In this document: piece after piece, positions 1-64,000 of the stretch
Layout of the letters: every line of letters starts with the position of its first letter
How positions within the stretch are numbered: position 1 is the stretch's first letter
Source: an uncultured Planctomycetota bacterium
GTDB lineage: Bacteria; Planctomycetota; Planctomycetia; Isosphaerales; Isosphaeraceae
NCBI GenBank assembly: GCA_963823665.1
Contig: CAWGMQ010000003.1
Coordinates: 1,024,001-1,088,000 of the forward strand
DNA: 64,000 bases
Reading direction: 5' to 3'
Translations under genes and position numbers: made by a program
The notes under the pieces: model-generated
The model's input: only the letters and a program-made list of their open reading frames with translations
The model's database searches: none
What the model was told of the DNA's origin: nothing

Positions 1-110
1 TTTTCGGCGGAAACTGATCGAGGAACGAGTCTTTCCCCCTGCTAAAGCAGCGGCGGCCGGGCTGCGCTGCATGCGCGAGGCCCTGGTTGCGCGCGGACCC
101 TGTTACGGGT

Positions 111-434
111 GACCAGGCACTCGATGCGACCACCGCCCAGGACGCGGGGGATTATCGCATCATCGGCCCCGCCGGACGGACGATCGCCATCAAGAAGGCG
201 GTGTACGACCCGGCGAATTTCACGGTGACACTGCGTCCGATCGAGCGGATCAGCATTCACCACCGCTACGAGTTGATCGTCGACGGCACGGCCCCACACG
301 GCGTGACCAACACGCGGGGCCTGTTGCTCGACGGCAACGGCAGCGGCTCTGCGGATGGCGACTACCGCGCGCCTCTAACCTGGCGAAACCTGGTGCTCGA
401 TCCGCCGGTTTCGCATGCCTTCCACTCAAAGTGA
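111..434 (+). pseudogene. C-terminal fragment of an Isosphaeraceae-type secreted beta-sandwich domain protein, lacking its 5' part
   Basis: ORF 87..434 from DQALDATTAQD through IAIKKAVYDPANFTVTLRP and YELIVDG to LLDGNGSG resembles a C-terminal domain recurrent in planctomycete surface proteins. The expected upstream residues and a credible start are absent. Confidence 0.45.
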
Positions 435-878
435 CATGGCGTCCGTCTTGAACAAGCGGACGATCGCGTCATTCCCGAACTCGACCGCATGCTGCGCTAG
501 GGCCTTCCCCTGGGCATCATGCGCCTGGGCGAGGGCTGGCAGGCGAGTTAAAAACCGTTGCACCCACCGGACGTCATTTTCGCGAATGGCGAACAGGACG
601 TCGTCGATCTCGATGCCCAGCAGCCCGCCTTGTTCACGCAGGTACTCGATGGCCCACCCTGCAGGAGTGGCAAGGAACTCGTCGTCGCGCGCGTTGATGT
701 CGGCGCCGCTGGCCAGGAGCAGTTCGGCGATCTCGCGCTCTGCGTTCAGAGTCGCGTAGTGCAGAGGTGTCGCGCCTTCCTCATCTTTCATTCTGGCCGC
801 CGCTGGATCCGAAGCGAGGAGCTCGCGGACTCGCTGCGTGTTGCCCGATGTGACGGCTGCAAATAGTTCTGCGCTCAC
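426..878 (-). CDS. Ankyrin repeat protein
   Basis: GATPLHYA...IAELLLASGADINARD ankyrin consensus, plus further degenerate repeats. Confidence 0.88.
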   Translation of the reverse strand: MSAELFAAVTSGNTQRVRELLASDPAAARMKDEEGATPLHYATLNAEREIAELLLASGADINARDDEFLATPAGWAIEYLREQGGLLGIEIDDVLFAIRENDVRWVQRFLTRLPALAQAHDAQGKALAQHAVEFGNDAIVRLFKTDAMSL

Positions 879-1124
879 GTACTTTGCCCCTCGGCTTGAC
901 TGACTCCTGCAGCATCACCCTGGAACGCCGGAATCACCTTATCCGCCGCGAACGTTGGAACGATTGGCCCTATCATAGGGTCGCGTCCGGTTGCGAAACT
1001 AGCAGGTCCGCGTCGCGCGAGTCGATTCGATCTGAGGCTAAACGACTTTGTGGTCCATGCGACAAATTGGGGCGGTAGCGCGCTGCTCACCATCGAACTT
1101 CGCCGCCTCGAGGCTGGACCTCAG

Positions 1125-3962
1125 CTACAGAGCTTTTGAACGTTTCCGCCGCTTTTTCGGCAGCGATGGCGCAGGACGGCGTCGGGTCTTTTCCGGCAGG
1201 GCACTCAGGCGTTTCTCGATCTGGTCAAAGTAATACTCAGCCGTGGTGCGCACTTCGACGGGGATATTCTGAAGAAACCGGCGATCGCCCTGATGCAGCG
1301 CCGAGAGGGCTTCGAACCACGGGCGCAAGCGGACGTCGTCACCACGCTCGCGAAGAAAGACGAGCAGGTCGCCTGCGTAGTTCAGGTGCAGAAGAACGGC
1401 GCAGGCGCGGAGCCAATCTCCGTAGGTGTCGTCAGGAAACTGGTGGCCGATAACATCGATGGCCTCGCCTAAGGCGTCTTTGCAAAGGCCCCAGTTCGCA
1501 TCGTATGCAGCGAACAGCGCCCGTTGTAGGTGGAACGTGTCCTTTGACTCACACGGCGCTTTCATCGCTAATGTTTCAAAGGTTCGTCGCGCCGACCGCA
1601 TGTCTCCCAAAAAGTCCCGATGCAGGTAGACGAGGTTTTGAAAAGCAAATTCGTGTGTGCCGTCGATTGCGAGTGCGTTAGCGAAAGCCCTAGCTGCATC
1701 CGAGTATCTTCGCAGGTGGTCGCAATAAAGATTGCCAAGGCCGTTCCACGGATCGACGTCTCGCGGATCGATCTCGATCGCCTTCCGGTACGCCGACTCC
1801 GATTCCTCGAATCGACCGAGATGACTCTGAAGCAGATTGCCCAGGCCAGTCCACGCATAGGCGGATCGTGGATTAATCTCGATGGCCTTCCGGTACGCAG
1901 CCTCCGATTCCTCGAATCGACCGAAATGATCCTGAAGCAAATTGCCCAGGCCTTGCCAGGCAGAGTCGTTTCGCGGATCGATCTTGATCGCGGTCTGGCA
2001 AGCGACCGCGGCCTCCGAATGCAAATCTAGCTTGACAATCAAAACAAACGCCCAGTTATACCACTGCCGTGAGTCCGAGCCTGATTCGGGCGTGAGAGAA
2101 TCTCGAACCTGGCAAACGGCATCAGCACTCAGGGCAGAACCGATCTGAGCTTCGATCGTATCGACAAGCAGTTGCATGGCGTTTTTCCCATCAGCCCTAA
2201 GGAACACTCGATTCCAGTCGTCCAGATCCCCTGCGGACCGCAACTGACCGGTCGCAAGCTGTTTGCGAAACCATCTAAACGCGGCTTTGCCATATTCCGA
2301 TTCATCTCGCCGTCGCGCGTCTAGAATCGACTGAAGAACGGCCCCGATCTTGCCCACACTTAGTTTTCCGGCGATCGCGGCAAGCTTTTCCCGCTCACCG
2401 TGCGTGAACATCTGCCGGTCTCCAAGCACCTCTTCCGCGAATTGCTCCGGTGTTATGTCGATGCTGTCCGGGACGAGGGCGATCAACTTTTCGCGCAAAT
2501 CATTGAACGCTAGAGTCGCCGGTGCGAGTTTCGAGAAATCAATGACTTCTTCCATCTTGCGGCGGGACTCCCCGGCCTTGCACCGCAGCGCATCGAGCTC
2601 GGCGTGGCGGACGAGCTCCTCCTTGTCGACGGGCTTGAGCGTGGAGGCGAGCGCCCTGGCGAGCTGGAATCGGTCCGGGCTGAGGTCGCGTTCGTTCAGT
2701 AGAAGTCGGGCCAGGCGGGGCCGATCCTTTTCGTCGTAGAAGCTCTCGATGAAGCGCACAAGGAACTCGACCTCTCGCCGGTGACGGCGGGACGCGCTGC
2801 GCATCAAGAACCAGACGTTCAAGAATCGCTCGGCGATCTGATAGCCGGCCGACGATTGACCGAAGATCTCGACCTTCTCGACAAAGCCAATCTTCTCCAG
2901 GCGGTCGAGCTGCGCGGAAATACTCGCAACCGGCAGGGCGGTCGCTTCTGAAAGGGCGCGGTCCGTGATCGGCGCCCAGTCATCTGCGATCGCGCTGACA
3001 AGCACTTGCTGCTGCTCGGCGAGTTCCTCAATGCGCGCTTTGTACAGCGGGGTAACCCGGTCGAGCAGGTTTTCCAGGTCGCCAAAAACGCTCGGGGAGA
3101 AATCCTCCGCGTAGAGAAAGAAGAGCGCGACCACGGTGCGCGGATTGCCGCCCGTAAGATCACGGAGGGTTTTGGTCCGTTCCGGGTGGCGCAATACTTT
3201 TTTGCAAACGTCAGCCCTGCCGGTTGCCTCCGCGAGGCTCACCATGAGATCGCGCATCTCGTCGAACGTCAGGGGCTCCAGGTAGCGGATCTTGAAGTGA
3301 TCAAAGAACGCGGCAGCGTAACTCTGCGTTTCCGGAGGCGGGCTTGGGCTGGCGCCGACAACAATCGGACTGCCGCGACGCATGAGCAGCTCACGGAGGG
3401 CGTGCTGCTCGACATCTGCAATCCGTTCGAAGACGAGTTGCAAGTTGTCCACGAGCAGCACAGGCCGCCTGCCGACCCTCGAGGCCTCCTCCTGGAAGGC
3501 GACGAGCGCAGCGCGGGCGGGCAACTCGTCTTTTTTGGCCGTGCCGCCCGTTTGATGTTTCAAAGTACGAACGACGGCGTCGATGCGGTCGCTGGCGGCA
3601 GTGTCGCCCGCACGTTCGGCCGCATCGGCAAGCGAATCGAGGCAGTTCAACCAGAACTTCGACAAGCGATCGACCGAGTATTGTTCCTCCGCGAAGACCA
3701 ACGGCACGAAACGCTCCGAGAGAATCGGGCTCGTCCGTAGCTCGGCGGCGAGCCGCATGAGCAATGTGCTTTTTCCCATGCCGCGCTGGCCGACGATGAG
3801 GTGGTGCTGCGGCCGGCTCTTTGCCTTCTCGGCGGCGATTTCGGTCAGCACTCGCTCGAAAATCGCCTTCCGGGCGACGAACGCCGCGGCGATTTCCGAG
3901 TCTGTAAACCGAACGGGATTATGGAGCGTGAGCCGGCTCACACTGAGCGTGCCAGTATTCAT
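1125..3962 (-). CDS. P-loop ATPase (STAND/AAA-like) - winged helix - TPR protein, 945 aa
   Basis: Walker A GQRGMGKST, Walker B VLLVDN, TGGNPR motif, HTH-like segment (ALSEATALPVASISAQLDRLEKIGFV) and 35-aa TPRs (AWQGLGNLLQDHFGRFEESEAAYRKAIEINP). ATG at 3962 overlaps the upstream stop (ATGA). Confidence 0.85.
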   Translation of the reverse strand: MNTGTLSVSRLTLHNPVRFTDSEIAAAFVARKAIFERVLTEIAAEKAKSRPQHHLIVGQRGMGKSTLLMRLAAELRTSPILSERFVPLVFAEEQYSVDRLSKFWLNCLDSLADAAERAGDTAASDRIDAVVRTLKHQTGGTAKKDELPARAALVAFQEEASRVGRRPVLLVDNLQLVFERIADVEQHALRELLMRRGSPIVVGASPSPPPETQSYAAAFFDHFKIRYLEPLTFDEMRDLMVSLAEATGRADVCKKVLRHPERTKTLRDLTGGNPRTVVALFFLYAEDFSPSVFGDLENLLDRVTPLYKARIEELAEQQQVLVSAIADDWAPITDRALSEATALPVASISAQLDRLEKIGFVEKVEIFGQSSAGYQIAERFLNVWFLMRSASRRHRREVEFLVRFIESFYDEKDRPRLARLLLNERDLSPDRFQLARALASTLKPVDKEELVRHAELDALRCKAGESRRKMEEVIDFSKLAPATLAFNDLREKLIALVPDSIDITPEQFAEEVLGDRQMFTHGEREKLAAIAGKLSVGKIGAVLQSILDARRRDESEYGKAAFRWFRKQLATGQLRSAGDLDDWNRVFLRADGKNAMQLLVDTIEAQIGSALSADAVCQVRDSLTPESGSDSRQWYNWAFVLIVKLDLHSEAAVACQTAIKIDPRNDSAWQGLGNLLQDHFGRFEESEAAYRKAIEINPRSAYAWTGLGNLLQSHLGRFEESESAYRKAIEIDPRDVDPWNGLGNLYCDHLRRYSDAARAFANALAIDGTHEFAFQNLVYLHRDFLGDMRSARRTFETLAMKAPCESKDTFHLQRALFAAYDANWGLCKDALGEAIDVIGHQFPDDTYGDWLRACAVLLHLNYAGDLLVFLRERGDDVRLRPWFEALSALHQGDRRFLQNIPVEVRTTAEYYFDQIEKRLSALPEKTRRRPAPSLPKKRRKRSKAL
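1745..1990 (-). repeat. 105-bp period TPR-coding tandem repeat (2 close copies plus diverged flanks)
   Basis: GCCTTCCGGTACGC...CTCCGATTCCTCGAATCGACCGA...CTGAAGCA.ATTGCCCAGGCC recurs at ~1780-1847 and ~1885-1952. Confidence 0.8.
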
Positions 3963-5137
3963 TTGCCGTGCCTTCGTCGCCAGTATTCGCGAAGCAAAAA
4001 GGAGCGAAAGGCGTAACGTGCGCGTGTCTCCAGCAGGTAGCCGTCGCGCTGCAAAGCGATCAGGAGGCGGGTGAGCTGTTCTCGGACGATATCCGAGTTT
4101 GCTGCCGGCTTGGCCATGAGAATCGCGAGTATCTGATCGTGCGTGCGGCCTTTCGGGTGCTTGCAGAGGTGGCCAAGAATCGCTTTGCACACCGTGGCGT
4201 CCGACGTCGAGAACTGCACTTCGATCCGTTCGTGCCAGGTGTCAAAGTAGGAGAGTTTTGGGGCTCGAGCAGGGAATCGAAAGCCTTCGAAATCGACCGC
4301 TGTTCCGTATCGCGGAGCTCGTGGAAAACCAAATGCAAATGGTAGGCGAGCGGCCAACCGACTCGACGAATGATGTCATCACGCTCGGCCTGCTCAAGCG
4401 CCAGCTCATTCGACTCGCCCAGTTCGATCAGGAACGCGTCGGCCTCGTCGGCAGAGAACGCCTCCAGGGTGAATACCTGGAGGTCGTTGATCAGTTTATG
4501 GAGCTTCTGGTCCTGGACGAAATTGTCGAGGCCGATCGAGCCGAGGAACACCCAGCGTATCTTCTTGCGGAACGTCTGCCGCAGCTCGCGCAGCCAGTGC
4601 AAAATCGCGGTGACCCGGATGCCCATCCTCCGCCTTTTGAAGCGTTAGCAAGAACTCGGGCAACTCGTCGACAGCGATGAGAACGCGGTCGTCGCCACTT
4701 TCGATATTGCGAAAAACGGATTCGATAGCCTTGCGCAAAGTCGAATGCTCCGCATCGGTGGCATCGCCCAGACTTAGCTCGAGTCCAGGTACCTTGATTC
4801 CGGCACCGCCGAGTCGTTGTCGAAACTTGCGGAACGCTTCCGTGCCGCGAGCAATCCACTGGGGTTGGAGCTGGGCATTCGCATGTTCCTCGATGAACTT
4901 TTCCGCGAAAGCGAACTCGTCGCCTTGTCCTTGAACGTTCAGGAAGACAGCCTTTTGCTGGCAAGTGGATTTCCAGGTTTCGCAGAGGCGGAGCACGAGT
5001 GAGATCTTGCCGACGCGCCGGGGCGCAACGAGAAGAATGTTCGCGTTGGCGTCGAGCTCCCGACGAAGCTTCGCCAGAATCTGGGGCCGATCGAAGAAGT
5101 CGTCGCCTTCCACGGGACTGCCAATGATGTTTCTCAT
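3959..5137 (-). CDS. Archaeal-ATPase/AAA-like P-loop ATPase with C-terminal winged helix (~390 aa; two frameshifts near 4625 and 4265)
   Basis: Joined from ORFs 4496..5257, 4060..4626 and 3959..4357: GSPVEGDDFFDR, Walker A APRRVGKIS, Walker B LIAVDELP, WVFLGSIGL, and C-terminal LQRDGYL...YAFRSFLLREYW. Confidence 0.8.
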
Positions 5138-6075
5138 CACTGAATCCCAAGACGCCGAGTCTGCGCCGTCAATATACAAAATTGTATTTCTATGGTTTTG
5201 TATAAGAAAACTGGGAACGGTCCTTCCCTTTGGCATCGGTCCAGTAAGAGCGGGCATAAATGCCAGAATTCACACGATTGTGACGATTGAATCAGCTTCG
5301 TCGAACGAGGAATGTTTGAAGAACAGGATTCCTTCATCGCCTCAGGATCGCATCCTGGCGCGAGCACCGTCTGGTTCCATTCCCGCAGTCGGGCGCGCCA
5401 GGCGGCCGGATCATCGGCGTTCTCCTCGACCACCCAGCGCTGCACCTCGTCGGCCCGGATCGGCAGAAAGCAGCTCATCTCGCTCGGAGCATACTCTCCA
5501 TTTGAACCAAGCTGCTCGATGCCCACCGATTCACCGTCAAATCGCCAGATCTCCTTGACCTGAAGCGCCCGGTAGATCGCTTGACGCTCGATCTCGGACG
5601 GCGATATGTCGATCTCGATCGCGAGATCGGGATTGGGATAGTCGGCGATATCCTGCGACCGCCGTTTCACCGCGTCGCGGTCCCTCGCAAGCTTCTCACG
5701 CAGGAAGTAGTAGCACTGGTCGGCCTCCAAACCGCGCGCAATCTCAGGTCGTTTCCAGGTCGTCTCGCCCGCTGAGCTGCAATCGATGTGGAGATCGTCG
5801 GTGATCGCGGTCACCAACCTCCCGAATCTGTCCTTGAAATGCTCGTGGACTCGCCCCTTCACCATGATCTCAAGGTCCTTTCCGTCGTACGCCAGGAAAA
5901 CTCCTTGGCGCGGATCGATCGCGTCGGAGAGCGCATCGTAGAGCTCCCACGATAAGCCCCGGATCGCGATTCGCTTTTCGGCGGGGGCGCAAGAGGCCGC
6001 TGTGATTGGCGCGCCGGCGGTCGCCACGTCCGGCAGGGCAGATCTTGACGGGGCGCTGGTGATTGTTGACATCAT
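5137..6075 (-). CDS. Uma2 (DUF820) family PD-(D/E)xK-fold putative endonuclease
   Basis: SWELYDAL, LAYDGKDLEIM, GLEADQCYY, PDLAIEIDIS, IYRALQVKEIWRFDG. The last ~70 codons are AT-rich and probably non-coding read-through; the true end is likely near 5340. Confidence 0.85.
   Translation of the reverse strand: MMSTITSAPSRSALPDVATAGAPITAASCAPAEKRIAIRGLSWELYDALSDAIDPRQGVFLAYDGKDLEIMVKGRVHEHFKDRFGRLVTAITDDLHIDCSSAGETTWKRPEIARGLEADQCYYFLREKLARDRDAVKRRSQDIADYPNPDLAIEIDISPSEIERQAIYRALQVKEIWRFDGESVGIEQLGSNGEYAPSEMSCFLPIRADEVQRWVVEENADDPAAWRARLREWNQTVLAPGCDPEAMKESCSSNIPRSTKLIQSSQSCEFWHLCPLLLDRCQREGPFPVFLYKTIEIQFCILTAQTRRLGIQ
5173..5204. promoter_or_regulatory. AT-rich palindromic operator/promoter upstream of the ATPase pair
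   Basis: Perfect inverted repeat TATACAAAA (5173-5181) - 14 nt - TTTTGTATA (5196-5204), with a nested ATACAA-aa-TTGTAT. Lies 36-67 nt upstream of ATG 5137. Confidence 0.55.
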
Positions 6076-6287
6076 TCCGTCTCCAAGTCGCAGGACGATT
6101 GGTTGCGATTGCCATTTCGGCCCAGCGCGGCCGTCCCGCGCACCAATTATAGCCGAACTGGTGCGCCGCGAGCACGAGCCCGCAGCGGAATCGCTCGACC
6201 CGCGGTCTCAACGCGCCGTACAATCGCGGCGGGCCCGGAGTCCACGGCGCTCGGAAAGACCCCCCCTCCCCTGAAATGTGATCCAAG

Positions 6288-7529
6288 ATGCTTGCCGACC
6301 TACTCTCTGACGCTCTGAAGAAGTACGATCCGGCAGATCCCCGGTACGCGACTGACGTGGTCGAGCGGGTTCTTTCGGCCGCGCGCGCGAGCGGGGCCAG
6401 CGACGTGCATCTCCAGCCGAGCGCGCTTGGCCTCGAGCTTTCCTGGCGGATCGACGGCGTGTTGCAGGCGGTGACGTCGATTCCGGCCAAGGTTGGCCCC
6501 AACATCGTGGCGCGGCTCAAGGTTCTCTCGGAGCTGCTCACCTACCGGACGGACGTCCCGCAAGAAGGGCGGATCAAGGGGGCGCCCGGCGAAGTGGAGA
6601 TGCGGGTGAGCACGTTCCCCACGCTGTTCGGCGAGAAGGCGGTGGTTCGTCTGTTCGCGGCCCCCGGGCTTTTCCTGCGGATCGAAGAGCTCGGCCTGCC
6701 CGGGGAAGTGAGCGACGGCCTGGGCCGGATGCTCGGCGAGACTTCCGGAGCGATCGTGCTCGCCGGCCCTTCCGGCAGCGGCAAGACGACCACGATCTAC
6801 GCTTGCCTGCGCGAACTAGCCGCGCGGTCGAAGGGCCAGCGCAGCCTGGCGACGCTCGAAGACCCGATCGAGGCCGTCGTGCCGGGCGTGGCCCAGGCCC
6901 AGGTGAACCTGGCCGCCGGCCTCACACTCGAGTCGGGCCTCAAGTCGCTGTTGCGACAAGATCCGGAAGTGATCGCCATCGGTGAGATTCGCGACCGGGC
7001 CACCGCAGCGATCGCCTTGCAGGCCGCACTGACCGGCCACTTGATCCTCACCACCTTTCACGCCGGCAGTGCCTGCGAAGTGATCGGCAGACTGCTCGAC
7101 ATGGGGATCGAGCCCTACGTTGTGCGCAGCGGCCTCCGCGCGGTGGTGGCCCAGCGCCTGGTGCGGCGGCTGTGCTCGTGCTCGAAGCCCGCCACTACCC
7201 CCGACGAGCTTCTCGGCCTGCCGGTCGAAACCGCTCGAGTGCCGCGGGGCTGTGAGCTCTGCCGGGGCACAGGGTACCGCGGCCGCACGGTGCTCGCGGA
7301 ATTACTGCTTCCCGAACACGAGGAGATTGCCCGGGCGATTCTGGCCCAATCGGACGTACGCAGACTCGAGCAAGTGGCGCTCTCGGCCGGGATGGTCGAT
7401 CGCTGGGCGCGTGCCTGCGCGGCAGTTCAAGCCGGGCTGACTTCCCCAGCAGAAATTCGCCGCGTACTGGGCGTCGGCAGCGCCGCGTCGAGCGCGCATG
7501 GGAACCGGCCGGTCGCGGAGCCGGATTGA
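6288..7529 (+). CDS. GspE/PilB family secretion/pilus assembly ATPase (short form without N-terminal domain)
   Basis: ASDVHLQP, RIDGVL, PQEGRI, Walker A GPSGSGKTT, TLEDPIE, LRQDPEVIAIGEIRD, TGHLILTTFHA, Zn motif CSC...CELC. Confidence 0.93.
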   Translation: MLADLLSDALKKYDPADPRYATDVVERVLSAARASGASDVHLQPSALGLELSWRIDGVLQAVTSIPAKVGPNIVARLKVLSELLTYRTDVPQEGRIKGAPGEVEMRVSTFPTLFGEKAVVRLFAAPGLFLRIEELGLPGEVSDGLGRMLGETSGAIVLAGPSGSGKTTTIYACLRELAARSKGQRSLATLEDPIEAVVPGVAQAQVNLAAGLTLESGLKSLLRQDPEVIAIGEIRDRATAAIALQAALTGHLILTTFHAGSACEVIGRLLDMGIEPYVVRSGLRAVVAQRLVRRLCSCSKPATTPDELLGLPVETARVPRGCELCRGTGYRGRTVLAELLLPEHEEIARAILAQSDVRRLEQVALSAGMVDRWARACAAVQAGLTSPAEIRRVLGVGSAASSAHGNRPVAEPD

Positions 7530-7587
7530 CAACCTCGGACATTTGTGGTGAGATAGCCATTGCACAAATGTCGTAGGGAAGGGGGCA

Positions 7588-8677
7588 GTGAGCGTGATGC
7601 ACGAGGGCGAGCTTGGTGCGAGACGGGCTGGGGCCATCACGATCGAGCAGTTATTCGCTCTCAATGAAGAGATCCGGGCGCTGGTTCGAGCGGGGGTGCC
7701 GCTGGAGCGCGGGCTGCTCACGGCCGCGCGAGATCTGCGGGGGCGTTTGGGGCGGATCACGGGCGCTCTCGCGGGTCGTCTGAACCGCGGGGAGAGCCTG
7801 GTGCAGGCCCTGGAAGCGGAGAAGCAGGTCCTGCCGCCGCTCTATCGCGCGGTGGTCGAGGCGGGGGCGAGGTCCGGCCAGTTGCCGGTTGCGCTCGAGG
7901 GCCTGGCCCGCTATGTGCGCGGGTATTCCGAGGCCAGGGCCACGATCGGGCTGGCCCTCTGGTACCCTCTGGTGGTTCTGAGCCTGGCCTACCTGCTCTT
8001 TGTGGGGCTGGTGCTGGTGATCGTGCCGCGGTTTCTTGGCGCGTTCGAATCGCTCGGTCTTTCATCGCCGGCAGCGCTGCGCTGGCTGAGCGTGGCCGGG
8101 AAATCCGCCGATTACTGGTGGCTGGCCGGGCCGATCGCACTCCTGCTGCTGGCGATCGCGTGGGTCCGCTCGGGGGCGGCGGCCAGGTTCCAGTCGGCGT
8201 CGTGGACATGGCTCAAGCTTTTCCCCTGGATGCGGTCGATCCTGACCAATTACGAGGGTGCCAACTTCTGCGAGCTGCTCGCGCTGCTGCTCGAGCATGA
8301 AGTGACTTTTCCAGATGCCCTCGAGCTGGCTGGCGAATCGACCGGTAACCCGCGGCTATTGCGCGGCGCTCTCTCTCTCGCAAGCGATCGAGAGCGGTCA
8401 GTCCGCATCTGAGGCGCTCGAGAAAATCGACCGAGCGGCGTTCCTGCCGATGCTGCGCTGGGTCCTGGCGACGGGGCAGGAGCAAGGCTCGCTTCCGCGT
8501 GCCTTGCGAAACCTGGCCGGGCACTACCGCAGACGTGCCAAGTATCTGGCCGAGAAGCTCTCGGTGTTCTTACCGACGTTCATCATGGTGGTGATCGGGG
8601 CGAGCGCAACCTTGTTTTACGCACTTGCACTTTTCATCCCGATCATCAACCTGCTGGGTCAACTTTCCATTAATTGA
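7588..8677 (+). CDS. GspF/PilC family inner-membrane platform protein 1 (frameshift ~8380)
   Basis: RAGVPLERGL, GESLVQAL, VEAGARSGQL, ALWYP; the second repeat GQEQGSLPRAL continues in ORF 8315..8677. Confidence 0.85.
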
Positions 8678-8721
8678 AGCTAGTCGACGCGAAGCCGGCG
8701 ACGGTGCGCCTCGGGGGGGCG

Positions 8722-9789
8722 ATGCCTGACTCAAACGGACAAGACTATTCGAGTGCTCGACTGAGCGGGCCCGACGCGGCCGAGCTGTCGAGCCAGATTG
8801 CCTCCGTCACTCGCGCGGGGCTGCCGTTGGCCCAGGGCCTCGCCGCGCTCTCGGCCGAGCTGCCGCGCGGCGGCCTGCGCCGATCGATCGAAGACCTGGC
8901 CAGGGCGCTGAACAAGAGGTATGCCGCTCGAAGAGGCGGTGAAAACCCGTGAAAGCAGCTTGCCGCCGCACCTGCGCGGGCTGCTGCTGGCGGGACTACG
9001 CTCGGGCGAGCTGGGTGACTTGCTCGATCGTTTCTATGAATATCTGAATATCGGAGTCGAGTTGAAGCGGAAGCTCTGGCTCTCACTCGCCTACCCGGCG
9101 CTCACGGTGGCAGCCGCGATGGCGCTCCTGCTGTTCGTCTGCCTGTTTCTGGTCGCGCAATTCGAGACGATTTACCGAGACTTCGGCATCCCGTTGCGGT
9201 CCTTCACGACCGTGCTGATCGTCTTTTCGCACGTTGTTTCGCGTACGTTCGTTCCGCTGGGAGTATTCGCGGGCGTGATTCTGTGTGTCTGGCTCGCCGG
9301 TCGCGTTTTCCTGCCGTGCGCAACCCGGCGCAGCATCGCGTGCAAGCTTCCGCTCCTGGGGCGCGTTTGGCGCTCGATGTCGCTTGCCGAGTTCTGCCAC
9401 TTGCTCGCGCTGCTCGTGAACGGGCGGATTCCGATGGCGGAGGCCCTTCGGCTGACGGGTCAAGGAGTCGAGGATGCCTCGATCGACCTGGACTGCCGGC
9501 TGATGGCCCAGCGCATCGAGCTGGGTGAGTCGCTTTCGCGGTCGATGGCGGCGCGACATCGGTTCCCGATCGGCCTGGCCCGATTGCTTCGGTGGGCCGA
9601 AAACCAGAAGAGCGTGCCCGAGGTCCTGCACATGGCCGGCGCGATGTTCGAGGCCCGCGCCCGGCGCAGTCGACATTCGTGGGCATCATCCTCAATTTCC
9701 TGTGCGTGCTCATGGTCTTGTGCATGATCCTGATCGTGCCGGCGCTTTTCACGCCGCTCATCACGTTGATCAGCAGACTATCGGGTTAA
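8722..9789 (+). CDS. GspF/PilC family platform protein 2 (frameshifts ~8920 and ~9665)
   Basis: RAGLPLAQGL, AGLRSGELGDLL, SLAYP, KLPLLGRVW, GESLSRSM. Joined from ORFs 8674..8952, 8921..9727 and 9592..9789. Confidence 0.82.
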
Positions 9790-9813
9790 GCTCGCCCTTC
9801 AGGGGAAACCGCC

Positions 9814-11133
9814 GTGGTACGAGGATCAGTTGAGCCTGCTGGCAGCGAAAAGAGCTCCTGCGGCGAAGTCGTGACGCCCGCGAACGGCGAAGGAGCGCCC
9901 GAGCTCGAGCTGGAATTCGCTGACGCAGAAGTCGCACGCCTGGCGCGCGGCAATCCGTGGCGGCTCTCCCACCTGATGTATGCGGTCGCCGTCGTGGCGA
10001 TCTTGCTCTGGCTGGGGATCGTCGTGGCCGGCTCGGTTGTCGCCGTGCTGCTCATCGGCGTGGCTCTGTTGCTCATCCTGTTCGTCGCCGCGATGGGAAG
10101 CATGGCGATCCTGGCGTGGGGGTCGGCGACAAAGCAAAATGCGCTTTTGCATATCCTGGCGATCGCTGCGGAACGAGGAATGCCCCTGGCACCGGCAGTT
10201 GCTGCGTTCGCCGACCAGTACCGCGGACTGAGGCACCGGCGAGTGATGCACTTGGCCGCCCGCTTGAACTGGGGCGCAACTCTTCCAGACGCGCTCGAAG
10301 GCTCGCGCTCGCTCGTGACGCGCGACGCGACGCTCCTGGCGTGGGTGGGGCAGGGCGCCGGCAAGCTCCCGAAGGCGCTCCGAACCGCCGCCGAATCGCG
10401 CTCGAGCCAGCTTCCGATCTGGACGAGCATCGCGTCGCGACTGGCTTACATCCTCGTGCTCGTGCTCGTCATGCAGATCATCAGTGGATTCATCCTTTAT
10501 TTTATCGTGCCCAAATTCGAGTCGATCTTCAGAGACTTCAATCTCCCGCTGCCGCGGGTCACGATCGCGGTCATCGAGGCGGCCCACTATTTCATCGCGT
10601 TCGCACCGGTGACGTCGTTCATTCCGCTTGCCGAGGTGATCCTTCTGATCTTCTTGCCTATTTCGTTCCTGAGCTGGGGAAATTACAGCGTGCCCGTCGT
10701 CGACCGATTGCTGGGCCGGCGCCATATGGCACTGGTGCTGCGATCACTGTCTCTCTTCGTCGAGGGAGGCAAGCCGATCGCGCAGGGGCTCGCGCTGCTC
10801 GCCGCGCATTACCCGACCTTCTGGTTTCGTCGCCGGCTGCGCGGAGCCGACAAGTACGTTCGAGGAGGCGTCGATTGGATCGAAGCGCTCAGGCGCCACG
10901 GCGTGATCCGGGCCGCGGACGCCGCCGTTCTGACTTCAGCCGAATCGGTCGGGAACCTGGCCTGGGCCCTCGAGGAGCTTGCGGAAACAGCAGAGCGCCG
11001 GCTTGCCACCCGGATTCAGCTCGTGATTCAGACATCCTTTCCACTCGTTGTGATCATCCTGGGCGTTCTGGTGTTTATCCTGGCGACGGCCTACTTTCTG
11101 CCGCTGGTTACCCTGATCCAGAAACTGACTTGA
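9814..11133 (+). CDS. GspF/PilC family platform protein 3 with extra N-terminal TM hairpin
   Basis: ERGMPLAPA, GATLPDAL, FIVPKFESIFRDFNLPLPRVT, AESVGNLAWAL, AYFLPLVTLI. Confidence 0.88.
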   Translation: MVRGSVEPAGSEKSSCGEVVTPANGEGAPELELEFADAEVARLARGNPWRLSHLMYAVAVVAILLWLGIVVAGSVVAVLLIGVALLLILFVAAMGSMAILAWGSATKQNALLHILAIAAERGMPLAPAVAAFADQYRGLRHRRVMHLAARLNWGATLPDALEGSRSLVTRDATLLAWVGQGAGKLPKALRTAAESRSSQLPIWTSIASRLAYILVLVLVMQIISGFILYFIVPKFESIFRDFNLPLPRVTIAVIEAAHYFIAFAPVTSFIPLAEVILLIFLPISFLSWGNYSVPVVDRLLGRRHMALVLRSLSLFVEGGKPIAQGLALLAAHYPTFWFRRRLRGADKYVRGGVDWIEALRRHGVIRAADAAVLTSAESVGNLAWALEELAETAERRLATRIQLVIQTSFPLVVIILGVLVFILATAYFLPLVTLIQKLT

Positions 11134-11135
11134 AT

Positions 11136-11633
11136 ATGATTTTGTTCCATTCTCACAAATCCGATTGGCCGCACGACCAAGGGACGCAGCCTCCCCGCGA
11201 GAAAGTTGGCAAGCCGCCCGGCAATCGCCGTGGCTCGCTGCTCGCCGAGGTGGGCATCTCGACGGTTGTGCTCACGATCGTGATGGGGCTCACGGTCAAG
11301 GTGCTGGGGACGATCGCCCAGGAGCGCCGGGCCGCTTCGGAACGGCAACAAGGCACACTTGAAGTTGGGAATCTGATGGAACGCATCACCGCTTATCCGT
11401 TCGAGCAGGTCACGCCGGAGCTCGCTCGGAGCATGGCGGTCTCGGATCTGGCGCGTCGATCGCTGCGCGACAGCGAGCTGGCGATCGAGGTGAGCGGTGC
11501 CGGCCAGAGCGGCGCGGCGAGGCGACCGGCCAAGCGAGTGATGATCCGGCTGCGATGGAAGGGAGCGGGGGGGCAGTGGCAAAGCCCGGTGCGGCTCACC
11601 TCGTGGGTCGAGCCCGGGAGGGCAAGCCCATGA
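11136..11633 (+). CDS. Minor pseudopilin (GspI/PilV-like)
   Basis: Class III signal RRG|SLLAEVGIS followed by a hydrophobic helix. ATG 11136 lies just after the upstream stop. Confidence 0.75.
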   Translation: MILFHSHKSDWPHDQGTQPPREKVGKPPGNRRGSLLAEVGISTVVLTIVMGLTVKVLGTIAQERRAASERQQGTLEVGNLMERITAYPFEQVTPELARSMAVSDLARRSLRDSELAIEVSGAGQSGAARRPAKRVMIRLRWKGAGGQWQSPVRLTSWVEPGRASP

Positions 11634-12205
11634 TTCGGCAAAACCGGAGCGCCGGCACGAGGGCGCCGCGCCGCGGCATCACGATGATCGAGACTCTGAT
11701 CCTGGTCACGTGTGTGGCCATCATGCTCGGGCTCGTGGCGGTCACGATTCAAGTGATGCTGCGGCTGGTTGCGGACAGCCAGTCCCGGCTCAGCTCTTCG
11801 CTCATGCTCGAGCGGCTGGCGCGCCAGCTTCGCTCCGATGTGCATCGGAGCCAGACCGCCGTCGTGGAAGGCGCCGCGGGGAAGGCAGCGGCCCCGCACG
11901 CTGCTGTGAAACTGGAGCCGGAGCCCGGCCGGTTGGTGACTTACCACATGCGTGGCAACTCCCTCGATCGTGACGAGACGGCGGCAGGAAAACGGGTCAG
12001 GCACGAATCGTTCGTGTTGCCGCGCGGGCATCACGCGCGGTTCGAGCCCGGCGTCCTCGCCGGGCGGACGACCGTCTCGCTCTGGATCGAGCCCGGCCCG
12101 GAATCAAGCCCTGTCGGGGCAGTTCGAGCGCTCGAGGTGCTGGCCGTGGTGGGCAAGCATCGGGGCGTGGCGCTCGCACAAAAATCGGAGGAGCCCAAGC
12201 CATGA
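11630..12205 (+). CDS. Minor pseudopilin (GspJ/PilW-like)
   Basis: RRG|ITMIETLILV prepilin motif with E5; ATGA overlaps on both sides. Confidence 0.82.
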   Translation: MIRQNRSAGTRAPRRGITMIETLILVTCVAIMLGLVAVTIQVMLRLVADSQSRLSSSLMLERLARQLRSDVHRSQTAVVEGAAGKAAAPHAAVKLEPEPGRLVTYHMRGNSLDRDETAAGKRVRHESFVLPRGHHARFEPGVLAGRTTVSLWIEPGPESSPVGAVRALEVLAVVGKHRGVALAQKSEEPKP

Positions 12206-12669
12206 TCAAGCGTAAAGGGAGCAAGCCGCGGCGGGGGCTGATGGTGGTCGCCGTCTTGGTCTGCCTGGTCGTGATGATGCTGCTTGGAGCCGCGCTCCTC
12301 AAAGTGGCACTACTGGAGCGCGAAAGCAATCGCGAGGCGGAACGGAGGCTCCAAGCCGAGTGGCTCGTGGAGTCGGGCCTCGAGCGAGCGCGTGCAAGAC
12401 TGGCGGCCGATGCGAGCTACTCCGGTGAGACCTGGACGCAGAGCGCGGCCGATCTGGGCCTCGCGGAGCCGGCTCCGGCGAGCGCCCTTGAGCGAAACGG
12501 CGATCGTGCCGTGGGTGTCGTCACGATCTCCATCGATCGCTCGGGCGGAGAAGGCCGCCGCCTCGTCCGCGTTCAAGCCGATTATCTCTGCGGCGGGACG
12601 CACCCGTCGCGGCATTCCGAAGAACAACTCATCGATCTCGAAGCACAAAAGACTGGAGCGAAGCCATGA
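12202..12669 (+). CDS. Minor pseudopilin (GspK/PilX-like)
   Basis: RRG|LMVVAVLV lacking E5, then QAEWLVESGLERA, typical of PilX/GspK N-termini. Confidence 0.78.
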   Translation: MIKRKGSKPRRGLMVVAVLVCLVVMMLLGAALLKVALLERESNREAERRLQAEWLVESGLERARARLAADASYSGETWTQSAADLGLAEPAPASALERNGDRAVGVVTISIDRSGGEGRRLVRVQADYLCGGTHPSRHSEEQLIDLEAQKTGAKP

Positions 12670-13643
12670 CTTCGGATGTTCGTTCTCGATCTCTTAGATT
12701 CCATGATCGTTGCCGAGCCCGGCGGCGCGGAGCAGTCGCGGGGGGATTCACGCTGATCGAGCTGCTGGTCGTGATCGCGATCATCTCGGTATTGATCGCG
12801 CTTCTGCTGCCGGCGGTGCAGGCGGCGCGTGAAGCGGCCCGGCGGGCCCAGTGCTGCAACAACCTCATGCAGCTCGGAATGACGCTCCAAAACTACGAGG
12901 CGGCGTACGAGCGGCTGCCGCCGGGCGTGGTGAGCGACAGCGACCCGGTGCTCGATCAAGCCAAGGGCTACCACTTCGGCTGGCTGACCCAGATTCTGCC
13001 CTTCTGCGAGCAGCGCAATATCTACAATCACCTGAATTTCAAGGCCGGCGTCTACGACGCTCCGAACTCGACGTGCCGGACGATCCTGGTCGATGGTTTT
13101 CTCTGTCCTTCAGACCTGGGCAACATGCGCCGCGGCCCGACAGGACTGGCCATGACGAGCTACGCCGGATGCCACAACGATGTCGAAGCCCCGATCTCGG
13201 CCAAGAACAATGGCGTACTGTACTTGAACAGCTCGATACGACTCGATGACGTGACCGACGGGTCGTCCCAGACGATCTTCATCTCCGAGAAGCTCAACGA
13301 TGGTCTCGACCAAGGGTGGCTCTCGGGCACCCGCGCCAGCTTGCGAAACATGGGCTCGAATGGCTGGTCGCGTCGGGCCGGCCAGGTCACTTTCACGATC
13401 TTCAGCGATGACGACGGCGCCGGCGCGGCGGGAAGCAGCGTGGAGAAAGTCTTCGGGGTCGGCGACGGCGAAAAGGCCGATGCGTTGTTCGTCGGTGGGT
13501 TCGGCAGCCGCCATCCCGGCGGCCAGAATGTCGCGTTCGGCGACGGGTCGGTGCGGTTCCTCAAATCCTCGAACAGCATCCGCGTTCGATGGCAGCTAGC
13601 GAATCGGGCGGACGGCGAACTCTTGAGCTCGGACCAATACTAA
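12666..13643 (+). CDS. DUF1559 prepilin-type protein 1
   Basis: G|FTLIELLVVIAII...LLLPAVQAAREAARRAQC.NNL, DVTDGSSQT, SRHPGGQNVAFGDGSVRF (H-X9-DG). Confidence 0.95.
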   Translation: MTSDVRSRSLRFHDRCRARRRGAVAGGFTLIELLVVIAIISVLIALLLPAVQAAREAARRAQCCNNLMQLGMTLQNYEAAYERLPPGVVSDSDPVLDQAKGYHFGWLTQILPFCEQRNIYNHLNFKAGVYDAPNSTCRTILVDGFLCPSDLGNMRRGPTGLAMTSYAGCHNDVEAPISAKNNGVLYLNSSIRLDDVTDGSSQTIFISEKLNDGLDQGWLSGTRASLRNMGSNGWSRRAGQVTFTIFSDDDGAGAAGSSVEKVFGVGDGEKADALFVGGFGSRHPGGQNVAFGDGSVRFLKSSNSIRVRWQLANRADGELLSSDQY

Positions 13644-13659
13644 CCAAGCCGGAGAGACG

Positions 13660-14550
13660 ATGAACCGCAGCAAGCGCGGATTCACGATGCTGGAGCTGAT
13701 GATCGTGATGGCGATCATCGCGATCCTGATCGCCCTGCTCCTGCCGGCCATTCAATCCGCGCGCGAGACGGCCCGGCGCACCCAGTGCTCGGGCAACATG
13801 GCCCAACTGGGAGTCGCCTTCGCCAATTACGTGGCAACCCACTCGGTGCTACCGCCTGGCGTCGTGAACGACACCGGGCCGATTCAAAACTTGCCCAGAG
13901 GCTACCACCATAGCTGGGTGGTGCAAATCCTGCCGTTTATTGGACAGGCGAATACATATAGTCATTTTAATTTCACGTCGAGCGTCTACGCCGTGGCCAA
14001 CGACACGGTGGCCGGGATCAAGATCTCGACGCTGCTTTGCCCGAGCTCACCGTTGAACGGCCATACCAACTATGCGGGCTGCCACAACGACGTCGATGCG
14101 GCGATTGACTCGAATAACCACGGAGTGCTCTACCTGAACAGCCGCGTCCGCTACGACGAGATCGTGGATGGGACGAATCAAACGATCCTGCTCGGCGAGA
14201 TCGCGGACGCGCCGACGCTGGGATGGGTGTCGGGAACCCGCTCGACGTTGCGCAACACCGGCGTGCCGATGAACGACCGGGACGCGCTCAAAGGGCAGAA
14301 GAACCTACCAGGCACATTTTCGGGCCCAAATCCGCGCGACGTTATCTTTGAGACGATTGGCTCGCTTGTGGAAGCGGAGTTGTGGCCGGTCGAGCGGACC
14401 GGCGGTTTCTCGAGCTTTCACGGCACGACGTGCAACTTCCTGTTCTGCGACGGCTCCGTTCGATCGCTCAAGCAGTCGATCGATGCGCGTGTGTACCGGC
14501 TACTGGGAAACCGCGCCGATGGCGAGCCGATCAGCGCCGATTCCTATTGA
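13660..14550 (+). CDS. DUF1559 prepilin-type protein 2
   Basis: RG|FTMLELMIV, LLPAIQSARETARR, EIVDGTNQT, SFHGTTCNFLFCDGSVR. Confidence 0.95.
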   Translation: MNRSKRGFTMLELMIVMAIIAILIALLLPAIQSARETARRTQCSGNMAQLGVAFANYVATHSVLPPGVVNDTGPIQNLPRGYHHSWVVQILPFIGQANTYSHFNFTSSVYAVANDTVAGIKISTLLCPSSPLNGHTNYAGCHNDVDAAIDSNNHGVLYLNSRVRYDEIVDGTNQTILLGEIADAPTLGWVSGTRSTLRNTGVPMNDRDALKGQKNLPGTFSGPNPRDVIFETIGSLVEAELWPVERTGGFSSFHGTTCNFLFCDGSVRSLKQSIDARVYRLLGNRADGEPISADSY

Positions 14551-14612
14551 ACGCGACTTGCACTGGCACGTCGCGCTCCGCTTGCAATAACACAAGAGGA
14601 GGCGGGTAGCGC

Positions 14613-15524
14613 TTGGCAGCGAAACGGCGGTCTGGTTTCACGCTGGTCGAGCTGATGATGGTCGTGATGATCATCGCGGCGCTCCTTTACTTGCTTCTGC
14701 CGGCGATCCAGGCCGCGAAGGAAAGGGCCCGGCGAGCACAGTGTGCGAGCAATTTGATGCAACTCGGCACGGCGATGAGCTGCTACGCTTCAACCCACTC
14801 TTGCTTGCCGCCCGGCGTGGTGAATGATTCCGGGCCGATCAAGAACTTGCCGAGCGGCTACCATCATAGCTGGGTGGTTCAGATCCTTCCGTTTATCGGA
14901 GAAAGCAACACTTACAATCATTTTGACCATATGAAGAGCGTGTACGACGCTGCCAATGACACGGTAGCCGGGATGAGGATCAGTGTTTTGATTTGCCCGT
15001 CGGAAAACCGGCGGTGGGGCGCGTATCACAGCTACGCTGGATGCCACCACGACGTCGACGAGCCGATCAACTCAGACAACCGCGGCCTGCTCTACTTGAA
15101 CAGCCATGTCCGGTATGACGAGATCACCGACGGCCCGTCTTATACATTTCTGATCGGCGAATTCTTGAATCGAAGCGCGACGCTCGGTTGGGTCTCCGGA
15201 ACGCGGTCCACGTTGCGCAATACGGGACTGCCGTTAAACGAACGCGACTCGGAGCTCGCGTTCAGGCGTTTGCCGTACACCGCCGCCCCCGCCGCCGAGC
15301 GTCGTCCACGTGAAGAGATGTTCGAAGAAACTAAAGCGGCTGCCGACGACGGCTCATGGCCGATCGAGCTGACCGGCGCTTTTTCGAGCAATCACGCCCA
15401 GGCATGCAACTTTCTGTTCGGCGACGGCTCGGTCCGTGCGGTGCACAACTCGGTCGACACGAGTGTTTACCTGCGACTGGGAAACCGCGCCGATGGCGAG
15501 CCGATCAGCAGCGATTCTTATTGA
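14613..15524 (+). CDS. DUF1559 prepilin-type protein 3
   Basis: SG|FTLVELMMV, EITDGPSYT, SNHAQACNFLFGDGSVR. TTG start after a GAGGAGG RBS. Confidence 0.93.
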   Translation: MAAKRRSGFTLVELMMVVMIIAALLYLLLPAIQAAKERARRAQCASNLMQLGTAMSCYASTHSCLPPGVVNDSGPIKNLPSGYHHSWVVQILPFIGESNTYNHFDHMKSVYDAANDTVAGMRISVLICPSENRRWGAYHSYAGCHHDVDEPINSDNRGLLYLNSHVRYDEITDGPSYTFLIGEFLNRSATLGWVSGTRSTLRNTGLPLNERDSELAFRRLPYTAAPAAERRPREEMFEETKAAADDGSWPIELTGAFSSNHAQACNFLFGDGSVRAVHNSVDTSVYLRLGNRADGEPISSDSY

Positions 15525-17131
15525 ACGCCACGAACCGGGTTGGCGACATCGCGCAGGTACCGCCACTGGTCCGGCACCTCGATGAGCGAGGGGCCGTCGC
15601 GATCGAGTGCTTCGCGCACGGCTTCATCGAGCTCTCCGGGAGTTGTGGCGCGGCGGCCGGCGACGCCGTAGGCATGCGCAAGCGCAACGAAATCGGGATT
15701 GTTGAGCTCGACGTCGAGGTAGCGCTTCTCGTGATTGCGGTCCTGGATGTTCTTGATCGCACCATATGTTGAATCGTTGTGCACGAGCGCGATGACGCGG
15801 AGGCGGTACCTGGCCGCGGTGGCGAGCTCCTGAGCCGTCATCAGAAAGCCGCCGTCGCCGCTGACGACCGCAACGGGCCCGCCGCCGCGGGCGACAGCCG
15901 CGCCCACGGCTGCCGGGAATGCCCAGCCGAGCGTGATAAAGTTTGACGGGTAGAAGAACAGGCGCGGCCCGTGCGAGATCCAGTCGGCGTGCATGCGATA
16001 GCCAATTTCGCAGGCGTCTGTGAAGACCGGTACGTCACCCGGCAACGCAGCCCGCAGCGTTTCGATCAGCCACTCGGGCCGTGCCGGGCGCGCGGATCGG
16101 GCATCCTCCCAGATCGAGCCCCAGCCGTCGCGTGGCGGCGACTCCGGCAACGCCGCGGAGATTGCCTCAACCGCCGATCGGGCATCGGCGACGATTCCCA
16201 GTCGAACGGGGAAGTTCATACCGATCTGGCTTGAGTCGAGGTCGATCTGGATCAAGTTGGCGGGCACGGTCATGCGCCGCCAGTCGGTCATCACTTCGGT
16301 GAAACGGCAGCCGACGGCGAGCATCACGTCGGCATGCGGGAGAGCGGCCTTCGCGCGGGCAGACCGCGCATGGCCGAGCGAGAAGGGATGGCGTTCATCG
16401 AGCAGACCTTTGCCGTTCAAGGTGGTGAGTACGGGAGCGCCCAGGCGGCGAGCCAGACCTGCGATGGCTTCGGCCGCGCCAGACCAGAGAGCGCCGCCGC
16501 CGGCCAGGATGATCGGGCGTGCCGCGCTCGAGAGCAGCTCGGCGGCTTGCGCGATTGCCGCTTCCGGCGCACGTGCGGGTTCGGACGATTGGAAGTCGAT
16601 CGGATGGACCGACTCGGAGCAGGCGGCGCGCATCAGGTCTTGCGGAAGGAACACCGCGGCCGGTCGCGCACGGCCGGTGGTCATGGCCTGGAATGCACTG
16701 GCGAGGAAGGACGGGATCTGCTCGACTGCTCGTACGGTTCCGCACCACTTGGTGGCGGGCTGGAAGATTCGCTCGAGGTCGATCTCGTGGTAATTGCCGC
16801 ACTCGCGATCGAGCGTCGCGGCGTTGACCTGGCCCGAGACCAGGAGGATCGGCACGGAATCGGCCCAGCATTCGGCCACGCCGGAGAGTGCATTGGTCGC
16901 TCCCGGGCCGGCGGTCGTGCAGACGATGCCGGGAAGGCCGGTGACCCGCGCGTATCCGTCGGCGGCGAAGGCGCCGGCCTGCTCATTGCGAATCAAGACG
17001 GTTTCGATCAGGCCAGGGCGTCGCGCAATCGCGTCGTAGATCATGGTCGAGTGCGAGCCGGGCATTCCGAAAAGATGCCGGACACCGAAGTGACGCAAAC
17101 ACTCGACCAGAACGTCGGCGCCGTTTCTCAT
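15518..17131 (-). CDS. Thiamine pyrophosphate-dependent enzyme (acetolactate synthase-like family)
   Basis: GVRHLFGMPG, RNEQAGAFAADGYAR, GPGATN, TPP motif SGDGGF...HNDSTYG. Confidence 0.92.
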   Translation of the reverse strand: MRNGADVLVECLRHFGVRHLFGMPGSHSTMIYDAIARRPGLIETVLIRNEQAGAFAADGYARVTGLPGIVCTTAGPGATNALSGVAECWADSVPILLVSGQVNAATLDRECGNYHEIDLERIFQPATKWCGTVRAVEQIPSFLASAFQAMTTGRARPAAVFLPQDLMRAACSESVHPIDFQSSEPARAPEAAIAQAAELLSSAARPIILAGGGALWSGAAEAIAGLARRLGAPVLTTLNGKGLLDERHPFSLGHARSARAKAALPHADVMLAVGCRFTEVMTDWRRMTVPANLIQIDLDSSQIGMNFPVRLGIVADARSAVEAISAALPESPPRDGWGSIWEDARSARPARPEWLIETLRAALPGDVPVFTDACEIGYRMHADWISHGPRLFFYPSNFITLGWAFPAAVGAAVARGGGPVAVVSGDGGFLMTAQELATAARYRLRVIALVHNDSTYGAIKNIQDRNHEKRYLDVELNNPDFVALAHAYGVAGRRATTPGELDEAVREALDRDGPSLIEVPDQWRYLRDVANPVRGVQ

Positions 17132-17426
17132 CACGAAGACCCTCGACTGACCAACCGCGGCTAGAGCACTCGATGACGCACCCAAGATAATTCCGGCGAA
17201 ATCAAGTCGCGTCAATCGCGCGCGAATTCCTTCAACACGGCGTTCTTAGCGTCTGGAATTGTAACAGGTTGTGGTCGATATGCTCGACGACTTGCCGTGA
17301 GAAGGGACTACCTTCTCCTGATTTGGCGCCAGATCGTGTACGATGTCAGCGATCGTGATGACGAGGGAAGTCGATTGCAGTGGGACGGCTGCGGCGCGGA
17401 GCGCCCGTGAGCCGGCCCAGGAAGGT

Positions 17427-17816
17427 ATGAGGATTCGGAAGATGGAGTCCAAGAAACCACCCAAGCGCCGCACCGTTCGGAGCGTCGCCGCCACCGCAAA
17501 CCGCCGGGAGCCTGTCGCCGATGGCCCGGTGATCCTCGACTTTGTGAAATGCCGGATCGAGGCATTCAACCGAGAGCAAGGAGGCGGCGTGTCCGTGAAC
17601 AGGGACGACACCGGTTACATCCTGTCAGGCGAGGACACCGGCGTTCCGATCGCCAAGCTGCGCAGCAAGGGAAAACGCGGGGAGTTTCAAGTGCTCTACT
17701 GGAGCCGCGAGACCGGGCGCTGGCGGATGGTGAGCCTCTTCGGCGGATCGGTCTTCTCTCTCGACGAAGCACTAGACTTCATTTCGAACGACCCGATGGA
17801 GTGCTTCTGGAGTTAG
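17427..17816 (+). CDS. DUF3024-like hypothetical protein
   Basis: PIAKLR...FQVLYWSRETGRW...LDEALDFISNDPMECFW matches the DUF3024 pattern from memory. Start uncertain (17343, 17427 or 17442). Confidence 0.6.
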   Translation: MRIRKMESKKPPKRRTVRSVAATANRREPVADGPVILDFVKCRIEAFNREQGGGVSVNRDDTGYILSGEDTGVPIAKLRSKGKRGEFQVLYWSRETGRWRMVSLFGGSVFSLDEALDFISNDPMECFWS

Positions 17817-19378
17817 GGCAGGTACGATGCCGCCAGCTTCTTGAACTCGGCCGTTTGCTCGCTTTGCCATGCGGCGGAGCGGCCCAGCTCTTCTCCAAGC
17901 AGCGCGGCGACCGTGGCCGCGGCTTCGCCGCTGGCTCGAGCGTCGAGGAAAAGCGCGCGGGTGCGGCGAGCAAGCACGTCGTGGACGCAACGCGCGGCTT
18001 CGTGACGCGCGGCCCACACGGCTTCGCCTGCCAGGTACGGCAACGATGGATGGAGCGGCTGGGCCCACTCCGGCCGCTCGTTGCAAAGGCCGGCCAGCGC
18101 CGGCGCATCGGAACCATAGACCGCGAGCGGGTCGGCGCCGTTGTGTTCGAGCAGCCGCCATCCGTGAAGCTGGAGCGTGTCCGTGGCCGAGGGCACGTGC
18201 GGGAGGCCGCCCGCCCTGATCGCGCAATCGACGGCGTCAACAGCCATCCGCCGGTACGTCGTCCATTTTCCGCCGGTGATGGTCACCAGCCCCGAGTCCG
18301 ACAACATCACCGCGTGCTCACGCGAGAGTCTGGCCGTTTGCTCGCCGGCCTTGCCGCGCAACAGCGGACGCAGGCCGGCGAACGTGGAGAGAACGTCACC
18401 GCGGACGGGCGCGCGGTTGAAGTATCGCGCGAGATAGCCCAGCAGATAAGTGATCTCGTCGCCGAGCGGTCGAGGCTCGAGCGTGACGTCCGCGACCGGC
18501 GTGTCGGTTGTGCCTACCAGCACGCGGCCGTGCCAGGGAATCGCGAAGATCACGCGGCCGTCGTCGGTGCGCGGAACGAGCAGCGCCGTATCACCGGGAA
18601 AGAACGATGCGTCAAGCACCAGGTGCGTGCCCTGGCTGGGGCTCACGATCGGCTGGGCCGCAACGTCATCCAGACGTCTGACCGCGTCGACTCGGGCGCC
18701 CGCCGCATTGATCACCGAGCGAGCATCGACCCGAAACTCCTCTCCGGTCTCGGCATCGTGCGCCACGACCTCGGCGATCCGCCCGCCCCGTTTGTTGAAA
18801 CCGACGACATTCGCGTAATTGAGCGCAGTGCCGCCCAGGGCCGCCAGTGTCCGCGCCAGGGAAATCGCCAGCCGGGCGTCGTCGAACTGTCCGTCGGTAT
18901 AAACAATTCCCCCGCGCAGGCCCTCAGAGCGAACCGCGGGCACTCGCGCGACGACCTGCTCTCGGCCGAGCCAGCGCGAGTGGCCCAAGCTGAGCGAGCC
19001 GGACATCCAGTCGTAGACCTTGAGGCCGATTCCATAATAGGGAAGCGCGAGCCACGCATACGCCGGGACCACAAAGTCGCGGCGGTGGACCAGATGAGGC
19101 GCGTTGCGCAGCAAGACTCCGCGCTCGTGCAGGGCTTCGCGCACGAGGCCGAAGTTGCCCTGTGCGAGGTACCGAACCCCGCCGTGGATCAGCTTCGTGC
19201 TGCGGCTCGATGTCCCGTGAGCGAAGTCGAACGCTTCGAGCAGAAGCGTGCGATAGCCTCGTGAAGCCGCGTCGACCGCGGAACCTAACCCGGTGGCCCC
19301 ACCGCCAATTACGACGACGTCCCAAGCATTGCGTTCCCGCAGTCGATCGAGGTTTTCTTCGCGAGCGAGTGATGGCAT
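17813..19378 (-). CDS. glpD: FAD-dependent glycerol-3-phosphate dehydrogenase/oxidase
   Basis: [56 protein letters not shown]. Confidence 0.95.
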
Positions 19379-19520
19379 CGTGCTGTACTACAATAGTTCG
19401 ACAATCCCTTGGGCATTGCGAGTCTGCTCGAGCGAAGTTAGCCTTCAAAGGGGCGTGCGCATAGTCGAAATCTCGACGAAAGCGCTTTCGAATGAAGTTC
19501 AACAAGGGAGGAAATCAAGA

Positions 19521-20561
19521 ATGGAGACGATGCTGGCCCTCGTGAAGAAGGAGCCCAAGCCGGGCCTTTGGCTCGACGAGGTGCCAATGCCTCGCATCGG
19601 AATCAACGACGTCCTGATCAAGGTGCTGCGCACGGGAATCTGCGGCACCGACGTGCACATCGAGACCTGGGATGCCTGGGCAAGGAAGACCGTGCCGGTG
19701 CCTCTGGTCATCGGTCACGAATTCGTGGGTCAGATCGTCGAAGTCGGCGCGAACGTGACCGATTATCGCGTCGGCGAGATCGTCAGCGGCGAAGGGCACG
19801 TTGTCTGCGGGCGGTGCCGCAATTGCCTGGCCGGCCGGCGGCATCTTTGCAAGGACACCAAGGGAATCGGTGTGAATCGCCCGGGGGCTTTTGCTCAATA
19901 CCTGGCACTGCCGATGACGAACGTGTGGGCGCATGACCCCAGTATCCCCCGCGACGTGCAGTCGATCTTCGACCCGTTCGGCAACGCGGTGCATACGGCC
20001 CTTCAATTTGACTCGCTCGGCGAGGACGTGCTGATCACCGGCGCGGGGCCGATTGGAATCATGGCGGCGGCCGTGGTCCGGCACGCGGGCGCGCGCAACG
20101 TTGTGGTGACGGACGTCAACCCTTATCGCCTGGCGCTCGCAAAGCGGATGGGCGCCACCTTGACGGTCGACGTGCGCGAGCGATCGATCGAAAGCGCCCA
20201 GAAAGAGCTTGGAATGAAGGAAGGGTTTGACATCGGGCTCGAAATGTCGGGCAACCCCGATGCCTTCCGCGACATGCTGGCTAACATGTGTCATGGCGGC
20301 AAGATCGCCATGCTGGGCATCCCGACGCGCGAGATCGCGATCGACTGGAACACGGTCGTCTTCAACATGATCACGATCAAGGGAATCTATGGCCGCGAGA
20401 TGTATGAAACCTGGTACAAGATGACGGTCATGCTCCAATCGGGGCTCGACATCAGCCCGGTGATCACACACCGCTATGATTTCCGCGAGTTCGAGAAAGG
20501 CTTCGCTGCCATGAAGTCCGGCGAATCCGGCAAGGTCATTCTGACCTGGCACGAAGGATAA
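19521..20561 (+). CDS. tdh: L-threonine 3-dehydrogenase
   Basis: [48 protein letters not shown]; adjacent to kbl. Confidence 0.97.
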
Positions 20562-20608
20562 GCCTTTCCGCCTGACTCCCGATCAATCCAGACTAAGGGC
20601 CCAGCACC

Positions 20609-21794
<1,186 letters not shown>

Positions 21795-21866
21795 GAGGGA
21801 GGACGCGGGGAGCGGACACAAAGGGCTTGTCGATGTTGAACCCTGGTTCTCGCTGAGGACCAAGTT

Positions 21867-22790
21867 GTGCCACTCGATTCGGATTTCGTTGAAAACAAAC
21901 TCGGGCCGCCACGTCAGCCCGATTCGAAGGAGGTCTGGGCGAGCGACGAGGGGTTTCGCAGCTTCGGCTCATTTGCTGGCTCATCGATCCCGTTTGACTA
22001 CCGGTCCTATATCTTTTACGGATACACGATCCTTCCTGGTGGCATGAAGGTCGCGACGCGATTCGAGATCGATACGCGCAGCCCTACACTGTTGGTTGGT
22101 TCGGGACTCTGGCACATCGCAGGGATCTGGTATTCGCCCTTCGAGCCTGAAGCGTTGCGTTTGCTCGGAGTTTCTCCCGAGGAGACGAGGCCGTTCTCGT
22201 GGATCTCGAACGTTCCGATCGAAACGGCCGAGGAGCCGCCCTATCGGGAGGGACAAATTCTGCACAGCCGTGTGCAGCCCATGCCATACAAGCCGCCTCC
22301 GCTCAAGCCCAAGCCGGCCGTGGTGATTGTTCGACGCGGAGGGCGGAACGTCGTCCAGCAAGTAAGAACCGACGGCTGCCTGGCTCGGATCCGGAGACTC
22401 CTGAGCTCCCGGCAACTACGGTTAGCCCGGGACTCTGAAAGCGAATCATTGTGCGGCATCGACCTCGAGAACGGCGAACTTGTTCTGTGGTCTTGCGCAG
22501 CGCGCAGGCCAGAAGGACCCGGTGATGGAGTTCTCGTGCTCACGACGCACCGAGTCTTTTACCGCCCCGCCTTCGTCGCTCGCCTTCGCGCTGCCCGCTC
22601 CTTCGAGGTCCGGAACCGTGAAGTGACGGAGGTGGGTTTGAAGCCCATGCACAATACAGGTCCCTCGAGCAGCAACCGGGTCTATCTGCGGTTGGTGCTC
22701 GTCGGCGATCGGCAGGTGCTATTCGTTGTGGAGAATCCAGTGCACGCACTCGAGCGGTTCTCAAAAGGGATCACGCCCATCGGCGGCTGA
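21867..22790 (+). CDS. Hypothetical protein with C-terminal PH/GRAM-like domain
   Basis: LENGELVLWSCAA...GVLVLTTHRVFY pattern typical of bacterial PH folds. N-terminal half unassigned. Confidence 0.5.
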   Translation: MPLDSDFVENKLGPPRQPDSKEVWASDEGFRSFGSFAGSSIPFDYRSYIFYGYTILPGGMKVATRFEIDTRSPTLLVGSGLWHIAGIWYSPFEPEALRLLGVSPEETRPFSWISNVPIETAEEPPYREGQILHSRVQPMPYKPPPLKPKPAVVIVRRGGRNVVQQVRTDGCLARIRRLLSSRQLRLARDSESESLCGIDLENGELVLWSCAARRPEGPGDGVLVLTTHRVFYRPAFVARLRAARSFEVRNREVTEVGLKPMHNTGPSSSNRVYLRLVLVGDRQVLFVVENPVHALERFSKGITPIGG

Positions 22791-22818
22791 GTCGCGGCTG
22801 GCGATGGGCGGGAGGGTA

Positions 22819-23270
22819 ATGACCGTGCGCCGACCGCACTTTCGGTTTCGTGTTCGATCACTGATGCTCTTGGTAGCCCTGGTCGCGGTAATCGCTTGGT
22901 TCGGCATAATGGCGTGGAGAACGCGGCAGTTCTCAAGCCTCGCTCAAGAGCATCGCAAGACGTCCGAACTGTACGCGGCCGCCGAGCGAAGACTTGACAA
23001 AAAAATCGCGGACGTGGCGAAACTCGAGCGTCGAATAGCGGAACTTGAACTCGCGGAGACGGCACACGAACGCAACTTTGCGGTAACCTTGCGGAGAGGC
23101 GTCGCGGTGATGAGGGAAAATATCACAATGGACGAGCAAAACTTCTCATACGGCGCAATGCGCCGGCATTACGAATTCCTCGCCGCGAAATATCAACTCG
23201 CTGCAAGCAGACCTTGGCTCACGGTCGAGCCCGATCCGCCTCGACCCGCTCGACACAAGTCGACCCAACA
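22819..23270 (+). CDS. Planctomycete-specific membrane-anchored hypothetical protein (end approximate)
   Basis: GGAGG RBS; RFRVRSLMLLVALVAV N-terminus and KYQLAASRPWLTVEPDPP C-terminal family motif. The ORF runs on to 23649 over the convergent gene, probably through a lost stop. Confidence 0.6.
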
Positions 23271-23304
23271 AGCGACTCGCCTCAACGTCCACGCGCCAGC
23301 CCCA

Positions 23305-25824
23305 TCAATCCGCCCGCTCGAGCCGATACCGGATCGAGAGCTTCCCTGCTCCGTGTTCAGACGCCTCGACTTGCAACAATCCCACGAGGCCTTCGGGTGT
23401 CTTGAACGCAAACGTATCAGGCTTTTCCGCCAGTCGGGCATCGACCTTGATCCACCCGATATCGGGCTGCACGTCGCGATCGCGTTCCAGAATCTCGCGA
23501 GCGTCTCGGGCGGTCAATTCGTTGAACGTCTCGGGCAGAATGCGCGCTGCGATCATGCCCGGTCCGATAAACGGCAACTTCTGCCCAATGTTCTGTTCAG
23601 TCTCACCTTCCGGTTGCGCGATCGTCGCCGTCATCGTTTCACCGAATGACGTTCGTGGTGGCTTCGCCCCACCCGGCAGAGCGACAACCTTGTCATCCGT
23701 CGGCCGAACCCCACGCTCGGGCTGCGCGCCCAACCACATTCGGTATCGCAGTCGAAAGCGGTCGGTACCGCGATCCTTCGGGAAAATCTGGACGATTCCG
23801 CGTCCCCCCTCTCGCGTCGTGAACAGGAACGTCAGCAGCTCGTCGTCCCTGGCCTGCGTTCGTTCTTGCTCGAAATTTCCCATTGAGCGGGCGACTTCCT
23901 GTCCAAGCTGAAGCGGAGTGTCTTTCTGGATTTCGGTCGCAAGCGTATTCCACCGACTCGCGTCAACTTGCCAGAGTCGCAGGTCGATATCGTCGAGCCG
24001 ACCCTGGCAATGGATGTCGATGCCGCTCTGCAAGTACCACGCGGTGATTCGCGGTCCCCATCCGGTCGGCGGGCCCCAATCCGCGATCCTCGCGCCCTCG
24101 TACTGACTGAAAACCCGTCCGGTGTCGAAATCCAGATACGATTTCCCGTTCCAGTACACCGACTCAGTCAGCCGCAGCCTTCGCACGGGACCGAGCCGGA
24201 CGGCTGGACCCGTGGGGAAGATCGCGCCATATCGAGCAAGGCCGGCCCGTTCAATGAGATCCCCATCGCGCTTCGGCAGATCGACCGATTGCAATTCCTC
24301 CTGAGTGACGAATTCCTGCCAGTTTTTCGACCACCAAACTTGCCAGAGTTTCTGCCGTTCCGCAAACGAAGCGCGCTGCTGGGCTTGCTCGTCGGGCGTG
24401 CCGCCCAGAAAGACATGACGCAGAGGGTCACGATCTCCCACGCCCGGAGGTTCGCTGTGGTTCGTAAGCCGCTCGAGAGCACTGAGAATCTCGTTGACGG
24501 GGCGACCGCACGCGACGAAGGTTACCTCCGGCCTTTTATCTGGGTAATTCTGATGTGCTAGCATGAACTTAAACAGATCAGCGTCGGCGATGTTGATGCC
24601 GCAGTCCGAGCCAGCCGGCCGCAGTGCCTTCGGGATCGCCCTGATCAGCGCCGGAACAGCCCGTCGATCCCCGATAGCGCGAAGAGAGAACGCCAGCGAT
24701 CTGATCGTGGCATCGCGATCGGTGCGGTCGAGCTCGGCGATCAATTCGGGCACTGCGTCTCTCCCGATCGCCGCCAGCTCTCGAATCGTTCGCGCCCACT
24801 CCTCGTCGCGATTGAACACTTTGTAAGATCGGAAGAAATAAATCAGCTCGCGGACTCGTCGCGTTTTTTCGTCCGCGGACCTCGCCGCCTGATCGCTGCC
24901 GGGACGCGCGGTTGCCCCCGGCGGATCTTGCGCTCGCGCACCGGACTGGATCGCGAAGCCCGTCGTAGTCACCACCCCGCCGAGAAGCAGTCCAACCACG
25001 GCGGCGATTCGCATGCGGCTGACGAACATGGCCTTGAGGACATGGCGCGCCAAGGAAGCCGTTGTGGCCGAGCCCAGTCCCGGGACCGCGCTTCCTTGCG
25101 CGACCAGCACCGCCATCTTCACTGTGGCCGCCCCGAGCGACTCAGGCACCTCCGCCCTGCCCTTGCCCGCCGCCAGAATCGCGGCCACGCCGGCCGAGAG
25201 AGGTGCGAACCCGCGGCGGATGAGACGCTCACGCAGCCGATTGCGCCCTCGCGCCTGCCGGCTCTTCACCGTTCCGACCGGCCACCCGAGACGACCCGCA
25301 GCTTCCTCATGCGTCAGACCCTCCAGGTCGCAGAGCACCAGAGCTTTCCGCCAGCCATCCGGCAAGCGCCCCAGCTCTTCATGGATCGTGGCAATCGAGT
25401 CGTCGGCAACTGAATCATGATCGCCAACGGATCGCGACCCAATCGCCGCATACCGCCGCTCATGCGTTCGGCGCAGCATCTCCGACGCCCTGGCATGAGC
25501 CGAGACACGCAATGCCACGGCATGGAGCCAGGGACCGAGCGAGTCTCGCGCCCAGAGTGATCTCGCCTTGTGGACCAGCACGAGGAAGACCGCCTGGAAT
25601 GCGTCCCGGGCGTCGTGTTCGTCACGCAGGGCAGCACGGCAAACCCTGAGCACCATCGGTCCGTGCCGTGCGACCAGTGTGGCAAAGGCCGTTTCCGCCG
25701 TAGAATCTCCACTCGAGCGGCTCGTGAATCGCTCCAGAAGCTGACGGTCGGAGAGCTCAGCCCCGACCCCATCGCGAAAAATCGCGCGAACATCGTGTAG
25801 GATTTTATTCTGTTCGACGGCCAT
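23305..25824 (-). CDS. ECF sigma-70 factor with TM segment and large C-terminal extension (HEAT-like repeat)
   Basis: SDRQLLERF, LVARHGPMVLRVCR, DAFQAVFLVL, LEGLTHEEAA.RLGWPVGTVKSR; TM after MFVSRMR; AFSLRAIGDRRAVPALIRAI. Confidence 0.92.
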   Translation of the reverse strand: MAVEQNKILHDVRAIFRDGVGAELSDRQLLERFTSRSSGDSTAETAFATLVARHGPMVLRVCRAALRDEHDARDAFQAVFLVLVHKARSLWARDSLGPWLHAVALRVSAHARASEMLRRTHERRYAAIGSRSVGDHDSVADDSIATIHEELGRLPDGWRKALVLCDLEGLTHEEAAGRLGWPVGTVKSRQARGRNRLRERLIRRGFAPLSAGVAAILAAGKGRAEVPESLGAATVKMAVLVAQGSAVPGLGSATTASLARHVLKAMFVSRMRIAAVVGLLLGGVVTTTGFAIQSGARAQDPPGATARPGSDQAARSADEKTRRVRELIYFFRSYKVFNRDEEWARTIRELAAIGRDAVPELIAELDRTDRDATIRSLAFSLRAIGDRRAVPALIRAIPKALRPAGSDCGINIADADLFKFMLAHQNYPDKRPEVTFVACGRPVNEILSALERLTNHSEPPGVGDRDPLRHVFLGGTPDEQAQQRASFAERQKLWQVWWSKNWQEFVTQEELQSVDLPKRDGDLIERAGLARYGAIFPTGPAVRLGPVRRLRLTESVYWNGKSYLDFDTGRVFSQYEGARIADWGPPTGWGPRITAWYLQSGIDIHCQGRLDDIDLRLWQVDASRWNTLATEIQKDTPLQLGQEVARSMGNFEQERTQARDDELLTFLFTTREGGRGIVQIFPKDRGTDRFRLRYRMWLGAQPERGVRPTDDKVVALPGGAKPPRTSFGETMTATIAQPEGETEQNIGQKLPFIGPGMIAARILPETFNELTARDAREILERDRDVQPDIGWIKVDARLAEKPDTFAFKTPEGLVGLLQVEASEHGAGKLSIRYRLERAD

Positions 25825-25924
25825 CAGAGTTACCCCGGCCTGGATTTGCCCAAAAAGCAAGTGTAATGCCGGGAGCCGCGTGAATGGTTCCCACTTTTTT
25901 TAGAAACTCGGACAAGAACCGCCG

Positions 25925-27580
25925 ATGCTCATCGCTTACGTCAGTGACGAACGCTATGTTGCTCTGCCCGCCGTGCTCCTCGAGCTCGAAGGCGAGGCTG
26001 CCTCGTTCGAGGCGCGCTCCCGGGCTACTGGGGCAGTGCACGTTGAGGTGCCATCCGGCAACTACAAGGTCACGATTCAGAAGCCGGGGTTCGGCGCCAA
26101 GAGCGTTCACCTTCAGATTAACGAAGGCCGCGAACCTTACCAGTTGCGCCTTCTCGCCGACGGACTGCTCGGATACGCCTGGCCGAAGTGCTTGAAAGTG
26201 GGCGAAAAGTCCGAGTTCCGGGTGCATTCGGTCGAGCCCTACCATTTGAGCCTGTGGCGATACGGCATACGAAAGCAGCTCATCCGCGAAATCGGCTGGT
26301 TTGACGAACACGGCCCCCGCGCGACCATGCAGATCACGCCCGATGGAGATTACACGCAGACTGGCGTCCAGTGGAACAAGCACGGTTACGCCAACCCGCT
26401 CTTGCATCAGTACGTAACGGCCCCCGAGCGGTCTGGATTGTATTATTTCCACGCCAGAACGAAATCGGGGAGTAAGTTTTCGTTTCCGTGGATCGTGGCA
26501 CCCTCACGACCCCGCGAGCCGGTCGCCGTGCTGGCATCGAACATCACCTGGAACGCTTACAACAACTTCGGCGGGCGGAGCAACTACATCAATCCGGACA
26601 GGCTGCCAACGAGGCCGACGGTGAACGCACGGCTCGAGCTGAAGCGGTACACGGATCCCGAGAATGTCACGTATGATACAGAGGACTACGCGCCACTTTC
26701 CTTTGATCGTCCGGAGCCGATCAACCACATCGACGCACAGACCGAGATCAACGATCCGATCGAAGGGCGGGCCGCGTGCCACATCGCACCGGCCGAGTGG
26801 CGGCTGCTGGGCTGGCTCGAGCGCGAGTACTTCGCCTACGACTATTACGCGGAGACACAGCTTCACGATGAATCGCTCGACCTTGATGCGTACAAGGTGC
26901 TGATCCTCTCGACGCACCCGGAATACTGGACGCGCACGATGTACGATCGGGTCAAGTCGTGGGTGAACGAGCGGGGCGGCCGATTGATGTATCTGGGCGG
27001 CAACGGGCTGAACTGCGAGGCCGAGCTTTCGGGGGACGTCGCGATTTATCGTAACGGCGACGCCGGCGCCCTCAAGCGCGGAGGCTTCGAGAGCCGGTTC
27101 CACATGCGGGTCGAGTCCGAGGCGGCATTACTGGGGGTGGTCTTCACTGAAACCGGGATCATGACGGGCGCTCCCTACCGGGTGCGCGACGCCACGCACT
27201 GGGCATTTGCCGGCACCGGACTCGGCTCCGGCGACCTGTTCGGCCAGGCGAGCTTGCACTGCCGATGTCCGGGCGGGGCCTCAGGGCATGAGACTGACAA
27301 GGTCTCGAAGAGTTCGCCGTCGGGCATGCTCTGCCTGGCCAAAGGCACAAACATCGACGACGGCGGCGCCGAGCTTTCCTACTACGAGACCAAGAGCGGC
27401 GGCGCGGTCTTCGCTGCGGGATCGATCGCCTGGCCCAGCGCCATTCTGGTGGACGATTGCGTGTCGCAGATCACGGCGAATGTGCTGCGGCGGTTTTTGA
27501 CCGCCGTCAGCGCTCCAGGCAACGGCAGGTCAGCCAAATCCTCGGGTAGCGGAGAAGACTTGAATGCTTCCTCAGGATAG
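25925..27580 (+). CDS. N,N-dimethylformamidase large-subunit-like (DUF6605-type) protein with N-terminal carboxypeptidase-regulatory-like domain
   Basis: RSGLY, TWNAYNNFGG, LILSTHPEYWT, GGRLMYLGGNG, GHETD, GGAVFAAGSIAW. N-terminal VPSGNYKVTIQKPGF. Confidence 0.75.
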   Translation: MLIAYVSDERYVALPAVLLELEGEAASFEARSRATGAVHVEVPSGNYKVTIQKPGFGAKSVHLQINEGREPYQLRLLADGLLGYAWPKCLKVGEKSEFRVHSVEPYHLSLWRYGIRKQLIREIGWFDEHGPRATMQITPDGDYTQTGVQWNKHGYANPLLHQYVTAPERSGLYYFHARTKSGSKFSFPWIVAPSRPREPVAVLASNITWNAYNNFGGRSNYINPDRLPTRPTVNARLELKRYTDPENVTYDTEDYAPLSFDRPEPINHIDAQTEINDPIEGRAACHIAPAEWRLLGWLEREYFAYDYYAETQLHDESLDLDAYKVLILSTHPEYWTRTMYDRVKSWVNERGGRLMYLGGNGLNCEAELSGDVAIYRNGDAGALKRGGFESRFHMRVESEAALLGVVFTETGIMTGAPYRVRDATHWAFAGTGLGSGDLFGQASLHCRCPGGASGHETDKVSKSSPSGMLCLAKGTNIDDGGAELSYYETKSGGAVFAAGSIAWPSAILVDDCVSQITANVLRRFLTAVSAPGNGRSAKSSGSGEDLNASSG

Positions 27581-27595
27581 AATTCGGTTACACTG

Positions 27596-28408
27596 ATGGA
27601 CGAGTTATTTTCTTGCCGCAACTGTATCCAAAACTGTGGCCAGAGCCTGTTTATCGGGCCCGGGTCTGGGTTCTGCCTGCAGCATGAATCCGTGATCTGG
27701 GAGCCCGAGCAGACCACCTGCAAGTATCTCCATCGAAAGGATCTGCCTTTTTTTGTCGTGGAAGAAGGAACGCGAGAGCACGCCGCCGAATTTACCGGGT
27801 TTGCCGGGTTGGCTTCGCTTCATACAAAGAAACCGATTGAACCCATTCGCTATAGTGAGAAACTGCGATGGGAAAAGGGCAGCTTCGACCCAATCGTCCA
27901 TGCCCTTGCGCAGTATCACCGATTCGAACCGCGCTGGGGACTGATCTCCGCGTTCTCTGGCGGCGTGGACGGACGCCGCTCGCTTACACACAGCTCGCTC
28001 GTACGCCGGTACATGAAACATTGCGATAACTGGACAAGCTCGTACCGCCTCGTGCTCGCCCTGCTGGAAGAAATCGACATTCTGCCTCAATTCGATCATC
28101 GCTCGCTGGTTTCGCCCGATGGTGCATCAAACGGTGAAGTGGCCGAACAAGCAATCTGGGATGTTGTCCTCACACGACTGTCGGCACTCCAGGAGTACGG
28201 TTGGCATGCTGGAATCGAATCACTCATGTGGGCGACTGACGCGGTGAACGGCAGTCTCGCTGAGCTGAGCTGGCAGGGTCTGCAGCAAGAGCTTTCAACC
28301 CTCCGTGGACCGTGGGCCCAGCAAATCATCTCCAGTGCGAAGGAACATCATCAGTTCTTTCCTCCGCGTGAACCGCATGCAAGCGCGGATGACGGCTTGC
28401 CCGAATGA
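27596..28408 (+). CDS. Hypothetical protein with Cys-rich N-terminus
   Basis: Uninterrupted 270-aa ORF between same-strand genes; CRNCIQNC...GFCLQH...TTCKYLHRKD. Confidence 0.8.
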   Translation: MDELFSCRNCIQNCGQSLFIGPGSGFCLQHESVIWEPEQTTCKYLHRKDLPFFVVEEGTREHAAEFTGFAGLASLHTKKPIEPIRYSEKLRWEKGSFDPIVHALAQYHRFEPRWGLISAFSGGVDGRRSLTHSSLVRRYMKHCDNWTSSYRLVLALLEEIDILPQFDHRSLVSPDGASNGEVAEQAIWDVVLTRLSALQEYGWHAGIESLMWATDAVNGSLAELSWQGLQQELSTLRGPWAQQIISSAKEHHQFFPPREPHASADDGLPE

Positions 28409-28440
28409 AGCTCGGTTGCTCACATCGAGGTTGAGATTCG

Positions 28441-29556
28441 ATGCGCATCACTCGACTCGAAGCAATCCCCGTTCGGGTTCCGCTCAAGCCCGGTATGGTC
28501 ACGAAGACCGCGCACGGCGACCATCACACTTCCGATTATGTGATTGTGAAAGTCCATACCGACCAGGGACTGATCGGGCTGGGTGAGGCTACGGTGTCGG
28601 CGCTGTGGAGTGGGGAAACGAGCAAGAGCTGCGTGGCTACGCTTGAAGACCTGATCGGGCCTGCCCTCGCTGGATCCGATCCGACGGCAATCACGACGAT
28701 CCGTAGGAAGATGGATTTCCTGATCAAGCTCAATCCGTTCACGAAAGCTGCGGTTGAGATGGCGCTCTGGGACATCGCAGGAAAAGCGCTGGGCGTGCCG
28801 GTTTATCAACTGCTGGGAGGCAAGGTACGCGAGGTGATCCCCACCAAGATGATGATCGGCGCGTTCGAGCTGCCCCGCGTTCGCTCGCTGGCCGAGCAGT
28901 TCTTGAGCTGGGGCGTGCGGTGCTTGAAGGTCAAGGTGGGGCTGGACCTCGCCGGAGATCTCGCGCGGGTGGAAGCCGTGCGAGCTGTGGCTGGCCCGAA
29001 TATTCCGATCACCGTTGACGCCAACTGCGGCTGGAACGTGACGACCGCACGGGTGGCCCTGGATCGTCTACGTGCGTTCGACCTGCTGGTCGCCGAACAG
29101 CCGATCGCGCCGGGCGATCACGAGGCGATGGCCTCGCTGCGCCATCCAGGCGGCATACCCATCATGGCCGACGAGAGTGTTTTCACTCTTGCCGATGCGT
29201 GGAACGTGCTGCGGGCGCACGCGGCCGACGTGGTCAGCATTTATCCCGGCAAGAACGGCGGAATCGCGGCCTCGATCGAGATCGCCGCGGTGGCCGCGGC
29301 CGCGGGAATTCCGTGTCACATGGGGAGCAATCTCGAGCTGGGCATCGGCTCGGCCGCGATGTTGCATCTGGCGTGTGCCGTGAAGAACATCGAGAGCGAA
29401 TCATACCCGGCCGATATTCTTGGGCCGCACTATCATGAGAGCGACCTGCTGGCGACGCCGCTCGATCTGGCCTTCGAAGGAGCGCGCGTGCCCGGCGGGC
29501 CGGGGCTTGGGGTGGTGCTGGACGAGGAGCAGGTCAAGCGATTTCGTGCATCATAG
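28441..29556 (+). CDS. Enolase-superfamily muconate/chloromuconate cycloisomerase-like enzyme
   Basis: AAVEMALWDIAGKALGVPVYQLLGG, KVKVG, metal ligands DAN/EQP/DES, PGGPGLGV. Confidence 0.9.
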   Translation: MRITRLEAIPVRVPLKPGMVTKTAHGDHHTSDYVIVKVHTDQGLIGLGEATVSALWSGETSKSCVATLEDLIGPALAGSDPTAITTIRRKMDFLIKLNPFTKAAVEMALWDIAGKALGVPVYQLLGGKVREVIPTKMMIGAFELPRVRSLAEQFLSWGVRCLKVKVGLDLAGDLARVEAVRAVAGPNIPITVDANCGWNVTTARVALDRLRAFDLLVAEQPIAPGDHEAMASLRHPGGIPIMADESVFTLADAWNVLRAHAADVVSIYPGKNGGIAASIEIAAVAAAAGIPCHMGSNLELGIGSAAMLHLACAVKNIESESYPADILGPHYHESDLLATPLDLAFEGARVPGGPGLGVVLDEEQVKRFRAS

Positions 29557-29745
29557 CCGCCAGCATCCATCCTTGCGACAACAGAGTAAATACTCTCAAG
29601 TTCCACATCCGATCTGCCGACAGCCGCAATTGACCTCTTTGGCGATCGGCCGTATGATCCCCGCGCCCGTCTGCCTGGCATGGCTGCTGGCGGACGGGTT
29701 CTTGACGGATAAGGCGAGCGGAATCGACGGAACGGAGGTCGTCGT

Positions 29746-31681
29746 ATGGGCATCAGTATCGGATGGATAGCTCTCCTGTTGGGCGTAACGGGTGCCCAGC
29801 CCGCGGATAAGAACGCGGCGCAGATCACTTACACCGTCAGGATGGTCGAAGCCGAAGGCGTGGGCTGGCGCGCATCCGTGATGTCCCAGCTCAAGCCGGT
29901 GACCCGGCAGGGATCAGCGACCGTTTGGACCTTGCCAGCGAGCGCAAGCACCCTGCTCATCAAGGAATTCGACAAGAACCCGGCCGTCGCCGCGGGTACC
30001 GCTTCGCGTGTCGTTGCATTCTCCGGAGTGCCCGCGACCATCCAGGTTCGCGAGAACCGCAAATTCGTGACGAAGGTTTCCTGGAATGGCGATGAAGCCT
30101 CAGCAACAGGCACGCCCGAGGATCTGCGCGTCGGGTGGCACACCACACTCGTTGGACGAAAGCTTGACCAGGGCATTCTGGTGAAGATGGTGCTTGAAGA
30201 CACAGAGGTCCGCGCAGTGCACGAGATGCCGATCGACACACCATCCCATGCGAAGCCGGTGGACGCGGCAACGAGTGCCACAACGCATGGTCAGATCAAC
30301 GCGAAAGCAGTGGCTTCGATTTCATTTGAGGACAGCCCGTTCGAGACTCCCGTGTGCCCGATGGCCACGAAGGACGATGCTTCAGCCGGCAAGGCAAGCT
30401 GCGAACTTGACGCGAAAGCGAATGCGGACAAGAAGCAGGAGATGAAGGATCTGATGGACAAGGCCGTCACCGCCTATGCAGCCGCCAAGTACGTTGAGTG
30501 CGAGGCTCTCGCCAAGCAGGCGCTCGAGCGTCGATCCCAATGAAAAAGCAGCCACAATTCTCGTGTACAAAGCCCGGGCCGAGAAGCAATTTAAAGCGGA
30601 CCAAAAGGAGAATGGGATCGTCGAGGCGTTTCAGGAAGTTGACCGGAGTGCGATTGCTGATCCAGAGGTGCAGTTACGAGGAATCGGGGTCGGCGGTTGT
30701 ACCTTCAAGGAGTTGGCGGCCGAGCGAGCTCGCGTCAATCAATCGCTCCTCGAACTCCCCGAAATCGCCAGTCAAGAAATCCTCGGCGAGTGGCTCATTC
30801 CCAACCGCGAGTGCCTGCTGGTGAGCTTCGGGCCTCACACCGAGGCCGATAAGGACGGCAAGGCCGTGGTGAGGGAGCGATTGGCGTTCATCGAAGCCGA
30901 CGCCAAGCCCGTCGTTGTCACGACACAACGGGCGATGATGGCGCCACAGTACATTATCAATCCTGCACCTCACGTTCTCATCGCGCCGCAAGGGGCCCCA
31001 CCTGCCGTGTATCTCCCACAATCGCCGATCTTCAGTGCAGTGCCCGGATTGCCGCCTGGTGGAGCACCAGCGCTTCCGCCGGCAGCCTACGTCCCGACTC
31101 CGGTAATTCCGCTTCCACCAGGTCGATACATGCCTGACGACCTCCAGTACTTTCCACCGGGGCCGGATTCTCCGTGGGCGAACACGCAGGCAGCGGATGA
31201 GCGAGCCCGGATGCGAGCGAGGGGTGTTGAGCAGCCGCCGCCGGTTGGAAGAGCACCCGCAGCCGCAGCACCGGGGGCTCCCGACGGCGTGATGCCGATG
31301 CCCGCCGTCCCGTCACGGTCGTTCCCGGAGGGTATTCACGTCGATGGGAGCAAGGCAAAGCTCCCTCCGCTGCCCGAAGACGAGATGGATGACGACTCGG
31401 CGGAATCAGAATCGGCCGAGCCGCGACCGAGCCCGCAGACCAAGAAGCCGCGCAAGGCCAAACCGGCGGCCGACGAAAGCACGACCAAAGCCTCGTTCGT
31501 GAAGCCGAAGTCTTCCACCTTCTTCTTGCCCAGCGTGTTCCTGCCGGGGTCTTCGGTCGGCTTCCAGTTCCTGCTGCCGATCACTCCACTCTCGATCAAG
31601 CTTCCCTTCAACCAGCGTCTCGTGATCGAGATCTTCGGCCGCGTCGTTCCGGATACGCGAGCGGCAGAAACCGCAGATTGA
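29746..31681 (+). CDS. Secreted hypothetical protein, possible degenerate secretin-like domain with Pro-rich tail (frameshift ~30530)
   Basis: Signal peptide and GGAGG RBS. ORF 29746..30543 joins 30476..31681 at AKQALE/VDPNEKAA. Confidence 0.65.
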
Positions 31682-31711
31682 AGGGCCCCTGCTCCGTTCG
31701 CCGGTAGGCTT

Positions 31712-32479
31712 TCACAGTGTGGCCGTGTAGCCGCCGTCGACGGGAATCGCGACGCCGGTGATGTAGTCGCTGCCACGGCCGGCAAGCCAGATCGCGGTGC
31801 CCGCCATGTCTGCCGGCTTGGCCCACCGGCCAAGGGCGATCCTTGCAAGCACCCGCTCGTGAAGGCCGGGGATCTGCTCTCTGGCCTTTTCGGTTAGCTC
31901 GGTGTCGAACCAGCCTGGCAGAATGGCGTTCACCTGAATATTGTCGGCCGCCCACGCCAGCGCCAGGCTCTTGGTCAACTGGACGATCCCGCCCTTGGTC
32001 GACGCATACGCGGCGGCAAAAGGCGCTCCGAAGATCGACGTCATGCTGCCGATGTTGATGATCTTGCCGCCGCCGGCGCGCTTCATCGCGGCATAAACAA
32101 CTTTCGACATCAAGAAGGCGCTCGTCAGGTTGACCTTCAAGACCTGGTCCCAATCGTCGAGCGAGAGGTCCTGCGGCTGCTTGCGGATATTGATGCCGGC
32201 GTTGTTGAAGAGGATGTCAATGCGGCCGAAGTGAGCAAGCGTTTCCGCTGCCGCGCGCGCTGCGTCTTCCTCGCGCGAGACGTCGGCGGTGACCACGAGC
32301 GTCTTCACGCCCGTGCTTTCCGTCAATTGCCGTGCCGCCGATTCGGACTTCGCCGTATTGCGCCCGAGCACGGCGATTGACGCGCCAGCCTCAGCCAGGC
32401 CGTGAGCGATTCCCAGCCCGATTCCACCATTGCCGCCGGTGACGATTGCCACCTTGCCGCTCAAGTCAAACAGGTTCAC
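31712..32479 (-). CDS. Short-chain dehydrogenase/reductase (KduD/gluconate 5-dehydrogenase-like)
   Basis: TGGNGGIG, NNAGI, YASTK, NAILPGWFDT. Confidence 0.93.
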   Translation of the reverse strand: MNLFDLSGKVAIVTGGNGGIGLGIAHGLAEAGASIAVLGRNTAKSESAARQLTESTGVKTLVVTADVSREEDAARAAAETLAHFGRIDILFNNAGINIRKQPQDLSLDDWDQVLKVNLTSAFLMSKVVYAAMKRAGGGKIINIGSMTSIFGAPFAAAYASTKGGIVQLTKSLALAWAADNIQVNAILPGWFDTELTEKAREQIPGLHERVLARIALGRWAKPADMAGTAIWLAGRGSDYITGVAIPVDGGYTATL

Positions 32480-32680
32480 TTGCGTCTCCTCTCATCCTGG
32501 TAGGGCGGCCACGCGACCGACTCGCTTCCGATCCCAAGCGTATCGGACCGAGGACGCGCGGGCAACGGTCTGCGGTATGCCGAACTTCATCATTCTTGCG
32601 GGTTCGGCAGAGTGGACGCGGCGGTTGACGCGGATAGCTGAGACGTGGACCATGGTGAATGCGTTGAGGAGGCGCGCAAC

Positions 32681-33355
32681 ATGGCCGAGCATACCGCCGC
32701 CGAGCCGAGCGAGGGTCACGGCAACCCGTACAGAGCTTCGGCTGTCGACTTCAATGTTCCGTGGAGCGATGGTCCAGCCGACGCGCTGGCGCTTCGTCGA
32801 GCGCATCGCCGCGAAGAGTCGCTGATGAAGGGTTTGGCGATCGTTAATTTCTTGTACGCGTTGTACTTCGGAACAGGCGTCGCTTATGAGTTCTCCAGCG
32901 TGATCGGTCATCTGACCGGCCGTTTGGAGGCTCCGTGGATCGTGCAACCGGGCTGGATCGTGATGCTCGTCCTCTTGGCCTGCAAGTCCATCGCTGGACT
33001 GGGCGCCACTTTCGGTTTCCTTTGGCGAAAGCGCTCGGCGCTGTGGTGCGAGCTCACACTCGCGTTGTCGTGGGCCATGATGGTGGCGCTCGACCCGCTC
33101 ATTGGAGGCCCCCGTTCCGCGCTGGATTTCGTCGGCTTCACTGCAGCCCATCTCACGCTCGCCGCGCCGATGCTGAGTGCTTGGTACCTTCGGAACTCAG
33201 TTGTATTTGACGCCAGGTACTCCGAAGCGATCGCCACGACGCGCCGCATCTGGGTCTGGCCGAGAATTCCTGCTAAGGTCATCCTAATCGTGTTCGTGTT
33301 CGCGTTCGTGTTCTTCGTAGTCGTCGTTATAACGGTCGCCCTTTCTCCACGCTGA
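32681..33355 (+). CDS. NPY-motif membrane protein, paralog 1
   Basis: GNPYRAS...LRRAHRREES, about 5 hydrophobic helices, SVVFDARY. Confidence 0.8.
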   Translation: MAEHTAAEPSEGHGNPYRASAVDFNVPWSDGPADALALRRAHRREESLMKGLAIVNFLYALYFGTGVAYEFSSVIGHLTGRLEAPWIVQPGWIVMLVLLACKSIAGLGATFGFLWRKRSALWCELTLALSWAMMVALDPLIGGPRSALDFVGFTAAHLTLAAPMLSAWYLRNSVVFDARYSEAIATTRRIWVWPRIPAKVILIVFVFAFVFFVVVVITVALSPR

Positions 33356-33362
33356 GGAGTCG

Positions 33363-33474
33363 GATCGACGTCTCTCAAACGCGATAAGATCGTACCAATC
33401 CAGGCAGCGGAGGTTTGCAGGCAATGGCCGATCAGGCACGAACCGAACCGTACGGGGATCCCGGCAACCCGTAC
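33363..33474 (+). repeat. ~112-bp direct repeat copy 1 (copy 2 at 34068-34179): previous gene end + RBS + N-terminus up to NPY
   Basis: CGTCTCTCAA...CGATAAGATCGT...GGCAGCGGAGGTTTGCAGGCAATGGCCGATCAGGCAC...CAACCCGTAC recurs at offset 705. Confidence 0.85.
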
Positions 33475-34092
33475 GCGGCTCCGGCTGTCGACTTCAACGA
33501 CCCATGGACCGATGGACCGGCCGACGCGCTGGCGCTTCGTCGAACCCATCGCCGTGAAGAGTCGTTCGTGAAGGGTTTGGCGATCGCCAATTTCTTGTAC
33601 ATGCTGTTCTTCGGAGCAAGCGCGGTGTATGAGTTGTCGATCTTGATCGGTCATTTGGCCGGTCGGATGAGTGCTCCATGGATCGTGCGACCGGGCTGGA
33701 TCGCGATGCTTGCCGTGATGGTCTGCATGCCCATCGCAGCGCTCGGCGCGGCCTGGGGTTTCCTCGGGCGCAAGCGCTGGGCGAGCTGGTGCGAGCTGAC
33801 GCTCGCCCTGTTGTGGGTTTTGATGGTGGCGCTCGAACCGCTCATCCGGTCCGTTCCCAGACCCGCCCAGGAATTCCTCGGACTGACCGCGGCGCACCTG
33901 ATGCTCGCCGCGCCGATGCTGAGTGCCTGGAACCTCCGGGGCTCAGTCGTTTTTGATGCCGACTATTCCGCCGCGATTGCCGCGACGCGCGGGCTCTGGT
34001 TTTGGCCGAAGATCCCAGGCAAGATCATTTTGCTCGCGATCGTATTCTTTGTAGTCGCACTCGTCCTGATCGGCGTCTCTCAACACCGATAA
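33424..34092 (+). CDS. NPY-motif membrane protein, paralog 2
   Basis: GNPYAAP...LRRTHRREES; closely similar to paralog 1; GGAGG RBS. Confidence 0.82.
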   Translation: MADQARTEPYGDPGNPYAAPAVDFNDPWTDGPADALALRRTHRREESFVKGLAIANFLYMLFFGASAVYELSILIGHLAGRMSAPWIVRPGWIAMLAVMVCMPIAALGAAWGFLGRKRWASWCELTLALLWVLMVALEPLIRSVPRPAQEFLGLTAAHLMLAAPMLSAWNLRGSVVFDADYSAAIAATRGLWFWPKIPGKIILLAIVFFVVALVLIGVSQHR

Positions 34093-34128
34093 GATCGTGC
34101 CGACCCGGGCAGCGGAGGTTTGCAGGCA

Positions 34129-34797
34129 ATGGCCGATCAGGCACAGACCGAACCATACGAAGATCTCGTCAACCCGTACCTGGCGCCGACGCGCGAACTG
34201 GGGGAGCCCTGGGGCACGGGCGATCTGGAACTGGAGGCAATCCGTCGCGCGAATCTCGGCGATGAGGCGTACCTGAAGATCGTCGTGCGCGCAAATTTCG
34301 TGATTGCGGCGATGATCTGTGCGTTCGGCGGCTATTACTTGAGCTTCCCGGTTCGGCGTGCACTCGGCCAGATCGACGCTCCATGGATTGCCCAACCAAA
34401 CTGGATGGTTTTTTACGCGCTGCTGGTTCTCATGCCGGTCCTGTGCATTCTCTCGGGCTATGGACTCCATCGTCGGAAAACCTGGGCGCTCTACGTCGAA
34501 ACGCTGCTTGTTCTCGCCCTTTTGATCTTCTGGGTGTTTCCGCTTTTCAATCGTGACGATCCAACCCCGATCATGCATTTTGTCGTTGGCGCGATCTTCG
34601 GCCTGTGCGTGACCACGCCGTTCTTGAACGTGTGGGATCTCAAAAACTCAGCGGTCTATCGGAGCGAATACCGTCATGTCATCGAGGCAACGTCTTATAT
34701 CCGAGTGAAGGCAAAGCTTCCGCTGTCTCTCAGGCTGATGATGGGCGTATTCGCTCTGGTTTTTCTGGCGCTGGGGGCCTACCTGGCCGTGGGCTGA
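34129..34797 (+). CDS. NPY-motif membrane protein, paralog 3
   Basis: VNPYLAP...IRRANLGDEAYLK, APWI, SAVYRSEY; same leader as paralog 2. Confidence 0.82.
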   Translation: MADQAQTEPYEDLVNPYLAPTRELGEPWGTGDLELEAIRRANLGDEAYLKIVVRANFVIAAMICAFGGYYLSFPVRRALGQIDAPWIAQPNWMVFYALLVLMPVLCILSGYGLHRRKTWALYVETLLVLALLIFWVFPLFNRDDPTPIMHFVVGAIFGLCVTTPFLNVWDLKNSAVYRSEYRHVIEATSYIRVKAKLPLSLRLMMGVFALVFLALGAYLAVG

Positions 34798-34834
34798 CCG
34801 AACAACGGGGCAAACGGATTGGGAGCCGCGTTTC

Positions 34835-35498
34835 ATGGCCGAAATGCCGACAAATGCGCCGCCGGACGACGAGCCGAACCCGTACGCTCCGCCGCAAGCG
34901 GACTTCAACGACCGCTCGGGCATCGTTGACCCGGAGGTCGAGCGCTTTGTCGCGCGCACCTCAAGGACGAATCTTATTTGAAGGCTTTGGCGATCATCAA
35001 CTTCGCTTACGCCGCTTGTTTTGCCCCTTACTTGATCGATTGGCGCGGACCCTGCTTTTACACTCTAGCGGCCGGACCCACTCGCCATGGATTGTCCGTC
35101 CGATGCGCGTCGCAGATATGATCATCGTGACTGTCATATTTATTTGCGCGCTGGCGGCTGCCTGCGGTTTTTTTATGCGAAAGCGCTGGGCTTTGCGATT
35201 CGAGCTCCTGGTGGCTCTCGGTATTGGTCTAGGCGCTGCTCTCGAGCGGCTGGTCCCCAGCCGGCCAATTCCCATCATGAGGTTGATCGGGGAGATTGCC
35301 ATTTTGCTGATCCTCGTCGCGCCGATGCTTGAAGTTTCACGCCTTCGGCGCTCCGTGGTCTTCGACCCCGCGTGCGCTCACACGCTAAGGGCGACTACAC
35401 ATATCAAAGCATGGCCGAAGCTCTCCCGCAGGCTCACGCTGATCCTGCTCACGCTCGTTGTATCTCTCGCGGTGCTCGTCGTTCTCGCGGGGACTTGA
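34835..35498 (+). CDS. NPY-motif membrane protein, paralog 4 (frameshifts ~34950 and ~35030)
   Basis: MAEMPTNAPPDDEPNPYAPPQADFND, then HLKDESYLKALAIINF in another frame, then SPWIVRP...RKRWA...SVVFDP. Confidence 0.72.
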
Positions 35499-35564
35499 GA
35501 AGCCCAATACGGGGCAGACGGTCCTCGGTCACGAACTGCACAGGCTGAGATCAGGGCGCCGACC

Positions 35565-37485
35565 TCAATCCCACTTGAGGATCGCGCCGGTATCCGCGCT
35601 CGTGGCCATCTTGGCGTACCGCGAGAGGTAGCTCGACGTGATCTTGAGTTTGGGGGCAGTCCACGTCGCGCGGCGGTCGGCAAGCTCCTGTTCCGAAAGC
35701 CGCACCGAGAGGACGCCGCTTTGGATGTCGATATCGATGATGTCACCGTCCTTGAGAAGCCCGATCGGCCCGCCGACTGCCGCTTCGGGGCTAACATGCC
35801 CGATCGAAGCGCCCGCGGTTCCGCCCGAGAATCGCCCATCCGTCACCAGGGCACACTTGTCGTCGAGACCGACGGCCTTGATCGCCGTGGTGGGAGCGAG
35901 CATTTCTTGCATGCCCGGGCCGCCCTTGGGGCCTTCGTAGCGGATGACGACAACATCGCCGGGCTTGACCTTGTTGAAGGCGATGCCCTGGTAGGCGTCG
36001 ATCTCGCTGTCGAAGATCACGGCTGGCCCGCTGTGCTTGAGCATCTTGGGGCTCACCCCGGCCGTCTTGATAACGGCTCCTCGCGGGGCCAGATTGCCCG
36101 AGAGCATGGTCAGCCCGCCAGTGCGCGAATAGGCATTCTCGACCGTGCGAATGACGTCATAGGGATCAAATCCATCGGATGAGCCGTTGCCGGGGACTGT
36201 TGAACCGTTGCCGTCCGGTGCTTCAACATCGTCTGCGGTTTCTCCTTCAGCGTCGAGCAGGGCGAGCCCGGCAACACCCGAACGGGCCTCGAGCGAGACG
36301 CTGGGCACGGTCCAGGCTTCCTGGGTCCGCTGCCCGCCGGCACGGACCTGCGAAAGCAGTCGGGCCTGTGCACTTGCACCGGCGCTCCGGATGTCAAATT
36401 CCTCGATGTTCTCGCCGAGCGTTCTGCCGGTGACGGTCATGCAGGTGAGGTCGAGGTGGCCAGGGCAGCCGCGGGCGACTTCGCCCAGAATCGTGTGAAT
36501 GCCCCCTGCCCTTGCTACGTCCTCGATATGGTAGCGGCTCGAAGGGCTCACCTTGCAGAGGTTGGGGGTCTTCTTGCTGAGGGCGTCGATCCGCTCGAGT
36601 GAGAAGGGGACGCCGGCTTCGTGAGCGATCGCCAGGATGTGAAGAACCGTGTTGGTGCTTCCCCCCATCGCCATATCGAGGATCATTGCGTTGTCGAATG
36701 CTGCGGGTGAGGCGATCTCGCGCGGAAGAAGGCCATGGCCCGGACCGCGCTTGGCGAGTTCCCTGGCCATGGCGACGATGCGATTGGCGGCGCGTTCATA
36801 GAGCGACTTGCGATCGGCCGAAGTGGCGAGAATCGTACCGTTGCCGGGCAGTGCCAGTCCGATCGCCTCGGCCAGGCAGTTCATGCTGTTGGCCGTGAAC
36901 ATTCCCGAGCAGCTCCCGCATGTCGGGCACGCAGCCTGCTCGATCTCTTCGAGCTCCTCGGCTGAAATCTTGCCATTCTGCTTCTGGACTCCCGCGACGA
37001 ACGCATCGATCAGGTCGACGGTCTTTCCCGACGCTGTCTTGCCGGCCTCCATCGGACCGCCGGAGACGAAGATCGTCGGGACATTCACTCGCATCGCACC
37101 CATGAACATGCCGGGGACGATCTTGTCGCAGTTGGGAATGCACACCATCGCGTCGAAACAGTGAGCCTGGATCATCGTCTCGACGCAGTCGGCGATCAGC
37201 TCGCGCGAGGGCAGCGAATACTTCATGCCGTCGTGGCCCATGGCGATGCCGTCGTCGACGCCGATCGTGTTGAACAGAAACGGCACGCCGCCGGCGGCAC
37301 GCACACACTCCTTGACGTAGTTGCCCACGGCCTGGAGGTGGACGTGCCCGGGGATGATGTCGACGTGGCTGTTGCAAATGGCGATGAATGGCTTGTTCCA
37401 GTCGCCCTCACCCACGCCGGTTGCACGGAGCAGACTGCGATGCGGCTGCGCGGGCGTCGCCGCGCTTGATCGTGTCGGAACGCAT
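35565..37485 (-). CDS. ilvD: Dihydroxy-acid dehydratase (frameshift ~37447)
   Basis: [73 protein letters not shown]. Confidence 0.96.
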
Positions 37486-37514
37486 GATGATGCGGGCCTC
37501 GAATCAGATGAACG

Positions 37515-38510
37515 TCACTTGTAAACGGCCAGACCGGGATTCGTCTGCTTGAGTTTATCGACGCCTTTGGGGGTGACCTTCGTGCCGATCAAGTAGACCG
37601 ACTTGAGACTCTTCATGTCCTTGAGTGCGTCGAGGCCGGCGTCGGTGACGTCCGTCCGGCTGAGCGCGAGCACCTGGAGGTTCTTGAGCCCCTTGAGTGT
37701 GGGGAGGCCCTTGTCGCCGACCTTGGAGTAGGTCAGGAACAACATCGTCAGGTTGGAAAGTCCTTTGAGGTGATCGAGCGCGGCATCGGTGACCAGGGGG
37801 CTCATCAGCGTGAGCGAGCTCAAGCCCGTGAGGTCCTTGAGAGGAGCGACAGCCGCATCGTTGACCTGACCATTATCGACATTCACGACCTGCAGGTTGG
37901 GCACGTTCTTGAGCAGGTTGAGTGAATCCTTGTCGCCAGTCCACTTCTTGAGAATGTTGACCGTTGCGATCTCCTTGCCGTCCTTGGTCTTGTCCACGGT
38001 GACGATGGCCCCCAGTTTCTCGAGATCGAGCATCGCGACCTTCAGCTTGAGGGTGGCGACCTCCTTCTCCAGGGCCGCGATCTGTTGTTTGAGCTTGGCC
38101 GGATCGTCGGCCGGAGGCGTCGCTGGAACCGCCGCGGGCTTGGTCTCGGGCTTCTTTTCATCTTTGGCCTGCGGTTTCGTCGCTGGAACCGCCGCGGGCT
38201 TGGTCTCGGGCTTCTTTTCATCTTTGGCCTGCGGTTTCGTCGCTGGAACCGCCGCGGGCTTGGTCTCGGGCTTCTTTTCGTCCTTGGCCTGCGGTTTCGT
38301 CGCTGGGGCCACTGCGGGTTTGGTCTCGGGCTTCTTTTCCTCCTTGGCCTGCGGTTTTGCGTCCGGCTTTTTCTGCTCTTTGGCGTCGGGCTTGGCTTTT
38401 TCCTGGGCATGCGAGGGGCTGGATAGCGCGGCGAGTGAAATCAATCCAGCCGCGATCAAGAGCGGCAGCGCCGCTCGGGGCATCCAGGCCTTTGTGTGCT
38501 TGCAAGTCAT
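37515..38510 (-). CDS. Secreted leucine-rich repeat protein with Lys/Pro/Ala-rich tandem repeats
   Basis: Signal peptide (SHA|QE), 20-aa repeats, coiled coil, 24-aa LRRs (VTDAGLDALKDMKSLKSVYL). Confidence 0.88.
   Translation of the reverse strand: MTCKHTKAWMPRAALPLLIAAGLISLAALSSPSHAQEKAKPDAKEQKKPDAKPQAKEEKKPETKPAVAPATKPQAKDEKKPETKPAAVPATKPQAKDEKKPETKPAAVPATKPQAKDEKKPETKPAAVPATPPADDPAKLKQQIAALEKEVATLKLKVAMLDLEKLGAIVTVDKTKDGKEIATVNILKKWTGDKDSLNLLKNVPNLQVVNVDNGQVNDAAVAPLKDLTGLSSLTLMSPLVTDAALDHLKGLSNLTMLFLTYSKVGDKGLPTLKGLKNLQVLALSRTDVTDAGLDALKDMKSLKSVYLIGTKVTPKGVDKLKQTNPGLAVYK
38118..38357. repeat. 60-bp tandem repeat x4 (KPQAKDEKKPETKPAAVPAT)
   Basis: Successive 60-nt sequence lines are identical or near-identical. 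Confidence 0.95.
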
Positions 38511-38710
38511 GGCGCATCGGCTCCCTTACAGTGTCTGCGCAAGGCCGTCATCGGGCTGTTCTGGCAATCGGAATCAGGGCTGGGACGGCGTCATTCGCCG
38601 TCTCCCCGCTGTGGAATGCACTGCACGGCCAAGCGGTGGGTTTGACGACTTCTCTCTAGATTGACAACCTTCACGATAAAGCCAACGCAAGTTATTGGCA
38701 ACCGCTTCAT

Positions 38711-39541
38711 CTAGTGAGTCGTCCAGAGGAAGTGGCCCATGAGCAACCCGGCGACGAATGCGAGCGCGATTCCCAGCAGGACAAAAAGCGACCATGAGAG
38801 CACGACCGATGCAGGCAAAACGACCTCACGAATCCGGCGAATCTCGGTGCCGGGCGGGAGGATCGTCGGGTGCTCGATCTCAATCGAGGCCCCGATAAGC
38901 GCAGCCTCGGCACGTTGCGGCACGGGTGGCGGCGCAAGCGGCTCGACGGGGGCCGGGGAAAGGTCGACGGTTTGCGTGAGCGTTGCCGGAAACGCCTCGG
39001 CGGTCGGCGGAACGACGGGGGTCTCCAAGACCGGGCCACGCGAAGAGAGAGAGGCGATCGATTCGGTGCGCGACGGCGCCTCGAGAACTTCGGGCGGAGG
39101 CCACGGAGCGCGCTCTGCGACAGGGGGCGGCGGCTGCCGCGCGAGGCTTTCGAAGAACTCAGCTTCGACGCGCAGGTCTTCGGGCCTGAGGTCGATCAAG
39201 TCGGGGGGTAGCACCGCCGCGAGGTCGTCGACGGCCATCGGCGACGGCGCTGGCGCTGGCTGGGACACCGTCTGGACGGCGATGGCGACGGCTGTCGATT
39301 CTGCGGCGGCGGCGACCTCGGGCTCGGCCCTGGTCCGCGGCTCTGCACGGGTCTTCGCCCGGGCAGGTGCAGGAGCCTTGGGCTGGACGTCAGTGTTTTC
39401 GTCCGTGCGAAGCTCGGGAACGGGGATGAGCAGTTCTGCACTGCACTTCGGGCACGTAACGACCGAGCCTGCCTTGTTCGGAGTTGCACCGAGAAGCTGG
39501 TTACACCGATAGCAGCGGAACTTGAGCCGCTCAATTGCCAT
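38711..39541 (-). CDS. Zn-ribbon, Pro-rich, C-terminally anchored membrane protein
   Basis: FRCYRCNQLL...VTCPKC, low-complexity middle, C-terminal TM LAFVAGLLMGHF. Confidence 0.8.
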   Translation of the reverse strand: MAIERLKFRCYRCNQLLGATPNKAGSVVTCPKCSAELLIPVPELRTDENTDVQPKAPAPARAKTRAEPRTRAEPEVAAAAESTAVAIAVQTVSQPAPAPSPMAVDDLAAVLPPDLIDLRPEDLRVEAEFFESLARQPPPPVAERAPWPPPEVLEAPSRTESIASLSSRGPVLETPVVPPTAEAFPATLTQTVDLSPAPVEPLAPPPVPQRAEAALIGASIEIEHPTILPPGTEIRRIREVVLPASVVLSWSLFVLLGIALAFVAGLLMGHFLWTTH

Positions 39542-39750
39542 TCTGCCGCCTTTCGCGTCACGCCGGACCACTGTTGCAGGGCGAGCCGGGCCAAACCCCA
39601 ATTCCAGCCTAAGCGGCCGGAAGCGTTTTTGCCACATCATGCCCGGATGGAGCACGCTTCGAAAACGCCCCGATCGGGCTTGTGAGCGAGGGACGCGATC
39701 AAATGTGATTGCCTCCAGGCGGCGGGTGTGCCGCGCATCGGGCTCGGCGG

Positions 39751-40236
39751 TCAAGCCGGTTCAGGCCGCTTGACAGCGGACCGCATCCGGTTGCGGGGCA
39801 CTTTGAGGGCGGTGTTCACCCAGTAGTGCTCGAGCGTGGCGACCAGCTCGCGATAGCGGGGATACTCATCGGGCTTGGAGATATAGGTGTTGGCGCCGGC
39901 CTGATAGGTTTGAACGATATCCTCTTCGCGCTCGGAGGTGGTGAGGATCACCACGGGAATCATGCGAAGGAGGGGGTCGCTTTTGATTCGTGTGAGCACC
40001 TGGCACCCGTCCATCCCGGGCAAGTTCAAGTCCAGCAGAATCAAGTCGGGCTCGCGATCGGAAGTTACGACGTCGTCGCGCAGCTTGAAGAGATAGTCGA
40101 GCGCGTGTTTTCCGTCGGTGATCACCGTCAAACGATGGGAGACGTCACCCTCGCGGAGTGCGCGCTCGATGATCTTGGCGTCGGCTCGGCTGTCCTCGAT
40201 CAACAGGATATGGAATTCAGATCGTGGGAGATTCAT
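39751..40236 (-). CDS. Single-domain response regulator (Rcp1-like)
   Basis: ILLIEDS, PDLILLDLNLPGMDG, IPVVILTTS, GANTYISKP, HYW. Confidence 0.93.
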   Translation of the reverse strand: MNLPRSEFHILLIEDSRADAKIIERALREGDVSHRLTVITDGKHALDYLFKLRDDVVTSDREPDLILLDLNLPGMDGCQVLTRIKSDPLLRMIPVVILTTSEREEDIVQTYQAGANTYISKPDEYPRYRELVATLEHYWVNTALKVPRNRMRSAVKRPEPA

Positions 40237-42388
40237 CCGGGGACACCTGTGAGACGTGGTGTTCAGAGAGTGCCTGTAACAAGCCGGGAGCAACGAGCGA
40301 AGCTAGTGATGCCGGCGACGGGTTGCTTCGCAAACGGATAAAGAATGTCGACCCTTCGCCGGGAGTGCTTTCGACCCAGATTCGACCGCCGTGCGCCTGG
40401 ACGATTTTGTTGCAGATCGCCAGTCCGACGCCGGTTCCCTCGTATTCGTCGTGGGTGTGCAGACGCCTGAAAAGTTGAAAAATCGTGTTGTGATACTCGG
40501 GCTCGATGCCGATTCCGTTGTCTTTGATCGCAATGAGGACGTGTGGATCGAGATGGTTCTCGTGAGGGTGATCCGGCGAATCGGCGCCGACATCAGTTTT
40601 TGCTTCGACCTCGACCCACGGACTCGAGCTCTGGTTATACTTTACCGCATTGCCGATCAAGTTTGCAAGCAGTTGGCCAATCCGGTCGTGGTCGCCCCAG
40701 ACTGGCGGAAGCGCACCGTTGATCCTGAGCTCGGCGTTCTTGGAGCGCAGGAGCTCGCCCAGATCGGCCTTGACGACAGCCATCAGCTCCTCCAGATCGA
40801 CCATGGCGAACTCTCCGATCACCTTGCCGGCGCGGGAAAGTTTGAGCAAACCGTGGATCATGGCGCGCATCCGGCGGGAGGCCTCGACGAGGTATCGCAA
40901 ATACTCCTTGCCCTCGTTCTCGATCCGGTCGCCGTAGTCTTTCATCAGAAAGCCGGAAAAAGAGATCAACGTTCGCAGGGGCTCCAGGAGATCGTGCGAG
41001 ACGACGTAGACGAACTCGTCAAGCTCTCGATTGCGGTGCGAGAGTTCCGCGTTGGTTTCTCCCAGCCGCCGGTTCTTTTCCTGAAGCTCGGCTTCCAGTA
41101 GCCGGTTGAGCGTGATGTCCTGGGCCACGAAGCGGCTGTGCATGATTGACCCCTTCGATGCCATGACGACCTTGCCGATGACCCAGACATCGATCAGCTC
41201 GCCGCTGGAAGTGACCCAGGAGGTTTCCTTTTCGATCGAGCCCCGTGCCATGAACTCGCGGTAACGCTCGATGAAGCCCCCCGCTCTGGGGCCTACAAGC
41301 AGCTTTTCGTAGGAATGGCCGACAACATCCTCGCGTGCGACCTTCAAGGTGTTGAGCATCGTCTGGTTGCACTCGATCACCGTGCCGTGGACGTCCAGGC
41401 TGAAGTACATGGCAGGCGAGTTTTCATAGAGGTCGGTATATCGATCCTTGAGCTCCTCGAGCTCGCGGTTGATCTTGCGCAACTGCTCGTTGACCTGGGT
41501 CAGCTCCTGAGTCCGCAGCTTGAGCACGCGCTCGGCTCGGACCTTGTCGCTGACGTCGGTGAGATGGCAGCGCAGGTGGCTGACTGCGGTCTTCCCGTAG
41601 CGAGCACCGACATTGATCTCCACAGCCCGGGTCTTGCTTTGCGCCGTGCGCACCCGCACGACCAAGCCCAGGGCTTCGCCCCGCTCGAGCGCCTCGCGCA
41701 AGGTCTGCGCGGCGCGGGGGCGATCGTCGGGATGAATGACGTCGAGGAACGACTTCTGTCTCAGCTCGGTCAGGTTCCAGCCGAGGAACTCCTGTTCGGC
41801 GGGGCTCGATTCAATCCAATGAAACCCGGCCGGCTCGAGCCGATTGACCATGTCAATGGTCGAGAAATCGCCGGACATGCTCGGGTTGAACGCCGCGCTC
41901 GTCTCCGATGGGGCATCAAAGAGACCGCTCCGGGTCATGGATGCAGTCGACTCGAGCGGCGGACGTTCGATGTGAATTCGCGCTCCAGCGACCGGCGGCG
42001 AGGCTTGCACGAGTTGGCGGGCACGCTGGTGCCTGGCCAGGGCCGCAATCTCGCGAGTGAGCTCTGCCAGCTCGGGCGTCGGTGGAAGCGTCTGCACCCG
42101 GTCGTTCTTGCGGGCCTGTCTGAGCGAGCGGGCGATTTCTGCGAGCTCCCCGAGCGGAACGCGCCACCGCGTGCGGTCGTACCAGAGAGAAACCCCAAAC
42201 GTGGCGGCTGCCGCACCAAACCCGGCGATTGCGACCAGGATGCCGTCGCCGGGCCTGAGCTTCGCAACCGCGAGCGCGACGACTGCCATCCAGGCCATGC
42301 TGATCAGGAGAGCCGCCGTCCACCGCGTGGGCCTTCCCACAAGGCGCCGGGGGCGAGTCGCCGGCTGCGTCATCTGTCTCGGTCTCAC
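40217..42388 (-). CDS. Membrane PAS-PAS sensor histidine kinase
   Basis: Two N-terminal TMs, PAS (IHPDDR; LYENSP), H-box SHDLLEPLR, NLIGNAVKY, DNGIGI, GTGVGL. Confidence 0.93.
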   Translation of the reverse strand: MRPRQMTQPATRPRRLVGRPTRWTAALLISMAWMAVVALAVAKLRPGDGILVAIAGFGAAAATFGVSLWYDRTRWRVPLGELAEIARSLRQARKNDRVQTLPPTPELAELTREIAALARHQRARQLVQASPPVAGARIHIERPPLESTASMTRSGLFDAPSETSAAFNPSMSGDFSTIDMVNRLEPAGFHWIESSPAEQEFLGWNLTELRQKSFLDVIHPDDRPRAAQTLREALERGEALGLVVRVRTAQSKTRAVEINVGARYGKTAVSHLRCHLTDVSDKVRAERVLKLRTQELTQVNEQLRKINRELEELKDRYTDLYENSPAMYFSLDVHGTVIECNQTMLNTLKVAREDVVGHSYEKLLVGPRAGGFIERYREFMARGSIEKETSWVTSSGELIDVWVIGKVVMASKGSIMHSRFVAQDITLNRLLEAELQEKNRRLGETNAELSHRNRELDEFVYVVSHDLLEPLRTLISFSGFLMKDYGDRIENEGKEYLRYLVEASRRMRAMIHGLLKLSRAGKVIGEFAMVDLEELMAVVKADLGELLRSKNAELRINGALPPVWGDHDRIGQLLANLIGNAVKYNQSSSPWVEVEAKTDVGADSPDHPHENHLDPHVLIAIKDNGIGIEPEYHNTIFQLFRRLHTHDEYEGTGVGLAICNKIVQAHGGRIWVESTPGEGSTFFIRLRSNPSPASLASLVAPGLLQALSEHHVSQVSPDESPTI

Positions 42389-42437
42389 GAGGCTTGCTCA
42401 AACGGTGCCTTGTCAGAAGAACAAGGCCGTTCGAACG

Positions 42438-43557
42438 TTAAACAGACCTGCTGACTTCAGTTGGCTTTCCGCAATGATTTTCGCCCGCAGGAAGCCAGAT
42501 TGTAAACGTGGCTCCGCCGCTCGGATTGTTGCGCACGGTCAACCGGCCGGACTGCTCCTTGAGAATCTCGGCGGCGAGGTACAAACCATACCCGGTGCCC
42601 TCTTTGCGTGTCGTGAAGAACGGCTCGAACACGCGGTTTATGTAGGCTTCGGGCACTCCCGGACCATTGTCGATCACATCGAGAGTAACGGAGCGCCGCC
42701 CGTCTTCCATGGCCGTGCTCGACCCGCAGCAGGATCTTTCCGCCTTGACCGGTGCTCGACAGCGCTTGCTGAGCGTTTCCGAGCAAACTGAAGAGAACCT
42801 GCATCAATCGGCCGGCGTCGACCCGAACGGGGGGAACATCCCGATCGCATGTCGTCTGGACGTCGATTCTCCGCTGGCCGGCAGGCTGGCCCTTCATGAA
42901 GAGCTGCACTGATTCCTGAAGCAGCGGCGGCAACTCGATCAACTGAACGTCCGAAGAGTCGTTGCGCACCGCGGCCATCAAATGATCGAGCCTGAGCTGG
43001 AGCAATTGCGCGTTTCGCAAAATTGCTTCAATCCACTGCATGCGGTCAGCAACCGGCTCCTCATCGGCTTGGAGGATTTCGGCCGAACCTCTGATCACGG
43101 CGAGCGGCCCGCGAATCTCGTGCACGATTCCGGCCAGGAGGCGACCAACCTGCACGAGCTGCTGGTTCAACATCGCCAGCCCGGACATCTGGCGAAATTG
43201 AATGAGCCGCCTCACGCGACCAAGCACGATTGCGCCGGCGGAATCCTTGGCGACGTAGTCGTCGGCCCCCGCTTCCAGGCCCGCGAGGACGTCGGAATCG
43301 TCGTGGCGAACTGTCAGCATCAAGACGGGAACGCCCGCGATCTCGTTGTCGGCGCGAATCGCGCGGCAGACCTCGAGCCCGCTCATGTCCGGCAAGTTCA
43401 CGTCCAGGATGACGATGTGCGGGCGCACTTCACGTGCCTTCGAAAGCGCCTGGCGACCCTTCGCCACTTCATAAACCGTGTAGCCACCCCGACCAAGGAT
43501 GGTCCTTAGCAAGGCGCGATCGGCCGAGCTGTCATCGACGATCAAAACGGCCGCCAT
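42438..43557 (-). CDS. Hybrid receiver-histidine kinase (frameshift ~42712)
   Basis: VLIVDD...LDVNLP receiver, H-box VHEIRGPL. DNGPG/FEPFFTT/GTGYGL lie in ORF 42438..42710. Confidence 0.9.
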
Positions 43558-43815
43558 CAGCTTCCGCTCCCTGGTCCAGTTTGCGTCCCGTTTGAAATCG
43601 CCGCCGGGCTAACCCACTCGAGTCGAGTTCATGGCATCGTGATCGATCTGAAGGATGCGCTGCTCCGCGATGACCCGGCTCTCGTCATCGACTGCCACAA
43701 CGCTATAATACGTGCGAGGTCCAGTATCGGGACACATTGCACCACTTCCGGTGGCGAGCCGCTTCAGGGCAGCCCGCGGAACTTTCCACGTGTTTTCCTT
43801 TTTTACGCGAGTGTC

Positions 43816-44934
43816 ATGACGACGACGATTCTACCACCGCCGTCAGCCGTTTCTCCTCTCCGGTTCGAGCCTTACCGCGAGATGGCTGATCCCGAGCTGG
43901 AAGAGCGAATCCTTCAGACGAAAGAGCAACTGGGCGATTCACTCTTGATTCTTGGCCACCACTACCAGCAAGACCAGGTGATTCGTTTCGCCGACCTCCG
44001 CGGCGACAGCTTCAAGCTGTCTAAACTCGCTGCGGAGAGCAGCTCGTGCCGCTACATTGTTTTTTGCGGCGTTCACTTCATGGCTGAGACGGCCGACATC
44101 CTTTCCCGCGAAGAAGTCCAGGTTTTTCTACCCGACCTGGCCGCGGGCTGCAGCATGGCCGACATGGCTGACCTCGACTCGGTCGAGGCGGCCTGGCGCG
44201 ACCTGGCCGAGGTGATTGACGTAGAGGATTTGATGCCGGTAACTTACGTGAATTCATCCGCGGATCTCAAAGCGTTTTGCGGACGGCACGGGGGGATCGT
44301 CTGCACGAGCTCAAACGCCCGTGCCGTACTGGATTGGGCGTTTGCGCGGCGCCGGCGCGTGCTGTTCTTTCCCGACCAGCATCTGGGACGAAACACAGCC
44401 AGACGGATGGGGATCGCTCTGGAAGAGATGACGGTCTGGGATCCCCGCGAACCGTATGGCGGCAACACGCCGCAGCAGATCGTTTCCAGCCGGGTGGTGC
44501 TCTGGAAAGGCCACTGTTCGGTGCACCAGATGTTCAAGGCAACCCATGTAGAGCAATTTCGGCGCCGTTTTCCCGATTCCAAGATCCTGGTTCATCCGGA
44601 ATGCATGATGCAGGTCGTAGACGCCGCAGACCTGGTCGGCTCGACCGAGTTCATCATAAAGACAATCGAAGAAGCGGCCCCGGGGTCGACGTGGGGAGTG
44701 GGAACCGAGCTTCATCTGGTCAATCGCCTGGCACAGGAGCATCCCGACAAATGCATCCACTTCCTTTCCCCGATGGTCTGCATGTGCGCGACCATGTTTC
44801 GGATCGATCTTCCGCACCTCGCCTGGTGTCTGGAGAACCTGGGCCGGGGAACCCCGGTCAATCGGATCAAGGTCGCGGCGGAGACGGCACACCGTGCGAA
44901 GCTCGCGCTCGAGCGGATGCTCGAGGTGCGATGA
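43816..44934 (+). CDS. nadA: Quinolinate synthase
   Basis: [55 protein letters not shown]. Confidence 0.97.
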
Positions 44935-44935
44935 T

Positions 44936-47179
44936 ATGAGCGTCAAAACGGGGCAAGCTCCCACGACATCCGACGCCGAGATCGAACTGATCGTGCATGC
45001 GAATCACTGGGATCCGTTCTCGGTCCTGGGGATCCATGAGCTGCCGGATGGCCCGGGAGGCAAGAAGGCGTGGATCATCCGCGCATTCCTGCCGGAGGCG
45101 GGCTCCGCGTGGGTGGTCGACCTGCAGAAGGGCGAGCCGGGCGCGCTCGTACCGATGAAAAAGATTCACCCGGACGGTTTCTTCACCCACGTGTTTCCCG
45201 ATCGCAGTCAGCCCTTTCCTTACCGGCTCAAGGTGGAAAACCACGAGGGCCATTCCTGGGATTTTGTCGATCCTTATTTCTTCGGCCCCCTGCTCTCCGA
45301 CTTCGATCTGCACCTCCTGGCCGAGGGCACGCACTATCGGAATTACGAGCGGCTTGGTGCCCACATCGAGGTGCATCGCGGGTACCGAGGCGTCCATTTC
45401 GCCGTATGGGCCCCCAATGCGCAGCGGGTCAGCGTGATCGGCAATTTCAATCACTGGGACGGCCGACGGCACGCGATGGGTAACCGAGGTGCTTCCGGCA
45501 TCTGGGAGCTATTCATCCCGGATCTGTGCGCAGGCGAAGTTTACAAGTTCGAAGTGAAGAGCCGCCACGGCGGCTACCTGGTTGAGAAGTCAGATCCCTA
45601 TGGCTTCGCTGCCGAATTGCGCCCGAAGACGGCGTCGGTTGTCTGGGACATTTCGAAGTTCCAGTGGCACGACGGCGATTGGCTCGCCAAGAGAGCCCAG
45701 CGACAAGGTCTGGATCAGCCGATCGCCGTGTACGAGGTGCATCTGGGCTCATGGAAGAAAGGCGACGGCGGTGAATTCCTGTCGTACCGCCAGCTCGCCG
45801 ACGACTTGGTCGGCCACCTCGAGCACACGCACTTCACCCATGTCGAGCTGATGCCGATCACCGAACATCCCTTCGACGGGAGCTGGGGCTACCAGCCCGT
45901 GGGTTACTTCGCACCCACGTCACGGTTCGGCACGCCGGATGATTTTGTTTACTTTGTCGACACGCTGCACCAGCACGGCTTCGGCGTCATCCTCGACTGG
46001 GTGCCCGCGCACTTCCCCAACGACTCGCACGGGCTGGGGTATTTCGACGGAACCCATCTGTACGAGCACTCCGACCCTCGTCTGGGCGAGCACCGAGATT
46101 GGGGCACCAAGATCTTCAACTATGGGCGGCCGGAAGTGCGGAACTTCCTCTTCGGCAACGCCCTCTTCTGGCTGGACCGCTACCACCTTGACGGGCTGCG
46201 GGTCGATGCGGTCGCGTCGATGCTTTACCTCGACTATTCGCGCAAGCCCGGCGAATGGGTCCCCAACGCGTTTGGCGGCAATGAGAATCTCGACGCGATC
46301 GATTTTCTCAAGCGACTGAACGAGCTTTGCCATCAAGAGCATCCCGGAGTCTTGACCAGCGCCGAGGAGTCGACGAGCTGGGGCGGCGTGTCGCGCCCGA
46401 CCTACCTGGGCGGGCTCGGGTTCAGCCTCAAGTGGAACATGGGCTGGATGAACGACACTCTCCGATTCCTCTCGAAAGACCCGGTCTACCGCAAGTACGA
46501 ACACGGCTCGCTCACCTTCAGCATGATCTACGCATTCACCGAGAACTTCATCCTGCCCCTCTCACACGATGAAGTCGTTCACGGCAAGGGATCGCTGCTC
46601 GACAAGATGCCGGGCGACATCTGGCAAAAGGTGGCAAACCTCCGGTTGCTCTACGGCTACATGTACGGACACCCGGGGAAGAAGCTGCTCTTCATGGGGA
46701 TGGAGATCGCCCAGTGGCGGGAATGGAATCACGACCAGAGCCTGGACTGGCACCTGCTCCAGTGGCGTGACCACCAGGGCATCCTGCGCCTGGTCTGCGA
46801 CCTGAACGCACTCTATCGCTCGACGCCAGCTTTGTATCAGGTCGACTTCGAATGGCAAGGCTATGAGTGGCTCGAGCTTCACGACTGGGAGAACAGCGTG
46901 ATCGCCTTCCTGCGTCGCGCGAAGGACCCGGATGATTCGGTTGTGGTCGTCTGCAATTTCACGCCGGTCGTGCGCTACGACTACCGCGTCGGCGTGCCGG
47001 TCGGCGGATACTATCATGAGATCTTGAACACGGATTCCGAGATCTATGGAGGCTCGAACTTCGGGAACTTCGGTGGAGCGTGGGGAATCCACGAGCCCCA
47101 CGCGGGCCGGCCGTTTCATCTGTCGCTGCGTCTTCCGCCGCTGGGTGTGGTTTTCCTCAAGACGCCGCGGTCGACCTGA
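44936..47179 (+). CDS. glgB: 1,4-alpha-glucan branching enzyme
   Basis: [57 protein letters not shown]. Confidence 0.97.
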
Positions 47180-47278
47180 GGGTTGTGCTGATCGTGAGAT
47201 CACGGACTGCGAGCTGCGTGAGCGGCTGCTTGCCGCCTTCGTTTTGACGTTGCGATGTAGCCGATATACTCTGTCGTT

Positions 47279-47827
47279 ATGTCCGAGATCACCCAGCTTC
47301 TCGACGCCGCCGCGTCCGGCGATCGCCACGCGGCGGCCGAGCTGCTACCTCTCGTTTACGATGAGCTACGAAAGCTCGCGGCCGCGCGATTGGCCGCGGA
47401 GAAGCCCGGTCACACACTCGACGCCACCGCGCTCGTGCATGAGGCGTACCTGCGGCTGATCGGCGACCAGCAGTTCGACGGCCGAGGGCACTTCTTCGCC
47501 GCCGCGGCCGAGGCGATGCGGCGGGTGCTGGTCAATCACGCCCGCGAGCGAAAACGGGTGAAGCGAGGTGGTGGGCGAAAACGGGTCGATCTCGACCGGC
47601 TCACCGGCGCGGCTGCCGCCACCGATGACGACCTGATCTGCCTCGACGAAGCGCTCGATCGCCTGGCGAACGAGTTCGCGGTAGCCGCCGAGCTGGTGAA
47701 GCTGCGGTTCTTCGCGGGGATGACGCTGGGTGACGCCGCCGAGACGCTCGGTATCGCTCGACGGACCGCTGACAGGCACTGGGCGTTTGCCAGGGCATGG
47801 CTCGCCGACGCCCTGGCTGGCGGGTAG
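47279..47827 (+). CDS. ECF sigma factor, planctomycete kinase-associated type (TIGR02999-like)
   Basis: LLPLVYDELRKLA, TLDATALVHEAYLRL, HFFAAAAEAMRRVLV, VKLRFFAG, WAFARAWL. Confidence 0.95.
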   Translation: MSEITQLLDAAASGDRHAAAELLPLVYDELRKLAAARLAAEKPGHTLDATALVHEAYLRLIGDQQFDGRGHFFAAAAEAMRRVLVNHARERKRVKRGGGRKRVDLDRLTGAAAATDDDLICLDEALDRLANEFAVAAELVKLRFFAGMTLGDAAETLGIARRTADRHWAFARAWLADALAGG

Positions 47828-47916
47828 CCCGAGCATTCTTGGCCCATCGGCCGGGAATTGGTGAACGCGGCTGGCGTTGCGAGCGGTTGGCGGGAAATCG
47901 CACACCGCCTTCCTAC

Positions 47917-47979
47917 ACTAACCCGAAGCGTGAGCGATGAGGTAATTCGACGAAGCCCTCGCTTACGCTTCGGGTTAGT
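47917..47979. repeat. REP-like extragenic palindrome
   Basis: ACTAACCCGAAGCGTGAGCGA - 21 nt - TCGCTTACGCTTCGGGTTAGT (one mismatch). Confidence 0.8.
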
Positions 47980-48100
47980 ATGAGAGTCCTTCGGCAAGCG
48001 CCCTCCAGTTTTCGACCATGATCGAATTCTTCGGATCCCTTGGCGCACTTCCGGTCCGAACGGGGCATTGGTAGAGGAACCAGACTCCGGAGGTGAAGCC

Positions 48101-51100
48101 ATGCCCGACGCCGACCCCGCCCTGATGACCATATTCGCTGAAGCACTCGAACGGACCGACCCGGCCGCGCGGGCCGCCTACCTGGACAGCGCCTGTCGGG
48201 ATGATTCCGCCCTCCGCCGGAGGGTCGAGGCGCTGCTCGCCGCCCACGAGGGGGCTGGCCGGTTCCTGGAACCGGACTCCTGCGTGATGTCCGAAACCGC
48301 CGCACCCGCAACCGAGGGAGCGCCCGCGCGCCCGTCCCAGAAACGCGTTCCTCATCGCAACCGGTGAATGTGGCAGAGCGACCGGAGGGCGCGACCACCA
48401 CGATCGCTGACACAGCCCGGGCCGACCGCCCCCGCGGATTGGTCGCGGGCGAGGTCATCGCCGGCCGGTACACGCTGCTCGAAGTCCTGGGCGAAGGAGG
48501 GATGGGCACCGTCTACCGGGCGGACCAGACCGAACCGGTGAAGCGGCAGGTGGCGCTGAAGCTGATCAAGGTCGGGATGGACTCGCGTGCGGTGCTGGCT
48601 CGGTTCGACGCCGAGCGACAGGCGCTGGCCCTGATGGACCACCCGAACATCGCCCGCGTGTACGACGGCGGCACCACCGCGGCTGGCCAGCCGTTCTTCG
48701 TGATGGAACTGGTGAGCGGGGTGCCGATCACCGAGTATTGCGACCGCCACCGGCTCCCAGTGCGGGCCCGGCTGGAGTTGTTCGTCTCCGTCTGTCACGC
48801 GGTGCAACACGCCCACCAGAAGGGGATCATCCACCGCGACTTGAAGCCCAGCAACGTCCTGGTCACCGAGGTAGACGGACGGCCCACGCCCAAGGTGATC
48901 GACTTCGGGGTCGCCAAGGCAACGGAATTCACGCTTACCGACCAGAGCCAAGTGGACAGTGGAGCGATCGTCGGAACGCCGGCATACATGTCGCCAGAGC
49001 AGGGCGACCATTCGTCGATGGACATCGACACCCGGACCGACGTCTACGCGCTGGGGGTTATCCTGTACGAATTGCTGGCGGGGTCCCCTCCGATCGACGT
49101 GAAGCAGTTCCAGCGGGGCGCGTTCCTGGAGATGTTACGCATCGTGCGGGAAGTCGACCCACCCAGGCCGAGCACCAAGTTGGGCAGGGCCGAAGCGCTT
49201 CCCAACATCGCGGCCAGCCGCAACACTGAACCAGAGCAATTGAAGCGGATGTTGCGGGGTGACCTCGACTGGATCGTGATGAAGGCGCTCGAGAAGGACC
49301 GCGCCCGGCGTTACGAGACGAGCAACGGATTCGCGGCCGATGTCATACGGCACCTGTCGCACGAGCCCGTGCTGGCCGCCCCGCCGAGCCGGGCCTATCG
49401 GCTGCGAAAATTCGTGCGGAAGCACCGCGGCGCGGTGGTCGCCGTCAGCCTCGTCGTCCTGGCGCTCCTGGCCGGCATAGCGGGAACCACATGGGGGTTC
49501 TTCCGGGAGGCGGAGCGGGTCAAGGAACGCGATGAGGCAGTGAAGGTCGCCGATTCCCGCGCCGACGAGCTCAAGTACCGGCTGGGCATCAGCGACTTCC
49601 TTCTGGCCAGTGCCGCTTACGACAATAGCCTCGTGGTTCTGGCCGCCGAAAGGCTGGACAAGGTCCCCCCGGAGCAGCGCGGCTGGGAATGGGGTTACTT
49701 GACGCGGCTTACGCGCGGAGGCCTATTCACCCTCTACGGCCACGTGGATGGCGTATCGAGCGTGTCGTTCAGCGCAGACGGAACGCGAATCGTCTCCGGC
49801 AGCGATGACTGTACGGCGAAGGTGTGGGACGCGCGGACGGGCACGCCCTTGCTAGAACTAAGAGGACACGCGGGGTGCGTGTGGAGCGCTTCGTTCAACC
49901 CGGACGCGACCCGCATCGTTACAAGCAGTCTCGACGACACCGCGAAAGTATGGGACGCGCGGACGGGGACGCCGCTGCTCCTCATGGAGGGCCACACGAA
50001 TGGCGTGCAGAGCCTGTCGTTCAGTCCCGACGGCACACGGATTGTCACAGGCAGTTATGACAAGACGGCTAAGGTGTGGGACGCGCGGACGGGGACGACC
50101 CTGCGCGAGCTGAAAGGGCATGCGGGCTATGTGGAAAGCGTGTCGTTCAGCCCCGATGGGACGCGAATTGTTACCGGCAGCCTTGACGGTACGGCGAAGG
50201 TGTGGGACGCCGAGACGGGGACGCCCCTGCTCGAACTGAATGGCCACGAATCCGGCGTGTCGAGCGTGTCGTTCAGTCCGGACGCGACGCGGATCGTGAC
50301 TGGAAGCGGAGATGAGACGGTCAAGGTGTGGGACGCGCGGACAGGTACGCATTCGCTCAGCGTTACAGTGCACAGCGGCGAGGTGTACAGCGCCTCATTC
50401 AGCCCGGACGGGGCGCGAATCATCACCAACAGTTTTGACGGCACGGCGAAGGTTTGGGACGCGCAAACCGGGACACTACTTGACACGAAGGAAAGGAACG
50501 TGGGGCGGAGCCGATCGTTCAGCCCGGACAGGATGCGCATCGTCACCGCCGACAGGGAAACGGCGAACGTGTGGGATGCCCGGACAGGTGCGCGCCTACT
50601 TACACTGAAAGGCGACGGGGTAATCCGCGCGTCGTTCAGCCCGGACGGCACTCGGATCGTCGCCGGCAGTCGTTTCACGTGGGCGAGGGTTTGGGACGCA
50701 CGAACCGGGATGCGTTTGCTCGAACTGAACGGCCACAAGGACGGAGTGAACGGCGCGTCGTTCAGTCCGGACGCGACACGGATCGTCACCGTCAGTGACG
50801 ACCAGACTGTGAAGGTGTGGGACGCGCGGACGGGAACGCCACTGCTCGAACTGAAAGGGCATGTCGACAGGGTTTGTAGCGTATCGTTCAGCCCCGACGG
50901 GACCCGCATCATCACCGGCGGCGGAGATGGGACGGCGAAGGTTTGGGACGCGCGGACGGGCATGGCCCCGCTGGCGCTGAGCGGGCACACCGACAAGCTA
51001 AGAAGTGTGTCGTTCAGCCCGGATGGCACGCGGATCGTTACCGGCGGCGACGACCAAACAGTGAAAGTCTGGGACGCGCGGACGGGGACGCGGCTACTCG

Positions 51101-52293
51101 ACCTCGAAGGGCACTCACGAGCGGTCACGAGCGTCTCGTTTGGCCCGGACGGAACGCGGATCGTCACCGGCAGCTATGACGGTACGGCGAAGGTATGGGA
51201 CGCGCGGACGGGGACACCTCTGCTCGAACCGAGCACGGGCGGCGGGGAGTGCGTGTCGTACAGCCCGGACGGGACCCAAATCGTCACCGGTGACGGGGTC
51301 GCACTGGGGAGGGTGTGGGACGCGAGGACGGGCTCGCTTATGGCGGAGCTGAAAGGTCACTCGGGCTACGGGCAGAGCCTATCGTTCAGCACGGACGGGA
51401 CGCGTGTCCTCCAAAGATCCAATGCAGACGGGCCGGCGAAGGTTTGGGACGCGCGGACGGGCCGTACATTGACGGGCGAGCCGTTACGACCTGCTCCGCG
51501 CTCCGCCCGGATCAGCCCGGACGGCCGGTGGACGCTCACGCGGTCGGCAACCGCGTCAAACTGATCCCGCTGCGGCCGGATGCGGAGGAGCTCGCCTATC
51601 GAAGTCTATTGATGCAACCGAACTTGCGCCTCTGATCGAGAAGGCTACGAGGCAGCGACGAAGGCAAACGACCACTTCGCGGCCCGGTTTTACCTCAACC
51701 TCCTCCCGGCGCCCGAGCGGGTGCGGTATCAAGCCAACACGATCGTCGCGCCCCTGTTTGCGCGCTTGCTGCTCCTCGACGACGTGCTGGCCGCCCTCAA
51801 GGCCCAACCGGCGGCTGATCCGGAAGTCCAGACAGCGTGCCTGGAGTTAGCCGGAGCCTGGCCCGAACCACCCGGTTCGGAGCTCAACAACGTCGGTTGG
51901 GCTCTGGTTCGAGAGCCCGGGCAGGCGGACGCGATCTATCAGCGCGGCCTGCGCCCGGCGAATGCCGCATGTCGGCAGGAGCCTGAAAATGGTCTTCGTC
52001 TCAACACCCTGGGCGTGGCGCAGTACCGCTGTCGTTTGGTGGCCGAGGCGCTCGAGACCCTGACACGATCAAACGAATTGAACAAGGAGAGCCAACCCGC
52101 AGACCTGGCCTTTCTGGCACTCGCCCGGAGCCGACTGGGTCTGTCCGAAGACGCCCGTTCGACCCTGAGCCGACTGCGCGAGTTGATGAAGAACCCGGCG
52201 CTGGCAAAGGATCAAGAAGCACCGGCCTTCCTGCACGAGGCCGAGACGATCGAGCTCGACCAGGCCTTCCCGACAGACCCGTTCGCGCCATGA
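48101..52293 (+). CDS. Ser/Thr protein kinase - TM - 14 WD40 repeats - TPR-like tail (frameshifts ~48340, ~51530, ~51635)
   Basis: IFAEALE...AAYLDSAC.DD.ALRRRVEALL leader; GEGGMG, VALKLIK, HRDLKPSN, DFG, GTPAYMSPEQ; WD40 units SFSPDGTRIVTGS.D.TAKVWDARTG; LNTLGVAQYR. Confidence 0.92.
49730..51470 (+). repeat. ~126-bp WD40-coding tandem repeats (14 units, some shortened)
   Basis: AAGGTGTGGGACGCGCGGACGGG and TCGTTCAGCCCGGACGG recur at ~126-nt spacing. Confidence 0.9.
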
Positions 52294-52297
52294 TCAA

Positions 52298-53046
52298 CTA
52301 CTCCGGCTCGAACTCGTCGAGCGGGATCGCCGGCTTGCCGGCTCCGCCTCGTGGCGCGCCGGGTTTGGGCGTTCCAGCATGCCCCGGCGTGCGCGGGGCT
52401 TGCGGGATCAGCTCGTCGATCGTCACGTCCCAGGTCACGTGGCCGATCGCGATCTTGGCGGTCTTCTTGCGCTGATCCAGCTTGATGACCCGCCCGGGAC
52501 GGTCATACCCAAGCCGCGGTACCACGACTTGGTCGCCGATCTGAAGCAAGGCGCGGGCGTCGGCGAGGCCGACACTGCGCTGCGCCTCCTCATGCAACTG
52601 GGCCAGGCGCTGGGCCAGGACCTCGCGAATCCGTTCCGTCTCGGCCTGCGCTTCGACGGCCGACTGGCGAGCGGCCGCGGCTTCCTTGCGCAGCTTCTCC
52701 AGGCCTTCCCAGTCGGCAACGCCGCGGCTCTGGCTGTCGGCCAGGTACAACTCGGCTCGCTCGACCACGGCCGCAGGCAGCCGCAACTGGCGCGCGATCT
52801 TGAGCGCTTTCGATTGGCCGACGTCGCCGACGTGCAGCCGGTACCTGGGCTCGAGCGTCTCGTCGTCGAACTCGACGGCGGCGTTTTCGGCGTCGGGGTT
52901 CGAGAAGGCATAGGTTTTCAAATCGCCGATGTGGGTCGTCACGATCGCCTGGCAACCAATGCGACAGAGCTCGTCGAGGATCGCCCGGCCCAGGGCCCGC
53001 CGTCGGTCGGGTCGGTGCCGGCCCCGAGCTCGTCCAGCAACACCAG
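52298..53046 (-). pseudogene. 5'-truncated diverged duplicate of the mutS2 3' end
   Basis: 52293-53046 aligns to 53479-54233. It begins at LVLLDELGAGTDP, has a 1-nt deletion near 52998, and differs at 15 residues in the last 214. Confidence 0.9.
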
Positions 53047-53252
53047 AGGTTGAAAGACGCGCAACCTTTGCCGAACGTCGGGCACTTGCCTTCTTCGTGG
53101 TCGAACTGACCAGAGACCGTGGTTTTGCGCCGAAGGCGCGAGCCGCGAATGATTGGATGCCTAGGACCGTGACAAAAGGATGGGTGTCTGGAATCCACGG
53201 TACCGGCGACGCGATCTAGCCAATTGCGTCGAGATTGCAGGAAAGAGTCAAT

Positions 53253-53432
53253 TCAAACGCAATCACGACGCAATACCCTTCCGTAACCTCTTAAGGAAGC
53301 TCGAGATTTGGCGTCGTGAATTGTGTTCACAATCAAAATGGACATGAACGTTTTCACCACAGCGGCAGCGTCGGGATAGCGCGCACGCATTGAGTCGCGA
53401 ACCTCAACCACCGACGTCGGCGCAAGTGCCAC
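53253..53432 (-). CDS. Possible 59-aa orphan protein between the mutS2 copies
   Basis: GGGAGG RBS just before a GTG at 53432; no recognisable motif. Confidence 0.3.
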   Translation of the reverse strand: MALAPTSVVEVRDSMRARYPDAAAVVKTFMSILIVNTIHDAKSRASLRGYGRVLRRDCV

Positions 53433-53483
53433 AAGACCCTCCCTTCGCGATTCTTTCCGATTTCTCCGGTGGCACGTAATCAA

Positions 53484-55617
53484 CTACTCCGGCTCAAACT
53501 CATCGAGCGGAATAGCCCGCCGGCCCTGTGTCCCCCGCGGAGTTCCAGACTTCGGTGGCCCGCCCTGCCCCGGGGTGCGCGGGGCTTGTGGTATCAGCTC
53601 GTCGATCGTGACATCCCAGGTCACGTGGCCGATCGCGATCTTGGCGGTCTTCTTGCGCTGATCCAGCTTGATGACCCGCCCAGGACGGTCATACCCGAGC
53701 CGCGGCACCACGACCTGGTCGCCGACCTGAAGCAGGGCGCGGGCGTCGGCGAGGCCGACACTGCGCTGCGCCTCCTCATGCAACTGGGCCAGGCGCTGGG
53801 CCAGGACCTCGCGAATCCGTTCCGTCTCGGCCTGCGCTTCGACGGCCGACTGGCGAGCGGCCGCGGCTTCCTTGCGCAGCTTCTCGAGGGCTTCCCAGTC
53901 GGCAGCGCCGCGGTTCTGGCGGTCGGCCAGATACGACTCGGCCCGCTCGACCACGGCGGCAGGCAGCCGCAACTGCCGTGCGATTTTCAATGCTTTGGAT
54001 TGGCCGACGTCGCCGACGTGCAGGCGATACCGGGGCTCGAGCGTCTCGTCGTCGAACTCGACGGCGGCGTTTTCGGCGTCGGGATTCGAGAAGGCATAGG
54101 TTTTCAAATCGCCGATGTGGGTCGTCACGATCGCCTGGCAACCAATGCGGCAGAGCTCGTCGAGGATCGCCCGGCCCAGGGCTGCGCCGTCGGTCGGGTC
54201 GGTGCCGGCACCCAGCTCATCCAGCAGAACCAGCGATTCCGCGGTCGCCTTGCCCAGGATTTCGCTGATCCTCCGCACGTGAGACGAGAACGTCGAGAGC
54301 GACTGTTCCAGGCTCTGCTCATCGCCGATATCGGCGAGCACGTCGTCGAAGATGGGGAACTGCGAGCCCTCGCCGGCCGGGACGTGCAGGCCGGATTGCG
54401 CCATCAAGGCGAGCAGGCCGACTGTTTTCAAGGCAACCGTTTTGCCGCCGGTGTTGGGCCCGGTCACGACCAGGATTTCGAAAGCGGACGCCGAGACTCA
54501 GGTCGATCGGCACCACTTTCCGCTCGGCTGCGGGTTCGGAGCTGGGCGGCACACTCCCGGCCGAGCCTGCACTGGACGAGTCAGGGGGAGTTCCGAGGGC
54601 TGCATCCGGCGACGACGCTGGCGCCGTGGCCGAGACTGGCTCGACCGGCACTGGCGTCTTCACGGCGGGGTCGCCGCGGAAATACGCCTCGAGCAACGGG
54701 TGCCTGGCGCCGCGGAGGACGAGTCGGACTTCCTGGTTGAACTGGGGAGCCGACATCTTGTAGTCGAGGCTCAGGCTTCCCCGCGCGAAGATCAGGTCGA
54801 GATCGGCCATGGTTTCGAGCGTGGGCAGCAGGGATTCCGCGACCTGGGCGACCAGCGCGGAGAGCCACCGGAGGATCCGGCGAACCTCCTTGGATTCCCG
54901 CGCGCGCAGGAACGCGAGCTGGGCCGACTTCTCGCCCACGGCGGCGGGCTCGATGTAGACGGTCTCGTTGCTCGAGCTGGTGCGCAGGACCGAGCCTTGA
55001 ATCTCACCTCGCTTGTCTTTGGCGACAGGCAGCACGTAGTGATCGCCCACGGTCGAGTAATTGGGGAAGCGGAGAATCCTTTTGATCTCGGGCGAGCGGA
55101 GCATCTGACGGAGCGTCTCCTGAATTCGCTCTTTCAGGCGGCCGATCTCGCGGCGCAAGGCCGAGAGTCGCCGGCTTGCCGTGTCGAGGACGGTGCCGCG
55201 ACTATCAAGGCACCCCTCGATCGCGGAGGCGACGCCGGAGAACTCTCCGACACCGGCGCGCAGACCCCCGAGACGGGGAAACTGATTGCCGGCGAGCGCG
55301 AGCCACCGGTCGAGATTGCCGATGGACCGAAGCGTCTCGACCGTTTCGGCCAGTGCTTCCGGCTCGAGTACGCCTCCGACCTGGCAGCGCGCGACGTGAT
55401 GGCGAATGTCATGCAGACCGCCGAACGGGGGACGTAGGCCGGCGGCGAGTGCCTCGACCATCTCGGTGGTCAGTGCCTGGGCGGTGTGAATCTCGCCGGG
55501 ATCGCGGCCTGGCTGCATGGTCGCGGCTCGGGCCTTGCCGAGCGAGCAGGCAGCGCGGGCCGCCACGAGCGCTTTGATCCTGTCGAAATCGAGCAGCTCG
55601 AGCGTATGGGAGTCCAT
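53484..55617 (-). CDS. mutS2: MutS2 family ATPase without Smr domain (frameshift ~54480)
   Basis: MDSHTLELLDF, SSSNETVYIEP, ARHPLL, TGPNTGGKT, DIGDEQSLEQSLSTFSSH, LLDELGAGTDP, TTH; ends after a KOW-like GDQVVVPRLG domain. Confidence 0.93.
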
Positions 55618-55625
55618 CTTCGAGC

Positions 55626-56372
55626 TCAATTCGGACCGATGGCTGCCTTGGCCGCGGCCTTCTGACCCAAGGACGATCCAGCAGGTTCGGCAGTCGCCTC
55701 AGGTTTCGGGAGAAGCGCTTGCAGCTCGCGCCTCCAATCGGCCGGATCGATTCCGTAGTCTTTGCCGGTAATCGTTCGCAGAGATTCCAGGCACTGATAA
55801 CGGATCGCCGGGTCGTCAGGGTGGTCCATGCCGTCGATCAGGATCTGCAAGATGCGCGGTTCGCGGGATTTCAGGCTGCCAATCGACTCGATGGCCGCGA
55901 TGCGGCAGTCCTCGAGCCGGTCGATCGTCATGAGCCTGGCGAGGGTGGTGGCATCTTCGGGGGTTCCGACTTTCCCGAGCGCGCGACAGGCCTCGACGCG
56001 GATCACCGCGTTGTCGGTGTCGGCGATTCCGCGGAGGATGGCTTCGCGAGCGCGGCGATCACCCAGGTTTCCGAGGCTGCGGGTGATGACTGCCCGGATC
56101 GCGATCGGCTCTCGACCCTCGTCGAGCTTGGCGATCATGATCTTCACGGCCTCATCCTTCTGCGCCTGGTCTTCGTAGATCGACGGTGCTCCGAGCTTGG
56201 CATAGGCAATGTATCGAATGTTGGGGTCGGGGTTCTCGCGCGCCTGGCGCACGAAGCTCTTGTAAGTGGTGCCGATATACGGGGTGCAAGCGCCACAGTG
56301 CGCAAGGGTGAGGCATGCCACGAAGAGAACGACTCGTAGCCGCGGCGATCTGGAGACCGACTCGCCATCCAT
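55626..56372 (-). CDS. HEAT repeat (lipo)protein
   Basis: Hydrophobic leader with Cys (LAHCGAC); VIRVEACRALGKVG, CRIAAIESIG, SLRTITGKDYG.DP..W. Confidence 0.85.
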   Translation of the reverse strand: MDGESVSRSPRLRVVLFVACLTLAHCGACTPYIGTTYKSFVRQARENPDPNIRYIAYAKLGAPSIYEDQAQKDEAVKIMIAKLDEGREPIAIRAVITRSLGNLGDRRAREAILRGIADTDNAVIRVEACRALGKVGTPEDATTLARLMTIDRLEDCRIAAIESIGSLKSREPRILQILIDGMDHPDDPAIRYQCLESLRTITGKDYGIDPADWRRELQALLPKPEATAEPAGSSLGQKAAAKAAIGPN

Positions 56373-56756
56373 GACGGGCTGCCTCGAGGTCTGTGAGGAA
56401 AAACGAAGTCCCCGCAGCACCAGCCAAACCGGGTGACCGCGGGATCGAAGATGCTGCTTGTTACGGCGAAACGGCAGGGAACCGCCGAACGTGCGCAGCG
56501 CCAATGAAATGTCAGCGACGGAAGCGAGCCGTATGTTAGCGAGAACCCCGGAATCCGCCAAGAGCAGGTGAAGGGCTCTCCACGGCCGATCAAACAACCC
56601 GTCGCGACGTCGAAGTCTCGTGGGGCAAGGCTCGGGCGGACCATGCTTGCTCGAGACGCAATGAGTGAAGCTCTCTAATGAAATGTCATTCGCCGCTGAT
56701 TCTTCCCTGACCTGTGAAGCTCGTGATAAGAATCCCTTCGAGCAGAGCGAGCTCTA

Positions 56757-56822
56757 AAAGGGAGGGCAAAAGGAGACAAGCATCCGCGCCTGACGGCCCT
56801 CCAAGCAAGCCTCCTTTTGCCC
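56757..56822 (-). terminator. Long stem-loop, probable minus-strand terminator
   Basis: GGGCAAAAGGAG (56764-56775) pairs perfectly with CTCCTTTTGCCC (56811-56822); followed by TCCCTTTT on the minus strand. Confidence 0.5.
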
Positions 56823-57113
56823 GGACCCTCGGCCTCGCTTCGATCCATCAGAGAGGAACCGGGCATTCCGGGCTTGGGCCCATGAGCCACTGTTCAATGG
56901 CGGAAGCTCTGTAGCCTCGACCGTTAGTCATCACGGTCAAGAGCAAGATGCCGCCGCGTTAGATCAGAGGTCAGAGCCGAACCGGAACTCTACCGGTTGC
57001 TTCCTTTCTTGACTCGTTACCGAAACCTCTCGAGGCACTTCTTTGAACGGGGGCGCCGGAATCCACTTCGCGGCGCTAGATTCAGTGAATGCTCACCGGT
57101 GATTGGCGAGCGC
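56823..57113 (-). ncRNA. Candidate structured RNA / long structured 3' UTR
   Basis: At least five consecutive hairpins; three have G.U pairs that form only on the minus strand; no convincing ORF. Confidence 0.35.
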
Positions 57114-57206
57114 TCACTTACCCTTCTTGGGAGCAGCCTTCTTGGGTGCGGCCTTCTTGGGTGCGGCCTTGCTGCTCTTCTTGGTCTCAGCTTTCTTGAC
57201 AGCCAT
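57114..57206 (-). CDS. 30-aa Lys/Ala/Pro-rich basic peptide MAVKKAETKKSSKAAPKKAAPKKAAPKKGK (histone H1 tail-like)
   Basis: Read by hand: GAGGAG RBS 6 nt before ATG 57206, nearly all Lys as AAG, synonymous variation among KAAPK repeats, TGA at 57116-57114. Below the ORF-track size cutoff. Confidence 0.8.
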   Translation of the reverse strand: MAVKKAETKKSSKAAPKKAAPKKAAPKKGK

Positions 57207-57816
57207 TTCTGTCTCCTCGTTGCAAGACATACTTGTTTGAACCCGACCGGCATCAATCGACCGGTCCCTGCGCCAATTCATACCAAATCTTTCAACATTT
57301 GGAAGACGAAGTTTCCAAGAAATGGTCTTTTTTTTTGAAGATCAGATAGAATTCGATGTGCTTTCGCTCATGGAATCCATAAACACTCTTACTTGCATAT
57401 ACGTCACATCGAGCTACTCATGGTTACACATGCTTTGTCTTATGCATCTCGAGTCCCTTTTTTTCAAGGGTCTCTGCGATGTAGGCATCATGATGCGAGG
57501 GTGCTTTCCGCGCAGCGATCGTCGGGCTGAGCGAGCGCGACTCGCCGGCTTGTCTCGACCAAAAAAATTTCGAAAAAAAATTTCGAAAATCGCCCAGCGC
57601 GCCTCCGAGTGAGGGGAGTCGCGTGTCGCTCCTGCCCGTTTGCGCGGCGGTGCGCTGTCGCGCGTCCGTTCGAGAGGCTCTTCGCCGTACGACCGAGACT
57701 TCAGTCGCGAGCGAGTGAGTGGTGCGACAAAACCGCGCTGCCGCGCGGCGAGAGACTCGAGCCGCGGCGGCCGCCGGCTTACTGCGCACGGGACGCTTCG
57801 ATCGGCGAGACTCGAC

Positions 57817-57863
57817 TTGCAAGGCACATCCTGTTACGACAGAATCTCTGAACAAAGTAACAG
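57817..57863 (+). promoter_or_regulatory. Putative sigma70 promoter of ruvAB with overlapping inverted repeat
   Basis: TTGCAA-17 nt-CAGAAT (57817-57845); CTGTTAC (57831-57837)/GTAACAG (57857-57863). Confidence 0.35.
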
Positions 57864-57903
57864 AGCATCATTCCTACGCGCTCGCGAAAGGAGGGTCGCC
57901 ATC

Positions 57904-58554
57904 ATGCTCACGCGAATTCGCGGCACTCTGCAGTCGGTCTCGAATGAGGCGGCCACTCTGGTGATCGAGCCGTTTGAGATCGAGGTCTTGATCAGCGAGC
58001 ACACCCGGCGCACGATCCAGACCAAGCTGGGCGAATCGATCTCGTTCCACACCATCTTCTACATCGAAGGCGGATCGATGGTGAGCCGGCTGGTGCCGCG
58101 CGTGGTCGGCTTCCTCTCGCCGATCGACCGGGAGTTCTTCGACATTTTCTGCTCGGTTGACGGCGTCGGCGTGCGCAAGGCGCTGCGGGCGATGGTGCGG
58201 CCGGTCCGCGAAATCGCCCGCACGATCGAAGAGCAGGACGTCAAAGAGCTCGCGACCTTTCCCGGCATCGGCGAAGCAACCGCCGAGCGAATCGTCGCCA
58301 AGCTGCGGCGCAAGGTCGGCAAGTTTGCTTTGATCGTGAGCGGGCAGCCCGGCGAGGGTGCGGCCTCTGCCGAAGCCAACGGCACACCGGAAAGCGCCGC
58401 GGCCGACGTGATCCGCGACACGTACGCCGCTCTGCTTTCGGTCGGACATTCCGACAGCCAGGCGCGCGAAGCGATCGACCGGGTGCTGTCCGCCAAGAAG
58501 AAATTCAAGTCAGTGGCCGATATGATAGAAGCGATCTATCAGCAAAGTCGATAG
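57904..58554 (+). CDS. ruvA: Holliday junction branch migration protein RuvA
   Basis: MLTRIRGTL, SVDGVGVRKAL, FPGIGEATAERIVAKLR, AALLSVGH; GGAGG RBS; precedes ruvB. Confidence 0.92.
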   Translation: MLTRIRGTLQSVSNEAATLVIEPFEIEVLISEHTRRTIQTKLGESISFHTIFYIEGGSMVSRLVPRVVGFLSPIDREFFDIFCSVDGVGVRKALRAMVRPVREIARTIEEQDVKELATFPGIGEATAERIVAKLRRKVGKFALIVSGQPGEGAASAEANGTPESAAADVIRDTYAALLSVGHSDSQAREAIDRVLSAKKKFKSVADMIEAIYQQSR

Positions 58555-58643
58555 CAAACGCTCGCTCGGGATGGCCTTGAGGCGAGACCGGCGCGAGGTG
58601 TCTTCGCCCGATCTCGCATGCCCGACACGGAGGAGGACCAACG

Positions 58644-59733
58644 ATGCGCAAGACGACGATCCAGGGGGCGCCACGAGACGATGAACCGGCTCCTCAGAGA
58701 AGACTCGCCGAGCCGCGACCAGCGGACCCCGTCGATGAGAAGCTTCGCCCGCAGCGGCTCTCGGAAGTGATCGGGCAGCGGGCCGTCGCCGAGCGGCTCG
58801 AGATCAGCCTGGCGGCCGCGCGGAAGCGGGGCGAGCCGCTGCCGCACATCCTCTTCGACGGTCCGCCCGGCCTGGGCAAGACCACGTTCGCGATGGTGCT
58901 GCACAATGAGCTGGGCGTCGAGCTGAACATCACGAGCGGTGCGGCGCTCGACAAGAAGATGGACGTCATGCCCTTCCTGACCAACGCGGCGGAGGGCTCG
59001 ATCCTCTTCATCGACGAGATCCATCGCCTTCCCCGCGCCGTCGAGGAATTCATCTACCCGGTGATGGAAGACTTCCGGGTCGACGTCGTGCTGGGCGAAG
59101 GGATGTCGGCACGGACCATCAGCCTGCCTCTCAAGAAGTTCACGATCATCGGGGCAACGACCCGCAGCGGCATGCTCTCGGGGCCGCTCCGCGAGCGCTT
59201 CGGCATGCACGAGCACCTGGAGTTCTACGACGTCGACGACCTCACCCGGATCATCACGATCAACGCCGCCAAGCTCCGCTCGAGCATCGCCCCCGACGCC
59301 GCGAGAGAGCTGGCGGCGCGCAGCCGGGGCACACCCCGCATCGCCAATGCCCGCCTGCGCTGGGTGCGCGACTACGCGCTGGCGCGCGCCGACGGTGCAA
59401 TCGATCTGGCGGTCGCGCGGGATGCGCTCGCAGATGCAGGAGATCGACGCCGAGGGGCTCGACAAGCAAGACCGGCGCTACCTCGAGACGCTCGTGCGGG
59501 TCTTCGCGGGAGGGCCGACCGGCGTCGAGGCCCTGGCCGCCACCATGAACGTCGCTGTCGACACCTTGAGAGATGAGGTCGAGCCATACCTGCTGCGCCG
59601 CGAATTCCTGGTGCGGTCTCCCCGCGGCCGGCAGGTCACGGCGGCGGCGTACGCGCATTTGAACCTACCCGTCCCCCCGCCGGAACCGGACGACCTGCCG
59701 ATGTTTGATTCCCAGAGGCGGTTGTTTGATTGA
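58644..59733 (+). CDS. ruvB: Holliday junction helicase RuvB (frameshift ~59430)
   Basis: [58 protein letters not shown] lie in ORF 59347..59733. Confidence 0.96.
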
Positions 59734-59736
59734 ACG

Positions 59737-60764
59737 CTATCGCTCGCAAAGCGGGCGACATGCTCGCATCAGGCGGTCGCGTACGGCTTGCCATTCGGGT
59801 GCGTCGGCTGGAAGGACCACCACAATTGCGCGTCTGGCGAGCGCATCGCACCGGTGCAACACATCGTAAAGCGATTTCGCGGCGCTTTCGGGAGTGTCCA
59901 GCACGTATTCGGCCGATCCCGTCAAAGCGCCGGCGCCTGAGTGCTTGCCGATCACGATCAGGGCGAGTGCTTCGGATTGGTTCACACCCTCGAGCTCGTC
60001 GACCGAGGCGACGTAATACGCGGGCGTCCGGGGGGCGTAATGGACGGGCATCTGGCCTGGGCTCATCGGGAGTGCCGCGTGCGCGCCCGTGGCCTGGTCG
60101 AGGACCGCACGGCCGGCGAGTGCCGCTTCGAGCTCGGCCCGCGTGATCGGGCCGGGGCGAAGGATCCGCGGGGAGAGGCCGGTCAGGTCGAGGACGGTCG
60201 ACTCAAGCCCGACGGTCGTCGGTCCGCTATCGATGACCAGGTCGATCCGGTTTTCGAGATCGGCCAGCACGTGCTCGGCCCGGGTCGGCTGAGATCCTGT
60301 TCGACCGATTCGCGCTGGGAGCGGCGATGGGCTGGCCCACCCGCTCGATCAAGCCCCGAGGCGACGGCCCCGCGGGGAGACCGCAATGCGACGGTCTGTA
60401 GCCCGGCCGTCACGACGTCGGGAATGATCGGCGTTGCGACGAAGGACGAGCGTGAGCGGGCCCGGCCAGAAGTGCTCGCCGAGCCGCTGAGCATCGGCCG
60501 GCCAGTCCATGGCGCACGCTCGCGCATCGGGAATGCCGGCGACGTGCACGATGAGCGGGTTGACTGGCCGGCCGCCCCTTCGCGGCGAAGATCCGCGCAA
60601 CCGCAGCGGGCTCGGGTGGCGATGGCCCCCAGGCCGTAGACCGTCTCGGTCGCGAAGGCGACCAGCCCGCCGCGCGACAAAACTTGAGCGGCAAGGTCGA
60701 GCGCGGCGGGATCCGGATGCGTGGGGTCGACTGCGATCACGCGCGTAGCCGGCTTGCGTGACAC
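59737..60764 (-). CDS. sua5: Threonylcarbamoyl-AMP synthase, Sua5 type (several frameshifts 60290-60610)
   Basis: GGLVAFATETVYGLG, IFAAKGRP, NPLIVHV, FWPGPLTLVL, VTAGLQTVALR, GLESTVLDL, ILRPG, SPGQMPVHYAP, spread across frames. Confidence 0.9.
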
Positions 60765-60770
60765 GAGAGA

Positions 60771-61918
60771 TCAACCCTTCGGTTTCAGAATGACGATCGC
60801 GCACGCCTGGGTGCTTGTCCGTCTGTTGCAGCCGCTTCTCATACTCAAGCCGGATCGACTCGTAAAGGGCGGGAAGTTGATCGTACAACCGCCGGAGCGG
60901 GCGCGGGGCGTGGCGGGCGCGGGCGTAGGCGGTCAGGAGCGGCAGAGCGATGGTCGAGTCGGTGTAGCAGGTGACCGAGTCGGGCAAGGTGTCGGGATCG
61001 ACCTTGCCCCAGGTCATCGCCTCGCTGGCCGTGGCGCCTGAGAGGCCGCCGGTGTCGGGCCGGGCGTCGGTGACCTGAAGAAAGTAGTCGTGGCCACTTT
61101 CGCGAGAGCCCGAGCACTTCCTGGATCTGCGGCTCGGTCTGGAGGATGAAGTTCTTGGGGCTGCCACCGCCCAGGATGAGCACGCGCCGACTTGCCGCCG
61201 CTCGCGCTTGGCGTCATAGACGATGGCGGCGGTTTCGTTGACGTCGCGAAGCGTATCGATCTGGAGCTTTCCGCCGTGCAGGCTCGAGGCCGCGAGGTTC
61301 ATGCCGATCGAGCTGTCGCCGGGGCTCGACGTGTAGATCGGCACGCCGGCCTCGTAGGCCGCGGCCAGCAGGCTGCTGGAAGGCCGACCCAGCTGTCTGA
61401 TCACGGCCGTGAAGGTATCGCCCGACCTGGTGATGGAACTCGGCGGTGCCCATCGGCCGGGCGAAGACTTCGTCGCGGATCAGCTCGCGGTAGAAGGAGT
61501 CGGTGTCGAGCAGGGTCTTGTAGTCGAAGACGATGTCGTAGATGCGGATGACGTCGTTTTGCCGCAACGCGAGATCGTCGAGGTTCGGGCGGCTCTGGTG
61601 CAGAGGCAGGTCGAGCGCGAAGTGGGTGTCGTGGTAGAGGTTGGCTCCGGTCGAGACGATCCAGTCGACGAATCCGGACTGGATGAGCGGGATCAAGCAG
61701 CTCATCCCGAGTCCGGCGGGGGTGAGCGCGCCCGAGAGCGTCAGCCCGACGGTGCAGTCCGGCTCGAGGAACTTGCGGGTGAAGACGGTGCAAAGCTCGC
61801 GGAGCCTGCCCGCGTTATACGCCGAGAAGGCGTGGTCGATCAGGTCCGCGACGGTCTCGGCTCCGCTCACTTCGCGCGGAGCGATACGATGCACGCTGAT
61901 GCTCTCGAGGTAGCCCAT
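60771..61918 (-). CDS. Deoxyhypusine synthase-like protein (putative homospermidine biosynthesis; frameshifts; 3' end approximate)
   Basis: [69 protein letters not shown]. Confidence 0.88.
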
Positions 61919-61965
61919 ATGTTGCTCGTTCTCGGCACTGGGCGTGCGGGTATTTCGTGTTCAGT

Positions 61966-62511
61966 TCAAGCGAGAAGAATCGCCGCGGCCACGACGGTGG
62001 ACCAGAGACCGTCTTTGTGGCCGACCGCGGTCTGGGTGACCTCCTTCGTCTTGTAGAAGACGTCGGCGATCTTCCAGATCTCGCGCTTTTCATCCCAGGA
62101 GCTGTCGGGGTTGAATTCGACTCCCAGAACGGTGGCGAGCATCTCGGCGGCGAGGTCTTCGGCGTAGTCGGCGGCGGCCTTGGCCGTCTGGCCGTAGGCG
62201 TGATGTTCCGACAGGTAGCCGAACAAGGTGCGATCACGCGGAATCGCCACGCCCACGCTGGCGGCGACCAGGCGATTGGGCTCGGCGGTGGCGTTCTCGC
62301 TCATGACGACGTGAACGATCTGACCGGGCTGAAGCTGTTTGAGGCCTTCGTCGATCGAGATCTCCTTGCAATTGGGCGGGAAGATGCTCGAAACGCGAAC
62401 GAGGTTGTAACAAGCGATGCGAGCGTCGCGAAGAGCCATCTCGAAGCTGGAGAGCTTTTCGCGATGAGTGCCCACACCCTTGGTGAAGAACAGTTTTGTG
62501 GGTACGTACAT
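61966..62511 (-). CDS. pdaD: Pyruvoyl-dependent arginine decarboxylase
   Basis: [27 protein letters not shown] self-cleavage site, [32 protein letters not shown]. Confidence 0.93.
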
Positions 62512-63316
62512 CTTTGGCGTGCCACCTCCCGCACCGGCCGAATGAAACGATCGTGCCGGAACAAGTTCCCTAATCGGATTCAGCCCCGCGGCGCCCCCGC
62601 GCACCGCCCATATGACAGGTAGAATTATTATGGGATTGGAGGCCGCGCTTCAAGGGCATCCGTCGACAAGAATCGAAGTCCGGAATACCGGAACGACCCG
62701 GAATGCGCTCACCGATCGGGAACGATCCGGCGAACTCAACCCTCGATCTTTCAGGAAAATAAGAGATCCCATGTGGATCTGTTCGATGTACGGCGCGACA
62801 ATCTCAGGTTTCGCAAGGGCAAGAGAGGCTTGAGGGCTACGACCGCGCGAACTCGACAACTCAAGAAGATTGCCACCCTGCTGAGCGCGTTCGCGGGGAC
62901 ACAGGCGCTTTCAGCGCGGCGATGTGCTGGCAGAAATTGGCCGGGTTCCCCGCAAGAAATTCCACGGCACGTCGGCAGGCGAATCGCGCGGGAAGTGAGA
63001 GGCGGAAAGGCGGACGTGCGAGGATCCGATGTCAGATGCGTGCTTGATGGCATGCAGACGTACGCCCGGCCCGTGCTGGCCAGGTGTTGTCTCCTAGCCG
63101 CCAGCCGCCCTATATATAGAAGGAGGGATCTGACCGAAGCGCGCGGATCGTGACGAGTGCAAGCTTACAGCGAGTGGGTTACAGGAGCGCAGCGCACGGA
63201 ACCACACATTGAACACCCGCTGAGCAACGCGCCGGTGGCGGGTATCGTCCAACCGGGGCTTTTCAAGGTCCACGCGTGCGACGAAGCCGGGGCACGCCCG
63301 GCGATTGATCGCGCTA

Positions 63317-64000
63317 TCACCCCCCTCCGATGACTTCACCGCCGTTCATGGTCAGGAGCATCACCAGTGTTTGGGGGTTCACGGTGGCCTTGATGAATCT
63401 GGTGGAGCCGTCGGCGAAGAGCGCGTGCTGCGCCGGCGGCGTGGGGACTGGCCAGGCGCGGGGCCGGCCCGCCTTCGGTCCAGTGCGCAGTCTTCCGGCT
63501 TGGTCCAAGGGATTGAAAGATCGGTCTCGAGGACAAGGAACGTGTTCGAGGTTCCGTCCGTGATGTGGCGAACGTCAGCCCCGTGGGTCGGCGTGAACGG
63601 CGTGTTGATGTTGTAGGCGTCCGTTTCGGGGCCGACGATGACGACGTACCCCGTTTCGCCGGCGCCGCGACGGGCAGCGGCCGGGCAGCGAAACTCGGGT
63701 GGCATTTCCGCGAGCAGCGCACGGTTGTGGGGGCTGTCCCACGGCTCATCCAGATGAAAACGCTCGTACAAAGACTGGTATCCCAGTTGCGGCAAGATCG
63801 CGACTCGCCAGCTCAGGAGCTTTTGGCCTTTTGGGCCCATGACCGCCGGCGCTGGAAACTGAGTACGCTCTTCCTGGTATTCCAGCATCGCTGCGCCCAG
63901 CCGCCGTAGGTTGCCCGCGCACTGCGATCGCCAGGATTCGTGAAACGCGTCGAGGAGAGCCGCGTACGCGATCCAGATCAGTGGCGCGAGGATGCTCGCG
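63317..64000 (-). CDS. DUF1559 domain protein, 5' end outside window (frameshift ~63470)
   Basis: QCAGNLRRLG, LLSWRVAILP, LDEPWDSPHN, ITDGTSNT, PWTKPED, ALFADGSTRF. Confidence 0.9.

Follow-up and report, generated by a model that had tools for sequence, protein, structure and literature searches.

Positions 1125-5137 of the 64,000-nucleotide stretch of DNA analysed here (the window) hold a two-gene cassette, in which gene A lies upstream of gene B and both are on the minus strand. The two genes encode a paralogous pair of STAND ATPases. On our preferred reading, to which we give an even chance of being right, B is likely the repressor of the operon and likely the partner of A in a nucleotide-driven conflict-response switch, of which the A component is broken in this copy. 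Gene A (3959-5137, minus strand) would, if intact, encode a stand-alone STAND/Orc-like ATPase of approximately 390 residues with a C-terminal winged helix; in the window it is found in three pieces, running from 5137 to 3959. Gene B (1125-3962, minus strand) is an intact open reading frame, running from 3962 to 1125, for a STAND ATPase of 945 residues with a winged helix, a helical region, a TPR array and a helical cap. An earlier note, made from the sequence alone, described two tandem P-loop ATPases with an ATGA overlap, and the sequence agrees, with the stop of A and the start of B overlapping at 3959-3962 (minus strand). Its overall interpretation, a candidate sensing or defence pair, is partly supported. 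The note called the two ATPases unrelated, whereas profile comparison identifies them as distant paralogues (hhalign probability 95%, E 3.5e-8, 311 columns).

The pairing of the two genes is highly conserved. A precedes B in 69/69 B-anchored genome loci, B follows A in all 73 A-anchored metagenome loci with room of 188 nt or more (the other 7 of the 80 had too little and were left out), and the pair is present in 15/15 non-self family loci. The check on gene-pair conservation proposed in the earlier note therefore indicates an obligate unit. ATGA stands at the stop of A in 60 of the 69 genome loci, and this ATGA is in frame with B in 59; the pairwise identities of A and B are correlated (rho 0.81, 53 loci). 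No third conserved gene was found among 559 flanking ORFs, which fall into 462 clusters. The cassette occurs in bacteria of several phyla, which are intermixed on the A tree (a quick tree), and on 8 plasmid records. Its distribution is patchy: it is present in 15 of 121 family genomes, and is missing from the syntenic site of a congener. No relatives of A were found in viral contigs or phage genomes.

A proteins carry the motifs APRRVGK[TS]S, IDE and GWP, and the combination of a P-loop NTPase, a helical domain with a GxP motif (here GWP) and a winged helix is of the STAND or Orc-Cdc6 type. The family comprises 1118 clusters at 50% identity (E ≤1e-30), and its members are named in databases only as 'ATP-binding protein' or 'TPR protein'. 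The Walker B DE attributed to A is seen as VDE, and A carries no effector domain, again as noted earlier; the longer A-type proteins include one ParA-TPR-A fusion, a singleton, A being otherwise stand-alone. The predicted structure of an intact relative, L011 (pLDDT 91), matches 2qen (Z 25.5) and 2fna (Z 25.1) with an rmsd of 3.5-3.8 over about 330 residues, and has lower-Z fold matches to Avs5, Avs3 and plant resistosomes. Comparison of A with the Orc1/Cdc6 structures 2qby and 2v1u gives Z 16.7-18.

All the features of B that had been described earlier (945 residues, a DN Walker B, GNP, winged helix, helical region and TPRs) were found. Its motifs are GQRGMGKS (Walker A, with the invariant G58, G61, G63 and K64 all kept), LLVDN (Walker B) and GGNP at residues 271-274. 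The NTPase begins within about 15 residues of the N-terminus, and there is no N-terminal effector domain. The winged helix (approximately residues 311-390; 2793-3032, minus strand) has MarR-type Pfam matches (MarR_2 in 16/50 and MarR in 12/50 B members), and its recognition helix, ISAQLDRL, is the predicted operator binder. It is followed by the helical region (411-630), by the TPRs, which begin at about residue 631 and extend to about 800 (1563-2072, minus strand), and by a conserved C-terminal helical cap (approximately 801-925; 1188-1562, minus strand), which matches no Pfam family. Residues 400-640 gave no usable ESM Atlas match and no Pfam match. The B core matches 2qen (Z 23.4) and 2fna (Z 20.9), and the first of these matches together with GGNP gives B the features of the STAND or Orc-Cdc6 clade. 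The top whole-chain Foldseek match is the STAND-TPR protein 6mfv; others include SAMD9 and Apaf-1. No enzyme domain (GT4, HEPN or other) was found in 106 complete B proteins, nor any in the best 120 of 1425 longer homologues.

The best structural matches of A and of the B core, the archaeal proteins SSO1545 (2fna) and PAB2304 (2qen), resemble them in having an NTPase, a helical domain, a winged helix and no effector, but are only 12-17% identical to the cassette proteins; B differs further in its helical region, TPRs, cap and Walker B DN. Both query proteins score 23-27 bits against Pfam ATPase_2 (PF01637), below the curated cut-off of 33.2. SSO1545/PAB2304-type proteins (PF01637) are said to have been placed in the MNS clade of STAND by Leipe et al. 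in 2004. The Npun2340/2341 family, which we take to be Pfam AAA_35, occurs as tandem gene pairs. Weak AAA_35 matches were found in 48/60 A proteins (best E 4.7e-8), and a genome from the same phylum has a contig with two AAA_35 matches side by side; there is no match in the window genome, and AAA_35 is not among the top 25 families for B. The passages on the MNS clade in PMC8195603 name the Npun2340/2341 family as a member. Proteins of this type are described with N-terminal adaptor or effector domains, which the cassette lacks.

The closest precedent is nSTAND2, a published two-STAND operon described as a counter-invader system (Kaur et al., 2021, PMC8195603). In the part of that paper devoted to it, it is a mobile bacterial operon of two genes, both STAND NTPases and one with impaired motifs, and the partners are proposed to form a hetero-multimer; the cassette likewise consists of two adjacent STAND genes in a mobile operon. 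According to the same passages, the inactive nSTAND2 copy combines eroded NTP-binding motifs with a GT4 or HEPN effector, whereas B keeps its Walker A and has no effector, and both nSTAND2 proteins have an arginine finger, whereas the cassette has ND (A) or YD (B) before strand 5. The nSTAND2 Pfam profile matched neither the window protein P0001 nor 60 A members (12 families), and was not among the top 25 of 55 Pfam families for 50 B members.

Avs and bacterial NLR-like proteins, as outlined in part of the survey that sorted STAND NTPases into 589 clades (Lee et al., 2026, PMC13581612), share with B a central STAND NTPase and a C-terminal TPR sensor; the outline gives Avs an N-terminal effector, whereas the cassette lacks one, joins two effector-less STAND genes, carries a DNA operator and can dispense with the TPR. 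A C-terminal superstructure-forming repeat sensor of the Avs type is present in 83/106 B proteins, and the PADLOC Avs profiles do not match the cassette proteins. PADLOC profiles in general (PDC-S01, PDC-S27, MADS and others) gave no strong full-length match: among 60 A proteins the best E was 9e-7 (mad8), for P0001 it was about 1e-3, and the part matched was mostly the P-loop. The MANTIS (Gao_RL) dual-ATPase system was rejected because, in the portion describing its composition, it needs methyltransferase and helicase-nuclease genes (bioRxiv 10.64898/2026.09.23.753747), and the cassette has no conserved third gene. The same applies to an Orc/Cdc6 pair whose Walker B is disrupted, since the section on it in PMC10853773 gives it a KAP NTPase third gene, which is absent here; BREX-related and ParA-based systems do not fit either. 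The earlier note recognised no named system, and we found none in PADLOC, NCBIfam or Pfam. The literature searched contained no description of the A/B pair; older STAND/SSO1545 work or recent clade tables may cover the family.

The repeat domain of B is likely a sensor. TPRs are present in 83/106 complete B proteins and in the window copy, in numbers from none to many, and the window array contains a 105-bp tandem repeat (1729-1991; 2.5 copies, 80% alike). Units within a protein are more alike than those of different proteins (identity 0.60 versus 0.47), with 28% of unit pairs within a protein at least 70% identical versus 1.4% between proteins, and the variation is mostly at helix-A positions. 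Hypervariable groove positions are a general trait of TPRs, and are no proof of immune selection. The pattern in B resembles that of fungal NLR sensors, as portrayed in part of PMC4986451. The TPRs, the suggested sensor, are dispensable: TPR-less B proteins of about 295 residues exist and stay paired with A, and the TPR is therefore not the core of the mechanism.

The cap is kept in 92/106 complete B proteins, including some without TPRs. This conservation, and the lack of an effector in cis, would suit a sensor or scaffold that recruits an effector encoded elsewhere, in trans, via the cap or an oligomer surface, and the passages on effectors in PMC8195603 mention other bacterial STAND systems with trans-encoded effectors. 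We consider this explanation very improbable: minimal B proteins have no cap, and nothing but the two genes is passed between phyla, which makes dependence on a dedicated unlinked partner less likely.

Upstream of A in the window are two tandem 16-bp palindromes (5173-5204; family consensus WATACA-N4-TGTATW), of which the proximal is perfect and the distal degenerate. In the family, two to three such palindromes in tandem overlap the promoter upstream of A. With up to five mismatches allowed, the operator is found in 59/61 upstream regions compared to 8/1220 shuffles, and in 0/505 upstream regions of neighbouring genes, which served as controls; de novo, 116/159 upstream regions have a palindrome score of at least 22, compared to 1/503 controls. 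The -35 hexamer TTGACG (5167-5172, minus strand), identified from the sequence, abuts the operator, and TT[GT]AC follows the operator in 29/59 sites. The expected -10 position (5149-5144) reads TGGGAT; the relative L011 has TACAAT 6 nt before the ATG. From such sequences we infer a leaderless promoter layout for the cassette; a promoter scan of this region of the window found no consensus promoter. The operator differs in position between loci: it precedes the -35, falls inside the spacer or covers the -7 box of Bacteroidota, and this variation is as expected for a repressor site. The overlap of palindromes and promoter points to self-repression by the B winged helix, and the cassette thus likely represses its own promoter through predicted binding of this helix to the operator. 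Inverted repeats over the element's own promoter are also a feature of autoregulated toxin-antitoxin and Abi bicistrons.

The earlier idea of an Orc1/Cdc6-like DNA binder is strengthened by the conserved operator. Orc1/Cdc6 heteromers (2qby, 2v1u) resemble the cassette in combining AAA+ and winged-helix domains, in their paralogous subunits and in their repeated DNA sites, but the cassette is not in an origin or replication context, its site lies over its own promoter, and it has a TPR sensor fusion. The single match to the operator pattern in viral contigs has neither gene within 2.5 kb, and is probably a chance occurrence in AT-rich DNA. Variants of the B recognition helix track operator variants by clade; shared ancestry confounds this covariation, however, and a winged helix is present in A as well.

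A strongly conserved operator and a MarR-like winged helix could also belong to a self-contained, signal-responsive transcription module with MalT/IniR-like logic spread over two genes, in which B senses a ligand, A is its ATPase partner, and host genes or physiology are regulated with no role in conflict. The mostly metabolic or housekeeping neighbours would fit this, as would the STAND-TPR protein 6mfv as top match of B, and one part of PMC5760070 describes an ATPase domain like that of SSO1545 in the mycobacterial regulator IniR. Nevertheless, we judge it rather unlikely. The tandem operator of the window is the sole such site in the 16.5-Mb genome (up to three mismatches), and a single perfect palindrome occurs there only three times; B is thus left without an obvious regulon, and some other output is needed for the cassette. 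Furthermore, flanking genes are not conserved, and the scattered distribution, the presence on plasmids and the frequency with which A decays better fit a costly accessory element.

Loss of A bears on a further explanation, namely an addiction or selfish module of the toxin-antitoxin type, with A as a toxic ATPase, B as neutraliser and repressor, and the TPR as an accessory trigger. Lesions were found in A alone in 12 loci, in the B core alone in 3 and in both in 3 (binomial p 0.035; counts curated by hand, mixing assembly errors with real mutations), so that A is lost on its own four times as often as the B core. In the AbiE type IV toxin-antitoxin (abortive infection) system, according to the relevant portion of PMC7319586, the promoter of a two-gene operon is similarly repressed by the winged-helix partner acting on a pair of inverted repeats, and TPR-less minimal pairs occur in mobile or defence islands of Bacteroidales. 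However, the AbiE toxin described there is a nucleotidyltransferase, of which the cassette has none, and the proteins are unrelated. Both cassette proteins have full STAND folds with Walker A, unlike typical antitoxins, and an intact A is kept alongside a disrupted B in three loci (L130, L171 and L182, the last a finished Methylomonas plasmid), so A alone is not obviously lethal. We therefore regard such a module as quite unlikely.

Returning to the conflict-response switch, it draws on the fixed pairing and order of the genes, their translational-coupling overlap, the intact Walker motifs of the A family, the D[N] Walker B of B, the shared SSO1545/Orc-like fold, the operator, the variable TPR array, the patchy distribution and the greater frequency of lone lesions in A. 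On this reading, B would bind ATP and hydrolyse it poorly, its winged helix keeping the promoter off with one dimer per 16-bp palindrome. A foreign protein docking in the groove of the TPRs (or, where these are absent, some other signal) would switch B, repression would be lifted, and A and B would co-assemble. A, as the catalytically intact and costlier partner, would itself provide the output, with no separate enzyme; the likeliest form is an oligomer (Orc/Cdc6-, TnsC- or MuB-like) that burns ATP or coats DNA and thereby brings the cell or the invader to a halt. This response would probably be directed against phage or plasmids. A more far-reaching proposal, which we put forward only tentatively and consider less than probable, is that the cassette is a very widespread unnamed immune receptor, with a sensor STAND that is also a sequence-specific repressor of its own operon, a recombining TPR trigger and an effector-less paralogue, in which an ORC-like hetero-oligomer is the weapon, acting by DNA coating or ATP drain. 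If true, this would make the cassette a prokaryotic version of a sensor-helper NLR pair, one that amplifies its own transcription and works without an enzymatic effector.

Work on the cassette would reveal the role of stand-alone SSO1545-like STAND ATPases, would show whether a switch of the NLR kind needs an enzyme effector at all, and would connect the Orc/Cdc6 DNA-binding ancestry of STANDs with immune sensing. The cassette is directly testable, being compact (about 2-4 kb), with a defined operator, natural minimal and sensor-bearing forms, and hosts among cultured strains. The window copy is a poor test subject, since its A is broken.

A defence role is plausible; the evidence from a defence-island context is weak. 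Most copies lie among housekeeping genes. Defence-type Pfam neighbours were found at 3/42 loci (233 of 364 ORFs scanned) and credible PADLOC neighbours at 3/61 (150 of 187 ORFs scanned), both counts lacking a matched background, so that enrichment is not shown. UvrD, cysteine desulfurase, GlgB, two methyltransferases and an ABC transporter among the PADLOC neighbours were dismissed as housekeeping. Two of the four annotated plasmid loci viewed have defence-like contexts: in a Segatella copri plasmid a WYL gene is directly upstream of the cassette and DUF262 genes are present, and in a Clostridium estertheticum plasmid DUF3800, GIY-YIG and integrase genes are downstream. In a congener, a TIR-NTPase-TPR gene is about 5 kb from the corresponding site. 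Uma2 was rejected as the cassette nuclease, as it belongs to a backbone common to the congener without the cassette and adjoins only 1/42 Pfam-scanned loci.

In the window, comparison with relatives identifies two frameshifts in A, both on the minus strand: one of 2 nt short at a G/C run (4620-4624) and one of 1 nt short at a homopolymer TTTTGGGG run (4256-4263). In addition, Walker A codon 45 (5003-5005, minus strand) is Ile, giving GKI, where 60/60 intact relatives have GKT or GKS (Thr in 44, Ser in 16). Across the second indel, a single short-read contig (run X1, 4228-4469, depth 2.6) has no gaps relative to the window; this is borderline, as it has 28 letters on one side compared to the 31 of the bridging rule applied, and of these three changes the short-read contigs covered the second indel. 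The two frameshifts, T45I and the repetition of one frameshift in the short-read contig suggest that this A is probably a decaying pseudogene and not simply an assembly error, and the cassette copy would then probably be silent and decaying, with B left behind as a repressor. It is possible, but unlikely, that long-read assembly errors account for both indels and that this cassette copy still works. Both are at homopolymer-like runs, the assembly has a proven indel error nearby (the apparent run-on of the Uma2 gene to 5137 is a slip, with an extra G after 5356 in two short-read runs), and A otherwise deviates at only 4/56 conserved columns, compared to 2-3 in its closest relatives. T45I, the degenerate -10 box and distal palindrome, and the borderline gap-free contig argue for the pseudogene.

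The block is flanked by an ankyrin gene and a Uma2 gene, as had been noted. It is also lower in GC than the flanking operon, as claimed, although the difference is modest: its GC is 0.59, the remainder of the window has 0.63, and the pilus/secretion operon at 6001-10500 ranges over 0.62-0.69 in bins of 500 nt.

Gene A, the first of the two tandem ATPase genes, starts with an ATG at 5137 on the reverse strand, and its reading is divided among three frames. Alignment with five relatives locates the two indels that the earlier note had assumed: 2 nt are missing at 4620–4624 and 1 nt at 4256–4263. Gene B is an uninterrupted open reading frame of 945 amino acids running from 3962 to 1125 on the same strand, and its ATG overlaps the TGA stop of A at 3959–3962, just as the earlier note had read it. 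The block formed by the two genes (the cassette) is indeed lower in GC, at 0.59 compared with 0.63 for the remainder of the window, and Pfam agrees with the assignment of its neighbours as ankyrin and Uma2 genes. Within the cassette, Pfam identifies AAA_16 and TPRs in B and a weak ATPase_2 in A; PADLOC and NCBIfam gave nothing specific for either protein. The description of the two ATPases as unrelated has to be given up, as the comparison of A with B shows distant paralogy (probability 95%, E 3.5e-8, 311 columns).

The pairing of the two genes is conserved in every set of loci analysed. A lies directly 5′ of B in 69/69 genome loci found via B; the reverse search from A, which gave 80 metagenome loci, 73 of them with room downstream of A, finds B next in 73/73; and in the family to which the window belongs, where A is present in 15 of 121 genomes, B is next to A at 15/15 non-self loci, some of them fairly distant. 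The stop of A forms an ATGA in 60 of the 69 genome loci, with B in frame at 59 of these 60. At one locus (L016:3640–3727) a short palindromic repeat element separates the A stop from the B start, in place of the overlap. Pairwise identities of A and of B correlate (rho 0.81, 53 loci). The flanks are not conserved (462 clusters from 559 flanking ORFs), and a congener, a related genome without the cassette, is syntenic with window 5335–8994 and has different genes in place of the cassette and ankyrin gene. A profile search with A found 1118 clusters at E ≤1e-30, the best 150 of which have protein lengths of 234–448 amino acids, and A occurs in eight plasmid records. Environmental strains in culture with an intact cassette include Spirosoma fluviale (L059), Rhabdobacter roseus (L050) and Emticicia fluvialis (L054). 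A quick tree places Acidobacteriota, Myxococcota and one planctomycete among the Verrucomicrobiota, within well-supported branches, a nesting of phyla that suggests transfer of the cassette, without proving it.

A is preceded by a tandem array of 16-bp palindromes, two or three in number, with the consensus WATACA-N4-TGTATW. The array forms a predicted operator, which in the window lies at 5173–5204 and is unique in the genome. A tandem pair with no more than 5 mismatches in 20 is found in 59 of 61 regions 5′ of A, compared with 8/1220 shuffles and 0/505 upstream regions of neighbouring genes, and a sequence-free palindrome score of at least 22 is reached by 116/159 A upstream regions and by 1/503 controls. 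The centre of the palindrome, CA-N4-TG, is mostly conserved across clades, and the outer bases vary by clade (TATACA or AATACA, ACAACA, ACGTCA, GATWCA) alongside the recognition helix of B; this apparent covariation is confounded by shared ancestry. The palindrome abuts the −35 box at many loci, lies inside the spacer at others and over the Bacteroidota −7 box at others again, and such varied placement over the promoter would suit a repressor site. The exact tandem pattern also occurs in an intergenic position on a large AT-rich viral contig (L189:2501–2530), with no cassette genes near it, where it may be chance or a decoy. We conclude that the cassette is a real and widespread, probably autoregulated two-STAND unit, apparently undescribed: we found no account of the A–B pair in the literature covered, outside which lie the clade tables of PMC13581612.

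The predicted structure of intact A (pLDDT 91) has PAB2304 and SSO1545 as its top matches (Z about 25), followed by plant resistosomes and Orc/Cdc6, and the core of B matches the same two proteins with Z of 23.4 and 20.9. The cassette would operate in the manner of a STAND/NLR switch that binds DNA as Orc proteins do. The motifs PRRxGK[TS]S and DE are invariant in the A family. In B the Walker A motif is kept, and N follows the Walker B acid in 50/50 aligned members and in most wider homologues; in the usual AAA+ chemistry this residue leaves ATP bound and poorly hydrolysed, so B should bind ATP but hydrolyse it poorly. Among 106 complete B proteins, the core is present in all 106, the C-terminal cap in 92 and TPRs in 83, with a TPR length from none to more than 800 residues. 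At Bacteroidales-like loci B is about 295 amino acids long and consists of NTPase and winged helix only. This minimal cassette, with Walker B DD and without TPR or cap, is seen at L121, L122, L129, L132, L135, L137, L144, L146 and L178, where integrase-like, excisionase-like, TOTE primase, WYL and DUF262 genes are among the neighbours; the palindromes of TPR-less pairs are weaker, scoring 18–19, and 22 on the Segatella copri plasmid.

The earlier note had seen no fused effector, and we likewise found no enzyme domain in the uncovered segments of B proteins or in longer homologues, where the best 120 of a total of 1425 were covered. That the cassette is a sensor whose effector is unlinked is very unlikely in our estimation. 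One singleton protein (P0155, 991 amino acids, on one contig) has a ParA-like NTPase and TPRs followed by a complete A domain; either a genuine fusion or read-through could account for it. We propose that the winged helix of B would repress the cassette operon, that a ligand at the TPR array, or another cue, would switch B, that A and B would co-assemble, and that A, being catalytically intact, would deliver an output that is costly and needs no separate enzyme. With its own promoter as the repressor's sole site, another output of the cassette is implied.

Several described systems were considered. Avs is ruled out by the absence of an effector, and MANTIS, as its abstract describes it, does not fit either. 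Tandem gene pairs make up the Npun2340/2341 family. PMC8195603 names this family within the MNS clade. As described in the same paper, nSTAND2 has a GT4 or HEPN effector; the cassette has neither, retains Walker A and gives no profile match, and is therefore not nSTAND2.

Similarity between the 35-residue TPR units is greater within a protein than between proteins. The most variable positions are 2, 3, 6, 10, 11, 32 and 34, which we take to face the binding groove. The pattern resembles, at lower identity, that of fungal NLRs, in which the repeats of one protein are conserved among themselves (PMC4986451).

Besides its two frameshifts, A in the window carries T45I in Walker A, and the −10 box of the cassette promoter is degenerate. 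Assembly errors do occur nearby: two short-read runs (X1 and X2) have one more G after 5356 than the assembly does, and because of this missing base the Uma2 gene (5335–6075, reverse strand) apparently runs on to 5137; Uma2 in the congener ends near 5335. The ORF list shows the type II secretion/pilus F-type genes at 7588–9727 (forward strand) apparently broken up among several frames, probably through additional assembly indel errors. Across the second indel of A, however, a contig from X1 matches 4228–4469 gap-free, with 28 letters on the shorter side as against a bridging rule of 31. We consider it a good deal more likely that A in the window is a true pseudogene than an assembly error, and this copy of the cassette is probably inactive.

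Automated scoring found 119 of 133 spanning loci intact. Hand review merged two duplicate pairs, added four loci that the script had dropped for room, and excluded L172 because B runs off the locus. A alone is damaged at 12 loci (the window, L012, L025, L039, L043, L055, L060, L094, L116, L143, L158 and L164), in six via in-frame stops, the B core alone at three (L130, L171, L182), and both genes at three (L076, L127, L174). L116 has a stop in A that is missing from L113 despite 99.8% identity. Loss of A alone is common in the family (12 vs 3 lone losses, binomial p 0.035). A conflict function, which we hold to be about an even chance, best accounts for the mobility of the cassette, the turnover of its sensor and the decay of A; that the pair is a toxin–antitoxin module is unlikely.

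The defence context of the cassette is weak. Defence-type Pfam families occur at 3/42 loci (233/364 ORFs within 4.5 kb), namely PIN, HEPN-DUF499, and nucleotidyltransferase-HepT with PIN, and credible PADLOC matches at 3/61 loci (L074, L121 and L129; 150/187 nearest ORFs), both being raw counts without a background rate. A regulator with no role in defence is rather unlikely, though it deserves some weight. About 2 kb 5′ of one cassette, at L026:1170–4508, there is a HEPN-DUF499 ATPase gene of the kind seen in BREX-related systems. Of four annotated plasmid loci inspected, two resemble defence islands, one is uninformative, and one has large NTPase-type genes downstream; a fifth plasmid record carries no annotation. 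On a Moraxella osloensis plasmid (L179:3826–13007), the pair is followed by a 1248-residue uncharacterised protein and a long NTPase-containing protein, co-oriented and closely spaced. The equivalent chromosomal site in the congener (L193:2589–5300, in genome contig G029:C9) holds a gene for a TIR-NTPase-TPR protein of 904 residues, together with a small gene resembling an antitoxin, and the site downstream of Uma2 may therefore be a variable defence spot.
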